From the NCBI GenBank assembly GCA_041641295.1, contig JBEPYO010000001.1, positions 800,001 through 864,000 on the forward strand: 64,000 bases of DNA. Direction: 5' to 3'. The DNA is from Nitrososphaerota archaeon (GTDB taxonomy: Archaea; Thermoproteota; Nitrososphaeria_A; Caldarchaeales; Calditenuaceae). The notes under the pieces are model-generated. The model did not search any database, had not been told where the DNA came from, and was given only the letters and a program-made list of their open reading frames with translations. Both the position numbers and the translations under genes were made by a program. Each line of letters begins with the position of its first letter. Positions within the stretch are counted from its first letter, which is position 1. Shown piece after piece: positions 1 through 64,000 of the stretch.

Positions 1-738
1 CGAAACACTAGCAGTGCCTTGCGCCTCCACACCATTCCTATCCCGGACAACTACGCGAAAGTCGTATGAGGAGCGCGGAGCGCTCGCATTGAGAAGCCTG
101 ACCTTGACGAAGTCTGTCGACTGGCCGTAGATGTTATCCTCCTTCGGGTCTATCAGCTCTATCAGGAGCCAGTTCTCGGTCGGCAACACACATCCGCTGG
201 CCAGCCCGTAATTCGGCCGAGAAGCCTCAAACGTCGCGACCTTGAATAATAGTACCTCGTTGTCGGGTTTCGAGAGGCCTGGGTTTGAGGGGTCGTAGAG
301 CTGCTCCGGAATATAGTGTACCTGAACAAGCAGCCTGTCATTCTCGCTACAAGTCCCAGTGGGACAGCGGAAAACCAGCTGGCCTGCCTCACCTACATTG
401 AGGCGCGCCAGATCGTCTATTCCAGTGTCATAGACCACTGTGCCGTTTTTAATTGTTAGTATCCGAAAGATAATTATAGGCTCCCTCCCAGTGTTTCTAA
501 GCAGCATTATTCCCCTATCAGCGTAGCCATAGATCATGTCTGGGTAGTAGACATAATCCGCACCTATGTTCGAGCGCAGCACTAGGGCCTGGTCACCCAC
601 CTTTCTAACCTCCTCCTGCCTCCACAGGCCCGCGTAGCTTGAGATTAAGGCCCACAAAGCTATTCCAGCAGCGAGAACTACCCCTAACACAAGCACTGTG
701 GCGAGGATATCACTATACCCCCGCCCACCCCGCCCCAC
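1..738 (-). CDS. Type IV pilin-like protein (class III signal peptide), partial at window edge; paralog of 743..1885
   Basis: Not in the ORF track; translated by hand. GTG at 738 gives MGRGGRG/YSDILATVLVLGVVLAAGIALWALI..., open to base 1. Shares motifs with its neighbour (CVLPTENWLLIELIDP vs CPLPSNWMMVDVVDP). Confidence 0.8.
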   Translation of the reverse strand, partial: MGRGGRGYSDILATVLVLGVVLAAGIALWALISSYAGLWRQEEVRKVGDQALVLRSNIGADYVYYPDMIYGYADRGIMLLRNTGREPIIIFRILTIKNGTVVYDTGIDDLARLNVGEAGQLVFRCPTGTCSENDRLLVQVHYIPEQLYDPSNPGLSKPDNEVLLFKVATFEASRPNYGLASGCVLPTENWLLIELIDPKEDNIYGQSTDFVKVRLLNASAPRSSYDFRVVVRDRNGVEAQGTASVS

Positions 739-742
739 CTAC

Positions 743-1885
743 CTACACCTCCTCAACCCCTATCACTACTCTGTATATGTCGGTGAGAGGGGTCGAGGGG
801 ATATCTATAAACACGGAGTCCGTGAATATCCCACGAGGTATGCGTACAGTAACTGACCTAGAGACGAGCTGGACTCCATTACAGTCGTATAATGTCACCG
901 TCACTCTATAGTTGCCGCCTACGACGTCGTTAACTCCCAGCTCCACCTCTACTACATTAACATTCATATTAGCGTCTGACCAGAGCGTGACGCCGGATGC
1001 ATGTGCCTTTCCAGGTATTCCGCCGAAAACCCATTCCTCCTGTACAACGTCATATCCCGCCGAGAGGACCCGTACTGTTAAGGGTACTTGAAGTCCAGAG
1101 AAGCTGCCAGCGAAGGGCTGTAGCACATTACTTATAGTCTGGACATCACTTGTTGCGAAGCCATATTCACCCATCGCGTCAATCACTTGCAGGTCGACGG
1201 TAGTAGAGTCGCTTGCGGAGGCGTATGGGAATCGCACATATACCTTGTTATTGGGTGGGGGTGGGATCTTCCCCGAGTCGGTATAGGTGACCGGGTCTAC
1301 GACATCAACCATCATCCAATTAGATGGCAGTGGGCAACGTGCAGGCGCCCCGACTGGCGGATGGACGAAGACTGTCTCAACATACCGCATCTCATCCACT
1401 GAGAGGATTGGGTTCTCCTCGTTGAATAGGCCTGCGGCGACATACCATACCCGCAGCCTTAAGGTCTCTAGTGATGTGCAGGAGCTACACGCGGGGACGG
1501 AGCTTCTGTCAAGTTCTATGGCTTGCTGCGGCTGAAGCTCGGCTATTCTCGTGAACCCGTTTGAGGGGAATGAAGCCTTCAAAGACCCTGAAGGTGACAC
1601 GATCTCTATCCTCGTAACAACGACGGGTACATCGGCGATATTCCTTACAGTAACATTCCTCACATCGCCTGTATAGAATACCCTCTCAAAGGATAGTTGT
1701 GCGGAGGTCTTAACAAGTAGTATAGCCCTGTTGGCCTCGTTAGTCGATGACTGAAGCGATACACCCAACCACCCCGAGGCTACAGCTAGTATGAATACTC
1801 CGACGCCGACGGTGAGGGCTGTCAGTAATATAGCTCCGATTACGGTATCGCCCCTCCTTCTACGGCTCGCCCTACCGTCGGTCAA
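743..1885 (-). CDS. Type IV pilin/archaellin-like surface protein
   Basis: Basic leader RRRRG followed by a hydrophobic helix (DTVIGAILLTALTVGVGVFILAV); beta-rich body with Cys pairs. Confidence 0.75.
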   Translation of the reverse strand: MTDGRASRRRRGDTVIGAILLTALTVGVGVFILAVASGWLGVSLQSSTNEANRAILLVKTSAQLSFERVFYTGDVRNVTVRNIADVPVVVTRIEIVSPSGSLKASFPSNGFTRIAELQPQQAIELDRSSVPACSSCTSLETLRLRVWYVAAGLFNEENPILSVDEMRYVETVFVHPPVGAPARCPLPSNWMMVDVVDPVTYTDSGKIPPPPNNKVYVRFPYASASDSTTVDLQVIDAMGEYGFATSDVQTISNVLQPFAGSFSGLQVPLTVRVLSAGYDVVQEEWVFGGIPGKAHASGVTLWSDANMNVNVVEVELGVNDVVGGNYRVTVTLYDCNGVQLVSRSVTVRIPRGIFTDSVFIDIPSTPLTDIYRVVIGVEEV

Positions 1886-2080
1886 GCAACTACTATCCCC
1901 CCTATTCCCGGATGGGTTATATAGGCGTTTTTAGTAAGTCCCAGTCGGGCAGTTTGTGACTTGATAATCAGATTTACCGACTTGCTAAACATGGTTGAAA
2001 AGTTTTGGTTTTTTATAGTGATTGGCCACAAGGTTTTAGAGGATTGTTAATATATCCCCCCGATGAACTAACTTTCTTAG

Positions 2081-3736
2081 ATGGATAGAATGCGTCGCTT
2101 AGCACTCCTAAGACTACTTGTCATTCCCATCGTAATGGTAGTTGCACTGTCGTTTGTTTCGTGGTTCATTGGTGGAGAACCATTAAGCGTATTGATTAGC
2201 AGAGCCTTAGCCCTTGAAGAGGTTGTCGGAGGCTATGTAGCGCATGTTCTCACGGGCCTGCTTATTGGGGCGATAAATGCCCTTGTTCTGCATAGAGTTA
2301 TCCGGGTTTGGATCGCTTACTTTGTTGGTGCTATTGTCGGCTGGGCTTTAGCCCTAACATTAGTTATGATGACCACACCTCTGGCTCCACCCTTCATTCT
2401 ACAGTGGGTTGCAGGCCTCGGAGCGTTCATCGCCACACTCGCTGGGCTTGTGTGGTTTCTATCTGGTGGTATTGTAAAGTTTCCAATAGGGCAGGCACAA
2501 GTGAGTAGACAGTCTGTCCAGCTGCCTCAACCATCACAAACACCTACTACGCCTGTAACGGAAAAACAGGAGCCCCCGCCTCAGCCATCTAAGGAGTCAA
2601 CACCAGCTCCTCCACCCATCACCGAAGCAACACCCCTGCCAACTCCGAAGGCTGAGCCAACACCCCCTCCACCCACTACACAACCTCCTCCTCAGACAGC
2701 ACAGACAGCCCCACCCCCACCAGCACAACCAGCCACTCCACCACCTCCATCCGAGCCCGCACGGAGCATCGAAGAGATTGAGGAAGCAATGGTAGAGATT
2801 ATCGCTGAAGAGGGAATCACGGAGATTATTCCACTCCCTAACAACACCTCACCGGAAGGCGGCTCCTACCCTGACCTAGAGTCGCTACTAAATATAGACA
2901 CAACAATGCTTCTCCGGGCCATAAGAAGGCTCATCGACAAGAATATGGTCAGGATAGCGGGGGTGGAGTTTAAGAAGGTTGCATGCCCCCACTGCCAGAG
3001 CGCCCTCAACATCTTGACTCTGAGTTGTAGGGCATGCGGGTCGACGAATATTGGGAGGCAGAGAATACTACAACATGAGACCTGCGGGTATCTTGGTCCT
3101 GAGGACAGCTTCACTGTTGGAGGCCGGGCGTTATGTCCGCGCTGCGGTAGCAGTGTCAAAATATTGAGGAGCCCGCTCGAGGAGGAGCATGAGCAGGTGC
3201 TCAAGGTACACTCAAGCTTCTTCATCTGCTACGACTGCAACGAAGTCAGCCCCGACCCACACATCTCCTTCAGATGCCTCACATGCGGACTAGACTATGA
3301 CCTGACCAGCTTCGAGTTCAAGACATTCTATAGATACGCCGTCAACCCCGACGTGATAAGCGGGCTACAAGAGCAGAAGCGCCCGCTCAAACTTATCGCG
3401 GACGAGCTCAGAAAGCAGGGATACGAGGTTCAGCTCGGAGCTAGGATTTCAGGCACCTCCAAGGTCAAGCATAAGGTTGACCTAATTTACAGTCGTCTGG
3501 GACAGCCCAAGGGAGCTGTCTTTCTATTCACTGAAAGGGGAGGAGCAAAGATCCATGACGTGATGAAGATAATAGTCATGAAGGCTGACACCAAGATAGA
3601 CAACATCAAGATACTCTGCCTCGGGCAGCTTGACAACGATTCGAAGAGACTTGCCGAACTCTACAACATATCAATAATTGAGAACATAGCGGCGAAAGAC
3701 CTGGGAAGCGAGGTTATACCGCGCCTAGTTTCCTGA
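2081..3736 (+). CDS. Membrane protein with Pro-rich linker, multi-Zn-ribbon (TackOD1-like) domain and C-terminal Mrr/REase-fold domain
   Basis: About 4 N-terminal TM helices; P/T/Q-rich linker; CPHC, CRAC, HETCG, CPRC, CYDC and CLTC motifs; GYEVQLGARISGTSKVKHKVD. Confidence 0.7.
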   Translation: MDRMRRLALLRLLVIPIVMVVALSFVSWFIGGEPLSVLISRALALEEVVGGYVAHVLTGLLIGAINALVLHRVIRVWIAYFVGAIVGWALALTLVMMTTPLAPPFILQWVAGLGAFIATLAGLVWFLSGGIVKFPIGQAQVSRQSVQLPQPSQTPTTPVTEKQEPPPQPSKESTPAPPPITEATPLPTPKAEPTPPPPTTQPPPQTAQTAPPPPAQPATPPPPSEPARSIEEIEEAMVEIIAEEGITEIIPLPNNTSPEGGSYPDLESLLNIDTTMLLRAIRRLIDKNMVRIAGVEFKKVACPHCQSALNILTLSCRACGSTNIGRQRILQHETCGYLGPEDSFTVGGRALCPRCGSSVKILRSPLEEEHEQVLKVHSSFFICYDCNEVSPDPHISFRCLTCGLDYDLTSFEFKTFYRYAVNPDVISGLQEQKRPLKLIADELRKQGYEVQLGARISGTSKVKHKVDLIYSRLGQPKGAVFLFTERGGAKIHDVMKIIVMKADTKIDNIKILCLGQLDNDSKRLAELYNISIIENIAAKDLGSEVIPRLVS

Positions 3737-3781
3737 TAGTCAGTGGAATAGGCTGCTGTGGTCGCTCAAAGTATGGATTTC

Positions 3782-4339
3782 TCACCCACTCTTCCACAGC
3801 ATGTAACACCTGATCTCCTCGAAGAATAGGTGCTTAGACGCGACGAGTCGCAGGTTCAAGCCTTTCTCCCCTGCGTGTTTGGTGATGGCTTCATCGTTTC
3901 CGAGGGTCGAGGCTATGAGTACCAGTTTTGCCCCGGCCGCCAAGAAATCTCCAGCCTCGTCTATGAGGCTGATTGCGAACTCGGCTCCGGTCTGTCCGCC
4001 CTCGGTTGTGATGTCTGAGGTGTTTTCGCTTGGCAGGTATGGAGGGTTTGAGGCTATCAGGCTTATCTTGCTGGATGGGCGGAGGGCTTTGAGTTTGTCG
4101 CCGACTATTACGTGGACGCGGCTTAGGAGGCGTGAGCAGTTCTCGAGGGTGCTTCTTGCTGCGGCCTCGCTTATGTCTATGGCTATGACCTCGAAGCCCC
4201 TCTCAGCTATGTGCTTGGAGACAACGCCGCTTCCACTCCCCACCTCCACAACCACTCCCTCGAACGTCAGGTCTGAGAGGCAGTCTACCAAGAGCCAAGT
4301 ATCCTCTGCAGGCCGGTAGACCGGGGGTTCAGCGCCCAT
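3782..4339 (-). CDS. HemK/PrmC-related (HemK2-like) SAM-dependent methyltransferase
   Basis: VYRPAEDT, EVGSGSG and NPPYLP motifs; start may be 4339 or 4357. Confidence 0.85.
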   Translation of the reverse strand: MGAEPPVYRPAEDTWLLVDCLSDLTFEGVVVEVGSGSGVVSKHIAERGFEVIAIDISEAAARSTLENCSRLLSRVHVIVGDKLKALRPSSKISLIASNPPYLPSENTSDITTEGGQTGAEFAISLIDEAGDFLAAGAKLVLIASTLGNDEAITKHAGEKGLNLRLVASKHLFFEEIRCYMLWKSG

Positions 4340-4465
4340 GTACACACCCGTCGACAATACATGGTGTAGCGGGCTTTAGAGCCTAGCTGCCTAGAGGGGG
4401 TGGTGAGTAAAAATTATAAATGCGTCTCTAGAGAATTTCATGACTACTGCAGGTGATTAGAGGTC

Positions 4466-5359
4466 TTGTATCCTAGAAAGTTTAGCTATGTGGCTCCTAG
4501 CAGGGTTGAAGAGGTGCTGAGACTGCTTAAAAGATACGGCGATGAGGCAAAAATCCTAGCTGGAGGTCATAGCCTCCTACCCATGATGAAGCTCAGGATA
4601 GTTGGCCCCCGCGTAGTTATCGACTTGAGAAATCTCAGGGATAGGCTGGCGTATATCAGGGATGGGGCCAGGGCGGTGAGGATAGGCGCCCTAACTACAC
4701 ATGCCGAGATCGAGCTCTCCGACATGCTTAAACGCGAGGTCCCACTGCTACCCGAGGTAGCCAGATGGATCGGTGATATGCAGGTGAGGAATATGGGCAC
4801 GATTGGCGGTTCTTTAGCCCACGCAGACCCCGCGGCAGACTGGCCAGTCGCCATGCTGGCCCTCAACGCGACATTCACAATTCAGGGGGCTCGCAAGAGG
4901 GCCGTCCCCGCCTCAAAATTCTTCAAAGGCCCATTCACCACCGTCCTCAAACCCTCCGAGCTCCTGACAGAGATAACGATACCTAAGCCGCCGAAGGGTC
5001 ATGGATGGTCTTGGAAGAAGTTTGAGAGGAAGGCGGGCGACTTCGCGACGGTAAACGTTGCTGTGATTGCTGTTCCAGACGGCAGGGGCCAAGTCAGGGA
5101 CATATCGATCGCCGTGGGCTCTGTGAATCCTGTGCCCTACAGGGCTGTTAATGCAGAGAAGATGCTCCGGGGAAAGAGACCCGACTCCGAGTTGTTGAAG
5201 GCGGCGGCTGAGGCGGCTGCAGAGCCTGCTGAGCCGACCAGCGACTTGAGGGGCTCGGCCGAGTACAAGAAGTGGCTGACAAAGGTTATGGTTAGGAGGG
5301 CTCTCGAAGAAGCTTTAAACAGAGCCGGTATAACTGTGGAGGTGGTTCAGCATGCCTAG
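4466..5359 (+). CDS. coxM: Xanthine dehydrogenase/CO dehydrogenase family FAD-binding medium subunit
   Basis: [31 protein letters not shown] and DLRGSAEYK motifs. Confidence 0.9.
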
Positions 5360-5912
5360 GCGTAGAGTTCAGAGGCGCCGGACAAGACAGGCGGCTGAGA
5401 CAGTATATGACATGGTGCCGGTGAGGGTGAAGATCAATGGTGTCGAGTATTCCCACATGGTTGAGCCGAGGCTCCTTCTAGTGAACTACATCAGGGACGT
5501 GGTGGGTCTTACGGGAACGCATGTGGGCTGCGACACGTCCCACTGCGGTGCGTGCACTGTGCTGGTGAAGGGTCTGTGGGGTGATGGGTGGATGGCTGTC
5601 AAGTCATGCACCCTGCTAGCTACCCAGGTTGATGGGAAGGAGATACTGACGATAGAGGGGCTGGCCAAGAATGGTGAGCTTCACCCACTCCAGAAGGCCT
5701 TCTGGGAAAATCACGGCCTCCAATGCGGCTTCTGCACTCCGGGCATGATCATGGCAGCCCTCGGCCTACTCCTCAGAAACCCCAACCCAACACGGGAGGA
5801 GATCAAGTGGGGCATCAGCGGAAACCTCTGCAGATGCACAGGATACGTCAACATCATCAAGTCGATAGAGGCGGCAGCCAAGGAGATGCGGGAAAAAGGA
5901 GTGACAATATAG
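5352..5912 (+). CDS. coxS: Xanthine dehydrogenase/CO dehydrogenase family [2Fe-2S] small subunit
   Basis: [20 protein letters not shown] and GNLCRCTGY motifs. Confidence 0.92.
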
Positions 5913-6002
5913 CGTCAAACCCCTTCTGCCGGAATACTTTCTCAAGCTGACACCAGTCCTGAAAGCCTACAACCCTTTTTGTCGCCAGTTTACGTATAAA
6001 AA

Positions 6003-6884
6003 TTGGGTAAACCGTTAGTATCCGAGCGTCCAGCGATGGCTATTTTCACCGATCTCTTCTCGCTGACCAAGCCGAAAATCACTCTGCTCAACATAGGCTC
6101 AGCGATCTCCTGCTACGTTCTAGCAGGTGGCGGCCTCTGGGGTTCCGCCCTCCTCTTCCTCACCGGCTACCTCGCGTCAGGCGGGTCAAGCATGCTGAAC
6201 AACTATCTCGACAGGGATATCGACGGCCTCATGAGGAGGACTGCGAAGAGGCCGCTCCCAAGCGGCAGGATATCGGATAGAATTGTCTTGGCCCTAGGCC
6301 TCATCTTCTCCGCGGCATCTGTGGTCGCGGCGTGGATATTTTTCAACCCGCTGACAGCCCTCATGATCGCCGCTGGAATACTCACCTACGTCGTAGTCTA
6401 TACGAGCCTGTTGAAGAGGAGGACGGACTGGAACATAGTGATCGGAGGCGCCGCTGGCTCATTTCCACCCCTCGCAGGCTGGGCCGCCGCAACCAACACA
6501 ATAGGCCTCGAGGCGGTCTTGGTGGCTCTTCTAATCTTCCTATGGACACCGGGGCACTTCTGGGCACTCGCCATCAGAGCTGAAAACGACTACAGGTCTG
6601 CACGCCTCCCCATGCTCCCAGTCACAAAAGGGTTGGACCAAGCAGTGACAGGTATCGCGGCGTCGAACGCCTTGATGATTGCCAGCTGGGCCCTACTATC
6701 AATGACTATAAACCCGCCCACAATCTTCCTACTGGTCACAACACCTCTCACCGTCCTCATAGCATACTACACCGCAGCATTAATCAGGAATAAGAGTAGG
6801 GAGGATTCCTGGAGGCTCTTCAAGGCCACGAGCCCCTGGCTCCTCATAATACAGCTGGGCCTAATAATGGCAAGAATCATCTAA
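6003..6884 (+). CDS. ctaB: Protoheme IX farnesyltransferase (heme o synthase)
   Basis: LTKPKI, NNYLDRDIDGLMRRTAKRPLPSG, YTSLLKRRT and WTPGHFWAL motifs. Confidence 0.92.
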   Translation: MGKPLVSERPAMAIFTDLFSLTKPKITLLNIGSAISCYVLAGGGLWGSALLFLTGYLASGGSSMLNNYLDRDIDGLMRRTAKRPLPSGRISDRIVLALGLIFSAASVVAAWIFFNPLTALMIAAGILTYVVVYTSLLKRRTDWNIVIGGAAGSFPPLAGWAAATNTIGLEAVLVALLIFLWTPGHFWALAIRAENDYRSARLPMLPVTKGLDQAVTGIAASNALMIASWALLSMTINPPTIFLLVTTPLTVLIAYYTAALIRNKSREDSWRLFKATSPWLLIIQLGLIMARII

Positions 6885-7017
6885 TAGGCAAGTCTTTGAT
6901 ACCCACGCCTCTTCTAAGATCTCACCACATAATGGGGACAATTCCTATGACACCCTAGACACTAGCGTCTCCCGCATCCTTGACAGGAAAACAGTAGTGC
7001 ATTGTCTGGTAAAAATG

Positions 7018-7110
7018 TGCTCCGGCCGGGATTTGAACCCGGGTCTCCGGCTCTCTCCGCATCTCTGGCCCGAAAGGCCGGCATACTTGTCCGGGCTATA
7101 CTACCGGAGC
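7018..7110 (-). tRNA. tRNA-Glu(TTC) with 18-nt intron at 37/38
   Basis: GCTCCGG...CCGGAGC acceptor stem; anticodon arm CCGGC-CT-TTC-G[GGCCAGAGATGCGGAGAG]A-GCCGG; T-loop TTCAAAT; BHB-compatible. Confidence 0.93.
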
Positions 7111-7193
7111 TCAGCCTAGGGTTAGAAGAGTGGGTGGTGTTTAATAGACTTATATGTGTGGAGAAAAATGATGTGGTTTAGAAGGTTTGAGGC

Positions 7194-8819
7194 TTAGTCG
7201 AATTCAGGTGTCTCTGACTCCTTCTTACCCTTCTCTTCCTTCTTCTTGGAGGCTGCGACTACGTCGTCTATTCTGAGGATCATTGCGGCTGCCTCGAAGC
7301 TGGACTTTAGCGCCTGTGCCTTGACCTTGTAGGGCTCAATCACTCCGAGGCTTATCATGTCGTCGACCTTCCCGGTGAACACGTTGATTCCATACTTGTA
7401 GCCAGCATCTACGTGTTTGCTTCTCAGCGAGGACATTATATCGACGGGGTCGAGGCCGGCGTTCTCGGCCAACGTCTTGGGTATCGTCTCTAGTGCGTCG
7501 GCGAAGGCCAGCATGGCGAGCTGCTCCTTTCCAGAATACTTCGAGGCGTTCTCCCTGATGTACTGTGCTAGCTCTGTCTCAACCGCGCCTCCACCTGGGA
7601 CGAATCTATTGTCGTCAACGATCGTTATCATGTTCATTAGCGCGTCGTTTAGTGCCCGCTCAGCCTCGTCCAGCTGACGCTCGAGACCCGCCCTCAAGAG
7701 TATTGAGACGGCCTTCGGGTTCTTGCACCCCTCCACGAAGACCATCCTATCTTCGCCTATCTTCCTCTCCTCAACAAGCGCGGCCTCACCCAAGTCCTTC
7801 GGCGAGAGGTCCTCGAAGTTAGTCACAATCCTCCCACCCGTAGCCTTCTCGAGCTTCTCCATGTCGCTTCTCTTAACGCGCCTCACAGCCAGTATCCCAG
7901 CCTTCGCTAGGAAGAACTGGGCGGCGTCATCGATGCCCTTCTGACAGAAGACGACATTCGCGCCCACTTGGACTACCTTGTCAACCATCTCCTTCAGAAT
8001 CCTAGCCTCCTCGTCGAGGAACTCCTTAATCTTGAGCGGGTCCCTGATCCTGATCTCTGCGGAGAACTCAGTCTTCTCGATCTCGAAGGGTGCATCGATT
8101 ATAGCGATCTTGGCGTTGGTAACGCGCTTGGGCATGCCTGGGTGGACAACCTCCTTATCGATGACGACGCCCTTTATGAGCTGGGACTCGACAATGCTCT
8201 TACCCATCTTCTTCACAATCTGTATGTCATCCTTGTCGGCCCTCCGCTTACCATCATACTCCTTGATGACGCTTAGTACAGCGTCTATCGCTAGATTTGC
8301 TACGTGGTCTGTGCCGAAGCCCAGCGACTTGCTCCCGAGACTGGTGTGGACTATCTTTCTCAGTGTCTCCTTGTCTGTCAGATTGACCTCCGTAGCTATC
8401 TCGCCAAGCCTCTTAAGGGCTAGGTCTAGGGCCTTCTTGTATCCGGCGATGATCGTGCTGGGGTGGATCTTCTGCTCTATTAGCTCCTCGGCCTTAGCGA
8501 GCAGTTCCCCGGCTATGAGAACTGCGCTCGTTGTCCCGTCGCCTACAGACTTGTCCTGAGTCTTCGCTACCTCGATAATCATCTTCGCTGCCGGGTGCTC
8601 AACGTCCATCTTCTCGAGGATTGTTGCGCCGTCGTTTGTGACTATGACGTCGCCGATTGTGTCGACGAGTATCTTGTCCATCCCCTTGGGGCCTAGTGTC
8701 GTCTTAACCATCTCTGCGATTATCCTGGCTGCTGTGATGTTGTTTCTCTGGGCTGACCTGCCCCTCGTCCTCGATGTACCCTCCTTAAGGATTAGAACTG
8801 GCTGACCAGCGAGAGCCAT
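7194..8819 (-). CDS. ths: Thermosome subunit (group II chaperonin)
   Basis: [24 protein letters not shown] and PGGGAVE motifs. Confidence 0.97.
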
Positions 8820-9026
8820 AGCTAATACACCAAGCTCTAATGTCTAGCCCCAAGATTTAAATCTAAACCCCCATTCAAGAATCTAATAACTGGGCGTGTC
8901 CATCTAACCGTTAATAGAAAGTAAATACTCGGATTACTACTGCATATATACAGACATGCCCGATCTGTAGAAGGGAGGTTTAAAGTCCAGAGGAATCAGA
9001 AGATAGGAGGCGGTTCCGCAATAATT

Positions 9027-9038
9027 AAGAAAGAAAAA
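9027..9038 (-). terminator. Putative oligo-U terminator after the structured RNA
   Basis: Minus-strand TTTTTCTTTCTT, 8 nt after the closing stem of the 9047-9212 hairpin. Confidence 0.55.
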
Positions 9039-9046
9039 GGTAAGCT

Positions 9047-9212
9047 GGCTGAGGGCCACACCGGTCAGGACAGCATCTAAGAACCCCCATGAGAGGCCGG
9101 CATGTTAAAGTCTTTGTCATGTATGGTAGCTCTCCACCATACATGTTAAAACATGTATCATACCGGCCTAAGGGTTTTTCCCTGCTGTCCTAGGCCAGCA
9201 TGATCCTCAGCC
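9047..9212 (-). ncRNA. Putative structured RNA: long rod with a BHB motif and a symmetric two-strand internal loop (candidate guide RNA)
   Basis: Nested stems GGCUGAGG/CCUCAGCC, CAUGCUGG/CCGGUGUG, GGACAGCA/UGCUGUCC, GGGA/UCUU, ACCCUUA/UGGGGGU, GGCCGGUAUG/CAUGCCGGCC and CAUGUAUGGUGG/CUACCAUACAUG. The non-Watson-Crick pairs are G-U on the minus strand only. Confidence 0.7.
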
Positions 9213-10087
9213 TCTAGCGGGGTTCTCGTCAGCACCGTTTCTCTGATTCTCTTAATAACCTGAACTTGGTCCTTTGCCTTGATCGTGCTCGTGCCCTTTA
9301 AGGCTATGGTCAGTCTTTGCAGGGCCTGCCGCGGTAGCCTATAGTATATTTTCAGCCTCCCCTTAGCTGGTTTGAAGAGCCCTACATAGTTGTTTATTTT
9401 TTCGATGCCGCGGTTGAAGTCGACGTAGGTCAGAAGTTCTGCTAGAGCCTCTCTCGCTAGCAGATGGTTCTCACCAGCGATCTCTAGAGCCTCAACAACT
9501 TTATTATAGGTTGGTATTCGTCTACCAGCCTCCTCGACTATCCTGGCAGCCATAGCCGCCATTTGCCTCTCCGTGCACCTTATGGCCTCCCTCAGGATTT
9601 CCCTCTCGACACCCTTGTTCAAAGCCCTCATCCCATTCAACAAGCTTTGATGGTTTCTCAGCAGTACTTGGAATGCGCTGATTAGCCTCCGCATCTCGAG
9701 GAAGTCCTCATCAATCTCCCTGAACCATTTCTTCTCTACCCTCATTAAGGCTCTGAGGTCATTCCTAGCAGTCTTAGATAGTCTAAGCTCCTCTCTTTTC
9801 TGCCTCAACATCGTAAGCCTTCTAAGGTGGTAGACTCGTACGCCCCTTCTCAGCACCTCAACGAACTCGTCTGTGAGTTCTATTGGTATGACATCAACGT
9901 AGAGCTCATCACCGGCCTCCGCTGGAATATCGGCGATCTTAGAAGCCTTGCCGAAGGCCTCACCGTCAACAATGTATACATGATAGTTCTCCTCAGTCTT
10001 ATTCTTACGCCTTTTATTGGCCAGTCTGTGAACATCGACGTAGAACCTTCTAACAGCTCTTCCGGGAATCTGCATTATTTCCATCAT
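9158..10087 (-). CDS. Divergent IS110-transposase/TasR-like protein (RuvC-like, coiled coil and Nop-like domains)
   Basis: FYVDVH (D18), LYVD (D65) and KTARND (cf. IS110 KTDxxD); long coiled coil; ALAELLTYVDFNRGIEKINNYVGL (cf. AEIGDxxRFxxxxxLxxYxGL). No PxxxxSG serine loop. Confidence 0.65.
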   Translation of the reverse strand: MMEIMQIPGRAVRRFYVDVHRLANKRRKNKTEENYHVYIVDGEAFGKASKIADIPAEAGDELYVDVIPIELTDEFVEVLRRGVRVYHLRRLTMLRQKREELRLSKTARNDLRALMRVEKKWFREIDEDFLEMRRLISAFQVLLRNHQSLLNGMRALNKGVEREILREAIRCTERQMAAMAARIVEEAGRRIPTYNKVVEALEIAGENHLLAREALAELLTYVDFNRGIEKINNYVGLFKPAKGRLKIYYRLPRQALQRLTIALKGTSTIKAKDQVQVIKRIRETVLTRTPLEAEDHAGLGQQGKTLRPV

Positions 10088-10141
10088 CTATTCATCTCCC
10101 CCGCTATCAACATAGTAACACACCATGTTGTCAGGAAGTAG

Positions 10142-10784
10142 TCGAGAAAAGTCTGGTCAAGGGTTAGCTGTATGCCAGCCCAAGCCATACTAGCAGCAGA
10201 GTGGGAATTGAGGTTATATAGTCTTTTAGACCCCTCAGTGAAAGTAACAACTCCTGTTTCTAGCTTTCGCAATCTTTCTAGACTTCACCATGGCCTTGAG
10301 CAGTTAGTAGTATAAGGGTGATGTCTTAGGTAGAGAGGATACTATCGTTGATAAGGAGTCCAGTATTACAGATGAGAGTGATGTTAAGGGTGTGAGGACG
10401 ATTAAGAGGGGCTTGAGGGTGTTTAAGAGGCCCCAGAGCTGAGATATGAGATAACAGCCGAGTAACAGCCAGCATTAAGACGCTCAAACAGTTGTTTAAT
10501 CGGGACTGTGATAAGGTTGAGGTGATTATATCCCTAACCGTCTATCGATAAGGCCGGGCATGATGACGGGTTCATAAAAGCATCCATACAGGATACAACG
10601 AATACGGGGACATACTGTATATGCTTATAAAGACTTTATCAGACAAGGTGACTGCAAGGGTAGGCTGTGTAAGCGTCATAGAGCCCAGAAGCCGTATGAG
10701 TGGCTCATAGAAACAGCGGCTTATTCAGAGATAGGGGAGATGGGTCATATTTTGGCGCCCAGACTACATGATAACAGCTGGTAA
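10142..10784 (+). pseudogene. Decayed PCNA (sliding clamp)-like gene, copy 1
   Basis: Frameshifted pieces IKTLKQLFNRDCDKVEVII, ILYMLIKTLSDKV, VRLCKRHRAQKPYEWLIE and AYSEIGEMGHILAPRLHD match the copy at 41748-42300. The 5' limit is uncertain. Confidence 0.5.
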
Positions 10785-10946
10785 GAGCCTTAAATAAAAC
10801 AAGTTTTTCTTCTGTATTTTGTCCTTATCTCCCAGTTATTCTCGGCCAGCACCTCCGAGAAGAATTCTCCGCATAACACCTCACCTCTGTCTGTTAGGAC
10901 GCCCATAGGAAATTAAAGTTTAAACATTTGCTATTTTCCAGCAACT

Positions 10947-11801
10947 TTGGATATGGTGCTACTGGGTGCTCATGTCTCGATTTCTGGCTCGATTGCGCTT
11001 TCGGTAGATAGGGCGAGGGAGCTGGGCTGCACGACCTTCCAGATATTCACTAGGAATCCTCGGGGGTGGATTTCTAAGAGGTTGAAGGATGAGGAGATTG
11101 AGGAGTTTGTGCGGAAGAGGAGAGAGGCGGGGTATGAGGTTGTGGTTGCGCACATGCCATATCTCCCCAACATAGCTAGCCCCGAGGCCCTGAGCTGGAG
11201 GCGGTCTGTGAAAAGCCTCGCCGAGGAGCTTCAAAGGTGCGAGATGCTGGGGCTCGACTACCTCGTATGTCATATTGGAAGCCACATGGGTAAGGGTCTT
11301 GAGAAGGGCATCTCACAGGTCGCCAGAGCCGTCAATGAGACAATATCAAAAGTAGAGGCCAAGTGTATGATTCTCTTGGAGAATATGGCTGGCCAGAAGA
11401 ATAGTGTGGGGTCCTATTTCCCACAGATAAGAGCTATCCTCGACAAGGTTGATGATGAGAAGCGGGTGGGTGTGTGTCTCGACACCTGCCACCTATACGC
11501 CGCCGGCTACGACATAGCGGTTGAGGAGGGCCTTGAGAAGACGCTCTCGGATTTCGATGAGAATGTAGGGCTTAAGACGCTTAAGGTCCTACATCTCAAC
11601 GATTCGCGGGGGAAGCTTGGAAGCCATCTGGACAGGCATGAGCACATCGGCCGGGGATATATCGGCGAGGAGGGATTCCGCATCATAGTCAACCACAAGA
11701 GTCTGAGGAACCTGCCCATGATCTTGGAGACTCCTCAGGACGAGTATGGCGGATATGAGGTGGACTTGGAGGTGGTTAGGAGGCTGCTACGTCATGCCTA
11801 G
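10947..11801 (+). CDS. nfo: Endonuclease IV (AP endonuclease)
   Basis: GAHVS, HMPYLPN, LENMAG, CLDTCH, HLNDS, DRHEHIG and ILETP motifs. Confidence 0.95.
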   Translation: MDMVLLGAHVSISGSIALSVDRARELGCTTFQIFTRNPRGWISKRLKDEEIEEFVRKRREAGYEVVVAHMPYLPNIASPEALSWRRSVKSLAEELQRCEMLGLDYLVCHIGSHMGKGLEKGISQVARAVNETISKVEAKCMILLENMAGQKNSVGSYFPQIRAILDKVDDEKRVGVCLDTCHLYAAGYDIAVEEGLEKTLSDFDENVGLKTLKVLHLNDSRGKLGSHLDRHEHIGRGYIGEEGFRIIVNHKSLRNLPMILETPQDEYGGYEVDLEVVRRLLRHA

Positions 11802-12333
11802 CGGGCTGCGCAGGACAGTGTATGCAGTTATCAGGATTGGAACCTCTAAGCTGGCCATGAAGTTTGTCCTGGTGGGTGTTGCGTGCCTCGCGCTGGCTGA
11901 GGCAATTCTTTACCTGCTTGTCGATGTTTGGGGGGTTAACTCGCTTGTCGCAGGCGCGGCCTCCATCGAGATCTCAGTGGTAGCCAACTTCATGATCAAT
12001 GATGCGTGGACTTTTAGGGAGAATAGGTCCTCGGATGGATTCTTTGCGAGGATGCTGAAGTTCCATGTAACGCGTGTCGCGAGCATTGCGGTGAACTTCG
12101 GCATTTACAGCATGTTGGTGGCCTTGCTGGGCGTCAACCACTTGGTCGCATACTTTGTAGCGACTTTCGTGGCCTTCTCCATTAACTTTCTGACAAGTGT
12201 TGTCTGGGTCTGGCGCGGCACACTAGATAGCTATACGGGGACGCCTCAGGGGAAGGCCGCCTTCTCAACCAGCAGCACGTCGGACTCGCTGAACCCTAGG
12301 ACCCTCAGGCCGCGGAGCATGAGGGCCAAGTAG
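11794..12333 (+). CDS. GtrA-like membrane protein
   Basis: KFVLVG...NFMINDAWTF, four TM helices, NFLTSVVWVW; ATG at 11794. Confidence 0.8.
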   Translation: MPSGLRRTVYAVIRIGTSKLAMKFVLVGVACLALAEAILYLLVDVWGVNSLVAGAASIEISVVANFMINDAWTFRENRSSDGFFARMLKFHVTRVASIAVNFGIYSMLVALLGVNHLVAYFVATFVAFSINFLTSVVWVWRGTLDSYTGTPQGKAAFSTSSTSDSLNPRTLRPRSMRAK

Positions 12334-12689
12334 GCGCGGGAGGGGGCCACGTGTTTTCTCGGGTTTGCTGAGATGTAGGTGTACGCCTCCTCAGCCCCCG
12401 TGTCTGTCTTGGCGATGATCTTTATGCGGCTCCTGATGTTTGGGGCTCCCTGATACCTGTCGAGGATTGGGAAGTCCTCGCTCTCTATTGTGTAGAGGGC
12501 GCCTATGACTTGGCTGTTGCTGGACTCCTCTATCCCCGCAATCCCGCCCCTCCAAGCCGCAGAGTATGTGTCGAATGTGAGCCTGTATCCCTCCAGCCTC
12601 GCCTTCCTAGGTCCCTGCCACCTAGACAGTATCCTCCTCATCACCTCTGGGTTTAGTGTTACGTCGTAGGCGAAGTAGTTGACCAGCAT
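12246..12689 (-). CDS. Gamma-glutamylcyclotransferase/AIG2-like protein
   Basis: YFAY...A.L.GYRLTF...V.GALY...LDRYQG...PSRAYL; the canonical YGS and the catalytic Glu appear substituted. Confidence 0.7.
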   Translation of the reverse strand: MLVNYFAYDVTLNPEVMRRILSRWQGPRKARLEGYRLTFDTYSAAWRGGIAGIEESSNSQVIGALYTIESEDFPILDRYQGAPNIRSRIKIIAKTDTGAEEAYTYISANPRKHVAPSRAYLALMLRGLRVLGFSESDVLLVEKAAFP

Positions 12690-12745
12690 GCGTGTCCCCT
12701 GCCAGGGAGTGGTGCAGGGTTTTATTTGAGGAGTTTCCACACTGG

Positions 12746-13687
12746 ATGTTTGGTGTGGCTGTAAGGGTTTTTGCGCCTGCGAGGCTCCACATGGGGTTCG
12801 CCTCTACGGGATGGTTGATGGCTCCTTGGTCTGGGATAGGCTTGGCGGTGGTGGAGCCGGCGACGGTTGTCGAGGCCGAGCTTGCGGATGGCCAGGGCGT
12901 TAGGGTGTATGGGCCAAGGAACGACGAGGCAGGAGAAGTGGCCAGGCTTGTTGCCGGGAGGCTTGGATTGGATGGGGGCGTTATTGTACGTGTTCTCGAG
13001 GCGCCTCCAAGCCATGTGGGTCTGGGGTCTGGGACGCAGCTCTACCTCTCGGTGCTCGAGGCTGTCTCGAGGCTAGCTGGTGTTGAGCCGCCTCTGGAGG
13101 TTCTCGTGGAGGCAGGCCTCGTCGGCTCCTTCTCGTGGGTTGGCGTGGCGGCCTTCAGGACGGGGGGGTTCATCCTCGACCTGGGCGAAGCGGCCTCGAG
13201 GATGAGGCGGTATGTCTCGCTCAGGTTTCCGGAGGACTGGTTTGTGGTTCATGCGAGGCCGCCGGGGAGGCAGGGGCATCCGAGAAGAGGCGAGGCAGAG
13301 AAGCTCAGAGGCCTGAAATATAGCGTGGAGACTGAGCAGAGGCTCGTCGAGCTCCTAATGAAAAAGATACTCCCCGGAGTCTTAGACCACGACCTAGAGC
13401 TCTTCGGGCGCGGCCTCTCCGAGTATCAGAGGCTTGTGGGCTCCGCCTTCAGCACATACCAGCAAGGAGTCTTCAACCCCGACTCTGCACCCATCGTCTC
13501 GGCCATGGAGGAGGCGGGACTGCTGGGGGTTGGCCAGTCCAGCTGGGGGCCGACGGTCTACGGGTTCACTGAGTCGCGGAGGGTGGCTGAGGAGGCGGCT
13601 CGGCTCCTAGCCCAGGAGAGGGGCTGGACCGTAACAGTAACCGTGGCCAACAACTCTGGAGCTAGGGTCGTCGAGAATTCCGCCTAG
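12746..13687 (+). CDS. mptG: Beta-ribofuranosylaminobenzene 5'-phosphate (RFAP) synthase, GHMP family
   Basis: PARLHMG, HVGLGSGTQ, GGFILD and GQSSWGPTVY motifs. Confidence 0.85.
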   Translation: MFGVAVRVFAPARLHMGFASTGWLMAPWSGIGLAVVEPATVVEAELADGQGVRVYGPRNDEAGEVARLVAGRLGLDGGVIVRVLEAPPSHVGLGSGTQLYLSVLEAVSRLAGVEPPLEVLVEAGLVGSFSWVGVAAFRTGGFILDLGEAASRMRRYVSLRFPEDWFVVHARPPGRQGHPRRGEAEKLRGLKYSVETEQRLVELLMKKILPGVLDHDLELFGRGLSEYQRLVGSAFSTYQQGVFNPDSAPIVSAMEEAGLLGVGQSSWGPTVYGFTESRRVAEEAARLLAQERGWTVTVTVANNSGARVVENSA

Positions 13688-13751
13688 AGACCGGGATAAT
13701 CCCACCCTAGCCTCTGTGGGCAATAGGCTTTAAACCGCAGCTGCAGTTTTA

Positions 13752-15548
13752 GTGGCGGGGAGGGGGGCGGGTTTGGACTTCTCGCGCCTAGTCAGCTTCT
13801 ACGAGAGGCTCGAGTCCACGACCAAGCGGCTTGAGATGCGGGATATTCTCGTGGAGCTTTTCAGGGAGTGTGACCCGGACGAGGCTGGGAAGATAGCCTA
13901 TCTCACGCTCGGCGAACTCTACCCCGCCCACGTGGGCATCGAGCTCGGCATGGCTGAGAAGCTGGCAATAAGGGCGCTGAAGCTCGTGACAGGCGTGGAT
14001 GAGCAGAGGATTGAGGAGATGCTTAGGAAGACTGGGGACCTTGGGCTTGTGGCGGAGCAGCTGCTCTCCTCAAGGAAGGCGCAGACCACGCTTAGCCTAG
14101 AGGAGCTGACAGTGGAGAGGGTCTACAGCCAGCTGGAGAAAATAGCACGGTTCTCGGGTGAGGGTGCGATGGAGATGAAGGTTAAGGCCCTCTCGGGGCT
14201 CTTGGCACAGGCCTCGCCCAAGGAGGCCAAATACCTCATCAGGCTGGTTACGGGGAAGATGAGGCTCGGGGTCGCCGACATGACTATCATAGACGCACTT
14301 GCATCGATGAGCGGTGGTGGGAAGGAGGAGATCGAGCGCGCCTACAACCTCTGCTCAGACATAGGGCTGGTCGCCTCGAAGGTGAAGGCTGAGGGCGTTA
14401 AGGGCGCGAGCAGTATTGGCATGAGGCTCGGCGTCCCTGTGAGGCCCATGCTGGCTGAGAGGCTCACATCCGCCGAGGAGATATTGGAGAAGCTAGGCAA
14501 CAAGGGCTACGCAGAGTACAAGTACGATGGGGAGAGGATGCAGATACACAAGATCGACTCTGAGATAGTCATCTTCTCTAGGAGGCAGGAGAACATTACC
14601 TCGCAGTTCCCAGACGTGGTGGAGATGTGTAGGCGTGGAATCAAGGCCCGCACTGCGATAGTCGAGTGTGAGGCTGTAGCCTACGACCCGGACACAGGCG
14701 ACATGCTCCCCTTCCAAGAACTGATGCATAGGAGGAGGAAATATGACATCGAGAAGGCGGCCCAGCTCTACCCTGTCAGCCTCTTCTTCTTCGACGCCCT
14801 CTACATCGACGGCGAGCCACTCATCGACCTGCCACTCATGGAGCGGAGGGAGAGGCTTGCAAGAATACTGGAGCCCTCAGACAACTTCATGCTAACCGAG
14901 GGAATCATGGTCTCAGACCCTGAGACACTGGACAAGTTCATGCTTAGGGCTGTGGAGGCCGGGTGCGAGGGCGTCATGGTCAAAGACGTCTCACCCAAAT
15001 CGATCTACAGAGCCGGGGCGAGGGGCTGGCTCTGGATAAAATACAAGCGGAGCTATGTCTCGAAGCTCACAGACACGCTTGACTTGGTCGTGGTCGGCGC
15101 CTTCTACGGAAAGGGGAAGAGGAGCGGCCGTATAGGCACGCTACTGATGGCGGCATACGACGACGAGGCCGACGTCTTCAAGACCGTCTGCAAGGTCGGG
15201 ACAGGATTCAAGGACGAGGACCTGGAACACCTGACAAGGACCCTCACACCCTTGGCCCTGAGCCAAAAGCCGGCCCGCGTAGAGTCTATAATGGAGCCCG
15301 ACATTTGGGTGAGGCCCGAGATGGTGCTCGAGATTGTCGGGGACGAGATCACCCTCAGCCCAATACACACCTGCGGCTGGGGTGTGCTTGCGAAGGACGC
15401 CGGCCTCGCAGTCAGATTCCCCAGGTTCACTGGGAGGTATAGGGATGACAAGTCTCCAGAGGACGCCACGACCGTCAAGGAGATAATAGAAATGTACAAG
15501 TCCCAGCTCAAGACCATAGTTAGTGGAGAGGAGAGTGAGCCTACCTGA
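13752..15548 (+). CDS. lig: ATP-dependent DNA ligase
   Basis: EYKYDGER, EGVMVK, WIKYK, DLVVVGA and RFPRF..RDDK motifs. Confidence 0.97.
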   Translation: MAGRGAGLDFSRLVSFYERLESTTKRLEMRDILVELFRECDPDEAGKIAYLTLGELYPAHVGIELGMAEKLAIRALKLVTGVDEQRIEEMLRKTGDLGLVAEQLLSSRKAQTTLSLEELTVERVYSQLEKIARFSGEGAMEMKVKALSGLLAQASPKEAKYLIRLVTGKMRLGVADMTIIDALASMSGGGKEEIERAYNLCSDIGLVASKVKAEGVKGASSIGMRLGVPVRPMLAERLTSAEEILEKLGNKGYAEYKYDGERMQIHKIDSEIVIFSRRQENITSQFPDVVEMCRRGIKARTAIVECEAVAYDPDTGDMLPFQELMHRRRKYDIEKAAQLYPVSLFFFDALYIDGEPLIDLPLMERRERLARILEPSDNFMLTEGIMVSDPETLDKFMLRAVEAGCEGVMVKDVSPKSIYRAGARGWLWIKYKRSYVSKLTDTLDLVVVGAFYGKGKRSGRIGTLLMAAYDDEADVFKTVCKVGTGFKDEDLEHLTRTLTPLALSQKPARVESIMEPDIWVRPEMVLEIVGDEITLSPIHTCGWGVLAKDAGLAVRFPRFTGRYRDDKSPEDATTVKEIIEMYKSQLKTIVSGEESEPT

Positions 15549-16111
15549 GTAGCGAGGAGCAGCAGGAGAGGACACGGCAGCTAGCCGAGCTTAAGGCATG
15601 GATTGAGCGAAGAATAATCGAGCTAAACCAAGAGCTCGACATGCTCAAGAGGATGGGAAGCTATGTGGACGAGCTTTTGACAGAGCTGAGCTTCAGGAAG
15701 GCGGACACGCTGGCCAAGACCCTGGAGCAGCCTTCGCCGACACCCCAGCCGACCCAAGCCGAGAAGCCCATGATACGCTCAATAAGGAGCAGGACAGGAG
15801 CCAACCTCGCGACCGTAAGCTACACAAGGGACGAGGTCAGGTTCCAGCTAAGCCCCGGAGTGGAGCTCAGAGGCGACGATAAGCCCTTCACATCATTCCT
15901 CCTCAGAAAGGTGCTTGACCAGATGGTTGAGGCGGATAGGAGGAGGGCAGAGGCAGGCGAGATCGACCCGGAGAAAGTCCTGAGCTACGAGATAGTCTAC
16001 GACGGCGACAGGGTCAAGGAGATTCTCGTGAGGAATTATAGGGAGGATTCTAGGCTGAGGGAGCTGATAAGCTCGGTCAGATGGACCCTCGAAACCGTAT
16101 CAGCCAAGTAG
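15545..16111 (+). CDS. Hypothetical protein with N-terminal coiled coil; probable CTG start
   Basis: The frame is open from CTG at 15545, overlapping the lig TGA, and gives LSSEEQQERTRQLAELKAWIERRIIELNQELD before the ATG at 15641. Confidence 0.7.
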   Translation: MSSEEQQERTRQLAELKAWIERRIIELNQELDMLKRMGSYVDELLTELSFRKADTLAKTLEQPSPTPQPTQAEKPMIRSIRSRTGANLATVSYTRDEVRFQLSPGVELRGDDKPFTSFLLRKVLDQMVEADRRRAEAGEIDPEKVLSYEIVYDGDRVKEILVRNYREDSRLRELISSVRWTLETVSAK

Positions 16112-16195
16112 TATAACACCCTCATAATACCTGCCGCCACCAAGGATAACACTTATCAGAGCCCCACCACATATCGCTGGGTCAGAGCGCGGCAA

Positions 16196-18964
16196 ATGAA
16201 GGTATTACTCCTAGCCTGTATAGCGGCACTGGCGGCCCTATCACTCATACTCACCCACACACCCACGGCCGAGGCAGCGACAATAACTATAACCATACAG
16301 GACTACCATGGAAACCCCCTTCCAAGCGCTAATGTCTCTCTCAGCAACTCCTCGGGCACTTTTTCGGCTTCTACCAACAGCAACGGCATAGCAACCCTCA
16401 ACAACATGAACACTACAATACCATACAACTTAACGATTACATACCTAGGCATAATAGTCAGAGAATTCACTAACTGGATTCCCGGTAGTTCTAATATCTT
16501 CAGGACAGGCGTCTTCAATGTCAGAATTTGTGTTCAGTCGTGGGGTGGAGTCCAGCCCGTGCAGGGAGCTATAGTGAGAGTTAGGTCGACTCAAACAACC
16601 CCTCAGAAGGACGATACACAGCAAACGGGCAGTGATGGGTGTGCAACCTTCCCAAGACTCCCCGGGAACAGCACCGTATACACTTACAACGCCACCTACA
16701 ACCACCAAGTATTCCAGCTCCAGATCAGCAATAGCACCACAGTCAATCTAACTGAGAATAACTACAACAATAATAACATCATACTCCGCCTCTATCGTCT
16801 CCGCCTCACGCTTCAGGATAGGGAGGGGCGGCCTGTTCAGGGCCTCCAAGCTCTGCTCTGGCGTGGGGAGAAGTCGGGCCAGGCTCATTTGACGGCGACC
16901 AGCGACCAGAACGGGGTCGCGGTCTTCAGCCTCCTCCCACAGGGCACCTACATCTACGAGGTCGTGTACAGGGGTGACACGATATACTCCGTGGACCCGC
17001 CCGAGATTGTTGGGAATAACCGTGACAGGGGGCCGATCAAGCTTCCGCTCACCAGTCTGACGTTAGAGGTCTATGACCTCAAGAACAAGCCGCTAACCTC
17101 ATACACTAAGAACTACCAGCTCGTGGCGAGGCTGTACGTAGACGCTAGGCTCTATCTCGAGACCAGCGAGGATAGTGGTGTCATTAGCATGGGATACGTC
17201 TATGATGAGAGGGACTACCGCCTGACACTCCTCTTCGAGGGCCAAGAGGTCGCCAACAGCGTCCTACAAAGCGACGACGTACAGGCTGGGACGGTCAGGG
17301 TTCAGGCCAGATTTGGAGACTTCACAATCACTTTGGATAGCGCGGGCTTCTTCGGAAACCTGCCAAAAATAATCAGCCAAAAGTCTAGCGTAAGACTCTC
17401 GGTTGGAGGCTACCAGATCACCGAGCCCTTCAGCGGCGGGAACACCGTAACATTCCGCGACCATCCAATCGTTAGATACAACTACACGATCATACTCGAC
17501 GGCCTGGTGATCGGTGAGGGAGGGCTAACACCCGCGCACGGTGAGTCCAGCAGGGTTAGGCCCAGCTCCTACACGGTCTCGGCTAGAGCATCATCTTTGG
17601 ACGATAAGCCTGTCGCAGGGGTCCTCAAGATACTCTACAGAGGCGAGGCCCTCGGAACGGTGGATGTCGCCCGCGAGGGTGGCCGGATTGAGGGGCTTGC
17701 TAGGCTGCCCTACAGGTATTCCTTCGCCTATATGGGGGTCGAGGTTGCTTCGGGCGATTTGGGGGCTGAGGCTGTCGAGGCGGGTGAGCTCTTCATAAGG
17801 GCTGGGGTGGCTGATGTCCGGGCGAGGATACTGGATTACGCGGGGGCGAACCCGCTGACCGGCGCGTTGGCAACACTCACAGTGGCATCCTATAGACAGG
17901 ACTCCGTCACGAACGAGGAGGGGCTCGCATCCTTCCCAGACGCACCACTAGCCACAGGAACAATCACTATACACTATCAGGGCGTAAAAGTCTACTCAAG
18001 CCCAATAACATACTCGCCGGAACAGAGGCTCATAGAGATACGGAACACGGGCGTCTACACCATGACATTCAAGATACTCGACGGCGAGGGCGCCCCACTC
18101 ACAGGCGCAGAGTTCAAGCTAAGCGTCGGAACACTATCAGTTGCGGAGACACTGAGGGAAGGCAGCGAGCTCACGCTGAAGTTCATCCCAAATGGGACAC
18201 TCTCACTCTCGGTCAACTATTTGGGTGTAAACGTTTACACAAGCTCCTACCGCCCCTTAAGGGATGGTGATATTGTGGAGATTGTGGGCAAGGTCTACAG
18301 GCTCCAAGTAGAGGTGTATGCGATGGGGATGGAGGGGAGGGAGCTGTTGAGGGGTGCCCAGCTCCTATTCGAGATGGAGGATAGAAGCCTCGCGGAGGCC
18401 AGCGCAGACACTGGCTCAGCAGCACTGAGGCTCCCAGCCGGAGACTACGTCGTCCGAGTCAGCTACAAGGGAGTACCCGTCGCCGACAGACTCGTAACAC
18501 TGACAGGTACGCAGAAGATTGTTATAGAGGCCGCCGTATATGAGTTCGCCTTAAAGGTCTTCAGACTCGACGGCAACCCCGCAGCGAACCTCATAGTCAG
18601 GCTTCTGAGGGAGGGCACGGACGAGCCGATTGAGGAGCTTCAGACAGACAGCGAGGGAGCCGCATCGACTATAATCCCCGGAGGCGTATACAACATAGTA
18701 TATGGGAGTGGAGACGCCATAAACACTGTGAAGATACCGGTCAAGTCAGCGTCAAGCCAGACGCTCCTCTACGGCGAGGCCCGCTCCAACAGCCTCTACC
18801 CGCTCATCGCCGCTCCAGTACTAGTTGCATTATCTATATATGGACTATACAACTCCTTCAGGGTAAAGTCTAGGGCAAGACCACCCAGCACACAGCCCCG
18901 TGAGAGGAGAGGAGCGTCGGAATGGGTTCGGAGGAGCCGGGAACGGTTGAGAAAGAACGTCTAG
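16196..18964 (+). CDS. Large secreted/membrane-anchored surface protein with repeated carboxypeptidase-regulatory-like beta-sandwich domains
   Basis: Signal peptide; repeated DxxGxPL.GA.V...T...G.A.F units; many N-x-S/T sites in the N-terminal part; C-terminal TM helix and basic tail. Confidence 0.8.
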   Translation: MKVLLLACIAALAALSLILTHTPTAEAATITITIQDYHGNPLPSANVSLSNSSGTFSASTNSNGIATLNNMNTTIPYNLTITYLGIIVREFTNWIPGSSNIFRTGVFNVRICVQSWGGVQPVQGAIVRVRSTQTTPQKDDTQQTGSDGCATFPRLPGNSTVYTYNATYNHQVFQLQISNSTTVNLTENNYNNNNIILRLYRLRLTLQDREGRPVQGLQALLWRGEKSGQAHLTATSDQNGVAVFSLLPQGTYIYEVVYRGDTIYSVDPPEIVGNNRDRGPIKLPLTSLTLEVYDLKNKPLTSYTKNYQLVARLYVDARLYLETSEDSGVISMGYVYDERDYRLTLLFEGQEVANSVLQSDDVQAGTVRVQARFGDFTITLDSAGFFGNLPKIISQKSSVRLSVGGYQITEPFSGGNTVTFRDHPIVRYNYTIILDGLVIGEGGLTPAHGESSRVRPSSYTVSARASSLDDKPVAGVLKILYRGEALGTVDVAREGGRIEGLARLPYRYSFAYMGVEVASGDLGAEAVEAGELFIRAGVADVRARILDYAGANPLTGALATLTVASYRQDSVTNEEGLASFPDAPLATGTITIHYQGVKVYSSPITYSPEQRLIEIRNTGVYTMTFKILDGEGAPLTGAEFKLSVGTLSVAETLREGSELTLKFIPNGTLSLSVNYLGVNVYTSSYRPLRDGDIVEIVGKVYRLQVEVYAMGMEGRELLRGAQLLFEMEDRSLAEASADTGSAALRLPAGDYVVRVSYKGVPVADRLVTLTGTQKIVIEAAVYEFALKVFRLDGNPAANLIVRLLREGTDEPIEELQTDSEGAASTIIPGGVYNIVYGSGDAINTVKIPVKSASSQTLLYGEARSNSLYPLIAAPVLVALSIYGLYNSFRVKSRARPPSTQPRERRGASEWVRRSRERLRKNV

Positions 18965-19503
18965 GCCGAGGCCACAGGCTAGCTAGGTCGCTCATACCCG
19001 TCATCCTCGCTGTGGGGCTCGCGCTTCTAGGCTACTTCCTCTTGGGAGCAGTGCTGGGGACCGATACACCCTTAGTCGTCGTCCCGACCGGTAGCATGCG
19101 TCCCACAATAGAGGTGGGAGACATTCTCCTGATTCAGGGTGTGAAGCCTGAGGAGATAGTGGCTGACCCGATACGCGGCGATGTGATAGTCTTCTGGCAG
19201 CCGGGGGGCAGTGTGAGGATAGTCCACAGGGCTATAGGGAAGACGGAATTCGGCGTGATAACGAAGGGTGATGCCAACGCTTATCCCGACTTCTTCTCAC
19301 CAGTCCCCTACAGCCTAATCGTGGGAAAGTGGACCGGCTTCAAGATACCGGCTTGGACAGGAGTGGGCTACCTAGCCCTCATTCTCAGGGGCGAACTCTA
19401 CCCACCACTCGGCCAGATAATCTGGATCACAATAATCCTCGTCAACATACTCCTAATAGCTAGGGAGGTATTCTCCTCTCCAAAGAGTAGAGCCTCTCCC
19501 TGA
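18922..19503 (+). CDS. Signal peptidase I (archaeal/Sec11 type)
   Basis: VVVPTGSMRPT, GD, IVHR and TKGDAN motifs. Confidence 0.9.
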   Translation: MGSEEPGTVEKERLGRGHRLARSLIPVILAVGLALLGYFLLGAVLGTDTPLVVVPTGSMRPTIEVGDILLIQGVKPEEIVADPIRGDVIVFWQPGGSVRIVHRAIGKTEFGVITKGDANAYPDFFSPVPYSLIVGKWTGFKIPAWTGVGYLALILRGELYPPLGQIIWITIILVNILLIAREVFSSPKSRASP

Positions 19504-20080
19504 CGGCGCTGACCAGCAGCCCCAGCCTGCCCCCGCCGGCAAGCCTGGCAGCGTCTTCGATGAGGGCTCGCGCATCTGACAGCAGTCTGAGAGCTTCTTC
19601 ACGCCTATTCATGCCGAGGAAGGGCTCAACCCTAGAGAGCTTCACAGCCACCTCGACGAGGAGTGCGGCGGAGCGGGAATAGGGCCTCGCAGGAGCCTGC
19701 CTATACTTGAGGGATACGGGGGAGCCGCGTACTCGAAGCCAGACATCATCACGCACCATTTCACCGACCGAGAACTCGACGACAGCCGACGCCTCGCATA
19801 GAACCGGAGCACCCACCACTTCCCCCGCACCAAAGCTCATAGGCACAACACCCAAGTCTAGGGCCGCCTCAACAATGTACTCGGGAGCCGCGACGTTAAC
19901 AGCGCCACACCTCGCCCTCAAGAGATTCCGCCCGGTCTGAGACTCGGCGTGAGGCTTCAGCAGAATCGCCAAGGGCTGGGATACGACCCTACACCCCATA
20001 GCCGCGGCGTGTGGAGAGCCGTCCTCGCTGAAAGTCGTAACCACTACCTCGTAGTGGACACCCTCCTCAAGCCCCAACAC
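19460..20080 (-). CDS. DUF447 family protein
   Basis: YEVVVTT..DGSPHAAAMG, SQTGRNL and LLVEVAVKLSR motifs; start uncertain. Confidence 0.7.
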   Translation of the reverse strand: MLGLEEGVHYEVVVTTFSEDGSPHAAAMGCRVVSQPLAILLKPHAESQTGRNLLRARCGAVNVAAPEYIVEAALDLGVVPMSFGAGEVVGAPVLCEASAVVEFSVGEMVRDDVWLRVRGSPVSLKYRQAPARPYSRSAALLVEVAVKLSRVEPFLGMNRREEALRLLSDARALIEDAARLAGGGRLGLLVSAVRERLYSLERRIPP

Positions 20081-20219
20081 CTCAAAGAGGCTCGATGGAT
20101 GCGCACCAACCCAGCCAGACCCGCATGGACCGCCCAAGCCAGAGTACGGCCCTTGAGGGCGCGGCCGAGAAGATAAAGCTACACAACAATTTAATAGACA
20201 CCGTTGACGACTATGGGGC

Positions 20220-20522
20220 GTGGAAGCCAACCAGCGTGTCTATCACGTAACAACAGGAGCCCAAGACCTCGAGAGGATACTCCTAACAGACGACACCGCC
20301 TCTAGGGCCAACATAGTCCTGAAGGACGCTAAACTCCTCCTCGGCCGCGAGGGCTATTACATCAGGATAATTGGGACTGAGGAACAGCTGAAGAGGGTGG
20401 ACGAACTGCTCAAGGAGAAGGCGAGGCTCGTAGAGGGTGAGGAGCTGAGCCAAGTCCTCGCAAAGATAAAAGAGGAGGACGAGCGCGCACTCTCAGGCTT
20501 CGGCGGCATCTTCACAGAATAA
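20220..20522 (+). CDS. Small hypothetical protein
   Basis: 100-aa ORF with host-like codon usage; ends KIKEEDERALSGFGGIF. Confidence 0.7.
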   Translation: MEANQRVYHVTTGAQDLERILLTDDTASRANIVLKDAKLLLGREGYYIRIIGTEEQLKRVDELLKEKARLVEGEELSQVLAKIKEEDERALSGFGGIFTE

Positions 20523-20576
20523 CCCCCCACAAAATTAAATCCACCCCAACCCCAACATAATATACGCGGGGCCAGA

Positions 20577-20683
20577 GCGGGGGTGGCCGAGCCAGGTCAA
20601 AGGCGGCGGCCTCAAGATCCCACCAAGCAGGAAGAGAAAGCCGCTCCCGAAGGGGTTCGTGGGTTCGAATCCCACCCCCCGCA
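20577..20683 (+). tRNA. tRNA-Leu(CAA) with 22-nt intron at 37/38
   Basis: GCGGGGG...CCCCCGC-A acceptor stem; GCGGC-CT-CAA-G[20617-20638]A-GCCGC; long variable arm; GTTCGAATC. Confidence 0.93.
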
Positions 20684-20937
20684 CAGATATTTGTGCTCAA
20701 ACTTATCAGAGGAATTTCTTGTTTGAATGGTCTTTCAGAGAGTTTTGTCTAGCGAGACCTAGCCCAGACTAGAGGGGGACAAACCAACACGCATTCCTAA
20801 ACTCTTGGACAGGGAGAGGAGCCTAGCCTTAATCCGACAGCCTCCCTCAACCACCGCAACACCAGTGGCCTTAACAATATTGATTATTGGTTGAAAATAC
20901 TCTAGGCTTTTAAAGAGGGTGCAGTGGAGGGTGATAT

Positions 20938-21840
20938 ATGCGGCAGCCACTGCTTATAGGTTCGGCAGGCGTCCTCCTACAGGCCCTATCGGGCTGGTGG
21001 GACGCCCTTTCTCATACCATCCAGTTTCAGGGTGGAGACCCGCCCCTTAACCCAGCTCACATCGGCCTATACTCGGGTGTAGGCCTAGTGGGAGTATCAC
21101 TAATTATGGGGCTATTCAGGGGGAGTGGGTGGCGTACATCGCTGGCGGCCGGCTTCTTCGCCCAAATAGTGGCCGGGGGTTTGAACGAGGTTACCCATAG
21201 GCTGCCGGAGCTTGAAGATAGTGCCCTACACTTCACTGCCCACGCCATGTTCACCTTAGGACTTCTAGCATCATCACTCACAATATTCTCCGCAGTCTGC
21301 ATAGGCATGATCCACTCTGAGGTGGTGAGTACAGTGTTGCAGCTAGGCCAGTTGACAAGTGGGGTGGCTCTCTGGCTCACTGCCTCAGGCTCCATCCTAT
21401 ACATCTTTGACACGACCCCCGCGGCCACAGTCCTCCTAGGCTTCACCGCAGCCACAATATTGGGCTCAGCAGTGTATTCGAGCCCTAGAGCCTATTCAGG
21501 AACACTAACATGGACCATCTACGCTGCTTCAATATACCTCTTTACTGTGGGATATGCTGGAGGACCGCCTTACATGCCTATAGGATTCACCGCAACATTG
21601 GTAGCCGATCTAACAAAGGGGAAGGACGCTGGGAGAAAGTATACACGGCTAGCTATTATGGCTCTACTGGGAATGACTGCACACATAGCCTACCCAACAT
21701 ACATGAACGGGGTATTTCAGATACTTGGCCTATTGTTAGGTGGTCTTATAGGGGGTATTCTACTCACCTATGTTGGCGAAAGGGTTGCATCGGATAGCCG
21801 CTCTTCATCTGCATCTCACCTCCGCACACATTATTTGTAG
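20938..21840 (+). CDS. Multi-pass membrane protein with PmoC/AmoC-like DxxxH..H and NxxxH..H motifs
   Basis: WWDALSH...NPAH and GLNEVTH...ALHFTAH; about 9 hydrophobic segments. Confidence 0.6.
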   Translation: MRQPLLIGSAGVLLQALSGWWDALSHTIQFQGGDPPLNPAHIGLYSGVGLVGVSLIMGLFRGSGWRTSLAAGFFAQIVAGGLNEVTHRLPELEDSALHFTAHAMFTLGLLASSLTIFSAVCIGMIHSEVVSTVLQLGQLTSGVALWLTASGSILYIFDTTPAATVLLGFTAATILGSAVYSSPRAYSGTLTWTIYAASIYLFTVGYAGGPPYMPIGFTATLVADLTKGKDAGRKYTRLAIMALLGMTAHIAYPTYMNGVFQILGLLLGGLIGGILLTYVGERVASDSRSSSASHLRTHYL

Positions 21841-22099
21841 AGCGTGGGTGAAAGCTAGCTCAAAAATGGGTCATGTATTCTACGCATCACTCACAAATTA
21901 TTTCAATACTGCATAAAATATGATTTTGAAGAATTGGCCTCTTGCTAAAAACTGACGATGCGCAAAGAATACGTGTTTATGGTTATTGCCGGATTTCTGT
22001 GGGGCTCGCTTGGATGAGTTATTCGAGGGCTATGGTGTTGTGATGCTTGAGGGTTGGTTGATGGTTTTTTAGGGTCTCATTGTTTATTGGCGGGTTGGG

Positions 22100-22960
22100 T
22101 TGAGGGTTTATAGTCCTTATGTGGGGTGGGTTGAGTATCCTGATAGGCCTTCGAGGATTGTGAGTCTGTGCCCGTCTGTGACGGAGACGCTCTTCATGCT
22201 TGGTGTGGGTGGGAGGGTTGTGGGTGTTTCGAGCTGGTGTCACAGGCCGCGGGAGGCTCTTGAGAGGCCGAAGGTGGGGAGCTACACAGGGATACTTAGG
22301 GACAGGATTCTGGAGCTTGGGCCTGAGCTTGTTTTTACGACTGTGGGTGCGCAGCGGAGGGCGCTAGAGGAGCTGCTCGCCCTCGGCTATCCGACGTATC
22401 CGTTTCCGCTGCCTAGGGATGTCTACGCCATCTTGTCCATGGTGGTTGAGGTGGGTGGGATGGTCGGTGAGCCGGAGGCCGCCCTCAGCTTGGCCGAGAG
22501 GCTGGCAAGACGCTTGGAGGATTTGAGGACCTTGAGGCGCGGGGATAGGACACCTAGGGTCTACGTCGAGATTGATTTGGGAGGGCCGACTGTGCCGGCC
22601 TACTCCAATCACATCAACTCTGCGCTCCACTTGGCGGGGATAGCCAACATATTCGGCGACCAACCCGGTGAATACTTGTATGGTATGAAGGTAGGCGACT
22701 ACCCGGTGCTGGATGTCGCAGGTGAGCTGACGAGGAGAGACCCAGACGTGATAATATACGAGTCTAAGAGCTTTCACCCATCACCTGACGAGGGCTTGAA
22801 CGTGATGAGGAAGAGGGGGCTGGAGGGGTTGAGGGCCGTCAAGACAGGCAGCGTCCTGACACTCCCAGCCGACACCCTAGCACACTACGGCCCCTCATTC
22901 CTGGAAGAGGTTGTAAAAGTCTGCAACATGGTCTGGGAGATATTCGATAGACGGTCTTAA
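22100..22960 (+). CDS. BtuF-like helical-backbone metal/cobalamin-binding protein
   Basis: RIVSLCPSVTETLF.LG...VGVS.WC..P and HYGPSF motifs; no signal peptide. Confidence 0.8.
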   Translation: MRVYSPYVGWVEYPDRPSRIVSLCPSVTETLFMLGVGGRVVGVSSWCHRPREALERPKVGSYTGILRDRILELGPELVFTTVGAQRRALEELLALGYPTYPFPLPRDVYAILSMVVEVGGMVGEPEAALSLAERLARRLEDLRTLRRGDRTPRVYVEIDLGGPTVPAYSNHINSALHLAGIANIFGDQPGEYLYGMKVGDYPVLDVAGELTRRDPDVIIYESKSFHPSPDEGLNVMRKRGLEGLRAVKTGSVLTLPADTLAHYGPSFLEEVVKVCNMVWEIFDRRS

Positions 22961-23021
22961 CCAAGCCAGCTCCCTGAGTGTTTACGGGGCGGAGGGTTTT
23001 TGACTGGGGGGCGCCCTCTCT

Positions 23022-24368
23022 GTGCTGGTGTCTGGTGTGGAGAGGTGGGAGGGGTATAGCGGCTTCCTCTTGGAGATGATTAGGGCTGCCGGGGCTGAGA
23101 TTGGTGATGAGGTTGTTGTTGAGAGGCCTGACGGCTCGCGGTTTAGAGGCCTGCTGATGTTCAAGGGCGAACTCTCGGCCGAGAATGTTTTGGTGCTCAA
23201 GCTGAGCAACGGCTACAACATCGGGGTGGCTGTTGACCCGTCCTGCAGGATTGAGAGGGTTGCGGCTGGGCGGAGGCCAGCATTCACCCGCCCACCACCA
23301 CCTCCCCAGAAGAGCGGCCTACCCCGCGTCAAGGTTATTGGGACTGGGGGCACGATAGCGAGCCGCGTCGACTATAGGACCGGCGCTGTGAGACCGGCCA
23401 TTTCCTCCGAGGACCTGGTCTCCCTCGTCCCCGAGCTCTCCGAGCTCGCCCTGATAGACGCCGAGGTTCTCTTCTCGCTGTATAGCGAGGACTTTACTGT
23501 GAGGGAGTGGGAGGCGATTGCTGAGAGGGTGAAGCGGGTCATAGAGGACGGGTTTGACGGTGTTGTCTTGACGCATGGGACGGATACGATGCACTACACG
23601 GCTGCAGCCCTCAGCTTCACGCTCCAGAACCCTCCTGTTCCGATAGTCTTGGTTGGCTCGCAGCGGAGCAGCGACAGGCCTTCGAGCGATGCGGCGTTCA
23701 ACCTGATGGGTGCTGTTTGGGTTGCGGCTAGGGCGCCTTTCGGCGAGGTTGTGGTCGCGATGCATGCGTGGCACTCCGACGAGGCGGTAGCAGTACACCG
23801 CGGAACTAGGGTAGTCAAGATGCATACGAGCAGCAGGGACGCCTTCAAGAGCGTCAACGCCACGCCACTCGCGATTCTGAGCGGCGGGTCGCTCAAGATG
23901 TTAGACAGCGACTATCACGCGAGGGGTGGTGATGGGTTTGTGTATGCTCCCGGCTTCAGCGACAGGGCAGCACTGGTCAAGTTCTATCCGGGGATGGGGC
24001 CTGAGGTGCTGGAGTATCTCGCTGACCGCGGGTTCCGGGGAGTCGTCATCGAGGGGACTGGGCTGGGCCACGTAGCTAGGCGCTGGATACCTGTGATTAA
24101 GCGCCTGACAGAGTCAGGGTTTTTCGTCGGGATGGCTTCCCAGTGCAGGTTTGGGAGGGTGAACATGAGGGTATACAATACTGGGCGGGACCTCCTGAAC
24201 GCTGGCGTGGTGGAGCTGGATGATATGCTTGCTGAGGTTGCGCTTGTCAAGCTCATGTGGGCTTTGAGGAGGACGAGTAGTCTGGAGGAGCTGGCGAGGC
24301 TGATGCTGACACCGGTTGCGCGGGAGGTTGGCTCAAGAACCCTGCCGCAGGGTGTGGGTGGTGTATGA
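23022..24368 (+). CDS. gatD: Glu-tRNA(Gln) amidotransferase subunit D
   Basis: KLSNGYNIG, TGGTIASRVDYRTG, HGTDT, GSQRSSDRPSSD and KMHTSSRDAF motifs. Confidence 0.97.
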   Translation: MLVSGVERWEGYSGFLLEMIRAAGAEIGDEVVVERPDGSRFRGLLMFKGELSAENVLVLKLSNGYNIGVAVDPSCRIERVAAGRRPAFTRPPPPPQKSGLPRVKVIGTGGTIASRVDYRTGAVRPAISSEDLVSLVPELSELALIDAEVLFSLYSEDFTVREWEAIAERVKRVIEDGFDGVVLTHGTDTMHYTAAALSFTLQNPPVPIVLVGSQRSSDRPSSDAAFNLMGAVWVAARAPFGEVVVAMHAWHSDEAVAVHRGTRVVKMHTSSRDAFKSVNATPLAILSGGSLKMLDSDYHARGGDGFVYAPGFSDRAALVKFYPGMGPEVLEYLADRGFRGVVIEGTGLGHVARRWIPVIKRLTESGFFVGMASQCRFGRVNMRVYNTGRDLLNAGVVELDDMLAEVALVKLMWALRRTSSLEELARLMLTPVAREVGSRTLPQGVGGV

Positions 24369-26242
24369 GCTACGAGGAGCTGGGCCTAAAGGTGGGGCTG
24401 GAGATTCACAGGCAGCTTGACACTAGGCATAAGCTCTTCTGCAAGTGCAGCACATCACCGCCTGCGCAGGAGGGCCCGAAGCTCAGGGTAGTCAGGTATC
24501 TCAGGGAGACCCAGAGCGAGCTCGGCGAGGTGGACCAGGCCGCCCACTTCGAGTCCAAGAGGATGAGGAGGATAGTCTACGAGTATGACCCGGCATCAGC
24601 ATGCCTGGTTGAGCTTGACGAGGAGCCCCCACACCCAATCAACACCGAGGCAGTCCGCATAGCCCTGACCGCCGCCCTAATGATGAGGGCCAAGCCAGTC
24701 GACGAGATACATGTCATGAGGAAGATCGTGATAGATGGGAGCAACACCTCGGGCTTCCAGAGGACGTGCATGGTCGCTCTCGGAGGCGAGATAGTCGTTG
24801 ACGGCCATCCTGTCCCGATCCAGACGATCACGTTGGAGGAGGATGCGGCCCGGATAGTGAGGGCTGAGGCGGAGGAGGTTGTCTACGACCTCTCGAGGCT
24901 CGGGATACCCTTGATAGAGGTCTCGACAGGCCCTGTCCTCTACACACCATCCATGGCCGCTAAGGCCGCTGAGGCGATTGGCAGAATCCTGAGGGCCACT
25001 AGGGGTGTCAAGAGAGGACTGGGCACTGTGAGGCAGGACCTAAACATCTCAATACGGGGGAGCGGCTTGATGGAGGTTAAGGGCGTCCAAGAACTCGAGC
25101 TCATTCCGCGGGTCATAGAGTATGAGGCGAGACGGCTCAAACACCTCTTAGACCTAGTCGAGAGGCTCAGGGAGAGGGGTGTGAAGCCCGAGGCCGTGGA
25201 GGCCCAGCCCATAGTGGACCTGACCGAGGTCTTCAGGGAGAGTGGGAGCCGCGTGATACGTCGCAAGATCAGTGAGGGGGGCGTGGTTCTGGGGCTTAGG
25301 CTTCCGGGCTTCGCGGGCCTCCTGCGCGGTGAGGGTGATGTGAGGCTTGGGAGGGAGCTCTCCGAGTACGCGAAGGCTTGGGGCGGCGTGGAGGGTATCT
25401 TCCACTCTGACGAGCTTCCGGGCTATGGTATCGGCGAGGACGAGGTTAGGGAGGCGCGGAGGCTGCTGGGTGCAGGAGAGGCGGACGCCTTCGTTCTCGT
25501 GGCTGGCCGCGAGGCTAGGGCGAGAGAGGCGCTGGAGGCTGTGAGGATGAGGGCCGCTCAGGCCTGCACACAAGTACCTGACGAGACGCGCGCAGCCCTC
25601 CCAGACGGCACGACAGTCTACATGCGCCCACGGCCCGGCTCAGCCCGAATGTACCCCGAGACCGACATACCACCCTTCAGGGTCTCACGCGAGGTCTTAG
25701 AGGAGATTGAGAGAAATCTGCCGCCACCCCTCGAGAAGGTCGCCGAGGAGCTTGTCAAGCGGTACAGGCTCAGCAGCCAGCTCGCATGGGAGCTGATTGA
25801 CTCGGAGATGGTTGAGGAGTTTGAGAGGGTTGTGGGGCTTGGCGTGGCGCCCAGCGTGGTCGCCAGCGTCCTGACGGAGGGGCTGAAGCAGCTGAGGAGG
25901 GAGGGCTACAGGGTCGAGAACATCTCGCCAAACCACATCTACGACTACTTCAAACTCGTCAGCCTCGGCGTAACTGCGAAAGAGTCGGCACTCCAAGTCC
26001 TGGCAGAGATTGCGAAAGACCCATCCCTCACAGCCGAACAGGCGGTGGACAGGCTGGGGCTCAGGGCTCCACCCATAGAGGAGGTGAACGCCTTCATCGA
26101 GGAGCTGGTCTCAAGCGTCCCGCCCAGCGAGAGGAAGTCGGCGACAGGCCGGCTGATGGGCGAGCTTATGAGGAAGTATAGGGGGAGGGTGGACGGCGGC
26201 CTACTCAACAAGCTCCTAATGGAGAGGCTCCGGGCCGAGTAG
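24365..26242 (+). CDS. gatE: Glu-tRNA(Gln) amidotransferase subunit E
   Basis: GLKVGLEIH, MRKIVIDGSNTSGFQRT, RQDLNISI and RMYPETD motifs. Confidence 0.97.
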   Translation: MSYEELGLKVGLEIHRQLDTRHKLFCKCSTSPPAQEGPKLRVVRYLRETQSELGEVDQAAHFESKRMRRIVYEYDPASACLVELDEEPPHPINTEAVRIALTAALMMRAKPVDEIHVMRKIVIDGSNTSGFQRTCMVALGGEIVVDGHPVPIQTITLEEDAARIVRAEAEEVVYDLSRLGIPLIEVSTGPVLYTPSMAAKAAEAIGRILRATRGVKRGLGTVRQDLNISIRGSGLMEVKGVQELELIPRVIEYEARRLKHLLDLVERLRERGVKPEAVEAQPIVDLTEVFRESGSRVIRRKISEGGVVLGLRLPGFAGLLRGEGDVRLGRELSEYAKAWGGVEGIFHSDELPGYGIGEDEVREARRLLGAGEADAFVLVAGREARAREALEAVRMRAAQACTQVPDETRAALPDGTTVYMRPRPGSARMYPETDIPPFRVSREVLEEIERNLPPPLEKVAEELVKRYRLSSQLAWELIDSEMVEEFERVVGLGVAPSVVASVLTEGLKQLRREGYRVENISPNHIYDYFKLVSLGVTAKESALQVLAEIAKDPSLTAEQAVDRLGLRAPPIEEVNAFIEELVSSVPPSERKSATGRLMGELMRKYRGRVDGGLLNKLLMERLRAE

Positions 26243-26246
26243 TCCT

Positions 26247-27326
26247 CTACGCCTCCTCGACGCCGGCCTCTGTCTTGGTGAGCCTGAGGGCGGTGTAGGC
26301 TGCTAGGAGGGCTGTGGGCGCTGCCAGCTCTGTTGGGAGGGTCATCGCGGGTGCCAAGTCTATGACTAGGTCTGCGACCCTGTAGATTCCCTTCGGAATC
26401 CCCTCACGCGAGCCGAAGAGAAAGTTGATACGCTTGGCGGAGCTGTAGAGCTCTGCGAGACGCTCCGAGGCCTTTGAGAGCTCCACACCCTCCGGCTCGA
26501 AGACTATAATCGGTTCACCCCTCCTAGCCCTGACCAGCTGGTAGAGGTCCTGGACGGTTACGCTGACTCTTCGGGGTTTACGCGCATAGGCCCTGAGCTG
26601 GACCTCAAACCTGCTCTCAAGACCCTCCAAGACCCCTAACAGAAACTCTGCGAGAGACCGCGCATCAACAGGCTCCGAGGGAGCGACCACGAGCTCACCC
26701 ACCTCAAAGGCCTGGACAGCCCTCCCAATCCTAGCACCCATCTCCCTACACGACTTAGGCGGCCCAACATACGGCATCTGAACCACACTAATCTTGCTGA
26801 AGAAGCCCCAAGCCTCCCTCTTCCCCGGCCCCATCTTCACCCACTCCCGCCCACCCTCATAGACCGAGACATACGCAACATCATCGATTATCTCGACGCG
26901 CACAACCATGTCAGGGTGGTCTAAGTCAACAGGTGCAGAGAATTCGCGCTGGATTGCAGCACCCACCGCCACATTCACATCCAAGCTCGTGAAGCTGTGG
27001 CGGCCCCTCCTCACAGTCCTCACGGCGAAGGACTTCCCACCGTCAAGCCTGCCCTGAGCCGCCCGTACCGCGGCCTCCGCGATACCCTCCAAGCTGCCCG
27101 CATCCGCCGTGGCCACAACTCTGTAGACGCTCTCAGACTCCAAGACCTCCGAGAGAATACGCTGGTAGAGGCCGTCTGGGTCGCTGCACCGCACCACACC
27201 CACGAGCCCCACATACCCCCCGGGCCTAACCACCACCTCCGCCCCAGGGTCCAGCTCAGCTATCCTCGAGGCGCAGACCTCCTCAAGCCCCAGCGGGGTC
27301 TTAACCAGTATCTCCAAGACCAGCAC
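26247..27326 (-). CDS. THUMP + SPOUT-domain RNA methyltransferase
   Basis: SFAVRTVRRG.H.FTS, VDLDHPD, IGRAVQAFEV and GSREGIPKG motifs. Confidence 0.8.
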   Translation of the reverse strand: MLVLEILVKTPLGLEEVCASRIAELDPGAEVVVRPGGYVGLVGVVRCSDPDGLYQRILSEVLESESVYRVVATADAGSLEGIAEAAVRAAQGRLDGGKSFAVRTVRRGRHSFTSLDVNVAVGAAIQREFSAPVDLDHPDMVVRVEIIDDVAYVSVYEGGREWVKMGPGKREAWGFFSKISVVQMPYVGPPKSCREMGARIGRAVQAFEVGELVVAPSEPVDARSLAEFLLGVLEGLESRFEVQLRAYARKPRRVSVTVQDLYQLVRARRGEPIIVFEPEGVELSKASERLAELYSSAKRINFLFGSREGIPKGIYRVADLVIDLAPAMTLPTELAAPTALLAAYTALRLTKTEAGVEEA

Positions 27327-29025
27327 CCAGCCTCCTCAAACCGACAATCCTAGCCCTAACCTCTCTGAAGTATCTGCTCTCCCTCCTGACAGTCTTCTCG
27401 AGGATTGTGGCTGCCGTGTAGAGCTGGGCCGTGTCTCCGTGGGCGAGGAAGTTGATGAGGAGCGGATAGGCCCGGGCCCTGAACTCCCTCTCACTCCATC
27501 CCCTCTCCACGCATAGCCTCACCAGCCCCTCGACACCCTCCCTGAAGCCCTCGAGGCTTGGAGGTTCACACCCACACCTGAAGCCCTTCGCGAAGAAGAA
27601 GACGTAGTCGAAGGACATCGAGCCTACTTGGAGGGCGTGGAATGTTGTCTGGTAGGCCTTGAGGTATGGCTGTGGCGATGCGGCGATGAATCCGAACCCC
27701 GCATCTCTCAGGGCCTTGAAGAAGGCCGCGACGACTGAGGCGTCCTTGCTGTTGAACGTGGAGACCAGTAGGCCCGAGGGCTTGAGCACCCTGTAGCACT
27801 CGGTGAAGACCTCCCTCAGCCCCTCACAGTAGTCTTGGAGCGTCGAGCCCCTAGACCTGTTTATCACGACCTCACCCTCCTTGGGCGAGGAGCCGCCGAA
27901 TAACCAGAGGAAGTAGTCTGAGAGTTCGGCGTAGTTCACGTTGTCTCCGTAGGGTGGGTCTGTTATGACAGCGTCCACTGACTCTGAGGGGATTGGGAGA
28001 CTCCTAGAGTCTAGGTTCAGGACCATGTAGGTGCAGCCCCTCGACAAATCCTCGAAGGAGCTAGCCTCCCGCTGATGCATGCCGATGTAGGTGTTAGAGT
28101 AGCTCTTGCCGCGGATTACTGCGCGGGCCCTGTTCAGAAACTGCCTCCAGACATTCACCTCAGCATGCCTCGGGTATATCCAGTAGGCGTGCATCGCCCA
28201 GCCCTCGAGAATCCGCCCCCTCAGGTGGCTCATCTTTGAGGCCCACTTCAACGTGCTGCTGAGCGTGAAGAGGAGGAAGGACTTGACAGTCTCGAGGCCC
28301 TGGGCTGCGCAGACCTCCTCCACAGCCTCCTTGATCTTGAGTATCATGTAGAGGTTTCGCGGCGTGTAGAGTTCGTCGAAGAATCTTAGGCCGAGTTTGA
28401 GGAGGTCTCGGGTCTTGTCGCCGTGTGGTATCTCGACTCTCTTGTAGCTGGGTGGGCTGGGGGGTGGTGGGAGGTCGCCGGGCTCCGGCCTCTTCTCTCC
28501 CCGCATTCCGCAGGAGGGGCAGCTGTAGCGGGTCCTGACAGGCTCTCCGCTCACCGAGTCGAATTCCGTCCAGTGCGCCTGGGCCACACCGCCGCAGGAG
28601 GGGCAGCGGACATGGTAGAGCCTCTGGGCCAGCGGCTCAATCCTCCCAGCCACCAGCCCCAGTGCCTTCTCATACATCTCCAAGTCTAGCGGCGCGACCT
28701 CGTGTCTCATGATGAGTGTTGCGAGCGGGTTGATGTCAACCGCTATCACCCTCCTCCGCTCTGCGAGGCCCTCTACGAGTACGACGCCTCCTCCTGCGAA
28801 GGGGTCGAGTATCAGGTCGCCGGGGCTCGTGAATTCTCGGATTAGCGTTTTGAAGAGTTTCCAGGGCCTCCTGGCCCAGAACTTGTGCATTGTGTAGACT
28901 GGTGTGTGGGCTGTTGCTTGGAGTGTTCCGAGGCTCTTGATTTTGGATGCGAGCGGGGGTGGTGAGTGTGGGTCTATGACGGGCTGCTGGGGGTCTAGTA
29001 TTGTGCCACCCTCCTCCAGCACCAT
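27301..29025 (-). CDS. Amino-DNA methyltransferase with Zn-ribbon insert (DUF1156-like)
   Basis: HKFWARRP, DPFAGGG, two CPSC motifs and TDPPYGDNVNYAELSDYF. Confidence 0.85.
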   Translation of the reverse strand: MVLEEGGTILDPQQPVIDPHSPPPLASKIKSLGTLQATAHTPVYTMHKFWARRPWKLFKTLIREFTSPGDLILDPFAGGGVVLVEGLAERRRVIAVDINPLATLIMRHEVAPLDLEMYEKALGLVAGRIEPLAQRLYHVRCPSCGGVAQAHWTEFDSVSGEPVRTRYSCPSCGMRGEKRPEPGDLPPPPSPPSYKRVEIPHGDKTRDLLKLGLRFFDELYTPRNLYMILKIKEAVEEVCAAQGLETVKSFLLFTLSSTLKWASKMSHLRGRILEGWAMHAYWIYPRHAEVNVWRQFLNRARAVIRGKSYSNTYIGMHQREASSFEDLSRGCTYMVLNLDSRSLPIPSESVDAVITDPPYGDNVNYAELSDYFLWLFGGSSPKEGEVVINRSRGSTLQDYCEGLREVFTECYRVLKPSGLLVSTFNSKDASVVAAFFKALRDAGFGFIAASPQPYLKAYQTTFHALQVGSMSFDYVFFFAKGFRCGCEPPSLEGFREGVEGLVRLCVERGWSEREFRARAYPLLINFLAHGDTAQLYTAATILEKTVRRESRYFREVRARIVGLRRLGAGLGDTG

Positions 29026-29070
29026 TCATCCTCCACCCTGCCTGGCGCTTTTAAGAGTTGGGGCCTCCAA

Positions 29071-29958
29071 CTAGAGGGTACCCCTCTCGATGTCCTCCAG
29101 CATCCTCTCTGCATCCTCCCTCACCGCAGAGTTCTCAAGCCGCGCAGGGCCGTGGAGGCGCATCCTATGCGCCACAGCGGCCATCGCCAGCGCCAGTGCA
29201 TAGGCTCTATCACCGGTCTCGAGTAGACCGACTAGGTAGGCTCCGCCGACTACGTCTCCCGCTCCCACCGTGTCCACAATTCTGTCAGCTCTCACCAAGC
29301 CCCTCAAGACCACGCCGCCCCCGCAGACCCATATGCCGTGTGAGGGTGAGGATGCTACGACGTCGCAGCCCAGTGTCTGAGAGGTCTTGACTGCTGCTTC
29401 GCGTGGTGTCGTGTATCCGAGGGCCTTGTACTCCTCCTCGGAGAACCTTAGGACTCCTATACCCGTGAACGGCTCCAAGCTTATTGGCCTCAGGGAAACG
29501 CTGTTGTCTGGGCCGAGGACTCTCATCATTCCCTGCGGGTCAAGCGCGACTTTCCTAAACCTCTTCACAGCAGCCGCGACATGCTCAGGCCTTATCTCGC
29601 CGGCGACTGGCCCGAGGTAGACCGCGTCGGCCTCCAGCTCCATCTGCTCCATGCTTATCTCCGCGCACCTGGCTGGAACCCACATCCTACGGCCGCTATC
29701 GATCCTTTCAATCCTGAAGCGGGTGGTCGCATGGCCCTCTAAGACCCTCACGTGGGACGTGTCTACGCCGAGTTCTCTGAGCCTGTCTAGGAGCCAGAGG
29801 CCGTCGGGGCCGATGTTGGAGACGGCTAGGGCCCTGTGTCCGAGTGAGGAGATTGCTAGGCCTGCGTAGGTTGGGACACCGCCGGGCGAGACTCTCACAC
29901 CGCCTGGCCAGACAACCTCGTCCACCACCACATAACCCACAACACCGATCCGCAGCAC
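29071..29958 (-). CDS. PfkB family carbohydrate kinase
   Basis: PGG.PTY, IGPDG and DTVGAGD motifs. Confidence 0.88.
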   Translation of the reverse strand: MLRIGVVGYVVVDEVVWPGGVRVSPGGVPTYAGLAISSLGHRALAVSNIGPDGLWLLDRLRELGVDTSHVRVLEGHATTRFRIERIDSGRRMWVPARCAEISMEQMELEADAVYLGPVAGEIRPEHVAAAVKRFRKVALDPQGMMRVLGPDNSVSLRPISLEPFTGIGVLRFSEEEYKALGYTTPREAAVKTSQTLGCDVVASSPSHGIWVCGGGVVLRGLVRADRIVDTVGAGDVVGGAYLVGLLETGDRAYALALAMAAVAHRMRLHGPARLENSAVREDAERMLEDIERGTL

Positions 29959-30011
29959 AGAGACTCAACAAGCCATGCCCACAAAACACGATAAAACCCT
30001 ATAGATGGAAT

Positions 30012-30133
30012 GGGTTGCCAGCACCCGGCTTTCGCGCCCGCTCCCGCAAAGCACTACTCGCCGGGCGGGTAGGGCTTAACTTCCGGGTTCGGAATGGGAC
30101 CGGGTGTTTCCCCTACCCTATGACCGGCAACCC
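30012..30133 (-). rRNA. rrf: 5S rRNA (stand-alone)
   Basis: GGTCATAG...ACACCCGGTCCCATTCCGAACCCGGAAGTTAAG; terminal helix GGGTTGCCGG/CTGGCAACCC. Confidence 0.95.
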
Positions 30134-30200
30134 ACCGCTGAGAGTTGGTCGGACCACTAAATAAACATCTGCCGGCCAGGCCTAAGGGAGGGGGGCGGGT

Positions 30201-30908
30201 TTGAGGGGTGGGGTGTTGCTGAGCCTTAGGCTTGAGAAGGCCGTGGCCCTTAGGAGGCTTAACAGGTTTGTGGTCGAGGCCGAGGCGGGTGGAGAGAGGA
30301 TTCTGCTCCACACGAGGAATACTGGGAGGCTCTTGGACCTGCTCTACCCCGGGGCCCCACTCCTCTATGAGCCTCGGAGCGGTGGGAGGACGGCTGGCGT
30401 GATTGTCGGGGTCGAGGTTGGTGGGGGTGTGGCGGCTGTCATAGATCCTTACACGCAGGTCGCGGCCTTTGAGGATGCGTGGGGGAGGGGGTTGATAGGC
30501 TGGCTTAGGGGCTGGGGCGTGAGAGGTAGAGAGGCCGCCTACAGGGGTTCGCGGATAGATTATCTCCTTGAGAGTGCTGATGGTCTCGGGCTATTGGAGG
30601 TCAAGTCAGCCGTCTACTTCTCAGAGGATGGGGCCTGCATGTATCCTGACACTATTAGTGAGAGGGGGAGGAGACATGTGGACAGGCTGGTGGAGGCAAG
30701 AGGCGAGGGTTTGAGGGCAGTCATAGCGTTCATCGCCGCCCATCCAAGATGTACACACTTCAGGCCCTGCTGCAGTGTAGACCCCATCCTCTGTGAGAAG
30801 CTCAGAGAGGCTAGGGAGAGGGGTGTCGAGATACGCTCAGTTAAGATGCACTTGGAGGGTGGGGAGGTTCTGCTGGATTCCCCGGATTTGCCTGTAGAGC
30901 TTGGGTGA
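30201..30908 (+). CDS. sfsA: SfsA family DNA/RNA nuclease
   Basis: RLNRF, NTGRL, SRIDY, EVKS and YPD..SERGRRH motifs. Confidence 0.9.
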   Translation: MRGGVLLSLRLEKAVALRRLNRFVVEAEAGGERILLHTRNTGRLLDLLYPGAPLLYEPRSGGRTAGVIVGVEVGGGVAAVIDPYTQVAAFEDAWGRGLIGWLRGWGVRGREAAYRGSRIDYLLESADGLGLLEVKSAVYFSEDGACMYPDTISERGRRHVDRLVEARGEGLRAVIAFIAAHPRCTHFRPCCSVDPILCEKLREARERGVEIRSVKMHLEGGEVLLDSPDLPVELG

Positions 30909-30909
30909 G

Positions 30910-31302
30910 CTATTCCTCGGGCTTGAGCTTCTCGCCGAGATAGCCGTAGACGCCGACCTTGAGGACCTTCAGGCTGAGGAGGGCGCACTTAAGCCTCACG
31001 GGGCTCAGCTCAATTCCCAGCATGTCGAGTATCTGCTGCCTGTCAATACTCTTGATGTCTTCGAGCCTCATGCCCCTAACCCTCTCGGTCAGCATTGAGG
31101 CTGAGGCCTGGCTGATTGCACAGCCCTTTCCTCTGAACCTGATGTCCTCGACGACACCATCCCTAACCTTGATGTGCATCTCAACCACGTCGCCGCAGAG
31201 GGGGTTGGAGTCCTTCACACGTATGTCGGCGTCCGGGAGCTCCCCATAGTTCCGCGGATTCCTATAGTGGTCGAGGATATTCTCCAGCTCGGGTGAAGTC
31301 AT
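30910..31302 (-). CDS. Fe-S cluster scaffold, IscU/SufU (NifU_N) family
   Basis: DHYRNPRN, NPLCGD, GCAISQAS and RLKCA motifs. Confidence 0.92.
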   Translation of the reverse strand: MTSPELENILDHYRNPRNYGELPDADIRVKDSNPLCGDVVEMHIKVRDGVVEDIRFRGKGCAISQASASMLTERVRGMRLEDIKSIDRQQILDMLGIELSPVRLKCALLSLKVLKVGVYGYLGEKLKPEE

Positions 31303-31375
31303 CTAAACTAGCAGGGACGGCCAGGATAATAATAACCTTTTAAGAATGCATAGATGCGAGTAATCGGAGGACAGG

Positions 31376-32190
31376 CTATCTGGAGACAGGCCTCAACACT
31401 ATCTTGCAGCTGCTGTCCCCCATGTTTATGCACGCCACCTCCTCAGACTCATACTCCTCACCCTCAAAGACCTCCACGGCACCCTCAATCATCCCCCAAC
31501 CCACTGACAAGTGGGTGGACGCCTAATATCTCTGAGAAGTTGGCACTCTAGGTTATCGGTTAAGACGGCCGTGACTGTCTTGCCATCCCAGCGGTTCAGG
31601 CTCATAAACCTGACATATCCGAGGGCGCGGAAGAAGAGTTCAGCGCTCCTATACTGCGCCTCCAAGTCCTTGACGTTCAGGATGTCTGAGTAGATTCTCG
31701 CCGCCGTGCTCCCGATGCTCTTTCCAACATGGTAGAGGAAGACTGCGCCTGCCTCCCCAAAGGTCCTGTAGAGCCCTCTGATAAAACCGCTCATCGCTGG
31801 CTCACCGATTACTAATGCGCGGAATCTGAGGAATCCCTTGTAGTCGGAGTAGGTGTCGCCTAAGATGCCCGGAAGGGGGGAGCTGAATATCTGGGCGCGG
31901 CTGATTATTCTCGATGACTCGAGATCGGATATAAGCCCTGTTAAAACATTCTCCTCCACGCTGCCCAAGTCTATAAAAGTAATGAGGAAGTATTCGCTGG
32001 GGTTCGCCGCGTTGGGTGCAGCCTCGACCGAGATAGGATTCAATCCCTTCTTGACCAGCTCTTGGATGACCTGCTGCAGGCTCGGCCCAGCGTCCGGAAT
32101 CCTCGCCCCCAGGCCAACCACCCGCCTACCCGGAAAATGACCCAGCAGCAGGAGGTCCCTGAAAACAACGTCTTTATTCAACATGGCCAT
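31376..32190 (-). pseudogene. ACT-like + V4R domain protein, frameshifted at a G5 run
   Basis: The ORF stops at CQWVGG*. Adding 1 nt at 31493-31497 restores GMIEGAVEVFEGEEYESEEVACINMGDSSCKIVLRPVSR*. Confidence 0.75.
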
Positions 32191-32243
32191 ACGTTTTTGT
32201 GCTATTATTTATTTCTTACGTCGCGTCTAAATAAGATACACGT

Positions 32244-33782
32244 CTATTCGCCGTTCAATACTACGACGTCCAGCGCCATGTTCATCTCCCTGCAAAGCCT
32301 GTAGATCCTCTTCTGACACTTCCTGACATACACCTTCATGTACTCTGGCGGGATCTCGATTCTCAGCTGGTCGCCCACCACCCTCAGCCTGTATCCGCGG
32401 ATGTGCTTCCCAAGTATCGATGAGGCGATGTCCGCCACCTTGTTGTCTGCCCCACCCTCGCCGCGTCCGCCACCCTCGCCTGCAGGCACTATGAAAGTCC
32501 TCTCGCCGAAGACGTATAGCTCATACTCGACATTCCCCGTCAGGAAGTCCTTCACCAGGACAGTCGGCCTGGCCAGGTCTGCCTTCCTCAACCCCCTCGG
32601 AACCTTCACTACAACCTCTAGCGTGTATATCTTGGAGACAGCGCCCTTATCCATGAATATCACAGTGTCTATGACGGATGGGATTACGCCGATGTCGAGC
32701 CTCTGGGCTATCCGCTGGATTGCGTCGATGGGCGTCGTCGCGTGGATGACGCCGACCATCCCAATCCCCGCCAGCCTCAGGTCGATGAATATCTTGAAGT
32801 CGTCCGTATCCCTCATCTCGTCGAAGACAGTGTAGTCCGGCCTGCTGAGCAGGAGGACGTCGTAGAGCTCTCCATGCGTTGCCGCCGACTTAGAGTACTG
32901 GGTGATCTCGCTCGAGACCTGTAGGTCGCGGGGGCTCTCAATCGTCTTGACTACCATGCCGAGAGACCTGTAATACTCCGCCAGGGCTTGGGCGAAGGTT
33001 GACTTACCCATCCCCGGCGGCCCCGCTACGAGTATGCCCTCAGCCTTCTCCACAAGCCTCGCCATGAGGCTCGGGTGCAAGTCATAGTCCTCGAGACTCT
33101 TCCTCACTATCGGCCTCACGACAGTAACTTCCAAGCCATCACTCAGCGGCGGCCTCGTGATTACTATCCTGAAGTCGCGGAGCTGGACGATCATGGTGTC
33201 GCCCTTCTCCACCTCTATGAACGACTCCCTCCCAAGCGTCGAGTAGACATCCATCATTATCTGGGCTATGATGAGCTCGAGCTCCTCCCTACTCATCGGC
33301 TTGGCAGACAGCTCCTCAAACCTCCACGCGCCAGGGACACCCTTCTTAACCCTCGGAGGAACGGACTCCTTAAGGTGGAGGGACATTACACTCCCTTGGA
33401 ATATCTTCTCGAGGTCTAGTATCTTGCTCGGAGCGAGGTATCTGAACTTGATTGAGAGGGCCTCGCAGAGCCTAGCTGTAACAGGGTCTGAGGTCACTAT
33501 CTCTCCTCCGCTATTCGCTGCAAGAGTCCTCAAGGCGGTCCTCAAATCCGCCGCGCCACCCTCAACGTCCACGATCTCCAGAGAGGCTCCAGCCCTCTCG
33601 CACGCCTCCCTCAAACTCTTGAAAGCGTTAATCCCCGCCTCATCCCCCCGCCTAAGCTTCTCCTCCAAACTCCTCAAAATCCCAGAGTATATCAGCACCT
33701 TACCGCCAAAACCATTCTCCAAAACCCACCTCTCCATAAGCCTAGACGTGATAACTAGCTCATCCGGAATAAGCACCCGCAT
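32244..33782 (-). CDS. PINA: PIN-domain VirB11/PilT-like ATPase with KH-like C-terminus
   Basis: GPPGMGKSTFAQALAEYY, KTIESPRDL, RPDYTVFDEMR, DLRLAGIGMVGVIHA and DLARP motifs. Confidence 0.9.
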   Translation of the reverse strand: MRVLIPDELVITSRLMERWVLENGFGGKVLIYSGILRSLEEKLRRGDEAGINAFKSLREACERAGASLEIVDVEGGAADLRTALRTLAANSGGEIVTSDPVTARLCEALSIKFRYLAPSKILDLEKIFQGSVMSLHLKESVPPRVKKGVPGAWRFEELSAKPMSREELELIIAQIMMDVYSTLGRESFIEVEKGDTMIVQLRDFRIVITRPPLSDGLEVTVVRPIVRKSLEDYDLHPSLMARLVEKAEGILVAGPPGMGKSTFAQALAEYYRSLGMVVKTIESPRDLQVSSEITQYSKSAATHGELYDVLLLSRPDYTVFDEMRDTDDFKIFIDLRLAGIGMVGVIHATTPIDAIQRIAQRLDIGVIPSVIDTVIFMDKGAVSKIYTLEVVVKVPRGLRKADLARPTVLVKDFLTGNVEYELYVFGERTFIVPAGEGGGRGEGGADNKVADIASSILGKHIRGYRLRVVGDQLRIEIPPEYMKVYVRKCQKRIYRLCREMNMALDVVVLNGE

Positions 33783-33920
33783 GCCCTTACGCTACGACCC
33801 TCTACACCACTACCACCCCCGCCTCTCTATTTTAAGATAGAGAGGCCGCCGAGACCACCCCCTAACCCCACCAGAGCCAAAAACTAAGGAATTTACGAGA
33901 ATCTTAGCGTCTCAGCACTA

Positions 33921-34985
33921 TCACTGGATTCTCTCCCACCTGCCGCTCTTCATAGACTTGTATGCTGCGTCTAGGATCTTGTTGACGAGGTAGCCGTCCC
34001 TGTAGGTTTCCCTCGGCATCCTCCCATCAGAGAAGGCCTGTATGAAGTGTTGGAGCTCGTGTAGGTAGCCGTAGAGCTCGTGTTCGCGCCATATTGGGTA
34101 CATCCATCCCCGAGCAACCTCCGCCTTCTCGACCACGTAGCCAACCTTCTCCTCCGGCGCCACCGTGAAGACCCTTACACCTGTCTCCCGCGTAACGTCT
34201 ATGAACGCTGCACCCTCAGAGCCGTAGACCTCGTATCTAAGGTCCAGCCCCCCATGGGCCGCCCAGCTGTTCTCAGACTGGCCCACCTGCCCGCCCCGAT
34301 ACCTGACAAAGGCGAGGCTGTTATCCTCAGCCCTAGTCCTCGCACCATGAACTAGTGTGGCGCCCCAGCCCATAACCTCAACCGGCTCATCACCGATAAA
34401 GTAGCGCGCAACCTCGACTGAGTGGCAGCCCATGTCTAGCAGGGAGCCGCCGCCCGAGAGCTCAGGGTTCCAGAACCAGTCGGAGTGCGGCCCGAAGTGA
34501 GCCTCCCTCGTCCTGACCCAGAAGACCCGCCCCAGCGCACCATTATCAATCATCTCCTTCACCCGAGTGATCTGGGGGGTGAAGACCTGGTTCTCGGCAT
34601 ATCCGTGGAGGACCTTATGCCTCTCAACCGCGTCAAGCATCTGCCTCGCCTCTTCGGCGTTCCTACCCAGGGGCTTCTCGCAGATTACGTTCTTCCCGTT
34701 CTCGGCAGCGTGTATTGTGGCTTGGAGGTGGAGGAAGTTGGGGAGACAGATGAGGACAGAGTCTATCTCCGGGTCCCTACACAGCCTCTCCAGATAGTTG
34801 TCGCCATGGTATGCCTTCTTCACGCCGAACTTCTTGGCCAGCTCCTCAACGGGCGCCTGCCTCCTACTCCCTATCGCCACAACCTCGACGTTTGGAATCT
34901 CCTTCAGGGAGGGTAGGTGGAAATAGGAGACGACGAAGCCGGAGCCCAGTACACCTAGCTTTACGGACCCCATACCGCGAACCAC
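33921..34985 (-). CDS. Gfo/Idh/MocA family oxidoreductase
   Basis: GVLGSG, CEKP and GGGSLLDMGCH motifs. Confidence 0.92.
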   Translation of the reverse strand: MVRGMGSVKLGVLGSGFVVSYFHLPSLKEIPNVEVVAIGSRRQAPVEELAKKFGVKKAYHGDNYLERLCRDPEIDSVLICLPNFLHLQATIHAAENGKNVICEKPLGRNAEEARQMLDAVERHKVLHGYAENQVFTPQITRVKEMIDNGALGRVFWVRTREAHFGPHSDWFWNPELSGGGSLLDMGCHSVEVARYFIGDEPVEVMGWGATLVHGARTRAEDNSLAFVRYRGGQVGQSENSWAAHGGLDLRYEVYGSEGAAFIDVTRETGVRVFTVAPEEKVGYVVEKAEVARGWMYPIWREHELYGYLHELQHFIQAFSDGRMPRETYRDGYLVNKILDAAYKSMKSGRWERIQ

Positions 34986-35039
34986 TCTATTATCTAGACC
35001 AGTAAAAATCTTTGCCTTCTGCTGGCCTCCGCCACAGAG

Positions 35040-35993
35040 CTAGGCGGCCCCGACCCGCGCCCGGCTCAGGGCCTCAACCCTCCTTATCGCTGCGAGCGAC
35101 TGGCCAAGCATGCACAGCCCCCAGAAACCGTTCACCAACGCGAGGGAGTAGTTTATGCTTGCGTAGAGTGAGCCGGCTAGCGACCCAACATCGAGACGGC
35201 CATTGTTAAGCTCGTTCAAACCAGACCAGAGAATCATGAAGGGAAGGGATGTGCCGAATAATAGGCCCGTGAACCAGAAGATCCTGTCATAGTGTATCAG
35301 CCTGGATATTCCGCTAAGCCACTTGTCAAGCGAGTACTGGAAGCCCTGAAGCTCGTCTCTCCCACCATTCAGAAGCCTATCTGCAAAGTGTATGCTCTGG
35401 CTGTAGAAACTCCTCTCTAGGTTTCTGGCCTGCTCAGCCCGCCTGACATAATACTCGGTTGTAGCGAAGAGTGGTGGGACTAGAGAGAGGGAGATAAGCC
35501 CAAGCAGTGGGCTGAGCTGCATCATAGCCGCGAGCGAGGCCAGCATAGTCAAGAAGTTTGGTAGAATCACGGTAAGGCTCGTTGAGTTGTTCCAGATAAC
35601 AAAGTCGACGTCGCTCACAATCCGCCCTATGACGTCTTTGGAGTCTCCCCCTATGGGGGCGGCGCGGTTCACAATACTCCTCTTAATCTCCACGATTCCC
35701 CGCGCCATGTATTGCCAGAAGGGCTTTAGAAGCCACTCGCTGGCCGAGACAGCTACCGCCACTACCCCGAGCGAAAGCAGTCCTTGGTTTAGAAGTCTAG
35801 CATCGGGGGGCGAGGAGCTTAAAGCAGCCACCACATCCCTCAGGATTAGTGGAAGCATCATGCCTAGGGCTATGGACCTTATGAGGAAGGTAGCCGAGGC
35901 GTAAACAATCCCCCTGAAGGTGTTTCCCCGCCCAACACCTTCAAGCATAAACCTCGTAGTAGTCCCGAGCATCTCAGCAATCTTCAGAACCAT
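35040..35993 (-). CDS. ABC exporter transmembrane domain (no fused ATPase)
   Basis: Six TM helices, IGRIVSDVDF, G.LDVGSL and QSLAAIRRV motifs. Confidence 0.7.
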   Translation of the reverse strand: MVLKIAEMLGTTTRFMLEGVGRGNTFRGIVYASATFLIRSIALGMMLPLILRDVVAALSSSPPDARLLNQGLLSLGVVAVAVSASEWLLKPFWQYMARGIVEIKRSIVNRAAPIGGDSKDVIGRIVSDVDFVIWNNSTSLTVILPNFLTMLASLAAMMQLSPLLGLISLSLVPPLFATTEYYVRRAEQARNLERSFYSQSIHFADRLLNGGRDELQGFQYSLDKWLSGISRLIHYDRIFWFTGLLFGTSLPFMILWSGLNELNNGRLDVGSLAGSLYASINYSLALVNGFWGLCMLGQSLAAIRRVEALSRARVGAA

Positions 35994-36187
35994 CGACGAG
36001 AATACAGCCTAAGCCCACCATTTTAGGCTAACCCAACTGAGACTAGGGAGAGAGTACAAACTCATTCAGCAGACCATCTCCGACAAGGACGCGCTTCCAG
36101 CCTGTCCATTCCCATAATTTGATTAACACATGTGATTTTAGAGGCGTTTATAGACGGGTTTATATTATCCACCGGTATTACCATTAT

Positions 36188-36451
36188 GTGTTGGCTGGCC
36201 TAGCCTCGGTTAAGGAGGTGAAGGTGAGTAAGACGCTCAAGCGCTACTGGAGGCTCCGGGTTCCGAGGGAGCTGGCCCGGGGCGCCGCCTTTATCGTGAT
36301 TGAGGCAGGTGGGGAGAGGTGGCAGGTAAGCCTGGACAGGCATGGAAGAGTCTACGTGCCCACTAGGCTCAGGCCAATGTTCGACAAGGCTAAGACAATA
36401 GTCATGAGGCGTGAGGACGACACAATAGTTGTCAAGCTCCTCAGCTTCTAA
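36188..36451 (+). CDS. Small AbrB/MraZ-like swapped-hairpin protein
   Basis: WRLRVPREL and LDRHGRVYVPTRLR repeats; TATA-like TTTATATT at about 36158. Confidence 0.55.
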   Translation: MLAGLASVKEVKVSKTLKRYWRLRVPRELARGAAFIVIEAGGERWQVSLDRHGRVYVPTRLRPMFDKAKTIVMRREDDTIVVKLLSF

Positions 36452-36467
36452 AAACCCTGATTTCTCC

Positions 36468-36668
36468 CTATTTGGAGAAGAGCTTCCCCTTCACGAACAG
36501 AACCAAGACTAGAGTGTTCCAGAGGAGGCTAAACACAATCCAGAGGCTTATTTCCAAGGCTCCATAGAGCCTCATGCTCCTGAGGTATAGGAGGCCCAGG
36601 ATTGGTGGGAGAGCTAGTATGAGGGCGAGGGTCGTTGCACGGCCAAAAATCCTTGCATAATGCGCCAT
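36468..36668 (-). CDS. Small two-TM membrane protein
   Basis: Two hydrophobic helices; purine-rich RBS upstream. Confidence 0.55.
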   Translation of the reverse strand: MAHYARIFGRATTLALILALPPILGLLYLRSMRLYGALEISLWIVFSLLWNTLVLVLFVKGKLFSK

Positions 36669-36707
36669 TTCACAGCACGCCCCTCCCCTCCCACGCCTAT
36701 AGCCCCC

Positions 36708-36962
36708 TCAAGCCACCCCCTTCATCCCAGACCTAATCCTCGCTAGGAGCCGCCTATGGGTTTGGCTGGCCCTTATAAGCCCCGTCTTAAGCGCACCCCT
36801 CTCATCCCTGCTGATGTTCTGCCTCCTCTTCAAGTCTATCTTAACAGATTCCTCTATCCGTTTCACCGCCAGCCTGACCGGCTCGATCTCCTCCCTAATC
36901 CTGCTGGTAGACTGCGACCAGAACCCCCGAACTCTCAACTTGGTCTTAACATCAGCCGCCAA
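36708..36962 (-). CDS. Small basic helical hypothetical protein
   Basis: 84-aa ORF co-oriented with its neighbours. Confidence 0.5.
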   Translation of the reverse strand: MAADVKTKLRVRGFWSQSTSRIREEIEPVRLAVKRIEESVKIDLKRRQNISRDERGALKTGLIRASQTHRRLLARIRSGMKGVA

Positions 36963-36997
36963 TACGCCCTTACAGGGGCGGAGCCTGTATTTAGTGT

Positions 36998-37813
36998 CTA
37001 ACGCCTCCTCAGGTCCTGCTGCGCCTCACTAACCCTCGCCTCAAGGAGCCTCAGAACCCTCTCAGGCTCGAGGTCTATAGGCCTTCCGCAATAGCTGCAG
37101 TGGAGCCTGAAGAGTAGGTGTTTAGCGCCCGCCTCCCTGCAGACCTCCTCGCGGGGTAGGTGGAAGAAGTTCAGCTCCCTGCAGACTGTGCAGGGTATCT
37201 TGACTATCTCTCCCTCCATCGGGAGGGGGTCTTCTTCGAGGAGGCCTGAGACTATGTAGAGGCGCTGGACTGGGACTTCCCTACCACTCCTCTTGAGGAG
37301 CGTCTTGAGCCTCTCCAGCTCGAGCTCTTGCAGAGCAACCCTCTCCCTGAGCTGTGCAGTAGTCCTCTCCAGCGACCTGTAAACCCACCTGGGGACAAGG
37401 TAGCTCTGCAGGGCCGGCAGAAGGGCTCTGGCGACAGTCTCCTTGGCCCTCTCCGCCGCCCTCGAGTGAGCACCCTTCGCAACGGCTAGCCTAGCCAGGC
37501 TCTGGAGCGCCTCGGCGGCGTTCTCCAAGTTGTCAGGGTTAATGTCTCCGCTCAGTATTACGCGGGCTACCGCCTCGCCCAGCTCCGAGGGCTGGGGACG
37601 GCTCGCCCTCCTTGCCAGGGCGTCCTGCAATATCTCGAGCGCCTTCTCCCTCTCCGACAATACACCATGCCTCTCAAGCTCTCTCAGGACTGAGACTAGG
37701 AAGCTTGGCCCCGTGTTGAGTCTTCTGAGCTCGGCTATTAGCTCTCCGAACTCCGCTGAGGAGATGAAGACCATTGAGTCCCCGCTACTCTCATCGCCCG
37801 GCAGTAAATTCAC
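36998..37813 (-). CDS. Hypothetical helical/coiled-coil protein with C-terminal Zn ribbon
   Basis: CTVC...CSYCG; coiled coil in the middle. Confidence 0.65.
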   Translation of the reverse strand: MNLLPGDESSGDSMVFISSAEFGELIAELRRLNTGPSFLVSVLRELERHGVLSEREKALEILQDALARRASRPQPSELGEAVARVILSGDINPDNLENAAEALQSLARLAVAKGAHSRAAERAKETVARALLPALQSYLVPRWVYRSLERTTAQLRERVALQELELERLKTLLKRSGREVPVQRLYIVSGLLEEDPLPMEGEIVKIPCTVCRELNFFHLPREEVCREAGAKHLLFRLHCSYCGRPIDLEPERVLRLLEARVSEAQQDLRRR

Positions 37814-38059
37814 CCCCAGCCCTCCACCAACACGTAGAAAAAAGCTTTAGCGAGATGACCGAGGAGAACCGACTTCTCAGAGAATACCCTGAGCATCTCT
37901 AACCACTATCCCATCCTCCAGAATCCACCCGTCACACATGTTGAGGTGGTCTCGAGAATGCGGACTGTCCTGAAAAATTCCTTTGATTGGGGCTTCAGAA
38001 AAATTGTGTTGAAAAGCTTAATATCTTCTCCGAGGAGCGGTTGCTGCCAGGCGGTTTGC

Positions 38060-38434
38060 ATGGGGCTTGGACTCTACGCCTCGGCTATCGCCCTCCTGAG
38101 CACGCTCGCAACAGCCTACCTGACATACGCCGATAACCCGGTGGGGTGGCTCGTCATACTCATAGGAGGGTTTGTCTCAGGCCTCCTATATGGGCTGGCC
38201 TACAGGTTCAAGGGCCTACTCCTCTCCCTCATGATAGCTGTGCTATTCGGCCTCGGAGTCTTCGCAGGGATTGCAACTAGACCCTACGTCTCCGGTGGCG
38301 AGGGCCTACTAGCCGGCCTAAGATTCATAGTGGTTCCGATAGCTGGCGCCGCCGGCCTAATCACCTCCCTGATAGGCGGAATAGTGGGCGCGTTGGCGGC
38401 GAGGAGAAGGCCTAGGGTTCTGAACAGACCCTAA
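38060..38434 (+). CDS. Small four-TM membrane protein
   Basis: Gly-rich hydrophobic helices; ATG at 38060. Confidence 0.65.
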   Translation: MGLGLYASAIALLSTLATAYLTYADNPVGWLVILIGGFVSGLLYGLAYRFKGLLLSLMIAVLFGLGVFAGIATRPYVSGGEGLLAGLRFIVVPIAGAAGLITSLIGGIVGALAARRRPRVLNRP

Positions 38435-38515
38435 ACCTCCACGCCTTTGAACATCTCCAGCAGGGTGGGGAGGGGCTGAAACATTTTATAAGACTCGCAG
38501 CGCGGCTCCTCTCCG

Positions 38516-39301
38516 ATGGCGGTCATAGGCCTAGTTGGTGGGTCTGGAATCTACAGCGCCGAGATGCTCAGCGAGGCTAGGCAGGTTAAAGCCTACACGC
38601 CATATGGCGCGCCGAGCGCGGCCCTAACTGTAGGGAAGATGGGCCCCCACAGGGTCGTCTTCCTACCAAGACATGGAGTCGGCCACAGCATACCACCCCA
38701 CATGATCAACTACAGGGCGAATATCTGGGCCCTGAAGGAGCAGGGTGTGGAGAGGGTGTTAGCTCCGAGCGCTGTTGGGAGCCTGCAGGAGGAGTATAGG
38801 CCGGGCGAGCTGGTCCTCCCCGACCAGTTCATCGACCGGACGTATGGGAGGGCCTCAACATTCTACGACGGCGGCCAAGTAGCCCACATATCCATGGCAG
38901 ACCCCTTCTGCCCAGAGCTGACCGACATCGTCTACAGCGAGGCCCTCAGGCTCGGCCTCCCAATACACAAGGGCGGAACATACGTCTGCATCCAGGGCCC
39001 AAGATTCTCCACACGCGCCGAGTCCAACATGTTCAGGGCCTGGGGCGGCCACATAATCGGCATGACACTCGTCCCCGAGGTCACGCTCGCCAGAGAGGCT
39101 AGAATGTGCTACCTAACAATAGCCATGATCACGGATTACGACTGCTGGAAGGAGGGGTGGAGAGTAACCGCTGAGGAAGTGGTCAAGACAATGGCTGCAA
39201 ACGTTGAGAAGGTCCAGAAACTACTCGCCCGCGTCATACCAGCCATACCCGAGACACGCGGATGCAGATGCGCCCACTACCTCGACGAAGCACTCCTCTA
39301 A
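38516..39301 (+). CDS. mtnP: S-methyl-5'-thioadenosine phosphorylase
   Basis: GGSG, TPYGAPS, PRHG, NYRANIWAL, GPRFSTRAES and TDYDCW motifs. Confidence 0.95.
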   Translation: MAVIGLVGGSGIYSAEMLSEARQVKAYTPYGAPSAALTVGKMGPHRVVFLPRHGVGHSIPPHMINYRANIWALKEQGVERVLAPSAVGSLQEEYRPGELVLPDQFIDRTYGRASTFYDGGQVAHISMADPFCPELTDIVYSEALRLGLPIHKGGTYVCIQGPRFSTRAESNMFRAWGGHIIGMTLVPEVTLAREARMCYLTIAMITDYDCWKEGWRVTAEEVVKTMAANVEKVQKLLARVIPAIPETRGCRCAHYLDEALL

Positions 39302-39347
39302 AAGGAGCCCAGCAGGCATCAACATTTTGTAGAAAAATGATGGGATT

Positions 39348-39866
39348 TTAAAGGTCGATGCTGCCTACCAGTTCTAAATAGAAGGAACCATCACCAGTTA
39401 TTTGGCCAGTGTATGTTCCGGAGCCGTGGCCGTGTGTGAGAGGGTCGCCTAGTCTTTCAGCCACCCTAGTTATCTGCCAGCTGCCGCTAAGTAGTCCGCC
39501 GTCCATCAATCTGCCCTCAAACCTGCCCTCAACAACCTTGCCACCACTCAAATAGATGATGAACACGCCGCTATTACGCCCCTCCATCCCGACAAGACTG
39601 CACGGCCGCTTACATACCGAGTCTTCTATAATGACTATTGTTTCACCCTTTCCATCTCTATCTATGTCTTCGACAGTTCCATGGTACATGCGGTTTCTGG
39701 TGATGAGGTTTTCTCCAGCAGTGTATATGAAGCCCTGGCAGTGTTCATGACTATGGGCTGTGACAGTCACATCTAATATTGGCTGTGGGGGAGCGGCTGT
39801 TGCCACAGCGGCCAAAAAGACTACCACTGCAACGACAGCGGCTATGCCTAACAAAACTCTCTTCAT
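39348..39866 (-). CDS. Secreted beta-rich hypothetical protein
   Basis: Signal peptide MKRVLLGIAAVVAVVVFLAAVATA; Gly-rich beta strands. Confidence 0.65.
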   Translation of the reverse strand: MKRVLLGIAAVVAVVVFLAAVATAAPPQPILDVTVTAHSHEHCQGFIYTAGENLITRNRMYHGTVEDIDRDGKGETIVIIEDSVCKRPCSLVGMEGRNSGVFIIYLSGGKVVEGRFEGRLMDGGLLSGSWQITRVAERLGDPLTHGHGSGTYTGQITGDGSFYLELVGSIDL

Positions 39867-39969
39867 TGCAAAAAGAAGAATGTAAAAACAGGTAGATAAA
39901 ACTTGTCAATCACAAGGATGACAGTAGGCAGCAGCCCCAAAGACCATTTGTCTGCTGCGGGTGTGGGGG

Positions 39970-40857
39970 TTACGGTGTGACGCCGAAGCCTGCTAGGAAC
40001 TCTAGTGAGTCGCGGATGTCTGTCCTGTAGGCAAAGGCCGAGCCCTTACAATTGACGTTCAGCACGAAGCTGTTTACCGCCACTATCAGCTCCTCACCAT
40101 TCTCATTCCTGTGTAGGACTGGGCCACCGGAGTCGCCGAAGCAAGTGCCGCCTGGCCCAGTGCCGAGGCCGGGGTCATTAGAGTATTGGAGGTTGTAGCC
40201 GTCAGTGAGGGCGCTCCGCAGATTTATGAGAGTGACCGTCGCATTGTACCGCTCACGTATGCCCATGTAGATGGGCTTCACCAGCTGGAGCCCGTAGCCG
40301 ACAACCGTGAACTGTACTTCCTGTAGTCCGCGCAGTGTAGCTAGGGCGTCAAGATATCCGGCCGGTGCCAGCTTGCCGAAGCCCCTATTGGTTACAGGCT
40401 TCTTAAGCACGACAACACCTATGTCATGAGTATTCGGGATGGTTAGGTAGCCGGTCCATTCTGGGTGGGGGACAGGCTTGCCCCAGTAGCCGCCCGAGCA
40501 TGGATAGCCCCTATACCCAACACAGGATCCGTCGCCAGGATAGTTCCCCCAACGAATTGGCCCCGCATCGAACCAGACCTGCGCGTAGGATGGCTTTATG
40601 CCTGATTCAGGGTCGTATCCCGTACAGTGACCTGCAGTGAGGAGAATAGTTGGCGCGACCAGCGTACCGGTGCAGCGCCAGAGCGGCACCTTGTTCTCAT
40701 CATAGAAGACTACGAGGCCGACATACGGATGAGCGTTACCGTCAGGCTCACCATACTGGACCGCCGAGAAAGGTGTGAGAGCCACCAGCATGAAGAGCAT
40801 CACAACCATGGCTACGTGTACCGATGTGCGTACGCATCCTAGGATGTTTAGAGCCAT
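39970..40857 (-). CDS. Secreted trypsin-like (S1) serine protease
   Basis: CTGTLV, TAGHC, HDIGVV and CFGDSGGP motifs; true start at about 40857 with a signal peptide. Confidence 0.9.
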   Translation of the reverse strand: MALNILGCVRTSVHVAMVVMLFMLVALTPFSAVQYGEPDGNAHPYVGLVVFYDENKVPLWRCTGTLVAPTILLTAGHCTGYDPESGIKPSYAQVWFDAGPIRWGNYPGDGSCVGYRGYPCSGGYWGKPVPHPEWTGYLTIPNTHDIGVVVLKKPVTNRGFGKLAPAGYLDALATLRGLQEVQFTVVGYGLQLVKPIYMGIRERYNATVTLINLRSALTDGYNLQYSNDPGLGTGPGGTCFGDSGGPVLHRNENGEELIVAVNSFVLNVNCKGSAFAYRTDIRDSLEFLAGFGVTP

Positions 40858-40922
40858 GGCTATAGATTGCCTCAGCGCGTTTAAATTATTTTCTGAGATT
40901 GATTGTATGGAGAAGCTTGCCT

Positions 40923-41729
40923 TCAGGGCTTTAAGGCGCTTAGGGCCTCTTTGAGCGGTTTCTTCTTGAAGCCTTGGGGGAGCTGCCACTCGGCCTGGGT
41001 GGCGTCTATGAATTCTATGTCCTGTCTTGTCTCGGCGAGCCAGGAGAGGAGCCTGTGGGCGTAGTCGAGCTTCATCCTCTTCATACGGAGCCAGTCTGGG
41101 CTGGACGCCTTCAGCTCGGCTGAGAATCTTCCTATACGGCAGGTGAGGCACATTCCGATGGTTACTATTTTTCTGGCGCCGAGGGCCGCTGCGAGGAACG
41201 CTGCCCTGTCGCCGTCGGTGAATCCGCCGAAGTTGTGTATGTGGCCCCGTGGGGTGCATTGGCAGGTGGCCTCGACGCGCTCGGGCAGCAGTGGGAGGTA
41301 TTGTCTGAGCCTCTCGATGTTGTCTCCGTGGGCGTGGACAACCACGACCGAGCCCCTCCTCCAGCACTCGTGTATGTCCTCGAAGACGCCGTCCAAGTCC
41401 GTCACGACTATGTCTGGTGTGACTCCCGCCTCGAGCAGGGGTGTAGTCGCAGTATCGGCAGAGATAACTGCCACGCCCTTGTCCAAGTTTTCGGCGAGGA
41501 TTCTAGCTTCTTCGCCGACTGTGTCGTATGCGCCCACCACCACTACGCATCTGGCCCTGCTGAGCCTCGAGACCAGCTCCTCCCTCAGACACCTCTTATC
41601 CGACATGAAGCTGGAGAGTATCTCGGCGGCCTCCTCATCCCTCTCAGGGGGAAAGCCGAAGTCCCTGAGTATTCTCTGATACCAGTCCAGCCAGCCCCGT
41701 TCTAACATACCGACTAATGAAATATCCAT
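40923..41729 (-). CDS. mptE: 6-hydroxymethyl-7,8-dihydropterin pyrophosphokinase (DUF115)
   Basis: VVTDLDG, HAHGDN and NFGGFTDGDRA motifs. Confidence 0.88.
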   Translation of the reverse strand: MDISLVGMLERGWLDWYQRILRDFGFPPERDEEAAEILSSFMSDKRCLREELVSRLSRARCVVVVGAYDTVGEEARILAENLDKGVAVISADTATTPLLEAGVTPDIVVTDLDGVFEDIHECWRRGSVVVVHAHGDNIERLRQYLPLLPERVEATCQCTPRGHIHNFGGFTDGDRAAFLAAALGARKIVTIGMCLTCRIGRFSAELKASSPDWLRMKRMKLDYAHRLLSWLAETRQDIEFIDATQAEWQLPQGFKKKPLKEALSALKP

Positions 41730-41747
41730 GTTCTACGGTATAAGTGT

Positions 41748-42300
41748 CTATGTATCCGTATTTACCATGCTAAACACCTGCCACTCCTTTCCATCGTGGG
41801 GTCTAGGTGCGATTATGCATCCTATCTCCCCATTCTTGGTGTAAGCTGTGATTCTAGAAGACTTTGATACGGCTGAGTTGCGTTGGCTGGTTTGTATAGC
41901 CTTACCTCTATAGAGGCGCTATTTTGTAAGGGCTTTATAAGCTCATAGATTAACACCCCATTAAAGTATCCGTATTCAACTCCCTCTACCTCTGTTATCG
42001 CCCTAGCGGAAATCTCCATAGAGCCGTCCTTAGAGTGGGACTTGACCGTAACTTTGTCATAAGAGATGGTGACCTTAACCTCATCAATAGTCTCGCTAAA
42101 GAGCTGTCTAAAAGACTTCATTACGATTAGAGCCTCGGCCACCTTCTCAAGGTTTTTAAGCCTAGGCGGTCTCCTCAACTCACAAAGTCCTTAAAAGACT
42201 TCCTGCCCTCGATACTACCGCTAACACGTATATCGATTTCGTAGTTCTCCTCGTCAAGCTTTGTGTAGGTGTATGTAACTACTGGGTCTCCCGTCAATAT
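41748..42300 (-). pseudogene. Decayed PCNA-like gene, copy 2, truncated at the CRISPR trailer repeat
   Basis: Track ORF 41822..42178 plus frameshifted tail TAYTKNGEIGCIIAPRPHD and head ILTGDPVV...IEGRKSFK. Confidence 0.55.
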
Positions 42301-44160
42301 CTTTCAATTCCTTCAAGGATTCAAGTGATTTGCTGCTCCGGGTTTGTCCACGGGTTGAACGCTATTGCTTTCAATTCCTTCAAGGATTCAAGGGATTTCA
42401 GCCCAACCCTATGCCTCGATGAAACAGAATACTCTTTCAATTCCTTCAAGGATTCAAGTGTTTCATGCGGCGGTATCATTTCGAGGAAGAAAGGAACTTT
42501 CAATTCCTTCAAGGATTCAAGCGAAGAGGGGGAGCACATCTATCTTGAAGACCCATTGGCTTTCAATTCCTTCAAGGATTCAAGTAAAGATAAACTTAAG
42601 CGTGTTTTGAGGCTTAAGAAATGACTTTCAATTCCTTCAAGGATTCAAGAAGTAAAGGCGGTACGACAGATAGGAGAAGAATCGCAAGTCTTTCAATTCC
42701 TTCAAGGATTCAAGGTGGTGGCAACGGTGTTATCTGGCCGGGACAAGGCATCGTACTCCTTTCAATTCCTTCAAGGATTCAAGACAGCCATACGTGTTTG
42801 AGCCTAATCACCTGATAACATTCTTTCAATTCCTTCAAGGATTCAAGGCTGTTTTCATTAAGGCTTTTGTTGATGCCTACAATAACTTTCAATTCCTTCA
42901 AGGATTCAAGTTCGTCTGGAGGGAAGGGAGATGAAGCCAAAAGTCATTAACTTTCAATTCCTTCAAGGATTCAAGATCCCGATGCTTGGGGCGTGGTTAA
43001 AAACCACATGACTCTTTCAATTCCTTCAAGGATTCAAGGAGAATGGTGAGGGACTACTGATAGACCCAGATGCAGGTAACTTTCAATTCCTTCAAGGATT
43101 CAAGAGGAAGAGCCTCAAATTCCTGAAGAGGACATGATGGTGATCTTTCAATTCCTTCAAGGATTCAAGGGACTGCGCATTGGCGTTGGGTACCGAACGA
43201 AACCGCAATCTTTCAATTCCTTCAAGGATTCAAGTAAGTTTAGTGCGCTATGCCCCGCCGCCGCAAGCAAGACCTTTCAATTCCTTCAAGGATTCAAGAT
43301 GGTGTTAAACTCACGCAGCAAGTCGGCTGCGCCTGTCAAGTTACTTTCAATTCCTTCAAGGATTCAAGCTACATAGCTGAAACCTTGGCGGTGTTAAATG
43401 TTGTGAATAACTTTCAATTCCTTCAAGGATTCAAGTAAGCAATATAAACGTAAGTATCATTATCAACGTACCTAACTTTCAATTCCTTCAAGGATTCAAG
43501 ATAAGCAAACCGCTAACAAACTCACGCCTTAACCTCACCAACACTTTCAATTCCTTCAAGGATTCAAGCAAAACATGCCACAACTTCAATCCATAACCTA
43601 TATCCATATTCACTTTCAATTCCTTCAAGGATTCAAGTGTAACCATACTAAGCCTTAGCGGCGCCGCCGATATTATAAACTTTCAATTCCTTCAAGGATT
43701 CAAGTTGGTTATGAGCCGAGAAGCATGACTTATGAATTGACATTACTTTCAATTCCTTCAAGGATTCAAGGGCCCAGTTTGGGATTCAGGGCAAGGATGC
43801 GATGCGTGTGATCTTTCAATTCCTTCAAGGATTCAAGGAACTAAACTATAACAACACAACCAAAAATAAACTACGGTCTTCTTTCAATTCCTTCAAGGAT
43901 TCAAGGGATTATGTACGTGAGTAGCGCAGAGGATTCAATTAAAACTTTCAATTCCTTCAAGGATTCAAGTATCGCAGACTGATTTAGCCAAGACATTCAT
44001 AATAAACTTTCAATTCCTTCAAGGATTCAAGAAGACGGGTAAAGGAATTAGAGGACAGGTTGGAAGTGCTCTTTCAATTCCTTCAAGGATTCAAGAGTAT
44101 GTTTCTCCGCTCAGCCACGCTCTCCACATATGCATCTTTCAATTCCTTCAAGGATTCAAG
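42301..44160 (-). CRISPR. CRISPR array 1: 29 repeats of 25 nt (CTTGAATCCTTGAAGGAATTGAAAG), 28 spacers
   Basis: Hand count of CTTTCAATTCCTTCAAGGATTCAAG on the + strand; leader on the right; ATTGAAAG 3' end on the minus strand. Confidence 0.97.
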
Positions 44161-44310
44161 TGAAGCTATTTATTTTGGTTATGTGGTTGTATATAAATTT
44201 ATCATGCTTTTCTGGCTTGCCGTTAGTAGGACGTTTATTCTCTGGTGTTCTGTGCATTTTTGATTTTCAGGACCCCGCCTGGACTGGCTTCCTTTATATA
44301 GGTCTCCTGC
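44161..44310 (-). promoter_or_regulatory. CRISPR leader 1
   Basis: AT-rich, with a TTTATATA box about 30 nt from the first repeat; shares blocks with leader 2. Confidence 0.8.
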
Positions 44311-44318
44311 GACCTATC

Positions 44319-44906
44319 TCAGCTTAGCCCCGGTCTACAGTAAGCCCTATACCCACAGTTTACACATTTGGATGGTGGGGTAATTATTCCCGGATCCCTT
44401 TCTTCTAGAATCATCTTATGCATGTTGTCTATGATTTTTCTTGTGAGGTTTTTCAATCCCTCATCGATCACTAGTTCTGCAACACGTTTGTCTTTCAAAT
44501 AGTAGATGTATCCTCTCTTGACCGATGTTTTGAAGTTTTCCTCGATCAGGAGAGCGTAGGCTGTAAGCTGTAGTTTGTGGTCCCACCTTCCGCGCCCCTT
44601 ATCTGAGGAAGCCCATTTAACCTCGACTGGAACATACTCTCTATTCCTCGTTATTACTAAATAGTCTGGCTTGCCGCTTATTTTAAGCCTCTCACTCCGG
44701 AGCTCGACGGATCTTAGAACCCTCAGAGCCTTCAACTTCGCGATGAGGGGGGTTATTACGGCCTCGTCATGCTGCTCGAGCCCTGCTTCCATCGCCTCAC
44801 TCACCACCTCATCCAAGTGGAGGACATGTGTGATGAACACTATGCGGGGGCAGTATGCGTATCTCTTAAGCTCTACAACGGTTATGTCTCCCTCATCACA
44901 GCTCAA
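44319..44906 (-). CDS. cas4: CRISPR-associated Cas4
   Basis: YCPR, GKPD, PVEVK, QLTAYA and C..C.Y...C motifs. Confidence 0.93.
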   Translation of the reverse strand: MSCDEGDITVVELKRYAYCPRIVFITHVLHLDEVVSEAMEAGLEQHDEAVITPLIAKLKALRVLRSVELRSERLKISGKPDYLVITRNREYVPVEVKWASSDKGRGRWDHKLQLTAYALLIEENFKTSVKRGYIYYLKDKRVAELVIDEGLKNLTRKIIDNMHKMILEERDPGIITPPSKCVNCGYRAYCRPGLS

Positions 44907-44909
44907 GGA

Positions 44910-45194
44910 CTACACCAGGTACCCCTCATCCTCGTAGCTCATCTCTACGCCTATGACCGTCCTCTGGCTGTAGCTGGCGGGTGTTAAGGGGTAGATTTGT
45001 ACGTTCGCCTTAGCGTCTTTGATCAGGCGCCGGATCCCAGCTTCAAGGTTAACCCTCTCACTCTGAGTGAGATCTCCCAGAAAAGCGCTCTTCTGAATTC
45101 GCTTCAACCCTTTAAGTTTGAGAAAGCTAGCAACTTTATTTCTCAACTCGTCGTCTGTGATATCGTAGATCACGAGCGTAAGCAGGCTCACCAC
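44910..45194 (-). CDS. cas2: CRISPR-associated Cas2
   Basis: VIYDITDD.LR and GLKRIQKSAF motifs. Confidence 0.95.
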   Translation of the reverse strand: MVSLLTLVIYDITDDELRNKVASFLKLKGLKRIQKSAFLGDLTQSERVNLEAGIRRLIKDAKANVQIYPLTPASYSQRTVIGVEMSYEDEGYLV

Positions 45195-46177
45195 CTAGAC
45201 TTATACGGCTCGTACTTGTGTACACCTTGGATATGAAGGACTAGCTTCCTTGCCTGAGAATTTATTAGCTCCGTGTGAGGAGGGCTGCTCTCCTTCATGT
45301 ATTTGAGTATGTGCGACCATATGATCCTAGATGCACCGCCGTCTTTCTTAGCGAGCTCGAGCATGACTTTCTTATCTGTTTTGGCCAGCCCGACTAGCGG
45401 TCTATCCACCGATACCGGCCTGAACTCCTCCATTAGGTCGAGAACCAGCGCAGGTCTCCCACCTCTGGGCTTGTGTAGGAAGCCGAGGTAGGGGTTCAGC
45501 CCCGCCAAGAAGACAGCTCTCCAAACCTCCTTCCTCAAAAGACCATACCCTATGTTTAGGGCGATGTTAAATGGGTCCAGCTCGCCTGGCGGAGGATTAC
45601 TTCTGGTATACCGATGGTTAAAACCTATCTCCTCAGGAAGAATATGGGAGATGCCTGTCCAGTACGCCTTTGCAGCGTGACCCTCCACCACGATTAACTC
45701 CTCCACACTACATGCTCTTCCCAGCTCGATCATCCGATCCATAATCTCTGCCGACTTCTCCTCCAATAATCCAGCATCTCTTCCACTCCCCCTAAACCTC
45801 CTAGCATATTCGAGCAAGACCATCCTCTGATTATGGAGCTTACCCTCCAAAATCTTCTTGGCTATAAAGACGGAGCCTCCACTCTCATGAAGCTTGACTT
45901 GGAGGGCCCAATTCCTCATCAACGTGCCATACTTGTATGGTATTATCCTTCCCACCGGCTTAGAGCCGCGCATGAACACCAAGTCAATCCCGAATGACAT
46001 GGCCAGCATTATGGCCGCCGAAGAGATCTAAACTCCCTCACTGACTATCACGATACTCTCTAGCTCAACTGGTGACAGATCCCACTTTATCTCCTTCCCC
46101 GTCTTTAGAACAAACCTGCCCTGCCTCACCCCCAGAAAAGCGCCATACTGCTCGATAAGTGCCGCTTTAGCGCCCAT
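45188..46177 (-). pseudogene. cas1: cas1 interrupted by an in-frame TAG at 46028-46030
   Basis: MGAKAALIEQYGAFLG...SEGV*ISSAAIMLA...EGHAAKAYW...NIALNIGY...GFLH...DLMEEFR, all in one frame. Confidence 0.9.
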
Positions 46178-47069
46178 CTCTACACACGCCCAAATAAGGG
46201 CAGTAAGGATCACAGTCCGCGGGTAAGCCCGGATCAACGTCTAGGTATGCTTTACTTGCGTAGAGGTCCCTCTTCTCTACGAACTCAAGCCTTAAGGAGT
46301 CGTCTATTCTTAGCACTTTCTCATAAGTTTTGAAGGAACTTGCATCTGGTGCAAACTCTATATATAAAATAACGGCGTGATTGACTGGTATTCTATATGA
46401 GCACTCAAAGATAAGCGCATATGCGGCTAGCGCAACCTCTACGTTCCTGTTTGGTCTTCTCGTCTTGAATTCTATAATTAGTGTTGGAGGGACCAGAGCA
46501 TCTATTCTGACAGCTCTATTTAATCCGAGTAATCTACCATCTAAGGGAAACTCGCAGATCCATGGGACTACTCTACTGACCAGCCCATCTATGCTCAAAT
46601 ATTTTGAGAGTTCGAGAACCTTGTCAAGTGAGGACGCATAAGTCAGCGCCGCCCTATTCCACAGGGCTTTGAAAGCTTTAATGTAACTCTCTGGGAGGCC
46701 CCGTACAGATAATATGTCTTCCATTCTCTTCGTCATCTTTTCATAGAGCTCACCACCGTTCTGCATGGTTGAACTGTAGAGTAGCGATTTAGCAGTAGAT
46801 GTGGCCATTGAGATTACTTTATGGATGAAGGACCCAAAATGGAGCCTCTCATCACCCTGTTCCTTCACCTTCATTTTATACCGCAGAAACGCTAGCCTAC
46901 CCGTCTGGCAGGAGAAGCTTAGATCAGAAACGTTTATCTGAGTCGTATAGGCTGGGAGGAGCGGTGGATTATGCCAATTCCACCCCCTTAATTCCTCGCT
47001 TATCTCACACGGCATCTCTTGGATCAGCTTCGATATACGTAGGACATCGTCGTAGCTGTAGAAGGGCAT
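46167..47069 (-). CDS. csa1: Type I-A Cas4-like protein Csa1
   Basis: ELRGWNW..PPL.P, IEFK, LAAYAL..E and C..YCPY..C motifs. Confidence 0.9.
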   Translation of the reverse strand: MPFYSYDDVLRISKLIQEMPCEISEELRGWNWHNPPLLPAYTTQINVSDLSFSCQTGRLAFLRYKMKVKEQGDERLHFGSFIHKVISMATSTAKSLLYSSTMQNGGELYEKMTKRMEDILSVRGLPESYIKAFKALWNRAALTYASSLDKVLELSKYLSIDGLVSRVVPWICEFPLDGRLLGLNRAVRIDALVPPTLIIEFKTRRPNRNVEVALAAYALIFECSYRIPVNHAVILYIEFAPDASSFKTYEKVLRIDDSLRLEFVEKRDLYASKAYLDVDPGLPADCDPYCPYLGVCRDGR

Positions 47070-47092
47070 CTGGAGAAAAAGGGACTACGTAG

Positions 47093-47818
47093 TTAATCTT
47101 TTTTATCCCGCAATTCGGATAAGATTCTTTCATCATTCTGCAAGATGTTTTTAAAATTCCTAAAGATAGGGGTATAATTCGCGAACCTGTCGCTCAAGGA
47201 GATGACCCTTAGCCGTTCCTCCACAATCCCCAATTTCTTCAGGAAAGAGACGATTCTGCTGACGCGGCTCTCGCTCACATCCAATGCCTCACAGATATCT
47301 TTTCTCTTAGCCTGCTTCTTCTCTGCGAGGAAGTAGAGAACATTTAAGACCGTCTTTGATGAGAGTTGCGCCGGAGATATGACCGGTATGCTCTTCCTTA
47401 CCCTCGTCACCTCAATGACATAGGTTAACTCGTCCACTAGCTGTGGGAACCATATCGAGAGAAGGCACATGATCACGGTTATCGCCCTTACCCCGCCCGT
47501 AAGCTCGAAATACACGTAGAAGCCTCTCCTCTTGAGTTCTATCAACATACCTAACAGCTCATCAATTGAGCTTGAAGCATCGGTGAGCTCAATCTCAATT
47601 TCTCTAAGCTCTATTCCTCGCCCAGTTGTTTTCAATGCATTTACATAGTTCTTAATCTGAGTCCTAGCCTGCTCGTTTCTGAGCTTCGATATATCGTCGG
47701 CTGTCTTGGGATATATGAGGACTAATAAGTCGTTGGAGGAGAGGGGGGTGGCTGATATTATATCTAGTGTTGCTGTGGGATCAAATCCCATGTTTACGAT
47801 GACAGCCTTTTTAACCAT
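47093..47818 (-). CDS. csa3: CARF-wHTH regulator Csa3
   Basis: NMGFD and ELTGGVR motifs; C-terminal wHTH. Confidence 0.88.
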   Translation of the reverse strand: MVKKAVIVNMGFDPTATLDIISATPLSSNDLLVLIYPKTADDISKLRNEQARTQIKNYVNALKTTGRGIELREIEIELTDASSSIDELLGMLIELKRRGFYVYFELTGGVRAITVIMCLLSIWFPQLVDELTYVIEVTRVRKSIPVISPAQLSSKTVLNVLYFLAEKKQAKRKDICEALDVSESRVSRIVSFLKKLGIVEERLRVISLSDRFANYTPIFRNFKNILQNDERILSELRDKKD

Positions 47819-47861
47819 CTACTACTTCACTAGGGTTTTTGTTTAAATATCTGTTCCCGTG

Positions 47862-48689
47862 TCAGTTTATGCATTTTATTGATACGTGTCCGAATCCTGT
47901 GGCCCTCGACTTCCCTATTCCTACATACTGGGCGTAGTCAAGCAGGGCTAGTATCTTTTTCAACGAGGGCGTGCTCCTGCTTTTCCTCATGTCGTATAGT
48001 ACCCATCCCATCAACCCCCTAACTAGCCGCTTATTGTCATAGATGACTGTTACAGGCTTTAGGTGGAAGTCCGCCTCTAAGAGTGCATAGTTTGAATAGT
48101 AGGTTAGCCAGTATGGGTTTTTAATGTACATGGCGGGGTCTGAGTTGTTGTTCCAGTGCTCGATGAGGGAGCTGATAAGTAGTGATGGAACCGGGAATAG
48201 GGCGTACCTTCCTGCTTTACGCCCCCTGAAGCTCGGAAGCTGTAGGAGGACAGGTGATAGAAAGTTCAGCCTAATAGCGCTTGGCTTCTCAAACCCGAAT
48301 GAGTTGTACCGTCTCACCTCAACTCGCACACCCTCCAAGACTATCGAAGCCCCGAAAACATCCCTAATAACCGACTGCTCAAAGGAAATCAGCTCATCGA
48401 GCATAAATTCCTCACCCGTTATCAGGCAGCAATTAAACGAGTAAACATCCCCGTCGTTGATCATCAGTATCTGGTTCTCACCCTTTAACTTGATGAGGGG
48501 GTGCCCATCACGAAATAAAGGAGACACCGAGACAGGCTTAAAGGTGGTGTCTACTCCCGCCAATCTACGATATGCCTCTGACATCCTATACAGGATCAGC
48601 CTACTCACCTTTGCGGAAAATGGTGGAATTACAGCATTACCTACTACGCTAAACGTGACGGAGAGTCTAATGACGCTTTTGCTACCCAT
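47862..48689 (-). CDS. cas6: crRNA endoribonuclease Cas6
   Basis: PPFSAKV, FLSP and C-terminal GIGKSRATGFG motifs. Confidence 0.93.
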   Translation of the reverse strand: MGSKSVIRLSVTFSVVGNAVIPPFSAKVSRLILYRMSEAYRRLAGVDTTFKPVSVSPLFRDGHPLIKLKGENQILMINDGDVYSFNCCLITGEEFMLDELISFEQSVIRDVFGASIVLEGVRVEVRRYNSFGFEKPSAIRLNFLSPVLLQLPSFRGRKAGRYALFPVPSLLISSLIEHWNNNSDPAMYIKNPYWLTYYSNYALLEADFHLKPVTVIYDNKRLVRGLMGWVLYDMRKSRSTPSLKKILALLDYAQYVGIGKSRATGFGHVSIKCIN

Positions 48690-48830
48690 CTAAATGATTT
48701 AACCCCAGGATACTTTTTTAAGGTTTAAACTGCTAAGACCTTACCTAGGGTGGATTTGAGTGAGTATGCAAGATTGAAGATAGATTTTACAGGAAATGTT
48801 TTTAAACCTGAAAAATCTTGTGAGAAGTAC

Positions 48831-49220
48831 ATGAGCGCGGAGAGATATATTCAAATACCTAATATGCTTGCGGTCTTAGCATACGATGGTGATTACCATT
48901 ACATAGACAGACTTGGGAATGCCCATGCCAAGTCCTTGGCACTCCACTATCTCAGAGAAGCGTTGAGAGACTTTATAGCATTAAAGAGGTCACCGCCTAG
49001 CGATATGCCTGATGCTGTAAAGAGCTTAATGAATGGTGTAGACGATAGCTTTCTAGAATATGAAGTAGAGAGTATAAGAAATCTTCAGGGCACTCAAGAG
49101 TTGCGCGAAATCTTGTCGCTCATTTGCGCCAAGGCTCTTGCCAAGACCTCCAAATTCATAGGGCGACGTGAGGCGAGTGGAGAATCTGGAGTTCAGGAAG
49201 TAGGAGGTGCGAAGACCTGA
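48831..49220 (+). CDS. csa5: Type I-A small subunit Csa5 (Cas11)
   Basis: YHYIDRLGNA and YLREALRD motifs; first gene of the effector operon. Confidence 0.8.
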   Translation: MSAERYIQIPNMLAVLAYDGDYHYIDRLGNAHAKSLALHYLREALRDFIALKRSPPSDMPDAVKSLMNGVDDSFLEYEVESIRNLQGTQELREILSLICAKALAKTSKFIGRREASGESGVQEVGGAKT

Positions 49221-50182
49221 GGGACGTATTTGTCAGCATAAGAGGTAGAGTGCTTTTTAACGCGGAATCCCTTAACATGACGGAGTCTGTAGGAAACTAT
49301 GTGAAGCATAGACGCGTCCCCATGGTTGTGAGAGAAGATGATAACACATACGCTGTCTATTTTGTGCCAGCCATTTCGGGAGAGAGTATAGCTCACGGGC
49401 TCCAGAGGATAATATCGGAGAAATGCAAGGAGATAACACCATCTCTTCCAGTATGCAAACTCTGTGAGAAAGGAATCTTCCTTAAAAGCAGCAATAACGA
49501 CATATTCGCGGAATCATTTGGTGTCTCGCCAAGTAAGAGTGAAAAAAAGATAGATATAGAAGAGACCATAATTAGCAAATGTACCGTAGAGGATATAGGA
49601 GGGTTCTTATATGCTGAAGCGGAAAATATCAAGAGGACTTCAAACTTTTTCACTGGATATATGATTCCTGTGCAAGAAGCTTTGAGAAATGTGGTTATTG
49701 AGCCTCAGCTTCATAGCAGATACGCACTAGGCACAAAATTTGTTAAGGAAAGGGGGCAGATGTTATATTATGTTGAGATCACGTCGTCGCTCTACATGTT
49801 CAGCCTCGACATTGATACGAGATACATAGGAAGATTAACATTCAATGTGGAGAATGCTGGTAAACAAGTGATTAGTGATGATGAGAGGAGAAGAAGAATA
49901 GATGTATTATTAGATTCTGTTAGGGCGCTGCTCGTCGAGAACGGGTTTGGAGCGAAGAAGACAAGGTTCCTTCCATTAGTTGACTGGGAGAGCATGGTAA
50001 TAGCCGCATCAGATAAGCCTTGGACCGTTCCAAGCCCCTTCACGAGAGATTATATTGAGAGGACTAGGAAGAAGTTGGAGAAAATAAGCTATAACACCGA
50101 TATTCACATTTTTGATAGTGGAAGCTTCGAAGCGTTTGTGGCAGATGCAATAGACAAGATCAAGAGAAGAGTAGCCAGCTAG
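49217..50182 (+). CDS. cas7: Type I-A Cas7 (Csa2); probable CTG start
   Basis: FVSIRGRVLFNAESLNMTESVGN, VPAISGESIAH, EDIGGFL and GAKKTRFLP motifs. Confidence 0.93.
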   Translation: MRDVFVSIRGRVLFNAESLNMTESVGNYVKHRRVPMVVREDDNTYAVYFVPAISGESIAHGLQRIISEKCKEITPSLPVCKLCEKGIFLKSSNNDIFAESFGVSPSKSEKKIDIEETIISKCTVEDIGGFLYAEAENIKRTSNFFTGYMIPVQEALRNVVIEPQLHSRYALGTKFVKERGQMLYYVEITSSLYMFSLDIDTRYIGRLTFNVENAGKQVISDDERRRRIDVLLDSVRALLVENGFGAKKTRFLPLVDWESMVIAASDKPWTVPSPFTRDYIERTRKKLEKISYNTDIHIFDSGSFEAFVADAIDKIKRRVAS

Positions 50183-50199
50183 CAAGTAGGACATAGACT

Positions 50200-51024
50200 A
50201 TGATTGGATTCCTCGTTGATGTGGAATTTGTCTGGGGCTTTCAGTCCAAGGTCGTGGGCTATTCTAAGACATCCCCCTCATTCACTTACCCGCCCCCCAC
50301 TACAATTCTAGGAGCAATAGCTGAACACATTGCCAAAGAAAACGTACTAGGCGAGGGGAAGACGAGAGAAATTATACCAATGCTTAGCAAAAACCTGCTT
50401 GCAGTCGGGTTAAGACCCTTAAACTGTTTACCAGTAAAATTCTCTGATCTAAATAGATTAATAGCAACCAAGATCACTAAAGGCATACGATATCCGAGTC
50501 CTACCGACTTGTCCGGATCGTATGATGCACCGGCCACTGGAAAAACGATTCTCACATCATTGAACACAGAACCACCAAAACTCAGGCTTTACATAGTCTT
50601 TAAAGACGGTTTTGCGGGGAGAATCGGAGAGAAAGAGATCATCATCAATAAATATACCATGTGGAACATTCATAGACTTGGCTCAAAAGAGAGCATCGTC
50701 TCTGTTGTGGATGTGAAAGAATTCGAACCACAAAAATTAACTGGCGAATTAAGCACAAGATACTCATTCCCATTGATAGATGGTGTAACCACGATAGAAA
50801 GCGTCATTCGGAATTGGTCGCAAGAACTGTTAATTAACCCATTTAACCTGCCAATATACGATCCAGTGACACAGTACCTACTTGGTCAGAAAACAGTCAG
50901 GTTCTACGTACCAATTCTCGAACTCTTGGATGACCCGCCAACATATAGGCTAAAGGTCGCTGGAAACGCGTGTGGGTATAAATACGATGAGGAGGTGCTC
51001 ATAGGAATTTGCGCGGTAGCATAA
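50200..51024 (+). CDS. cas5: Type I-A Cas5
   Basis: WGFQSK...SKTSPSF.YPPPTTILGA and RLGSKESIVSV motifs. Confidence 0.92.
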   Translation: MIGFLVDVEFVWGFQSKVVGYSKTSPSFTYPPPTTILGAIAEHIAKENVLGEGKTREIIPMLSKNLLAVGLRPLNCLPVKFSDLNRLIATKITKGIRYPSPTDLSGSYDAPATGKTILTSLNTEPPKLRLYIVFKDGFAGRIGEKEIIINKYTMWNIHRLGSKESIVSVVDVKEFEPQKLTGELSTRYSFPLIDGVTTIESVIRNWSQELLINPFNLPIYDPVTQYLLGQKTVRFYVPILELLDDPPTYRLKVAGNACGYKYDEEVLIGICAVA

Positions 51025-52211
51025 ATGTTGTGGTAAGCCTCCCACTCAACGATACCCTGACCAACCTCCTAATCTACGAGGGGCTCATATATCTGATATC
51101 AAAGGTACCAGCCAAGATAGAGGCCAGCGGAATAACAATACCAGACGACGGACTCGCGAAAGCATACAGCGGGCTTAGCAACGAAATCCTTAATAAAATT
51201 AGCATCAACACTGTTGGCAAAAATGATAACAGTTCTATAGAGAGATTCCTAAGAGGGCTAGGAATAAGTGGAAGAGAATTAGAGGAAAAGCTGGAATCAC
51301 TGAGCCCTGACGATCGTAGGAGAAAGGAAAAATCGCGAGTAACAAATTACCGAGAAATCCTATACATCCTCAACCGTAGTCCTGAAAAACTTAGACCCAT
51401 AACTAATAGTATTTTTATAGGTGCAACAATACGAAAAAATCAAATGATAATAGGAGATTTAAAGAACGATAAGGGACTAGCGCTCCAACTCCTCAAGTCT
51501 GAGCGGTACACAGGTCTAACTTCCACGGAGCATAAGTACACAACCCGTCAACTCACAACATACGTATCCCCCGAAGTCCTAATGCTGGCGTTGCTAGGCA
51601 TATATTCATCCTTTGTTTATAGAAGCTCTAACACATATTATTTCTTGTTCCTATCACCGATCGAAATAGGTGAAATACTATACTCTAATAAAGATGCTAG
51701 GACTATGTTATTGATAAGAGACAAGGCTCGTGAAGTACTGGAACAGATTCTAAAGAGACATTATAACGAAGAACTCGTAGCATTAGAGATATACTTAAAC
51801 GCAAAGTTACAGGAGGCATTAGCAGAACACAACGTGAGGAGCGCCTCTTTACTCCTGCTAAGGGTCGAACAGGAAGGACAGACATACAAATTATATGAGG
51901 CGATTCCCCTTACTATTTTACAGCGAGAAGGCAGAGAATCTTTCGCAGTGGTAGAGAAGATTATTGCACCTGATAGTATTGTACTTGATAGATTAAGGAA
52001 TAGTGATAGCGTTGAGTATAACAACTTAATGTCTGTAATAGTAGGTCTGTATAGATATGTAATATTAGATGACAGATATGGAATATACCAAGCCTTGCGG
52101 GAACTTCATAACGCCTACGTTAAAGTTGGGGGTGATGAGAAATTGAGATGGGCTGCCAAGAGGTATGAGACCTTACTGTGGGAACTTGGCAGGCTTGAAA
52201 AAAGCTTATGA
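51009..52211 (+). CDS. cas8a: Type I-A large subunit Cas8a (Csa4-like)
   Basis: Position between cas5 and cas3; LQLLKSERYTG and EGQTYK motifs. Confidence 0.7.
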   Translation: MRGSINVVVSLPLNDTLTNLLIYEGLIYLISKVPAKIEASGITIPDDGLAKAYSGLSNEILNKISINTVGKNDNSSIERFLRGLGISGRELEEKLESLSPDDRRRKEKSRVTNYREILYILNRSPEKLRPITNSIFIGATIRKNQMIIGDLKNDKGLALQLLKSERYTGLTSTEHKYTTRQLTTYVSPEVLMLALLGIYSSFVYRSSNTYYFLFLSPIEIGEILYSNKDARTMLLIRDKAREVLEQILKRHYNEELVALEIYLNAKLQEALAEHNVRSASLLLLRVEQEGQTYKLYEAIPLTILQREGRESFAVVEKIIAPDSIVLDRLRNSDSVEYNNLMSVIVGLYRYVILDDRYGIYQALRELHNAYVKVGGDEKLRWAAKRYETLLWELGRLEKSL

Positions 52212-53910
52212 AAGATTATGCAGGCTTCACGGCTACCTAGGGGAACGCCCGTTCATCTCAATGGTCATAAAGGAGCTGGACAGATCATGGGATGATAAGA
52301 ACATTTTTGTCATAGAGGCTCCGACAGGGTACGGTAAGTCCAGCATTAGTGGGGCTATAGCACTGAAGGCGTACGAGGAAGGTGGAAAACTGATCATATC
52401 CTTCCCTATGAGAACTCTGCTTGAGGATCAATTCAACAAGATCAAGAAAATCGTCCCCACTGCTGATGGCCTCGTAGGCAAGAGGTATATGCATGAGCAC
52501 TCATCGCCATATTTGATCGCTCCCATAACTCTCACCACGATAGATACATTATCTCTAACCATGTTTGGACTAGCTCCCGAAGATTTAGATAAGGTGATTA
52601 AGGGGTGGCATGACTTGACAGGAACAATAGAAGGCACGTATGGGCATTACCTATTCTCACAATCCTCTGTCATATTCTCTGACCTAGTGTTGGATGAAGT
52701 CCACCTTCTTAGTGATGAGACAAAATCATTGACGTATCTATTCACGTTGCTGCTACACGCAATTGACTGCGATCAGAAAGTGGTTTTGATGTCTGCCACA
52801 ATACCGCAGAAATTAAAGGATGAGCTGAAGAATATACTGTATCAATTCGAGGACAAGGTCGAGTGGTTCGAGTTTGATCCATGTGCCGATGAAAAGTTTC
52901 TCCAAGATAGGATCGACAAGAAATATGAGATCAAACTAAAGCAACTATCGAAGAAAGATAAGTGGTGGGAGGAGATTAGAGGTTGGATTAGTGAGAGGTG
53001 GGAGGTGGGCTATAGGAGGGTACTCGTCGTCTTCAACACGGTCCAAGAGGCAATAAAATTCTATGACCATGTGAAGAATGATTTCAAGAATGTGTTGTTG
53101 ATACATTCCCGTTTCACAGAGTTGGATAAAAGGAGAAAGCATGAAAGACTAGATGCGCTGAAAGGGGAGAGAGAGTATCTCATAGTGGGGACACAATCTG
53201 TTGAAGCCGGCATAGATATCTCGTCAAACCTCTTGATAACCGATCTTGCCCCCGCCCATACGCTTGTCCAACGTTTTGGTAGGTTCCTTAGATACGACGG
53301 TGAAAAAGAAGGAGAGGCATATATTTGGAGGAGCGATGACGTCTTTGGGCAAAGGTACAAAGTCTATGACTGGGAGCTATGTAAGGAGACATTAGAATTT
53401 ATGAAAGCTCGTATCGGCAAATTGAACTTACATATTCCGAGTATCCCTAGTGGGGCAGCCGAAGTTGGGTACAGTGGCTATAAAGAGTTGATAGACAGTG
53501 TGTATAGGCTTGTCGAGATGGATGTGAATGTTAAGGAGATAGAGGATATGTTAAGAACCTTTACAAACCTTCACAGCATCGACTATGCTGTGGAGAAATT
53601 CTTTGAACTCGGTGGTAGCTTCATAAGAGAGTCTCCCTTGATACCCGTCCAAGTTGAGTCCGTCTCAGAGCCCATACCTATAGATTTTCATATATTCTTA
53701 AAATTATTGAAGTCTGGGAGGGTTAAGGGGTGGGTCAAAGAGAATAGGGGTGATGTCGTTAGGGAGCCGTTAGGATCCGACGACTCGTGGTTAAGGGATG
53801 CGAGAAAGCTCATCAAACTTATTTATACGAAAGGAATTAGGTCCTTCATTATTGATGGTGAATACAGCTACGAGTTTGGGCTCAGAATCAGTGAGGCAGA
53901 AGATGAATGA
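52165..53910 (+). CDS. cas3: Cas3' helicase
   Basis: APTGYGKS, DEVH, MSAT, HSRF, TQSVEAGID and QRFGR motifs. Confidence 0.95.
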   Translation: MRPYCGNLAGLKKAYERLCRLHGYLGERPFISMVIKELDRSWDDKNIFVIEAPTGYGKSSISGAIALKAYEEGGKLIISFPMRTLLEDQFNKIKKIVPTADGLVGKRYMHEHSSPYLIAPITLTTIDTLSLTMFGLAPEDLDKVIKGWHDLTGTIEGTYGHYLFSQSSVIFSDLVLDEVHLLSDETKSLTYLFTLLLHAIDCDQKVVLMSATIPQKLKDELKNILYQFEDKVEWFEFDPCADEKFLQDRIDKKYEIKLKQLSKKDKWWEEIRGWISERWEVGYRRVLVVFNTVQEAIKFYDHVKNDFKNVLLIHSRFTELDKRRKHERLDALKGEREYLIVGTQSVEAGIDISSNLLITDLAPAHTLVQRFGRFLRYDGEKEGEAYIWRSDDVFGQRYKVYDWELCKETLEFMKARIGKLNLHIPSIPSGAAEVGYSGYKELIDSVYRLVEMDVNVKEIEDMLRTFTNLHSIDYAVEKFFELGGSFIRESPLIPVQVESVSEPIPIDFHIFLKLLKSGRVKGWVKENRGDVVREPLGSDDSWLRDARKLIKLIYTKGIRSFIIDGEYSYEFGLRISEAEDE

Positions 53911-54686
53911 TATCGGACGACGTCCTGAGCTATTATAAAAGGCTAAGGAATGGCCAGGAGCTAAAAGAGTTTCTGAAAGACCACATTAGAGATGGTATCA
54001 CGGTTATGGAGGATATTGACAATAGCCGTCTAGAGAAGTTCGTAACAGGCCGACTCCATGTGCATGATTTTAAGGATCTTGTAAGACTTGCAGTAGTATT
54101 CCACGACGCAGGTAAGGCATTCTACCAGACTGAGAGAAACTTAAGGGAAGATAGGGATAGTGGGGATAGGTATCTGTCGTTTACGGGTCATGAATTTATT
54201 TCAGCTTACATAGCTGATCGATTCGTCAAGGAGAAAAACATACAGGGATATGCGCCTGACCTCTACTCTGTTGTTTTTGCTGTCTATTTCCATCACCATG
54301 CAATAGACATTGATAGGAGGGAGAGAGAGGCGATATTTAGGCTGAGACACATTAGCCAAGCCGAGTTTGGGACTGCAAAGGAAAAATTGAAGGGGGTTCT
54401 TGAACTCTTTATACAAGGTGAGGATAAGGGGTTTCTTATGAAATGCTTAGACAGACTTAGTATTAGCAGATTGAATAACTTAGCCCTCCGACAAATTGGG
54501 AATGAAATCTACGATCGGATGGTGCATAGGCCTAATCCGCGGCTCAGGAAGCTATCCCTTATCGTCCTTGACTGCTTGATAGCGTGCGACTATCTATCAG
54601 CCAAAAACCGCGAGAGTAGTGAGTCAGAGTTTTCTCGAGTTATATCGAAATTCTATGATACTTGGATGAGAAGACATGTATCTTAA
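53907..54686 (+). CDS. cas3'': Cas3'' HD nuclease
   Basis: LKDH, FHDAGK, HEFISA, HHH and CDYLSA motifs. Confidence 0.92.
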   Translation: MISDDVLSYYKRLRNGQELKEFLKDHIRDGITVMEDIDNSRLEKFVTGRLHVHDFKDLVRLAVVFHDAGKAFYQTERNLREDRDSGDRYLSFTGHEFISAYIADRFVKEKNIQGYAPDLYSVVFAVYFHHHAIDIDRREREAIFRLRHISQAEFGTAKEKLKGVLELFIQGEDKGFLMKCLDRLSISRLNNLALRQIGNEIYDRMVHRPNPRLRKLSLIVLDCLIACDYLSAKNRESSESEFSRVISKFYDTWMRRHVS

Positions 54687-54823
54687 CAATACACCCTCAA
54701 CCCTACTATAGCTAAAAAACAAAATACATTATGACTAGCTCTACGATCTTCAACTAAATCAGAATTCTATGAAGAAATCTACCCACTAACAACGCTAAAG
54801 TTGTCTTTCCCAAATCTCTTACA

Positions 54824-57800
54824 CTCTCAATTCCTTCCAAAATTCAAGTTAAGGTGGTTACGCCTCTAACCTAGTCCAAAATCTTCTGCACAATCTTTCA
54901 ATTCCTTCTAGGATTCAGGATAACCTAACCAATATTTGTAGAGTCGCAGTCATGCTTCTCAATTTAACTTTCAATTCCTTCTAGGATTCAGGTTATTTCA
55001 ACTAATCCGAGCAGTCGCGCCCGCGTATATTGGCTTTCAATTCCTTCTAGGATTCAGGATCTCTTTTCTAAGCTGCTTAAACCTCTCATTCCTAGCTCTT
55101 TCAATTCCTTCTAGGATTCAGGTTACATCATGGTTCGAGACTGATGAGCTGACTGCCCTTATCTTTCAATTCCTTCTAGGATTCAGGTGACGTTAGGGTG
55201 ACCTCACAGTGGGACAGCGAGATTTACTTTCAATTCCTTCTAGGATTCAGGTTGACTATTGAAATAAATGAGTCGGATATTATAGAGCTCTTTCAATTCC
55301 TTCTAGGATTCAGGATGAATTTTTGGCCGCTCTTAAGAGGGAGGCCGAGGTGGATTAAACTTTCAATTCCTTCTAGGATTCAGGACCATATCCGATCCAA
55401 ACTCCTCTAGCCTCCGAGTATAACTTTCAATTCCTTCTAGGATTCAGGCCCTATACCCACCCGTAGCAGCCCTCTACATCCTAGCTAACCTTTCAATTCC
55501 TTCTAGGATTCAGGAGCCATAACCTACATAGTAGCTGTCTAGGGGTTGTGCCTTTCTTTCAATTCCTTCTAGGATTCAGGCCTATTTAGACGGCTATGTA
55601 GGTGTTGATAAGGTCCTAGCTTTCAATTCCTTCTAGGATTCAGGACGCATACTACTGCCCAGAAGAGCATCAAATAATAGTTAACTTTCAATTCCTTCTA
55701 GGATTCAGGTTGAGTTAGAAACTAAAAAGCCCAAGAATATTGATGTACCCGGCTTTCAATTCCTTCTAGGATTCAGGCTCGGCCAATTCTTTATCACGAA
55801 TCTTGAGCGATACTATATCTTTCAATTCCTTCTAGGATTCAGGATTGGTTCCCATAACCCGCCGCAAGTACACCACCATAGCACTCTTTCAATTCCTTCT
55901 AGGATTCAGGGTGTAATTGGGGTTTGCATAATGCGTGCAGGGGTTTTGTCTTTCAATTCCTTCTAGGATTCAGGACCAGACCTAGGGCCGCACACCATCT
56001 TTATCCCTGTCCGCTTTCAATTCCTTCTAGGATTCAGGGGCCGATAAAGACATGGTTTTCGGAAGTTTCACGCCGTCTCTCTTTCAATTCCTTCTAGGAT
56101 TCAGGTAGTTGTTCACGACCCATTCTTAGAGGATGCGACAGAGGCCCAGCTTTCAATTCCTTCTAGGATTCAGGAGACCTTGGCCGGGAATTCGTGGAGA
56201 TAAAAGCGATAGACGGCGAAGTCTTTCAATTCCTTCTAGGATTCAGGGTAATTTTGGTGAATTTCACTTAAAGGTAAACATAGTGGTTTCTTTCAATTCC
56301 TTCTAGGATTCAGGCCACCTAGGCGATGACTCGGTTGTCATGGCGTCGGTCTTTCAATTCCTTCTAGGATTCAGGCACTAGAGTATAGAGAGTGGGAAAA
56401 TATCGCGGCAATTGCTAGCTTTCAATTCCTTCTAGGATTCAGGATTGGTAAATTTCGGTCTAAGCCTATTCTGGGATTTGCTAAACTTTCAATTCCTTCT
56501 AGGATTCAGGAGGGCTAGATGATAGGCTAGCAATTGCGCAACTTGAGACCATTACTTTCAATTCCTTCTAGGATTCAGGAGATGGATATTGACATTAGCG
56601 AAGCCGCGTTTTTCAGGATGGCCTTTCAATTCCTTCTAGGATTCAGGCACAGCCAATATGTGCTTGCATTCCACGCCCCGGTATCGGTGGTCTCTTTCAA
56701 TTCCTTCTAGGATTCAGGCGTTTATCGTCTACTTTAGCCATAGGAGGTCCACCCTGTTATCTTTCAATTCCTTCTAGGATTCAGGTATTCCGAATTAATA
56801 TTATATGACAGGCAAATAGTTTTTCGCTTTCAATTCCTTCTAGGATTCAGGATTGAGTAGAGAGTTAAGGTCTCTGATACGTGAAATTTATGGTCTTTCA
56901 ATTCCTTCTAGGATTCAGGGCCATTTATTGCGGATGAGATATATGAATCAAGTATTGTTAACTTTCAATTCCTTCTAGGATTCAGGCTCTTTTGACTTGG
57001 CTGTGAATGTGAATCCTACGGTTTGGCTTTCAATTCCTTCTAGGATTCAGGGACTTTGGCCGTTATCGGGATTCAACCGTGGTCACGGCCATCTTTCAAT
57101 TCCTTCTAGGATTCAGGGTAGTTTGATGACCAAATTAGAATCATTTGCAATTTCTGCGTACTTTCAATTCCTTCTAGGATTCAGGTTCCTGCCCCGTTTT
57201 TCCTCTACTATTGGGATTGTGATACGTCTTTCAATTCCTTCTAGGATTCAGGTTATCTCTCGGATTATTTGTGGTCTAATGCCGTATTGATACTCTACTT
57301 TCAATTCCTTCTAGGATTCAGGGGAAATCCCAGCTTTAAGCTGGATAAATGGGTTGAGGACCCCTTTCAATTCCTTCTAGGATTCAGGATAATATAGATA
57401 ATATTGAGAAGCTGTTGGACGAGCCGCTTTCAATTCCTTCTAGGATTCAGGCTATATTCAGGATGGTCGTTTTGGAAAAAGGCTAGTGATCTTTCAATTC
57501 CTTCTAGGATTCAGGGATAAGGGTTTGGTGGGTGATTATCAGCCCAGAGAGAGAACTTTCAATTCCTTCTAGGATTCAGGTTACGAAATACGAAATTGAT
57601 TGGCGGCGTGAAGGACTAGTTAACTTTCAATTCCTTCTAGGATTCAGGATAAGCTCCGGCGGCGTCCACTCTCCTATCGGCGGCACACCTTTCAATTCCT
57701 TCTAGGATTCAGGTAGAAGCTCTGTGATATGGCGACCTTAGTTTTAGTTGACCGCTTTCAATTCCTTCTAGGATTCAGGGTATGGAGATGCATCGGTACA

Positions 57801-59361
57801 TTGGTAAGAGCGCTATACCCCTTTCAATTCCTTCTAGGATTCAGGAGTACCGCAGCAATGTTTCGTAAGCTCTATGAGGATTTATTTCCCTTTCAATTCC
57901 TTCTAGGATTCAGGAGATACTTCAGCTGATAGAGAAGTGGCCGGGGATAATCTCCTTTCAATTCCTTCTAGGATTCAGGCTGGAAGAATGGGTTAAGGCT
58001 GAAAGGGCCCTCACACTGTTTCGGGACTTTCAATTCCTTCTAGGATTCAGGGTTAAGGGATTTGCTGACACGGGTACGGCTGACATCTTTCAATTCCTTC
58101 TAGGATTCAGGAGAGGCTCTGTCGCCGAGAGGGTTACTGGCGGAGTCGTGACCTTTCAATTCCTTCTAGGATTCAGGGTAGGCTTAGCTTTGTTAAGTGG
58201 ATGCTTAATCTCAAAATCTTTCAATTCCTTCTAGGATTCAGGGTAAGCGTTTCCAGATTAGCTGGTTGATTGTTATGTCTGTCCCCTTTCAATTCCTTCT
58301 AGGATTCAGGAGAGAGAAGGGGCTATTGACAGGGATTCTAGAGCGTGTCTATCTTTCAATTCCTTCTAGGATTCAGGAACCGGTAGATGTACTTCATCCA
58401 CCACTCAAGCGTACGTCTTTCAATTCCTTCTAGGATTCAGGATCATCCTCAATAACCCGCAAGTCAGTCTTAATCTTATCACTTTCAATTCCTTCTAGGA
58501 TTCAGGTCGGTATTACAAGTGTAGATGTAGTGCTGCTTACCCGTTGCCTTTCAATTCCTTCTAGGATTCAGGTTAAGCGTGCCTGTAGGTGGAAAGGTAA
58601 AGCTTAGTGCAATCTTTCAATTCCTTCTAGGATTCAGGGAAACTTGGCAGCCGTTCACCGGTGATGTCGGAGCTAGTCGCGCTTTCAATTCCTTCTAGGA
58701 TTCAGGCTACCGCTACTACATCGTCTTGCAATCCTAAACCTCGTACTTTCAATTCCTTCTAGGATTCAGGGGTCGATATGGGCGATATACGCGAAGAGAG
58801 ATCCAAAGAGTCTTTCAATTCCTTCTAGGATTCAGGAGCATCCACTTAACAAAACTAAGCCTACGCCTAAGCTCAACTTTCAATTCCTTCTAGGATTCAG
58901 GGCCGGGTATGCCTGCGGCGATTAGAATTCGCAGTTGTACCCTTTCAATTCCTTCTAGGATTCAGGAGAAAAAAGAGCAAAGCTTATATACCCACCGCCA
59001 CCCTCTTCTCTTTCAATTCCTTCTAGGATTCAGGGCCCAGCACACGGGCCCGATGCCCCGCTGCACAGACCTGCTTTCAATTCCTTCTAGGATTCAGGTG
59101 CAGGCATTAATCGCTAGGCGGTAGAGCCATGCATAACATCTTTCAATTCCTTCTAGGATTCAGGATAGGAAAGTTAGGGCTTATGGAGTTGAAGCCTTGG
59201 TTTGACTTTCAATTCCTTCTAGGATTCAGGAGTGCGTAAGCTTGTGGCTAGGGAGAAGCCACATGTTGACTTTCAATTCCTTCTAGGATTCAGGTTAAAT
59301 CCAAAACCCAAAGTGATACCGCCGCTAGCCAAGGCTCTTTCAATTCCTTCTAGGATTCAGG
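54824..59361 (-). CRISPR. CRISPR array 2: about 68 repeats of 25 nt (CCTGAATCCTAGAAGGAATTGAAAG) plus one degenerate trailer repeat
   Basis: Hand count of CTTTCAATTCCTTCTAGGATTCAGG over 54895-59361; degenerate copy at 54824-54848. Confidence 0.97.
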
Positions 59362-59512
59362 TGAAGCTATTTATTTTGGTTGTGTGGTTCTATTTAAGTT
59401 TGACTTGTGTTTTAGTGGTAGGTACGGCTGTTTTTGCTCATCGCGGCTGTTTTCCGGCTTTCCATATTTCAGGACCCCCTCTGGAGTGCCCTACTTTATA
59501 TAGGGCTCCTGA
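59362..59512 (-). promoter_or_regulatory. CRISPR leader 2
   Basis: TGAAGCTATTTATTTTGGTT is identical to leader 1; shared TTTCAGGACCCC...CTTTATATAGG.CTCCTG block. Confidence 0.8.
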
Positions 59513-59899
59513 AGAAGTCTTGGAAGCTATCTATCGTGGCAGGGTCCACTCCTTCGTGGGAAGTACTTTTCTTCCAAAAACACCTATGGCAGAGACTTCA
59601 TCAACCACTCTTAGTGTAAGAACCTCTGCGTTGGGCTCCCAAACTAATTTACTACTCATTTCCATATCATATAGATATAGATAATGGATGTTATTATAAG
59701 CGCTCCTCCAGCCAAGACATTAGTAATAAGAGCGTCTCTTGGTTCAGGAATTAGATATCGATTAAGACTAGAGTATGTTCCACCACCCACCATCAAGCAG
59801 CCAACAGAGAAGCCAAAGGTAATAAGCGTTGAAGTGTCAGAGAAGTCGGTGGAGGCCGAGGTTTGGGGTGAAAGCCATGAGAAATTGTCTCGGAATGGT

Positions 59900-60528
59900 A
59901 AATATAGAATACGTCCGCTCCAGATATGCTTGGGAAAAGCCCTCAGAAGAGGGCCGCCAAAACCAATTCCGAAAAAAGGTAGGAAGCTTGAAGTGAGTGC
60001 ACGATCAAAGACACTCTATCAGCTTTTACAAAAACCTATAGACATTGAGAGGCTAGGACGGTTCATAGAGCACTGCGAGGACTGCAAGAGGAGTTTTCTG
60101 AGAGGATTCTTCGATAGCGAGGGTTCTGTGAATAAGGGAAATGGGGTAATTACTTGCTTTAATACAAATACTAGGCTTCTCAAATATGTCCAGAGACTTC
60201 TCCGGTTCTAGGTATCAGAACAACCGGACCGCAACTCATGAAGAAGAAAGGGACAACCTCTACAATATTTGGGAGAATATTCATAAGTAAAAAGAATGTA
60301 TACTACATCACAATAATGGTGAGAGACGTACTAAAATTCTATCAACTGGTCTGGTTCACTATAAGGCGAAAGCAACAACTCCTCGAGGAATATCTCAGGA
60401 GACGCGGGCTACTAAAGGAGAAGCCGCCTAACCAATTCTCACCCAATTATTTCTCCCCTAAAATCTCAACACACTCATCACATATAAAACTCTCCCCCAG
60501 CCTGGCGGGGGCTCGAGAATCATCCTAA
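59900..60528 (+). pseudogene. LAGLIDADG homing-endonuclease relic (5'-truncated, frameshifted at about 60208)
   Basis: RSKTLYQLL, FLRGFFDSEGSV and NTNTRLL motifs, then a shift to LGIRTTGP...FTIRRKQQLL. Confidence 0.75.
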
Positions 60529-61448
60529 ACCTTATCCCTGAGGCTCTTCCTTATCTCGCCTAGGGTTGCTGAGAGCCGCGCCTCGAGGTCGTAGCTGTGA
60601 ATACTCTCGATACTCCTGACATGGACCGTGAGCAACGTCTTGTCGTCAAGCGAGGAGTATCTCTGGGATATCTGGGCAGCTACGAGCCTAGCCACGTCCT
60701 CGACGAAGAGCGGGTTGCTAAGCGCCTTCAAGACAACCCTACCCTCATCAATCCTCTTCAAGACCTCATAGGATGGAGCGCTCATACACCCTTTCACGAG
60801 GTCGGCGAGATCCAGAAGGTCTATGGTCTCACCGTCGACTAGGAAGAGCCTCACAGAGGCCATGGTCCTCTGCATGTGAGTCCCAACTATGTTATCGTCG
60901 CCGATGATGGAGTTTTTCTCCCACTCTGCGAGGGTCTTCACTGTCTGCTGTGCGCATGGGCATGCTGTGATTCCGCTCACCGTGACGCCTATCCCCCTCC
61001 GCGTCTTCACCTTTCCCTCGAGTCTCTCGGCCTCTGCGTAGGCCCAGACGGGTATGACCTCGTAGGCCTCAACCATGCTTGTGGGCGTCTTGGATATTCT
61101 GAACACCTCGCCCCTCAGCTCGCAGCTTGAGTGGGTGGAGTATTCGTGCCTGGCTAGGAGCTCCTCGGCGACACGCGCGCAGACGTCCTCAAGCCTCTGC
61201 CCCGAGAATGTTGACTGGTTCACAATCTTAAACACAGACTCGTAGCTCCTGCTCGCGTGTATTCCCCTCTGACTCTTTGGCAGGTCGACATAGACCTTGA
61301 GTAGCGGCCTCTGGACAACAACTACACCGTCGCCGAAGTGGACGCTGGCGTATGGGACTCGTATACCCACGAGCCCGACCTTCTTGACCCTTATAGGCAC
61401 CTTCGCGGGCTCTGACTGAATATCTGGCAGAACTGGGCGATTACTCAA
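60525..61448 (-). CDS. mptA: GTP cyclohydrolase MptA/FolE2
   Basis: LPDIQ, RGIHASR, TACPCA, HMQR, LKRIDE, NPLFVEDVAR and ESIHSYD motifs. Confidence 0.9.
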   Translation of the reverse strand: MSNRPVLPDIQSEPAKVPIRVKKVGLVGIRVPYASVHFGDGVVVVQRPLLKVYVDLPKSQRGIHASRSYESVFKIVNQSTFSGQRLEDVCARVAEELLARHEYSTHSSCELRGEVFRISKTPTSMVEAYEVIPVWAYAEAERLEGKVKTRRGIGVTVSGITACPCAQQTVKTLAEWEKNSIIGDDNIVGTHMQRTMASVRLFLVDGETIDLLDLADLVKGCMSAPSYEVLKRIDEGRVVLKALSNPLFVEDVARLVAAQISQRYSSLDDKTLLTVHVRSIESIHSYDLEARLSATLGEIRKSLRDKV

Positions 61449-61536
61449 CTTTTAGTTCCTATGTCTGTCCATGGACCCCCGTATAAATACCATTCACATC
61501 AAGCCGCCCCACGTAATCTTGGCTCGGGGGCACCTT

Positions 61537-62823
61537 TTACGGCTGGACCCTTGTGGGTGTTCTGGGGAAGGGGGCGGCCATTCTGACGTGTGGCAGGTCG
61601 AGAATCCATTTGAGGACCCTCTCGACGCCCATCCCGAAGCCGGCGTGTGGGACCGAGCCATACTTCCTGAGGTCGAGGTACCAAGAGTAGTCCTCTGGCC
61701 TGAGGCCCTCCTCCAGTATCCTGCTCCTCAGCTCCTCGTAGTCGTCAATCCTCACACCGCTCCCCACAATTTCACCATTCCCCCGCGGCGCCAAGAGGTC
61801 TGCGCTCAGCGTAACCTCCCTGTTTGCGGGGTCCGGCTTGTGGTAGAAGGCCTTAAGCTTTTTCGGGAAGTGCGTGAGGAAGACGGGCTTATCGAACTCG
61901 CTGGATATTATCCTCTCCTCGTCGGCGCCTATGTCTATGCCCCACTCGGCGTCTACCCCATGCCTCCTTAAAATGTCCAAGGCCTCTGCATAGGTTATCC
62001 TCGGGAAGGGCCCCTCAACTTCTTCGGTCCTTATGCTCCTACCGAGAATCTTTAGCTCTCTCTTCGAGAGCTCGTCGACGCGCAGCACCACGTATCTTAC
62101 CAGCTCCTCTATAGTCTTGAGAAGGTCCTCGAAACCAGCGTAGGCCATCTCGGCCTCGACGTGCCAGAACTCTGTGAGGTGGCGGGTGGTGCGGCTCTTC
62201 TCAGCCCTAAAGCTGGGCTGGACGCTGTAAACCTTCTCCAGAGAGTAGATGGCTGCCTCTTGGTAGAATTGGACGCTCTGTGTAAGGTAGACCTTCTTGC
62301 CGAAGTAGTTTACCTCGAAGAGTGTCGCTCCACCCTCTACAGCGGCTGTGACTAGGGTGGGGCAGTCGATCTCGACAAACCCTCTAGACCTGAAGAACTC
62401 GTGGACCGCCCATATCAGGTTTGACCTAATCCTCATAACCGCAGTAACCCTCGGACTCCTCAGATAGAGGTGTCTGTTGTCGTAGAGGACTCTGGCTGTG
62501 ACGCCTTTTCTTATCGGGAAGTCGTCGAGCGACTGGCCTATCGTCTTGAAGTATGTGCAGCGGACCTCCACGCCCCCAGGCGCGCGCGGGTCGTGGGCGA
62601 CGGTGCCGCGGAGAATTACTGAGGATTCGCGGCCGGCCCTGCTTGCCTCCTCGAAGCTCTCGGGGCCAACCCTGCTGGCGTTGACTGCTACCTGTATGAC
62701 TCCTGTCGAGTCGCGAAGGTCGATGAAGAGGAGACGACCGTGGGATCTCTTCCTCCATACCCAGCCCCTAAGCTCGACCTCCTCGCCCTCAGGTGCGTCA
62801 AAGACCTCCCTAACACTCCTCAA
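61537..62823 (-). CDS. asnS: Asparagine--tRNA ligase
   Basis: PSFRAEKSRTTRHLTEFWH and YLDLRKYGSVPHAGFGMGVER (AsnRS-type motifs 2 and 3). Confidence 0.88.
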   Translation of the reverse strand: MRSVREVFDAPEGEEVELRGWVWRKRSHGRLLFIDLRDSTGVIQVAVNASRVGPESFEEASRAGRESSVILRGTVAHDPRAPGGVEVRCTYFKTIGQSLDDFPIRKGVTARVLYDNRHLYLRSPRVTAVMRIRSNLIWAVHEFFRSRGFVEIDCPTLVTAAVEGGATLFEVNYFGKKVYLTQSVQFYQEAAIYSLEKVYSVQPSFRAEKSRTTRHLTEFWHVEAEMAYAGFEDLLKTIEELVRYVVLRVDELSKRELKILGRSIRTEEVEGPFPRITYAEALDILRRHGVDAEWGIDIGADEERIISSEFDKPVFLTHFPKKLKAFYHKPDPANREVTLSADLLAPRGNGEIVGSGVRIDDYEELRSRILEEGLRPEDYSWYLDLRKYGSVPHAGFGMGVERVLKWILDLPHVRMAAPFPRTPTRVQP

Positions 62824-62863
62824 CCCAGACCATCATAGCGTGTGGGAGACCAATTATACATAG

Positions 62864-63520
62864 TTATGTCTGGCTTGTGGGTTGTGTTCTTGTCTCTGAG
62901 CCTGCCTCGTATGTGCCGAGCAGTATCATGGTTAGGGCGACAAGCTGGGCTGTGTGGCCGAGGATGTAGTATAGAACGTTCAGGGGGGTTAGGAAGAAGA
63001 AGACATGGCTTAGGAGGAGTGCTAGGAACCCGGTAAATATTTCTCCAGACCCTCTCGGCCTCCCGCTGGCCCAGTTGTGGGCTGTCTCCACTACCACGTA
63101 GACCAGTAGCCCCGCAGAGATGATCTCGAAAAGGGGGTTGTAGATGGTGAGCAGCAGGGGGGAGAGGGCCTGCACAGCTTGGGTGGGCCTGAGCCTAGAC
63201 GCGGCGTAGGCGGCCATGAAGATGACATAGGCGACGACCCTGACCACCGAGTAGATGACCTCTACAGTGATAAGGCCTAGGACTGGGTAGAGTAGAGACC
63301 TGCCTAGAGGCCCGGCCACCGCGACCACAAACCCTACCACCGCGACCCTGAAGAGCATGGCTGCCGACATGAAGGCGAACCCCACTCCGAGGAGAAGGAA
63401 GCCCCTAGAGCCGAGAATCCTGTAGGCCCTGAAGGACTGCACAGCTATGAAGATTCCTATCAATAGGCTTATGGCCTCAAAGACCACGTCGATTCTCAGG
63501 AGCGAGAGTATGCCTAACAA
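62864..63520 (-). CDS. Hypothetical 7-TM membrane protein
   Basis: Seven hydrophobic segments. Confidence 0.7.
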   Translation of the reverse strand: MLGILSLLRIDVVFEAISLLIGIFIAVQSFRAYRILGSRGFLLLGVGFAFMSAAMLFRVAVVGFVVAVAGPLGRSLLYPVLGLITVEVIYSVVRVVAYVIFMAAYAASRLRPTQAVQALSPLLLTIYNPLFEIISAGLLVYVVVETAHNWASGRPRGSGEIFTGFLALLLSHVFFFLTPLNVLYYILGHTAQLVALTMILLGTYEAGSETRTQPTSQT

Positions 63521-63574
63521 CCGCTAAACCCTAATGGGGGTGGGAGAAAAAATACGTATAGTCTTGCGGCATTC

Positions 63575-64000
63575 CTAGGCGTTTCCCGTGTAGGAGGTTT
63601 CTGGTGCTGGGCCGCCCCCGCGGAGATGAGGTCTTGCCGCGTATGCGTGGAGCCCGGTGGTCTGGTCTATTAGCTCTTTGAGGAGGTAGAAGCTTCTCTG
63701 GGAGCCGTCCTGCCTCGTCATCGTCACTCTATAGACGATTAGCTGGACTTGGTCGCCACTATTGAGCTTATCCTCGAAGGCGAGCCTGATTGTGCTTACC
63801 GACTTGTTGTCAACTAGCAGCCACATGGGAGTCTTAACCAAGACCCTGTCTGCTCCCGTCTCGATGACTAGGTAGCCCCTGTCCAGCTCGACAAGCCTCC
63901 CGGAGAGCTGGACCTCCTCGGTTGATACTGTGAAGTTGGGAGGTGGTCCACGCCCCCACCCTCTATGGTGCATCGATTGTGGACCCATGCCACCATGCAT
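63575..64000 (-). CDS. Hypothetical protein, probably partial; Gly/His/Pro-rich linker followed by an OB-fold-like domain
   Basis: LSGRLVEL...LNSGDQVQL; open to the window edge. Confidence 0.6.
   Translation of the reverse strand: MHGGMGPQSMHHRGWGRGPPPNFTVSTEEVQLSGRLVELDRGYLVIETGADRVLVKTPMWLLVDNKSVSTIRLAFEDKLNSGDQVQLIVYRVTMTRQDGSQRSFYLLKELIDQTTGLHAYAARPHLRGGGPAPETSYTGNA

What the first reader, a model, noticed from the sequence alone, without database searches (positions are those of the whole stretch)
9027..10087. Candidate new RNA-guided system: IS110/TasR-like protein with a 3'-overlapping dual-guide-like RNA
Seen: a 309-aa ORF with acidic residues D18, D65 and D110 in RuvC-like contexts, a coiled coil and an AELL...YVGL segment. 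Overlapping its last ~18 codons, the minus strand folds into a 166-nt rod (9212 to 9047), followed by a U-tract. The apex holds a symmetric 13x13-nt internal loop whose strands share the frame AUG-A-N7-UUUAA-CAUG: AUACAUGUUUUAA (9158-9146) and ACAAAGACUUUAA (9117-9105). Known: IS110 recombinases, TIGR-Tas proteins and Nop5/box C/D RNPs share a Nop-like domain that reads internal loops with two short guides, and IS110 needs DEDD plus a serine loop. Inference: the third Asp is Ala here (KTARND) and the PxxxxSG loop is absent. There is a single loop rather than a two-loop bridge RNA or a TIGR array. This could therefore be a distinct programmable DNA/RNA-binding or nuclease module rather than a standard transposase.
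Basis: partly seen in the sequence, partly recalled or inferred. Interest (0 to 1): 0.92.

Follow-up and report, generated by a model that had tools for sequence, protein, structure and literature searches.

The report
Archaeal mobile element carrying its own address RNA
A 2-kb jumping element in a hot-spring archaeon encodes a small TasR/IS110-like protein and a hairpin RNA with two short variable loop strands that spell out the DNA site where that copy sits, so it looks like a compact, naturally reprogrammed RNA-guided insertion system.

Summary
The 309-aa ORF (9158-10087, minus), the 166-nt rod over its last 18 codons (z -8.8), the 13x13 loop and the U-tract are all there.

The AlphaFold model (pLDDT 87.8) matches TIGR-TasR (Z 15.3) and the IS621/ISCro4 bridge recombinases (Z 13.7-13.9) along its whole length. 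The third IS110 Asp and the catalytic Ser are missing.

New here: gene and RNA lie in a discrete 1,991-bp insertion (window 8930-10920) that four sibling genomes lack. Each loop strand holds 9 variable nt. One strand repeats the left half of the uninterrupted site; the other is complementary to the right half.

The same rule fits two more insertions with empty sites (16/16 exact in one) and 5 of 5 copies in genome G012. There the guide columns differ 42% against 10.6% for the rest of the element.

The family is patchy, multicopy and small (226 clusters). A 2012 paper noted such an insertion in Caldiarchaeum as a putative transposable element, without RNA or homology. An earlier scan note (e1-3748840) touches a look-alike in another genome.

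Most likely this is an RNA-guided, self-addressed mobile element. Its chemistry (cutting plus repair, or strand exchange) is open. No RNA data exist.

The parts
8930..10920 (-). The whole mobile insertion (1,991 bp), absent from the same thermosome/endonuclease IV intergenic site in four sibling genomes. It has no terminal inverted repeats.
   Evidence: L048 (G034), L047 (G029), L046 (G035) and L049 (G032) join window ~8929 directly to ~10921. One search finds no terminal inverted repeats.
9158..10087 (-). Gene for the 309-aa TasR/IS110-fold protein: an RuvC-like N-domain (D18, D60, D65, D110), a coiled coil (127-190) and a Nop-like helical C-domain. It has no catalytic Ser.
   Evidence: No Pfam family at E<=10.
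9047..9212 (-). The 166-nt rod-shaped guide RNA (predicted), overlapping the last 18 codons of the gene.
   Evidence: z -8.8; all 5 paralogues; covariation; 217 G-U cells against 89 A-C cells, as expected for RNA of this strand.
9148..9156 (-). Guide segment 1 (ACAUGUUUU), between AUGAU (9161-9157) and AACA (9147-9144). It has the same sense as the left half of the empty site.
   Evidence: The empty site in G034, read in gene sense, is CACATGTTTAAGTCTTTAC.
9107..9115 (-). Guide segment 2 (AAAGACUUU), between AUGAC (9120-9116) and AACA (9106-9103). It is complementary to the right half of the empty site (TAAGTCTTT, 8 of 9).
9121..9143 (-). Apical stem-loop that separates the two guide strands.
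   Evidence: Ten of the 12 pairs of this helix show changes on both sides (helix 5).
9075..9082 (-). 3' strand (UCUUAGAU) of the most conserved internal loop of the rod. Its partner strand is GGGAAAAA at 9175-9182. It may be a protein-binding motif with G-A pairs; this is untested.
   Evidence: Conservation in alignment A4. The motif reading is inference.
9027..9040 (-). U-rich tract after the rod (CCUUUUUCUUUCUU), the likely transcript end. The conserved tail CCAGCCAAMCCCUCCCCUAUUUUUUCC is seen in relatives.
10921..10929 (-). Left half-site in the flank (AAATGTTTA in this genome; ACATGTTTA in sibling G034).
8921..8929 (-). Right half-site in the flank (AGTATTTAC in this genome; AGTCTTTAC in the siblings).
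10180..10306 (-). Proximal upstream stretch, conserved with paralogue P3 and a G034 copy. It is the likely promoter or leader and is not detectably structured.
   Evidence: Folding of 10088-10320 gives z -0.38.

Best explanation
Window 8930-10920 is one copy of a mobile element of Caldarchaeales archaea. It carries a gene for a 309-aa TasR/IS110-fold protein and, overlapping the gene's 3' end, a long hairpin RNA.

Shown: each strand of the inner loop of the hairpin carries 9 hypervariable nucleotides between box-like motifs (AUGAY ... RACR). One strand has the sequence of the top strand of the left half of the insertion site. The other is complementary to the top strand of the right half. The two readings overlap on a central A/T-rich dinucleotide, giving a site of about 16 bp, and the element sits in the middle of that site.

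Inferred: the RNA is cut from, or ends, the mRNA at the U-tract. A coiled-coil dimer of the protein binds the pseudo-symmetric loop, and the two guide strands pair with opposite DNA strands, as in TIGR-TasR and in each loop of an IS110 bridge RNA. The RuvC-like centre (D18, D65, D110, perhaps D60) acts at the middle of the site.

My best guess for the chemistry is hydrolytic, slightly staggered cutting of the unoccupied site, followed by copying or capture of the element through host repair. This would be homing-like: the occupied site is split and therefore immune. New sites would be colonised after the guide segments change.
For: Fold: TasR Z 15.3, IS621/ISCro4 Z 13.7-13.9, TasH Z 12-13; the next unrelated match is Z 7.6-8.1.

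RNA: the rod occurs in all 5 paralogues and in 39 distinct copies. Covariation reaches values that 0 of 500 shuffles match. G-U cells outnumber A-C cells 217 to 89.

Mobility: 31 of 76 genomes of the order have the family. G033 and G007 each give 30 matches (the number scored), G034 gives 21 and G029 gives 16. Many are fragments or lie at contig ends.

Empty sites for three insertions:
- P1: guide-predicted TACATGTTT+AAGTCTTTG against the G034 site CACATGTTTAAGTCTTTAC, 16 of 18.
- L039 in G012: CAGGGTTAA and AAATAATGC overlapping by AA, against the G013/G011 site CAGGGTTAAATAATGC, 16 of 16.
- P3: loops CCCGACUAAUUA and CGAGGAUUAAUA against GCCGACTAATTAATCCTCAAC.

Copies in G012: 5 of 5 have both 9-mers in the right order and orientation, and 9 of the 10 half-sites are perfect. 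Only 2 of 20 non-own guide/locus pairs do so at up to 1 mismatch.

Wider set: 15 of 25 parsed copies have an exact match of at least 9 nt to the reverse complement of a loop strand downstream, against 38 of 598 (6.4%) non-own pairs.

Guide columns differ at 76 of 180 positions (42%) against 1,366 of 12,924 (10.6%) in the rest of the element. For the closest pair the figures are 7 of 18 against 3.2%.

The own genome holds no intact P1 target.

In favour of a nuclease over a recombinase: no Ser and no donor loop, and the insert ends are not conserved, with variable inner segments.
Against: No RNA run holds the locus, so transcription, RNA ends and RNP formation are unshown.

The left half-site was found clearly in only some copies outside G012. 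In 10 of 25 parsed copies no downstream match of at least 9 nt was found.

Subfamily B (paralogues P4 and P5) did not give both half-sites.

A 2-bp (P3) or 4-bp (L039) duplication at the junctions is not what pure homologous-repair homing predicts. P1 shows only 1 nt.

How an element without conserved ends reaches a new site, and how its guides change, is unexplained.

The third RuvC acid of IS110 is missing, so catalytic competence is inferred only from conserved D18, D60, D65 and D110.

This genome's own P1 flanks match the guides less well than the siblings' empty sites do.
Confidence: 0.72

Rival explanations
1. It is a bridge-type RNA-guided recombinase, an IS110 derivative. The same single-loop RNA would synapse DNA partners, and the protein would exchange strands at the central dinucleotide with another nucleophile, for example the conserved Y248. 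The element would excise as a circle and reinsert.
For: The model aligns along its whole length with IS621/ISCro4 (255-258 residues, Z 13.7-13.9). Four of 23 distant members give faint PF01548 hits. hhalign against IS110 gives E 1.6e-4 with the KTxxxD motif in register. A central dinucleotide is read by both guides and duplicated at the junctions (AA in P3, within TTAA in L039), like the IS110 core. There are many copies at unrelated loci within one genome. Y248, R253 and R258 are at least 90% conserved.
Against: The catalytic Ser and its hairpin are deleted, and the third Asp is not conserved. There is no second (donor) loop in the rod and no structured RNA in the leader. The insert ends are not conserved and do not resemble the guides. 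The duplication length varies from 1 to 4 nt.
Confidence: 0.2
2. It is a domesticated TIGR-Tas-like DNA binder or nuclease with one guide, acting in defence or gene regulation. On this view the element only seems mobile.
For: TasR is the best structural match. Inactive-RuvC Tas repressors are reported (passages of 10.64898/2026.09.09.750476). The P1 half-sites lie in a promoter region between two housekeeping genes.
Against: Presence/absence polymorphism has exact boundaries at the guide-matching half-sites in three cases. The family is patchy and multicopy and includes many decayed copies. The guides match each copy's own flanks rather than foreign DNA.
Confidence: 0.04
3. The rod acts as DNA, for example as an attachment site or cruciform of an integrase-type element, and the loop/flank identity is att-like homology rather than an RNA guide.
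For: Covariation cannot tell RNA from single-stranded DNA. Sugahara et al. 2012 (PMC3293823; abstract, section 6 and passages read) proposed an integrase or plasmid origin for a comparable Caldiarchaeum insertion.
Against: The two half-sites lie on opposite arms in inverted sense, which no contiguous att core would give. G-U cells outnumber A-C cells 217 to 89 on the gene-sense strand. The protein has the fold of RNA-guided enzymes whose Nop-like domain reads such loops. No integrase family is hit.
Confidence: 0.04

Closest known systems
IS110-family elements with bridge RNA (IS621, ISCro4; PDB 8wt6, 8wt9, 9t56)
   Same: RuvC-like domain, coiled coil and helical RNA-binding domain in the same order. 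The RNA is encoded in cis. An internal loop has two strands that read opposite DNA strands on either side of a central core dinucleotide. The element is mobile.
   Different: No catalytic Ser or its hairpin, and the third DEDD acid is lost. There is one loop instead of a target loop plus a donor loop. The ends are not conserved. Pfam PF01548 and PF02371 are not met. The guide segments differ between sister copies.
TIGR-TasR (Faure et al. 2025, PMC12045711; PDB 9mty)
   Same: It is the best structural match. The size is about 300 aa, with RuvC plus coiled coil plus Nop-like domain and no Tnp domain. Two 9-nt (or 8-nt) spacers pair with opposite strands of adjacent half-sites without a PAM. Stem-loop guide units are known.
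   Different: There is one unit inside a 166-nt rod that overlaps the gene, instead of tandem arrays. The box motifs are AUGAY/RACR, not CCA/UG. The half-sites overlap by 2 bp, where TasR makes a break with 8-nt overhangs. The guide addresses the element's own insertion site. The host is an archaeal chromosome rather than a phage or a CPR bacterium.
Insertion sequence 'a+b' of Ca. Caldiarchaeum subterraneum (Sugahara et al. 2012, PMC3293823)
   Same: Probably the same family. It is a 1,868-bp insertion with an 813-bp ORF (270 aa), present in 6-7 copies and next to or inside tRNA genes. A 270-aa Caldiarchaeum protein (P0068) is 48% identical to the query.
   Different: The paper calls the ORF a putative DNA recombinase on the basis of SVMProt and proposes a pNOB8-plasmid origin. 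The words 'hairpin' and 'inverted repeat' do not occur in the paper, and the passages read mention no guide logic and no homology to IS110 or Tas.
OMEGA systems (TnpB/IscB with omega RNA)
   Same: The guide RNA overlaps the 3' end of the nuclease gene inside a mobile element. The proposed role is to cut the vacant site so that the element is retained or copied (abstract of PMC10690162, search listing).
   Different: The fold is unrelated (Cas12/Cas9-type RuvC). Those systems use a single guide that lies outside the transposon end, and a separate transposase does the moving.
Archaeal box C/D sRNP (Nop5; PDB 1nt2)
   Same: Coiled-coil dimer and Nop domain, with a pseudo-symmetric RNA that has two guides between box motifs. 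The weak fold match (Z 7.1, 137 residues) lies on the same region.
   Different: It targets RNA for methylation with fibrillarin and L7Ae. No k-turn was shown here. The similarity is much weaker than to TasR or IS110.

Membership tests
IS110 family recombinase | Pfam DEDD_Tnp_IS110 (PF01548) and Transposase_20 (PF02371) above the cut-off | tested here: not met
   No Pfam family at E<=10 for the query. Four of 23 distant relatives give PF01548 at 14-16 bits against a cut-off of 29.
IS110 family recombinase | Complete DEDD tetrad | tested here: not met
   D18, D65 and D110 are kept. The position of the third acid is A/S/G/H/E.
IS110 family recombinase | Catalytic Ser in the Tnp-domain loop (PxxxxSG) | tested here: not met
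   In the hhalign alignment the Ser falls on a Gly or gap beside an 8-residue deletion, and no conserved Ser is seen in 46 sequences. The alignment probability is only 51%.
IS110 family recombinase | Bridge RNA with separate target-binding and donor-binding loops | tested here: not met
   There is one variable two-strand loop. The other internal loop is invariant, and the leader is unstructured.
IS110 family recombinase | Overall fold: RuvC-like domain, coiled coil, helical RNA-binding domain | tested here: met
   Z 13.7-13.9 over 255-258 residues.
TIGR-Tas (TasR) | Nop-like domain and coiled coil with an N-terminal RuvC domain, about 300 aa, no Tnp domain | tested here: met
   9mty_B gives Z 15.3, 236 residues, rmsd 3.4. 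No sequence-level match was found in the PDB profile search.
TIGR-Tas (TasR) | Adjacent tandem array of dual-spacer units (dual-repeat or stem-loop) | tested here: not met
   Each of the 5 paralogues and 39 distinct copies has a single unit, with no array beside the gene.
TIGR-Tas (TasR) | Box C (CCA) and box D (UG) flanking the spacers | tested here: not met
   The flanks here are AUGAY and RACR or variants. The TIGR motifs are taken from PMC12045711.
TIGR-Tas (TasR) | Two spacers pairing with opposite strands of adjacent half-sites | tested here: met
   This holds at the sequence level only: three empty sites and 5 of 5 G012 copies. The pairing itself was not tested.
Box C/D sRNP Nop5 | Nop domain that binds a k-turn with L7Ae, and an N-domain that binds fibrillarin | tested here: inconclusive
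   1nt2_B gives Z 7.1 over 137 residues. The k-turn and the partner proteins were not tested.
Mobile insertion element | Presence/absence at an otherwise conserved site with sharp boundaries, and several copies | tested here: met
RNA-guided system | The RNA is made and bound, and retargeting follows guide changes | not testable with these tools
   No RNA holder is listed. Natural guide/flank co-variation is the only proxy.

The most novel reading that the evidence does not exclude
This is a third, minimal class of RNA-guided DNA insertion system beside CAST and IS110. A protein of about 300 aa without a serine recombinase domain, plus one pseudo-symmetric dual-guide hairpin, would choose a 16-bp site and insert or copy any DNA lying between the two half-sites. 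No element-end sequences would be required. Nature reprograms it by changing 2 x 7-9 nt. It may also be a living intermediate between TIGR-Tas, IS110 and archaeal box C/D RNPs, and a driver of tRNA gene splitting in archaea.
Probability: 0.3. Interest if true: 0.95.

Novelty: new variant of a known kind. Interest (0 to 1): 0.88.

Why it matters
If the guide logic is functional, this is a very compact system (a 309-aa protein and an RNA of about 166 nt or less) for addressing DNA insertion to a 16-bp site without a PAM.

Natural copies show that the address can be rewritten within an otherwise constant scaffold. The inserted DNA seems to need no fixed ends. Both features are attractive for genome engineering.

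It places a TasR/IS110-type RNP in archaeal chromosomes, the domain that also uses box C/D guide RNPs. That bears on the proposed common origin of these systems.

It gives a concrete mechanism for the decade-old observation that a mobile element splits tRNA genes in Caldiarchaeum. Some copies carry guides identical to a tRNA anticodon arm.

It also raises a new question: how a guide-addressed element acquires a new address.

Tried and rejected
- Rfam on 8000-11500: nothing near a gathering score. The best match was STnc390 at 21.7 bits against 50.
- Pfam on the protein: nothing.
- PDB sequence-profile search: only coiled-coil noise.
- RNAalifold on the raw MAFFT alignment gave a wrong, short consensus because the GGCCGG motifs repeat. 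I used the rod of the window copy instead, which biases the percentage paired but not the counts of double changes.
- A strict regular expression for the loop found only 6 copies, and a motif-plus-energy filter found 3. Both were replaced by an nhmmer profile and a stem-based parse. That parse left 12 of 39 distinct copies unparsed and gave 2 bad parses, which I dropped (L038, L098).
- Paralogue P2: no simple empty site, because the left flank is not syntenic in the siblings.
- L083: the only left 7-mer lies inside a 439-aa ORF and is probably chance.
- Subfamily B (P4, P5): only a possible left half-site for P4.
- Second RNA in the leader: none (z -0.38).
- Terminal inverted repeats: none.
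- Sequencing runs: no RNA holder is listed.
- Contigs of four DNA runs show no joint across the element. A part without cover in run X4 says nothing.
- The 134-aa ORF of the G012 copies and the two small ORFs upstream in the window have no Pfam family. My first impression that the 134-aa ORF is PCNA-like is unsupported.
- Literature searches found no paper linking this family to RNA guides. Supplements were not read.
Full report
**1. Observation**

The minus strand of the window holds a 309-aa ORF at 9158-10087.

The stretch 9020-9230 (minus) folds into one long rod of -97.8 kcal/mol. Dinucleotide shuffles give -59.0 +/- 4.4, so z = -8.8, and 0 of 200 shuffles fold as well. A U-rich tract follows. 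The neighbours are a thermosome subunit gene (7194-8819, minus) and an endonuclease IV-like gene (10947-11801, plus) (both names are my reading of the translations).

Pfam gives nothing for the protein even at E<=10. Rfam gives nothing near a gathering score.

**2. A family with a conserved RNA**

The same 1.56-Mb genome has five paralogues at 37-55% identity. Each one has a rod of 160-170 nt over the 3' end of its ORF.

In the order, 31 of 76 genomes have matches. The distribution is patchy: G033 and G007 give 30 scored matches each, G034 gives 21 and G029 gives 16. Many matches are fragments, carry in-frame stops or lie at contig ends.

In the 5.8-billion-protein collection, 152 proteins match. 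Those that carry a name are all called 'hypothetical protein'. They come from Ca. Caldarchaeum or Nitrososphaerota, with one from Thermofilaceae, and none has a Pfam domain. A full HMMER scan of 1.84 billion representatives finds only 226 clusters at E<=0.001, many of them short.

An nhmmer profile of the rod finds 47 sense-strand hits above 60 bits in the loci I held, which are 39 distinct sequences.

I laid the rod of the window copy on 38 aligned copies:
- 80.9% of cells pair, against 31-45% when the partners are slid by 1-3 columns.
- 28 of 59 pairs show changes on both sides.
- 145 cells show double changes, against 41-84 in the slid controls.
- 0 of 500 shuffles reach the observed values.

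The structure came from one of the aligned sequences, which favours the percentage paired. The double changes are not affected by that.

G-U cells (217) outnumber A-C cells (89) on the gene-sense strand, as expected for an RNA of that strand. The conserved C-terminal 'RLxxPA' of the protein coincides with the 5' arm of the rod, so those codons are under double constraint.

**3. The protein**

The AlphaFold2 model built on 46 sequences is confident (mean pLDDT 87.8, pTM 0.83).

Foldseek ranks TIGR-TasR (9mty), ISCro4 (9t56) and IS621 (8wt6, 8wt9) first, with E from 8e-6 to 1e-4, TM 0.54-0.59 and alignments of 311-327 columns. TasH follows.

VIA-align against 48,161 representative chains, without help from Foldseek, gives:
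- TasR: Z 15.3 (236 residues, 3.4 A)
- ISCro4: Z 13.2
- TasH: Z 12.4
- next chain: Z 8.1

The second look gives:
- IS621 and ISCro4: Z 13.7-13.9 over 255-258 residues
- Nop5 (1nt2_B): Z 7.1 over 137 residues
- Nop56/58: about Z 7, on residues 126-293

The architecture is therefore an RuvC-like domain (strands 14-18, 36-40, 44-48, 61-64 and 84-88), a coiled coil (127-190) and a Nop-like helical domain.

D60, D65, K105 and D110 are invariant, and D18 and H20 are at least 90% conserved.

A profile-profile alignment with 30 canonical IS110 recombinases (A5) is weak but in register: probability 50.9%, E 1.6e-4, 176 columns.
- K105-T-A107-R-N-D110 lies on the IS110 motif K-[ST]-D116-x-x-D119.
- 'YVGLFKPAKG-R' lies on 'YAGLVPSTRSSGR'.
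- The IS110 Ser thus faces a Gly or a gap, and 8 residues after it are deleted.

Four of 23 distant family members give faint PF01548 hits, at 14-16 bits against a cut-off of 29. Canonical PF01548 genes are nearly absent from the class, in 2 of 76 genomes.

In paralogues P4 and P5 the third-acid position is His (KTHENDA, KSHENDA). From memory, this resembles the HxxD of some RuvC nucleases.

**4. The unit is an insertion**

Four sibling genomes of the genus (G034, G029, G035, G032) have the thermosome and endonuclease IV genes directly adjacent. Window ~8929 joins ~10921 in all four. The insertion is 8930-10920, which is 1,991 bp. It has no terminal inverted repeats.

Contigs of three DNA runs that may be the source hold the whole stretch. 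A fourth run, from another study, has an identical 194-nt contig across the right junction (8776-8969). No contig skips the element.

**5. The loop strands spell the insertion site**

In gene sense, the empty site of G034 reads CACATGTTTAAGTCTTTAC.

Loop strand 1 (A-UACAUGUUU-UAAC) repeats the left half. The reverse complement of strand 2 (A-CAAAGACUU-UAAC) is AAGTCTTTG, the right half. Together they match 16 of 18 positions, and the element sits between TTTA and AGTC. The alternative register (AUGAY + N9 + AACA), which fits the relatives better, gives ACATGTTTT and AAAGTCTTT with a 2-nt overlap, each matching 8 of 9.

The genome G012 has five copies that are 87-96% identical over 1.3-1.6 kb. 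Their two 9-nt segments between AUGAC and GACG differ strongly:
- Strand 1: GCAUUAUUU, UCACGAUUU, GCUUGAUUU, AGCUUAUUU, AGAUUAUUU
- Strand 2: CAGGGUUAA, ACGGUAUAA, AACCCAUAA, CUAACCUAA, CAUACUUAA

Over all pairs, the guide columns differ at 76 of 180 positions (42%), against 1,366 of 12,924 (10.6%) elsewhere. For the closest pair the figures are 7 of 18 against 3.2%.

For each of the five copies, one 9-mer is found upstream of the gene in sense, and the reverse complement of the other is found downstream of the rod. Nine of the ten half-sites are perfect and one matches 8 of 9. Only 2 of 20 non-own guide/locus pairs do this at up to 1 mismatch. The inserts implied are 1.5-2.45 kb long.

For copy L039 the prediction was checked. 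G013 and G011 have the uninterrupted site ...TTCAGGGTTAAATAATGCACTGG... This is exactly CAGGGTTAA and AAATAATGC overlapping by AA, a 16 of 16 match. The insertion is 1,979 bp, and TTAA stands at both junctions.

For paralogue P3 of the window's genome, G035, G029 and G032 have ...GCCGACTAATTAATCCTCAAC... The P3 loops are CCCGACUAAUUA and CGAGGAUUAAUA. The insertion is 2,024 bp, with AA duplicated at the junctions.

Across 25 copies whose loops I could parse, 15 have an exact match of at least 9 nt to the reverse complement of a loop strand within 1.6 kb downstream. Only 38 of 598 (6.4%) non-own pairs do. These 25 are what remained of 39 distinct copies: 12 could not be parsed and 2 bad parses were dropped. 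The left side is clear only in some copies; flanks were often short.

Either strand can be the 'left' one, as expected for a pseudo-two-fold RNA.

The last 2-4 nt of the guides are A/T-rich, and the site centres read TTAA, TTTAA or TTAAA.

The window's own genome has no intact P1 site. At up to 2 mismatches there is one unrelated place and the guide DNA itself.

**6. What is unusual**

The ends of the inserts are not conserved, even between sister copies. The conserved core ends right after the U-tract. Between it and the right half-site lie 30-790 nt of unrelated sequence (117 nt in the window copy). On the left side, copies share different lengths of upstream sequence.

The leader is unstructured (z -0.38), and no second variable loop exists. 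Nothing resembles a donor-binding loop.

Several copies have a tRNA gene within about 150 nt of the rod. In L012 the right flank is the 5' half of a tRNA-Val(UAC) gene, cut after the anticodon loop. One guide (GCUCUUACG) equals that anticodon arm. An intact tRNA-Val(UAC) with a different arm lies inside the inferred insert.

**7. Literature**

Faure et al. 2025 (PMC12045711; passages read) describe TIGR-Tas. It has arrays of dual-spacer units, including stem-loop units, with box C 'CCA' and box D 'UG'. Spacers of 9+9 or 8+8 nt pair with opposite strands. TasR makes a break with 8-nt 3' overhangs, and D11A inactivates it. The paper notes structural kinship with IS110 and box C/D RNPs.

Vaysset et al. 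2024 (10.1101/2024.06.21.599552; abstract and the first part of the main text) link IS110 and Nop5.

Sugahara et al. 2012 (PMC3293823; abstract, section 6 and passages) found a 1,868-bp insertion in Ca. Caldiarchaeum subterraneum with a 545-bp region 'a' and an 813-bp ORF 'b'. It occurs in 6-7 copies and splits tRNA-Thr(GGU). They called 'b' a putative DNA recombinase on the basis of SVMProt and proposed a pNOB8-plasmid origin. The words 'hairpin' and 'inverted repeat' do not occur in the paper. A 270-aa Caldiarchaeum protein (P0068) is in the family, so this is very probably the same element family.

Three full-text searches, plus passages of two 2026 preprints, gave no description of a mobile or single-unit TasR-like system. 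I did not read supplements.

I did not test it.

**8. Reading**

Shown:
- a mobile insertion;
- a TasR/IS110-fold protein without the IS110 Ser;
- a conserved, covarying rod on the sense strand;
- two hypervariable 9-nt loop segments that match the two halves of each copy's own insertion site on opposite strands, with a shared central dinucleotide.

Inferred: an RNP in which a coiled-coil dimer holds the loop, and the guides pair with the two DNA strands.

Open: the chemistry, and how new addresses arise.

I favour RuvC-type cutting of the vacant site with repair-mediated copying. The Ser is gone, no donor is recognised, and anything between the half-sites seems to travel.

The short junction duplications and the many ectopic copies keep an IS110-like strand-exchange mechanism alive. 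One attractive variant is that the two junction half-sites of an inserted copy are recognised by the same RNP, so the flanks rather than the element ends would define the donor.

It is not a member of IS110, because three defining features were tested and not met. It is not a member of TIGR-Tas as defined, because it has no array and different boxes. It does work like both.

Noticed in passing
L012 1245-1404 (G004:C2): An intact tRNA-Val(UAC) gene lies between the rod and the inferred right boundary. Just beyond it is a 5' half of another tRNA-Val(UAC), cut after the anticodon loop. One guide of this copy equals that anticodon arm. This suggests that such elements split tRNA genes and may carry a replacement.
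   Followed up: partly
L083 3572-3645, L075 3586-3661, L084 2179-2254, L086 3655-3728, L044 1662-1737: tRNA genes (Val, Val, Thr, Gln, Thr) lie within about 150 nt downstream of the rod in five further copies, on either strand.
   Followed up: partly
window 10629-10641: Inside the 5' part of the window's element, about 280 nt from its left end, stands a perfect copy of the reverse complement of guide 2 (AAAGTCTTT in gene sense). It matches better than the real right flank. It could be chance or a relic of an older junction.
   Followed up: no
L071 reverse strand 1093-1337 (inside the P3 insertion, G000:C1 ~1.03 Mb): A separate 245-bp repeat occurs inside the P3 insert. It is also found at G000:C1:358202-358446 and in G035, G034, G029 and G032 at 73-86% identity. 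Its nature is unknown.
   Followed up: no
L039 3005-3409 (+) and 3706-4143 (-): A 134-aa ORF is transcribed divergently from the TasR-like gene in the G012 copies (region 'a' of the 2012 paper). It ends exactly at the start of the conserved part of the element and has a 52%-identical partial copy nearby. It has no Pfam family. The same 600-bp module precedes a different TasR-like gene in L037.
   Followed up: partly
L002 2477-2553 and matches in G034 (C4:19059-19137, C33:571-649, C24:2727-2803, C1:30841-30914 and others): Many solitary ~75-nt matches cover only the 3' arm and tail of the rod. They may be relics of deleted or truncated copies.
   Followed up: no
L002 633-1113 (G000:C1 ~1.092 Mb): Another repeated segment lies upstream of paralogue P2. 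It matches G000:C1:886262-886525 and several places in G034 and G035. The left flank of P2 has no counterpart in the sibling genomes.
   Followed up: no
window 8921-8929 and 10921-10929: The window genome's own half-sites differ from the siblings' empty sites at two guide-matching positions (C to A in each half). The occupied site therefore matches the guides less well than the vacant ones.
   Followed up: no
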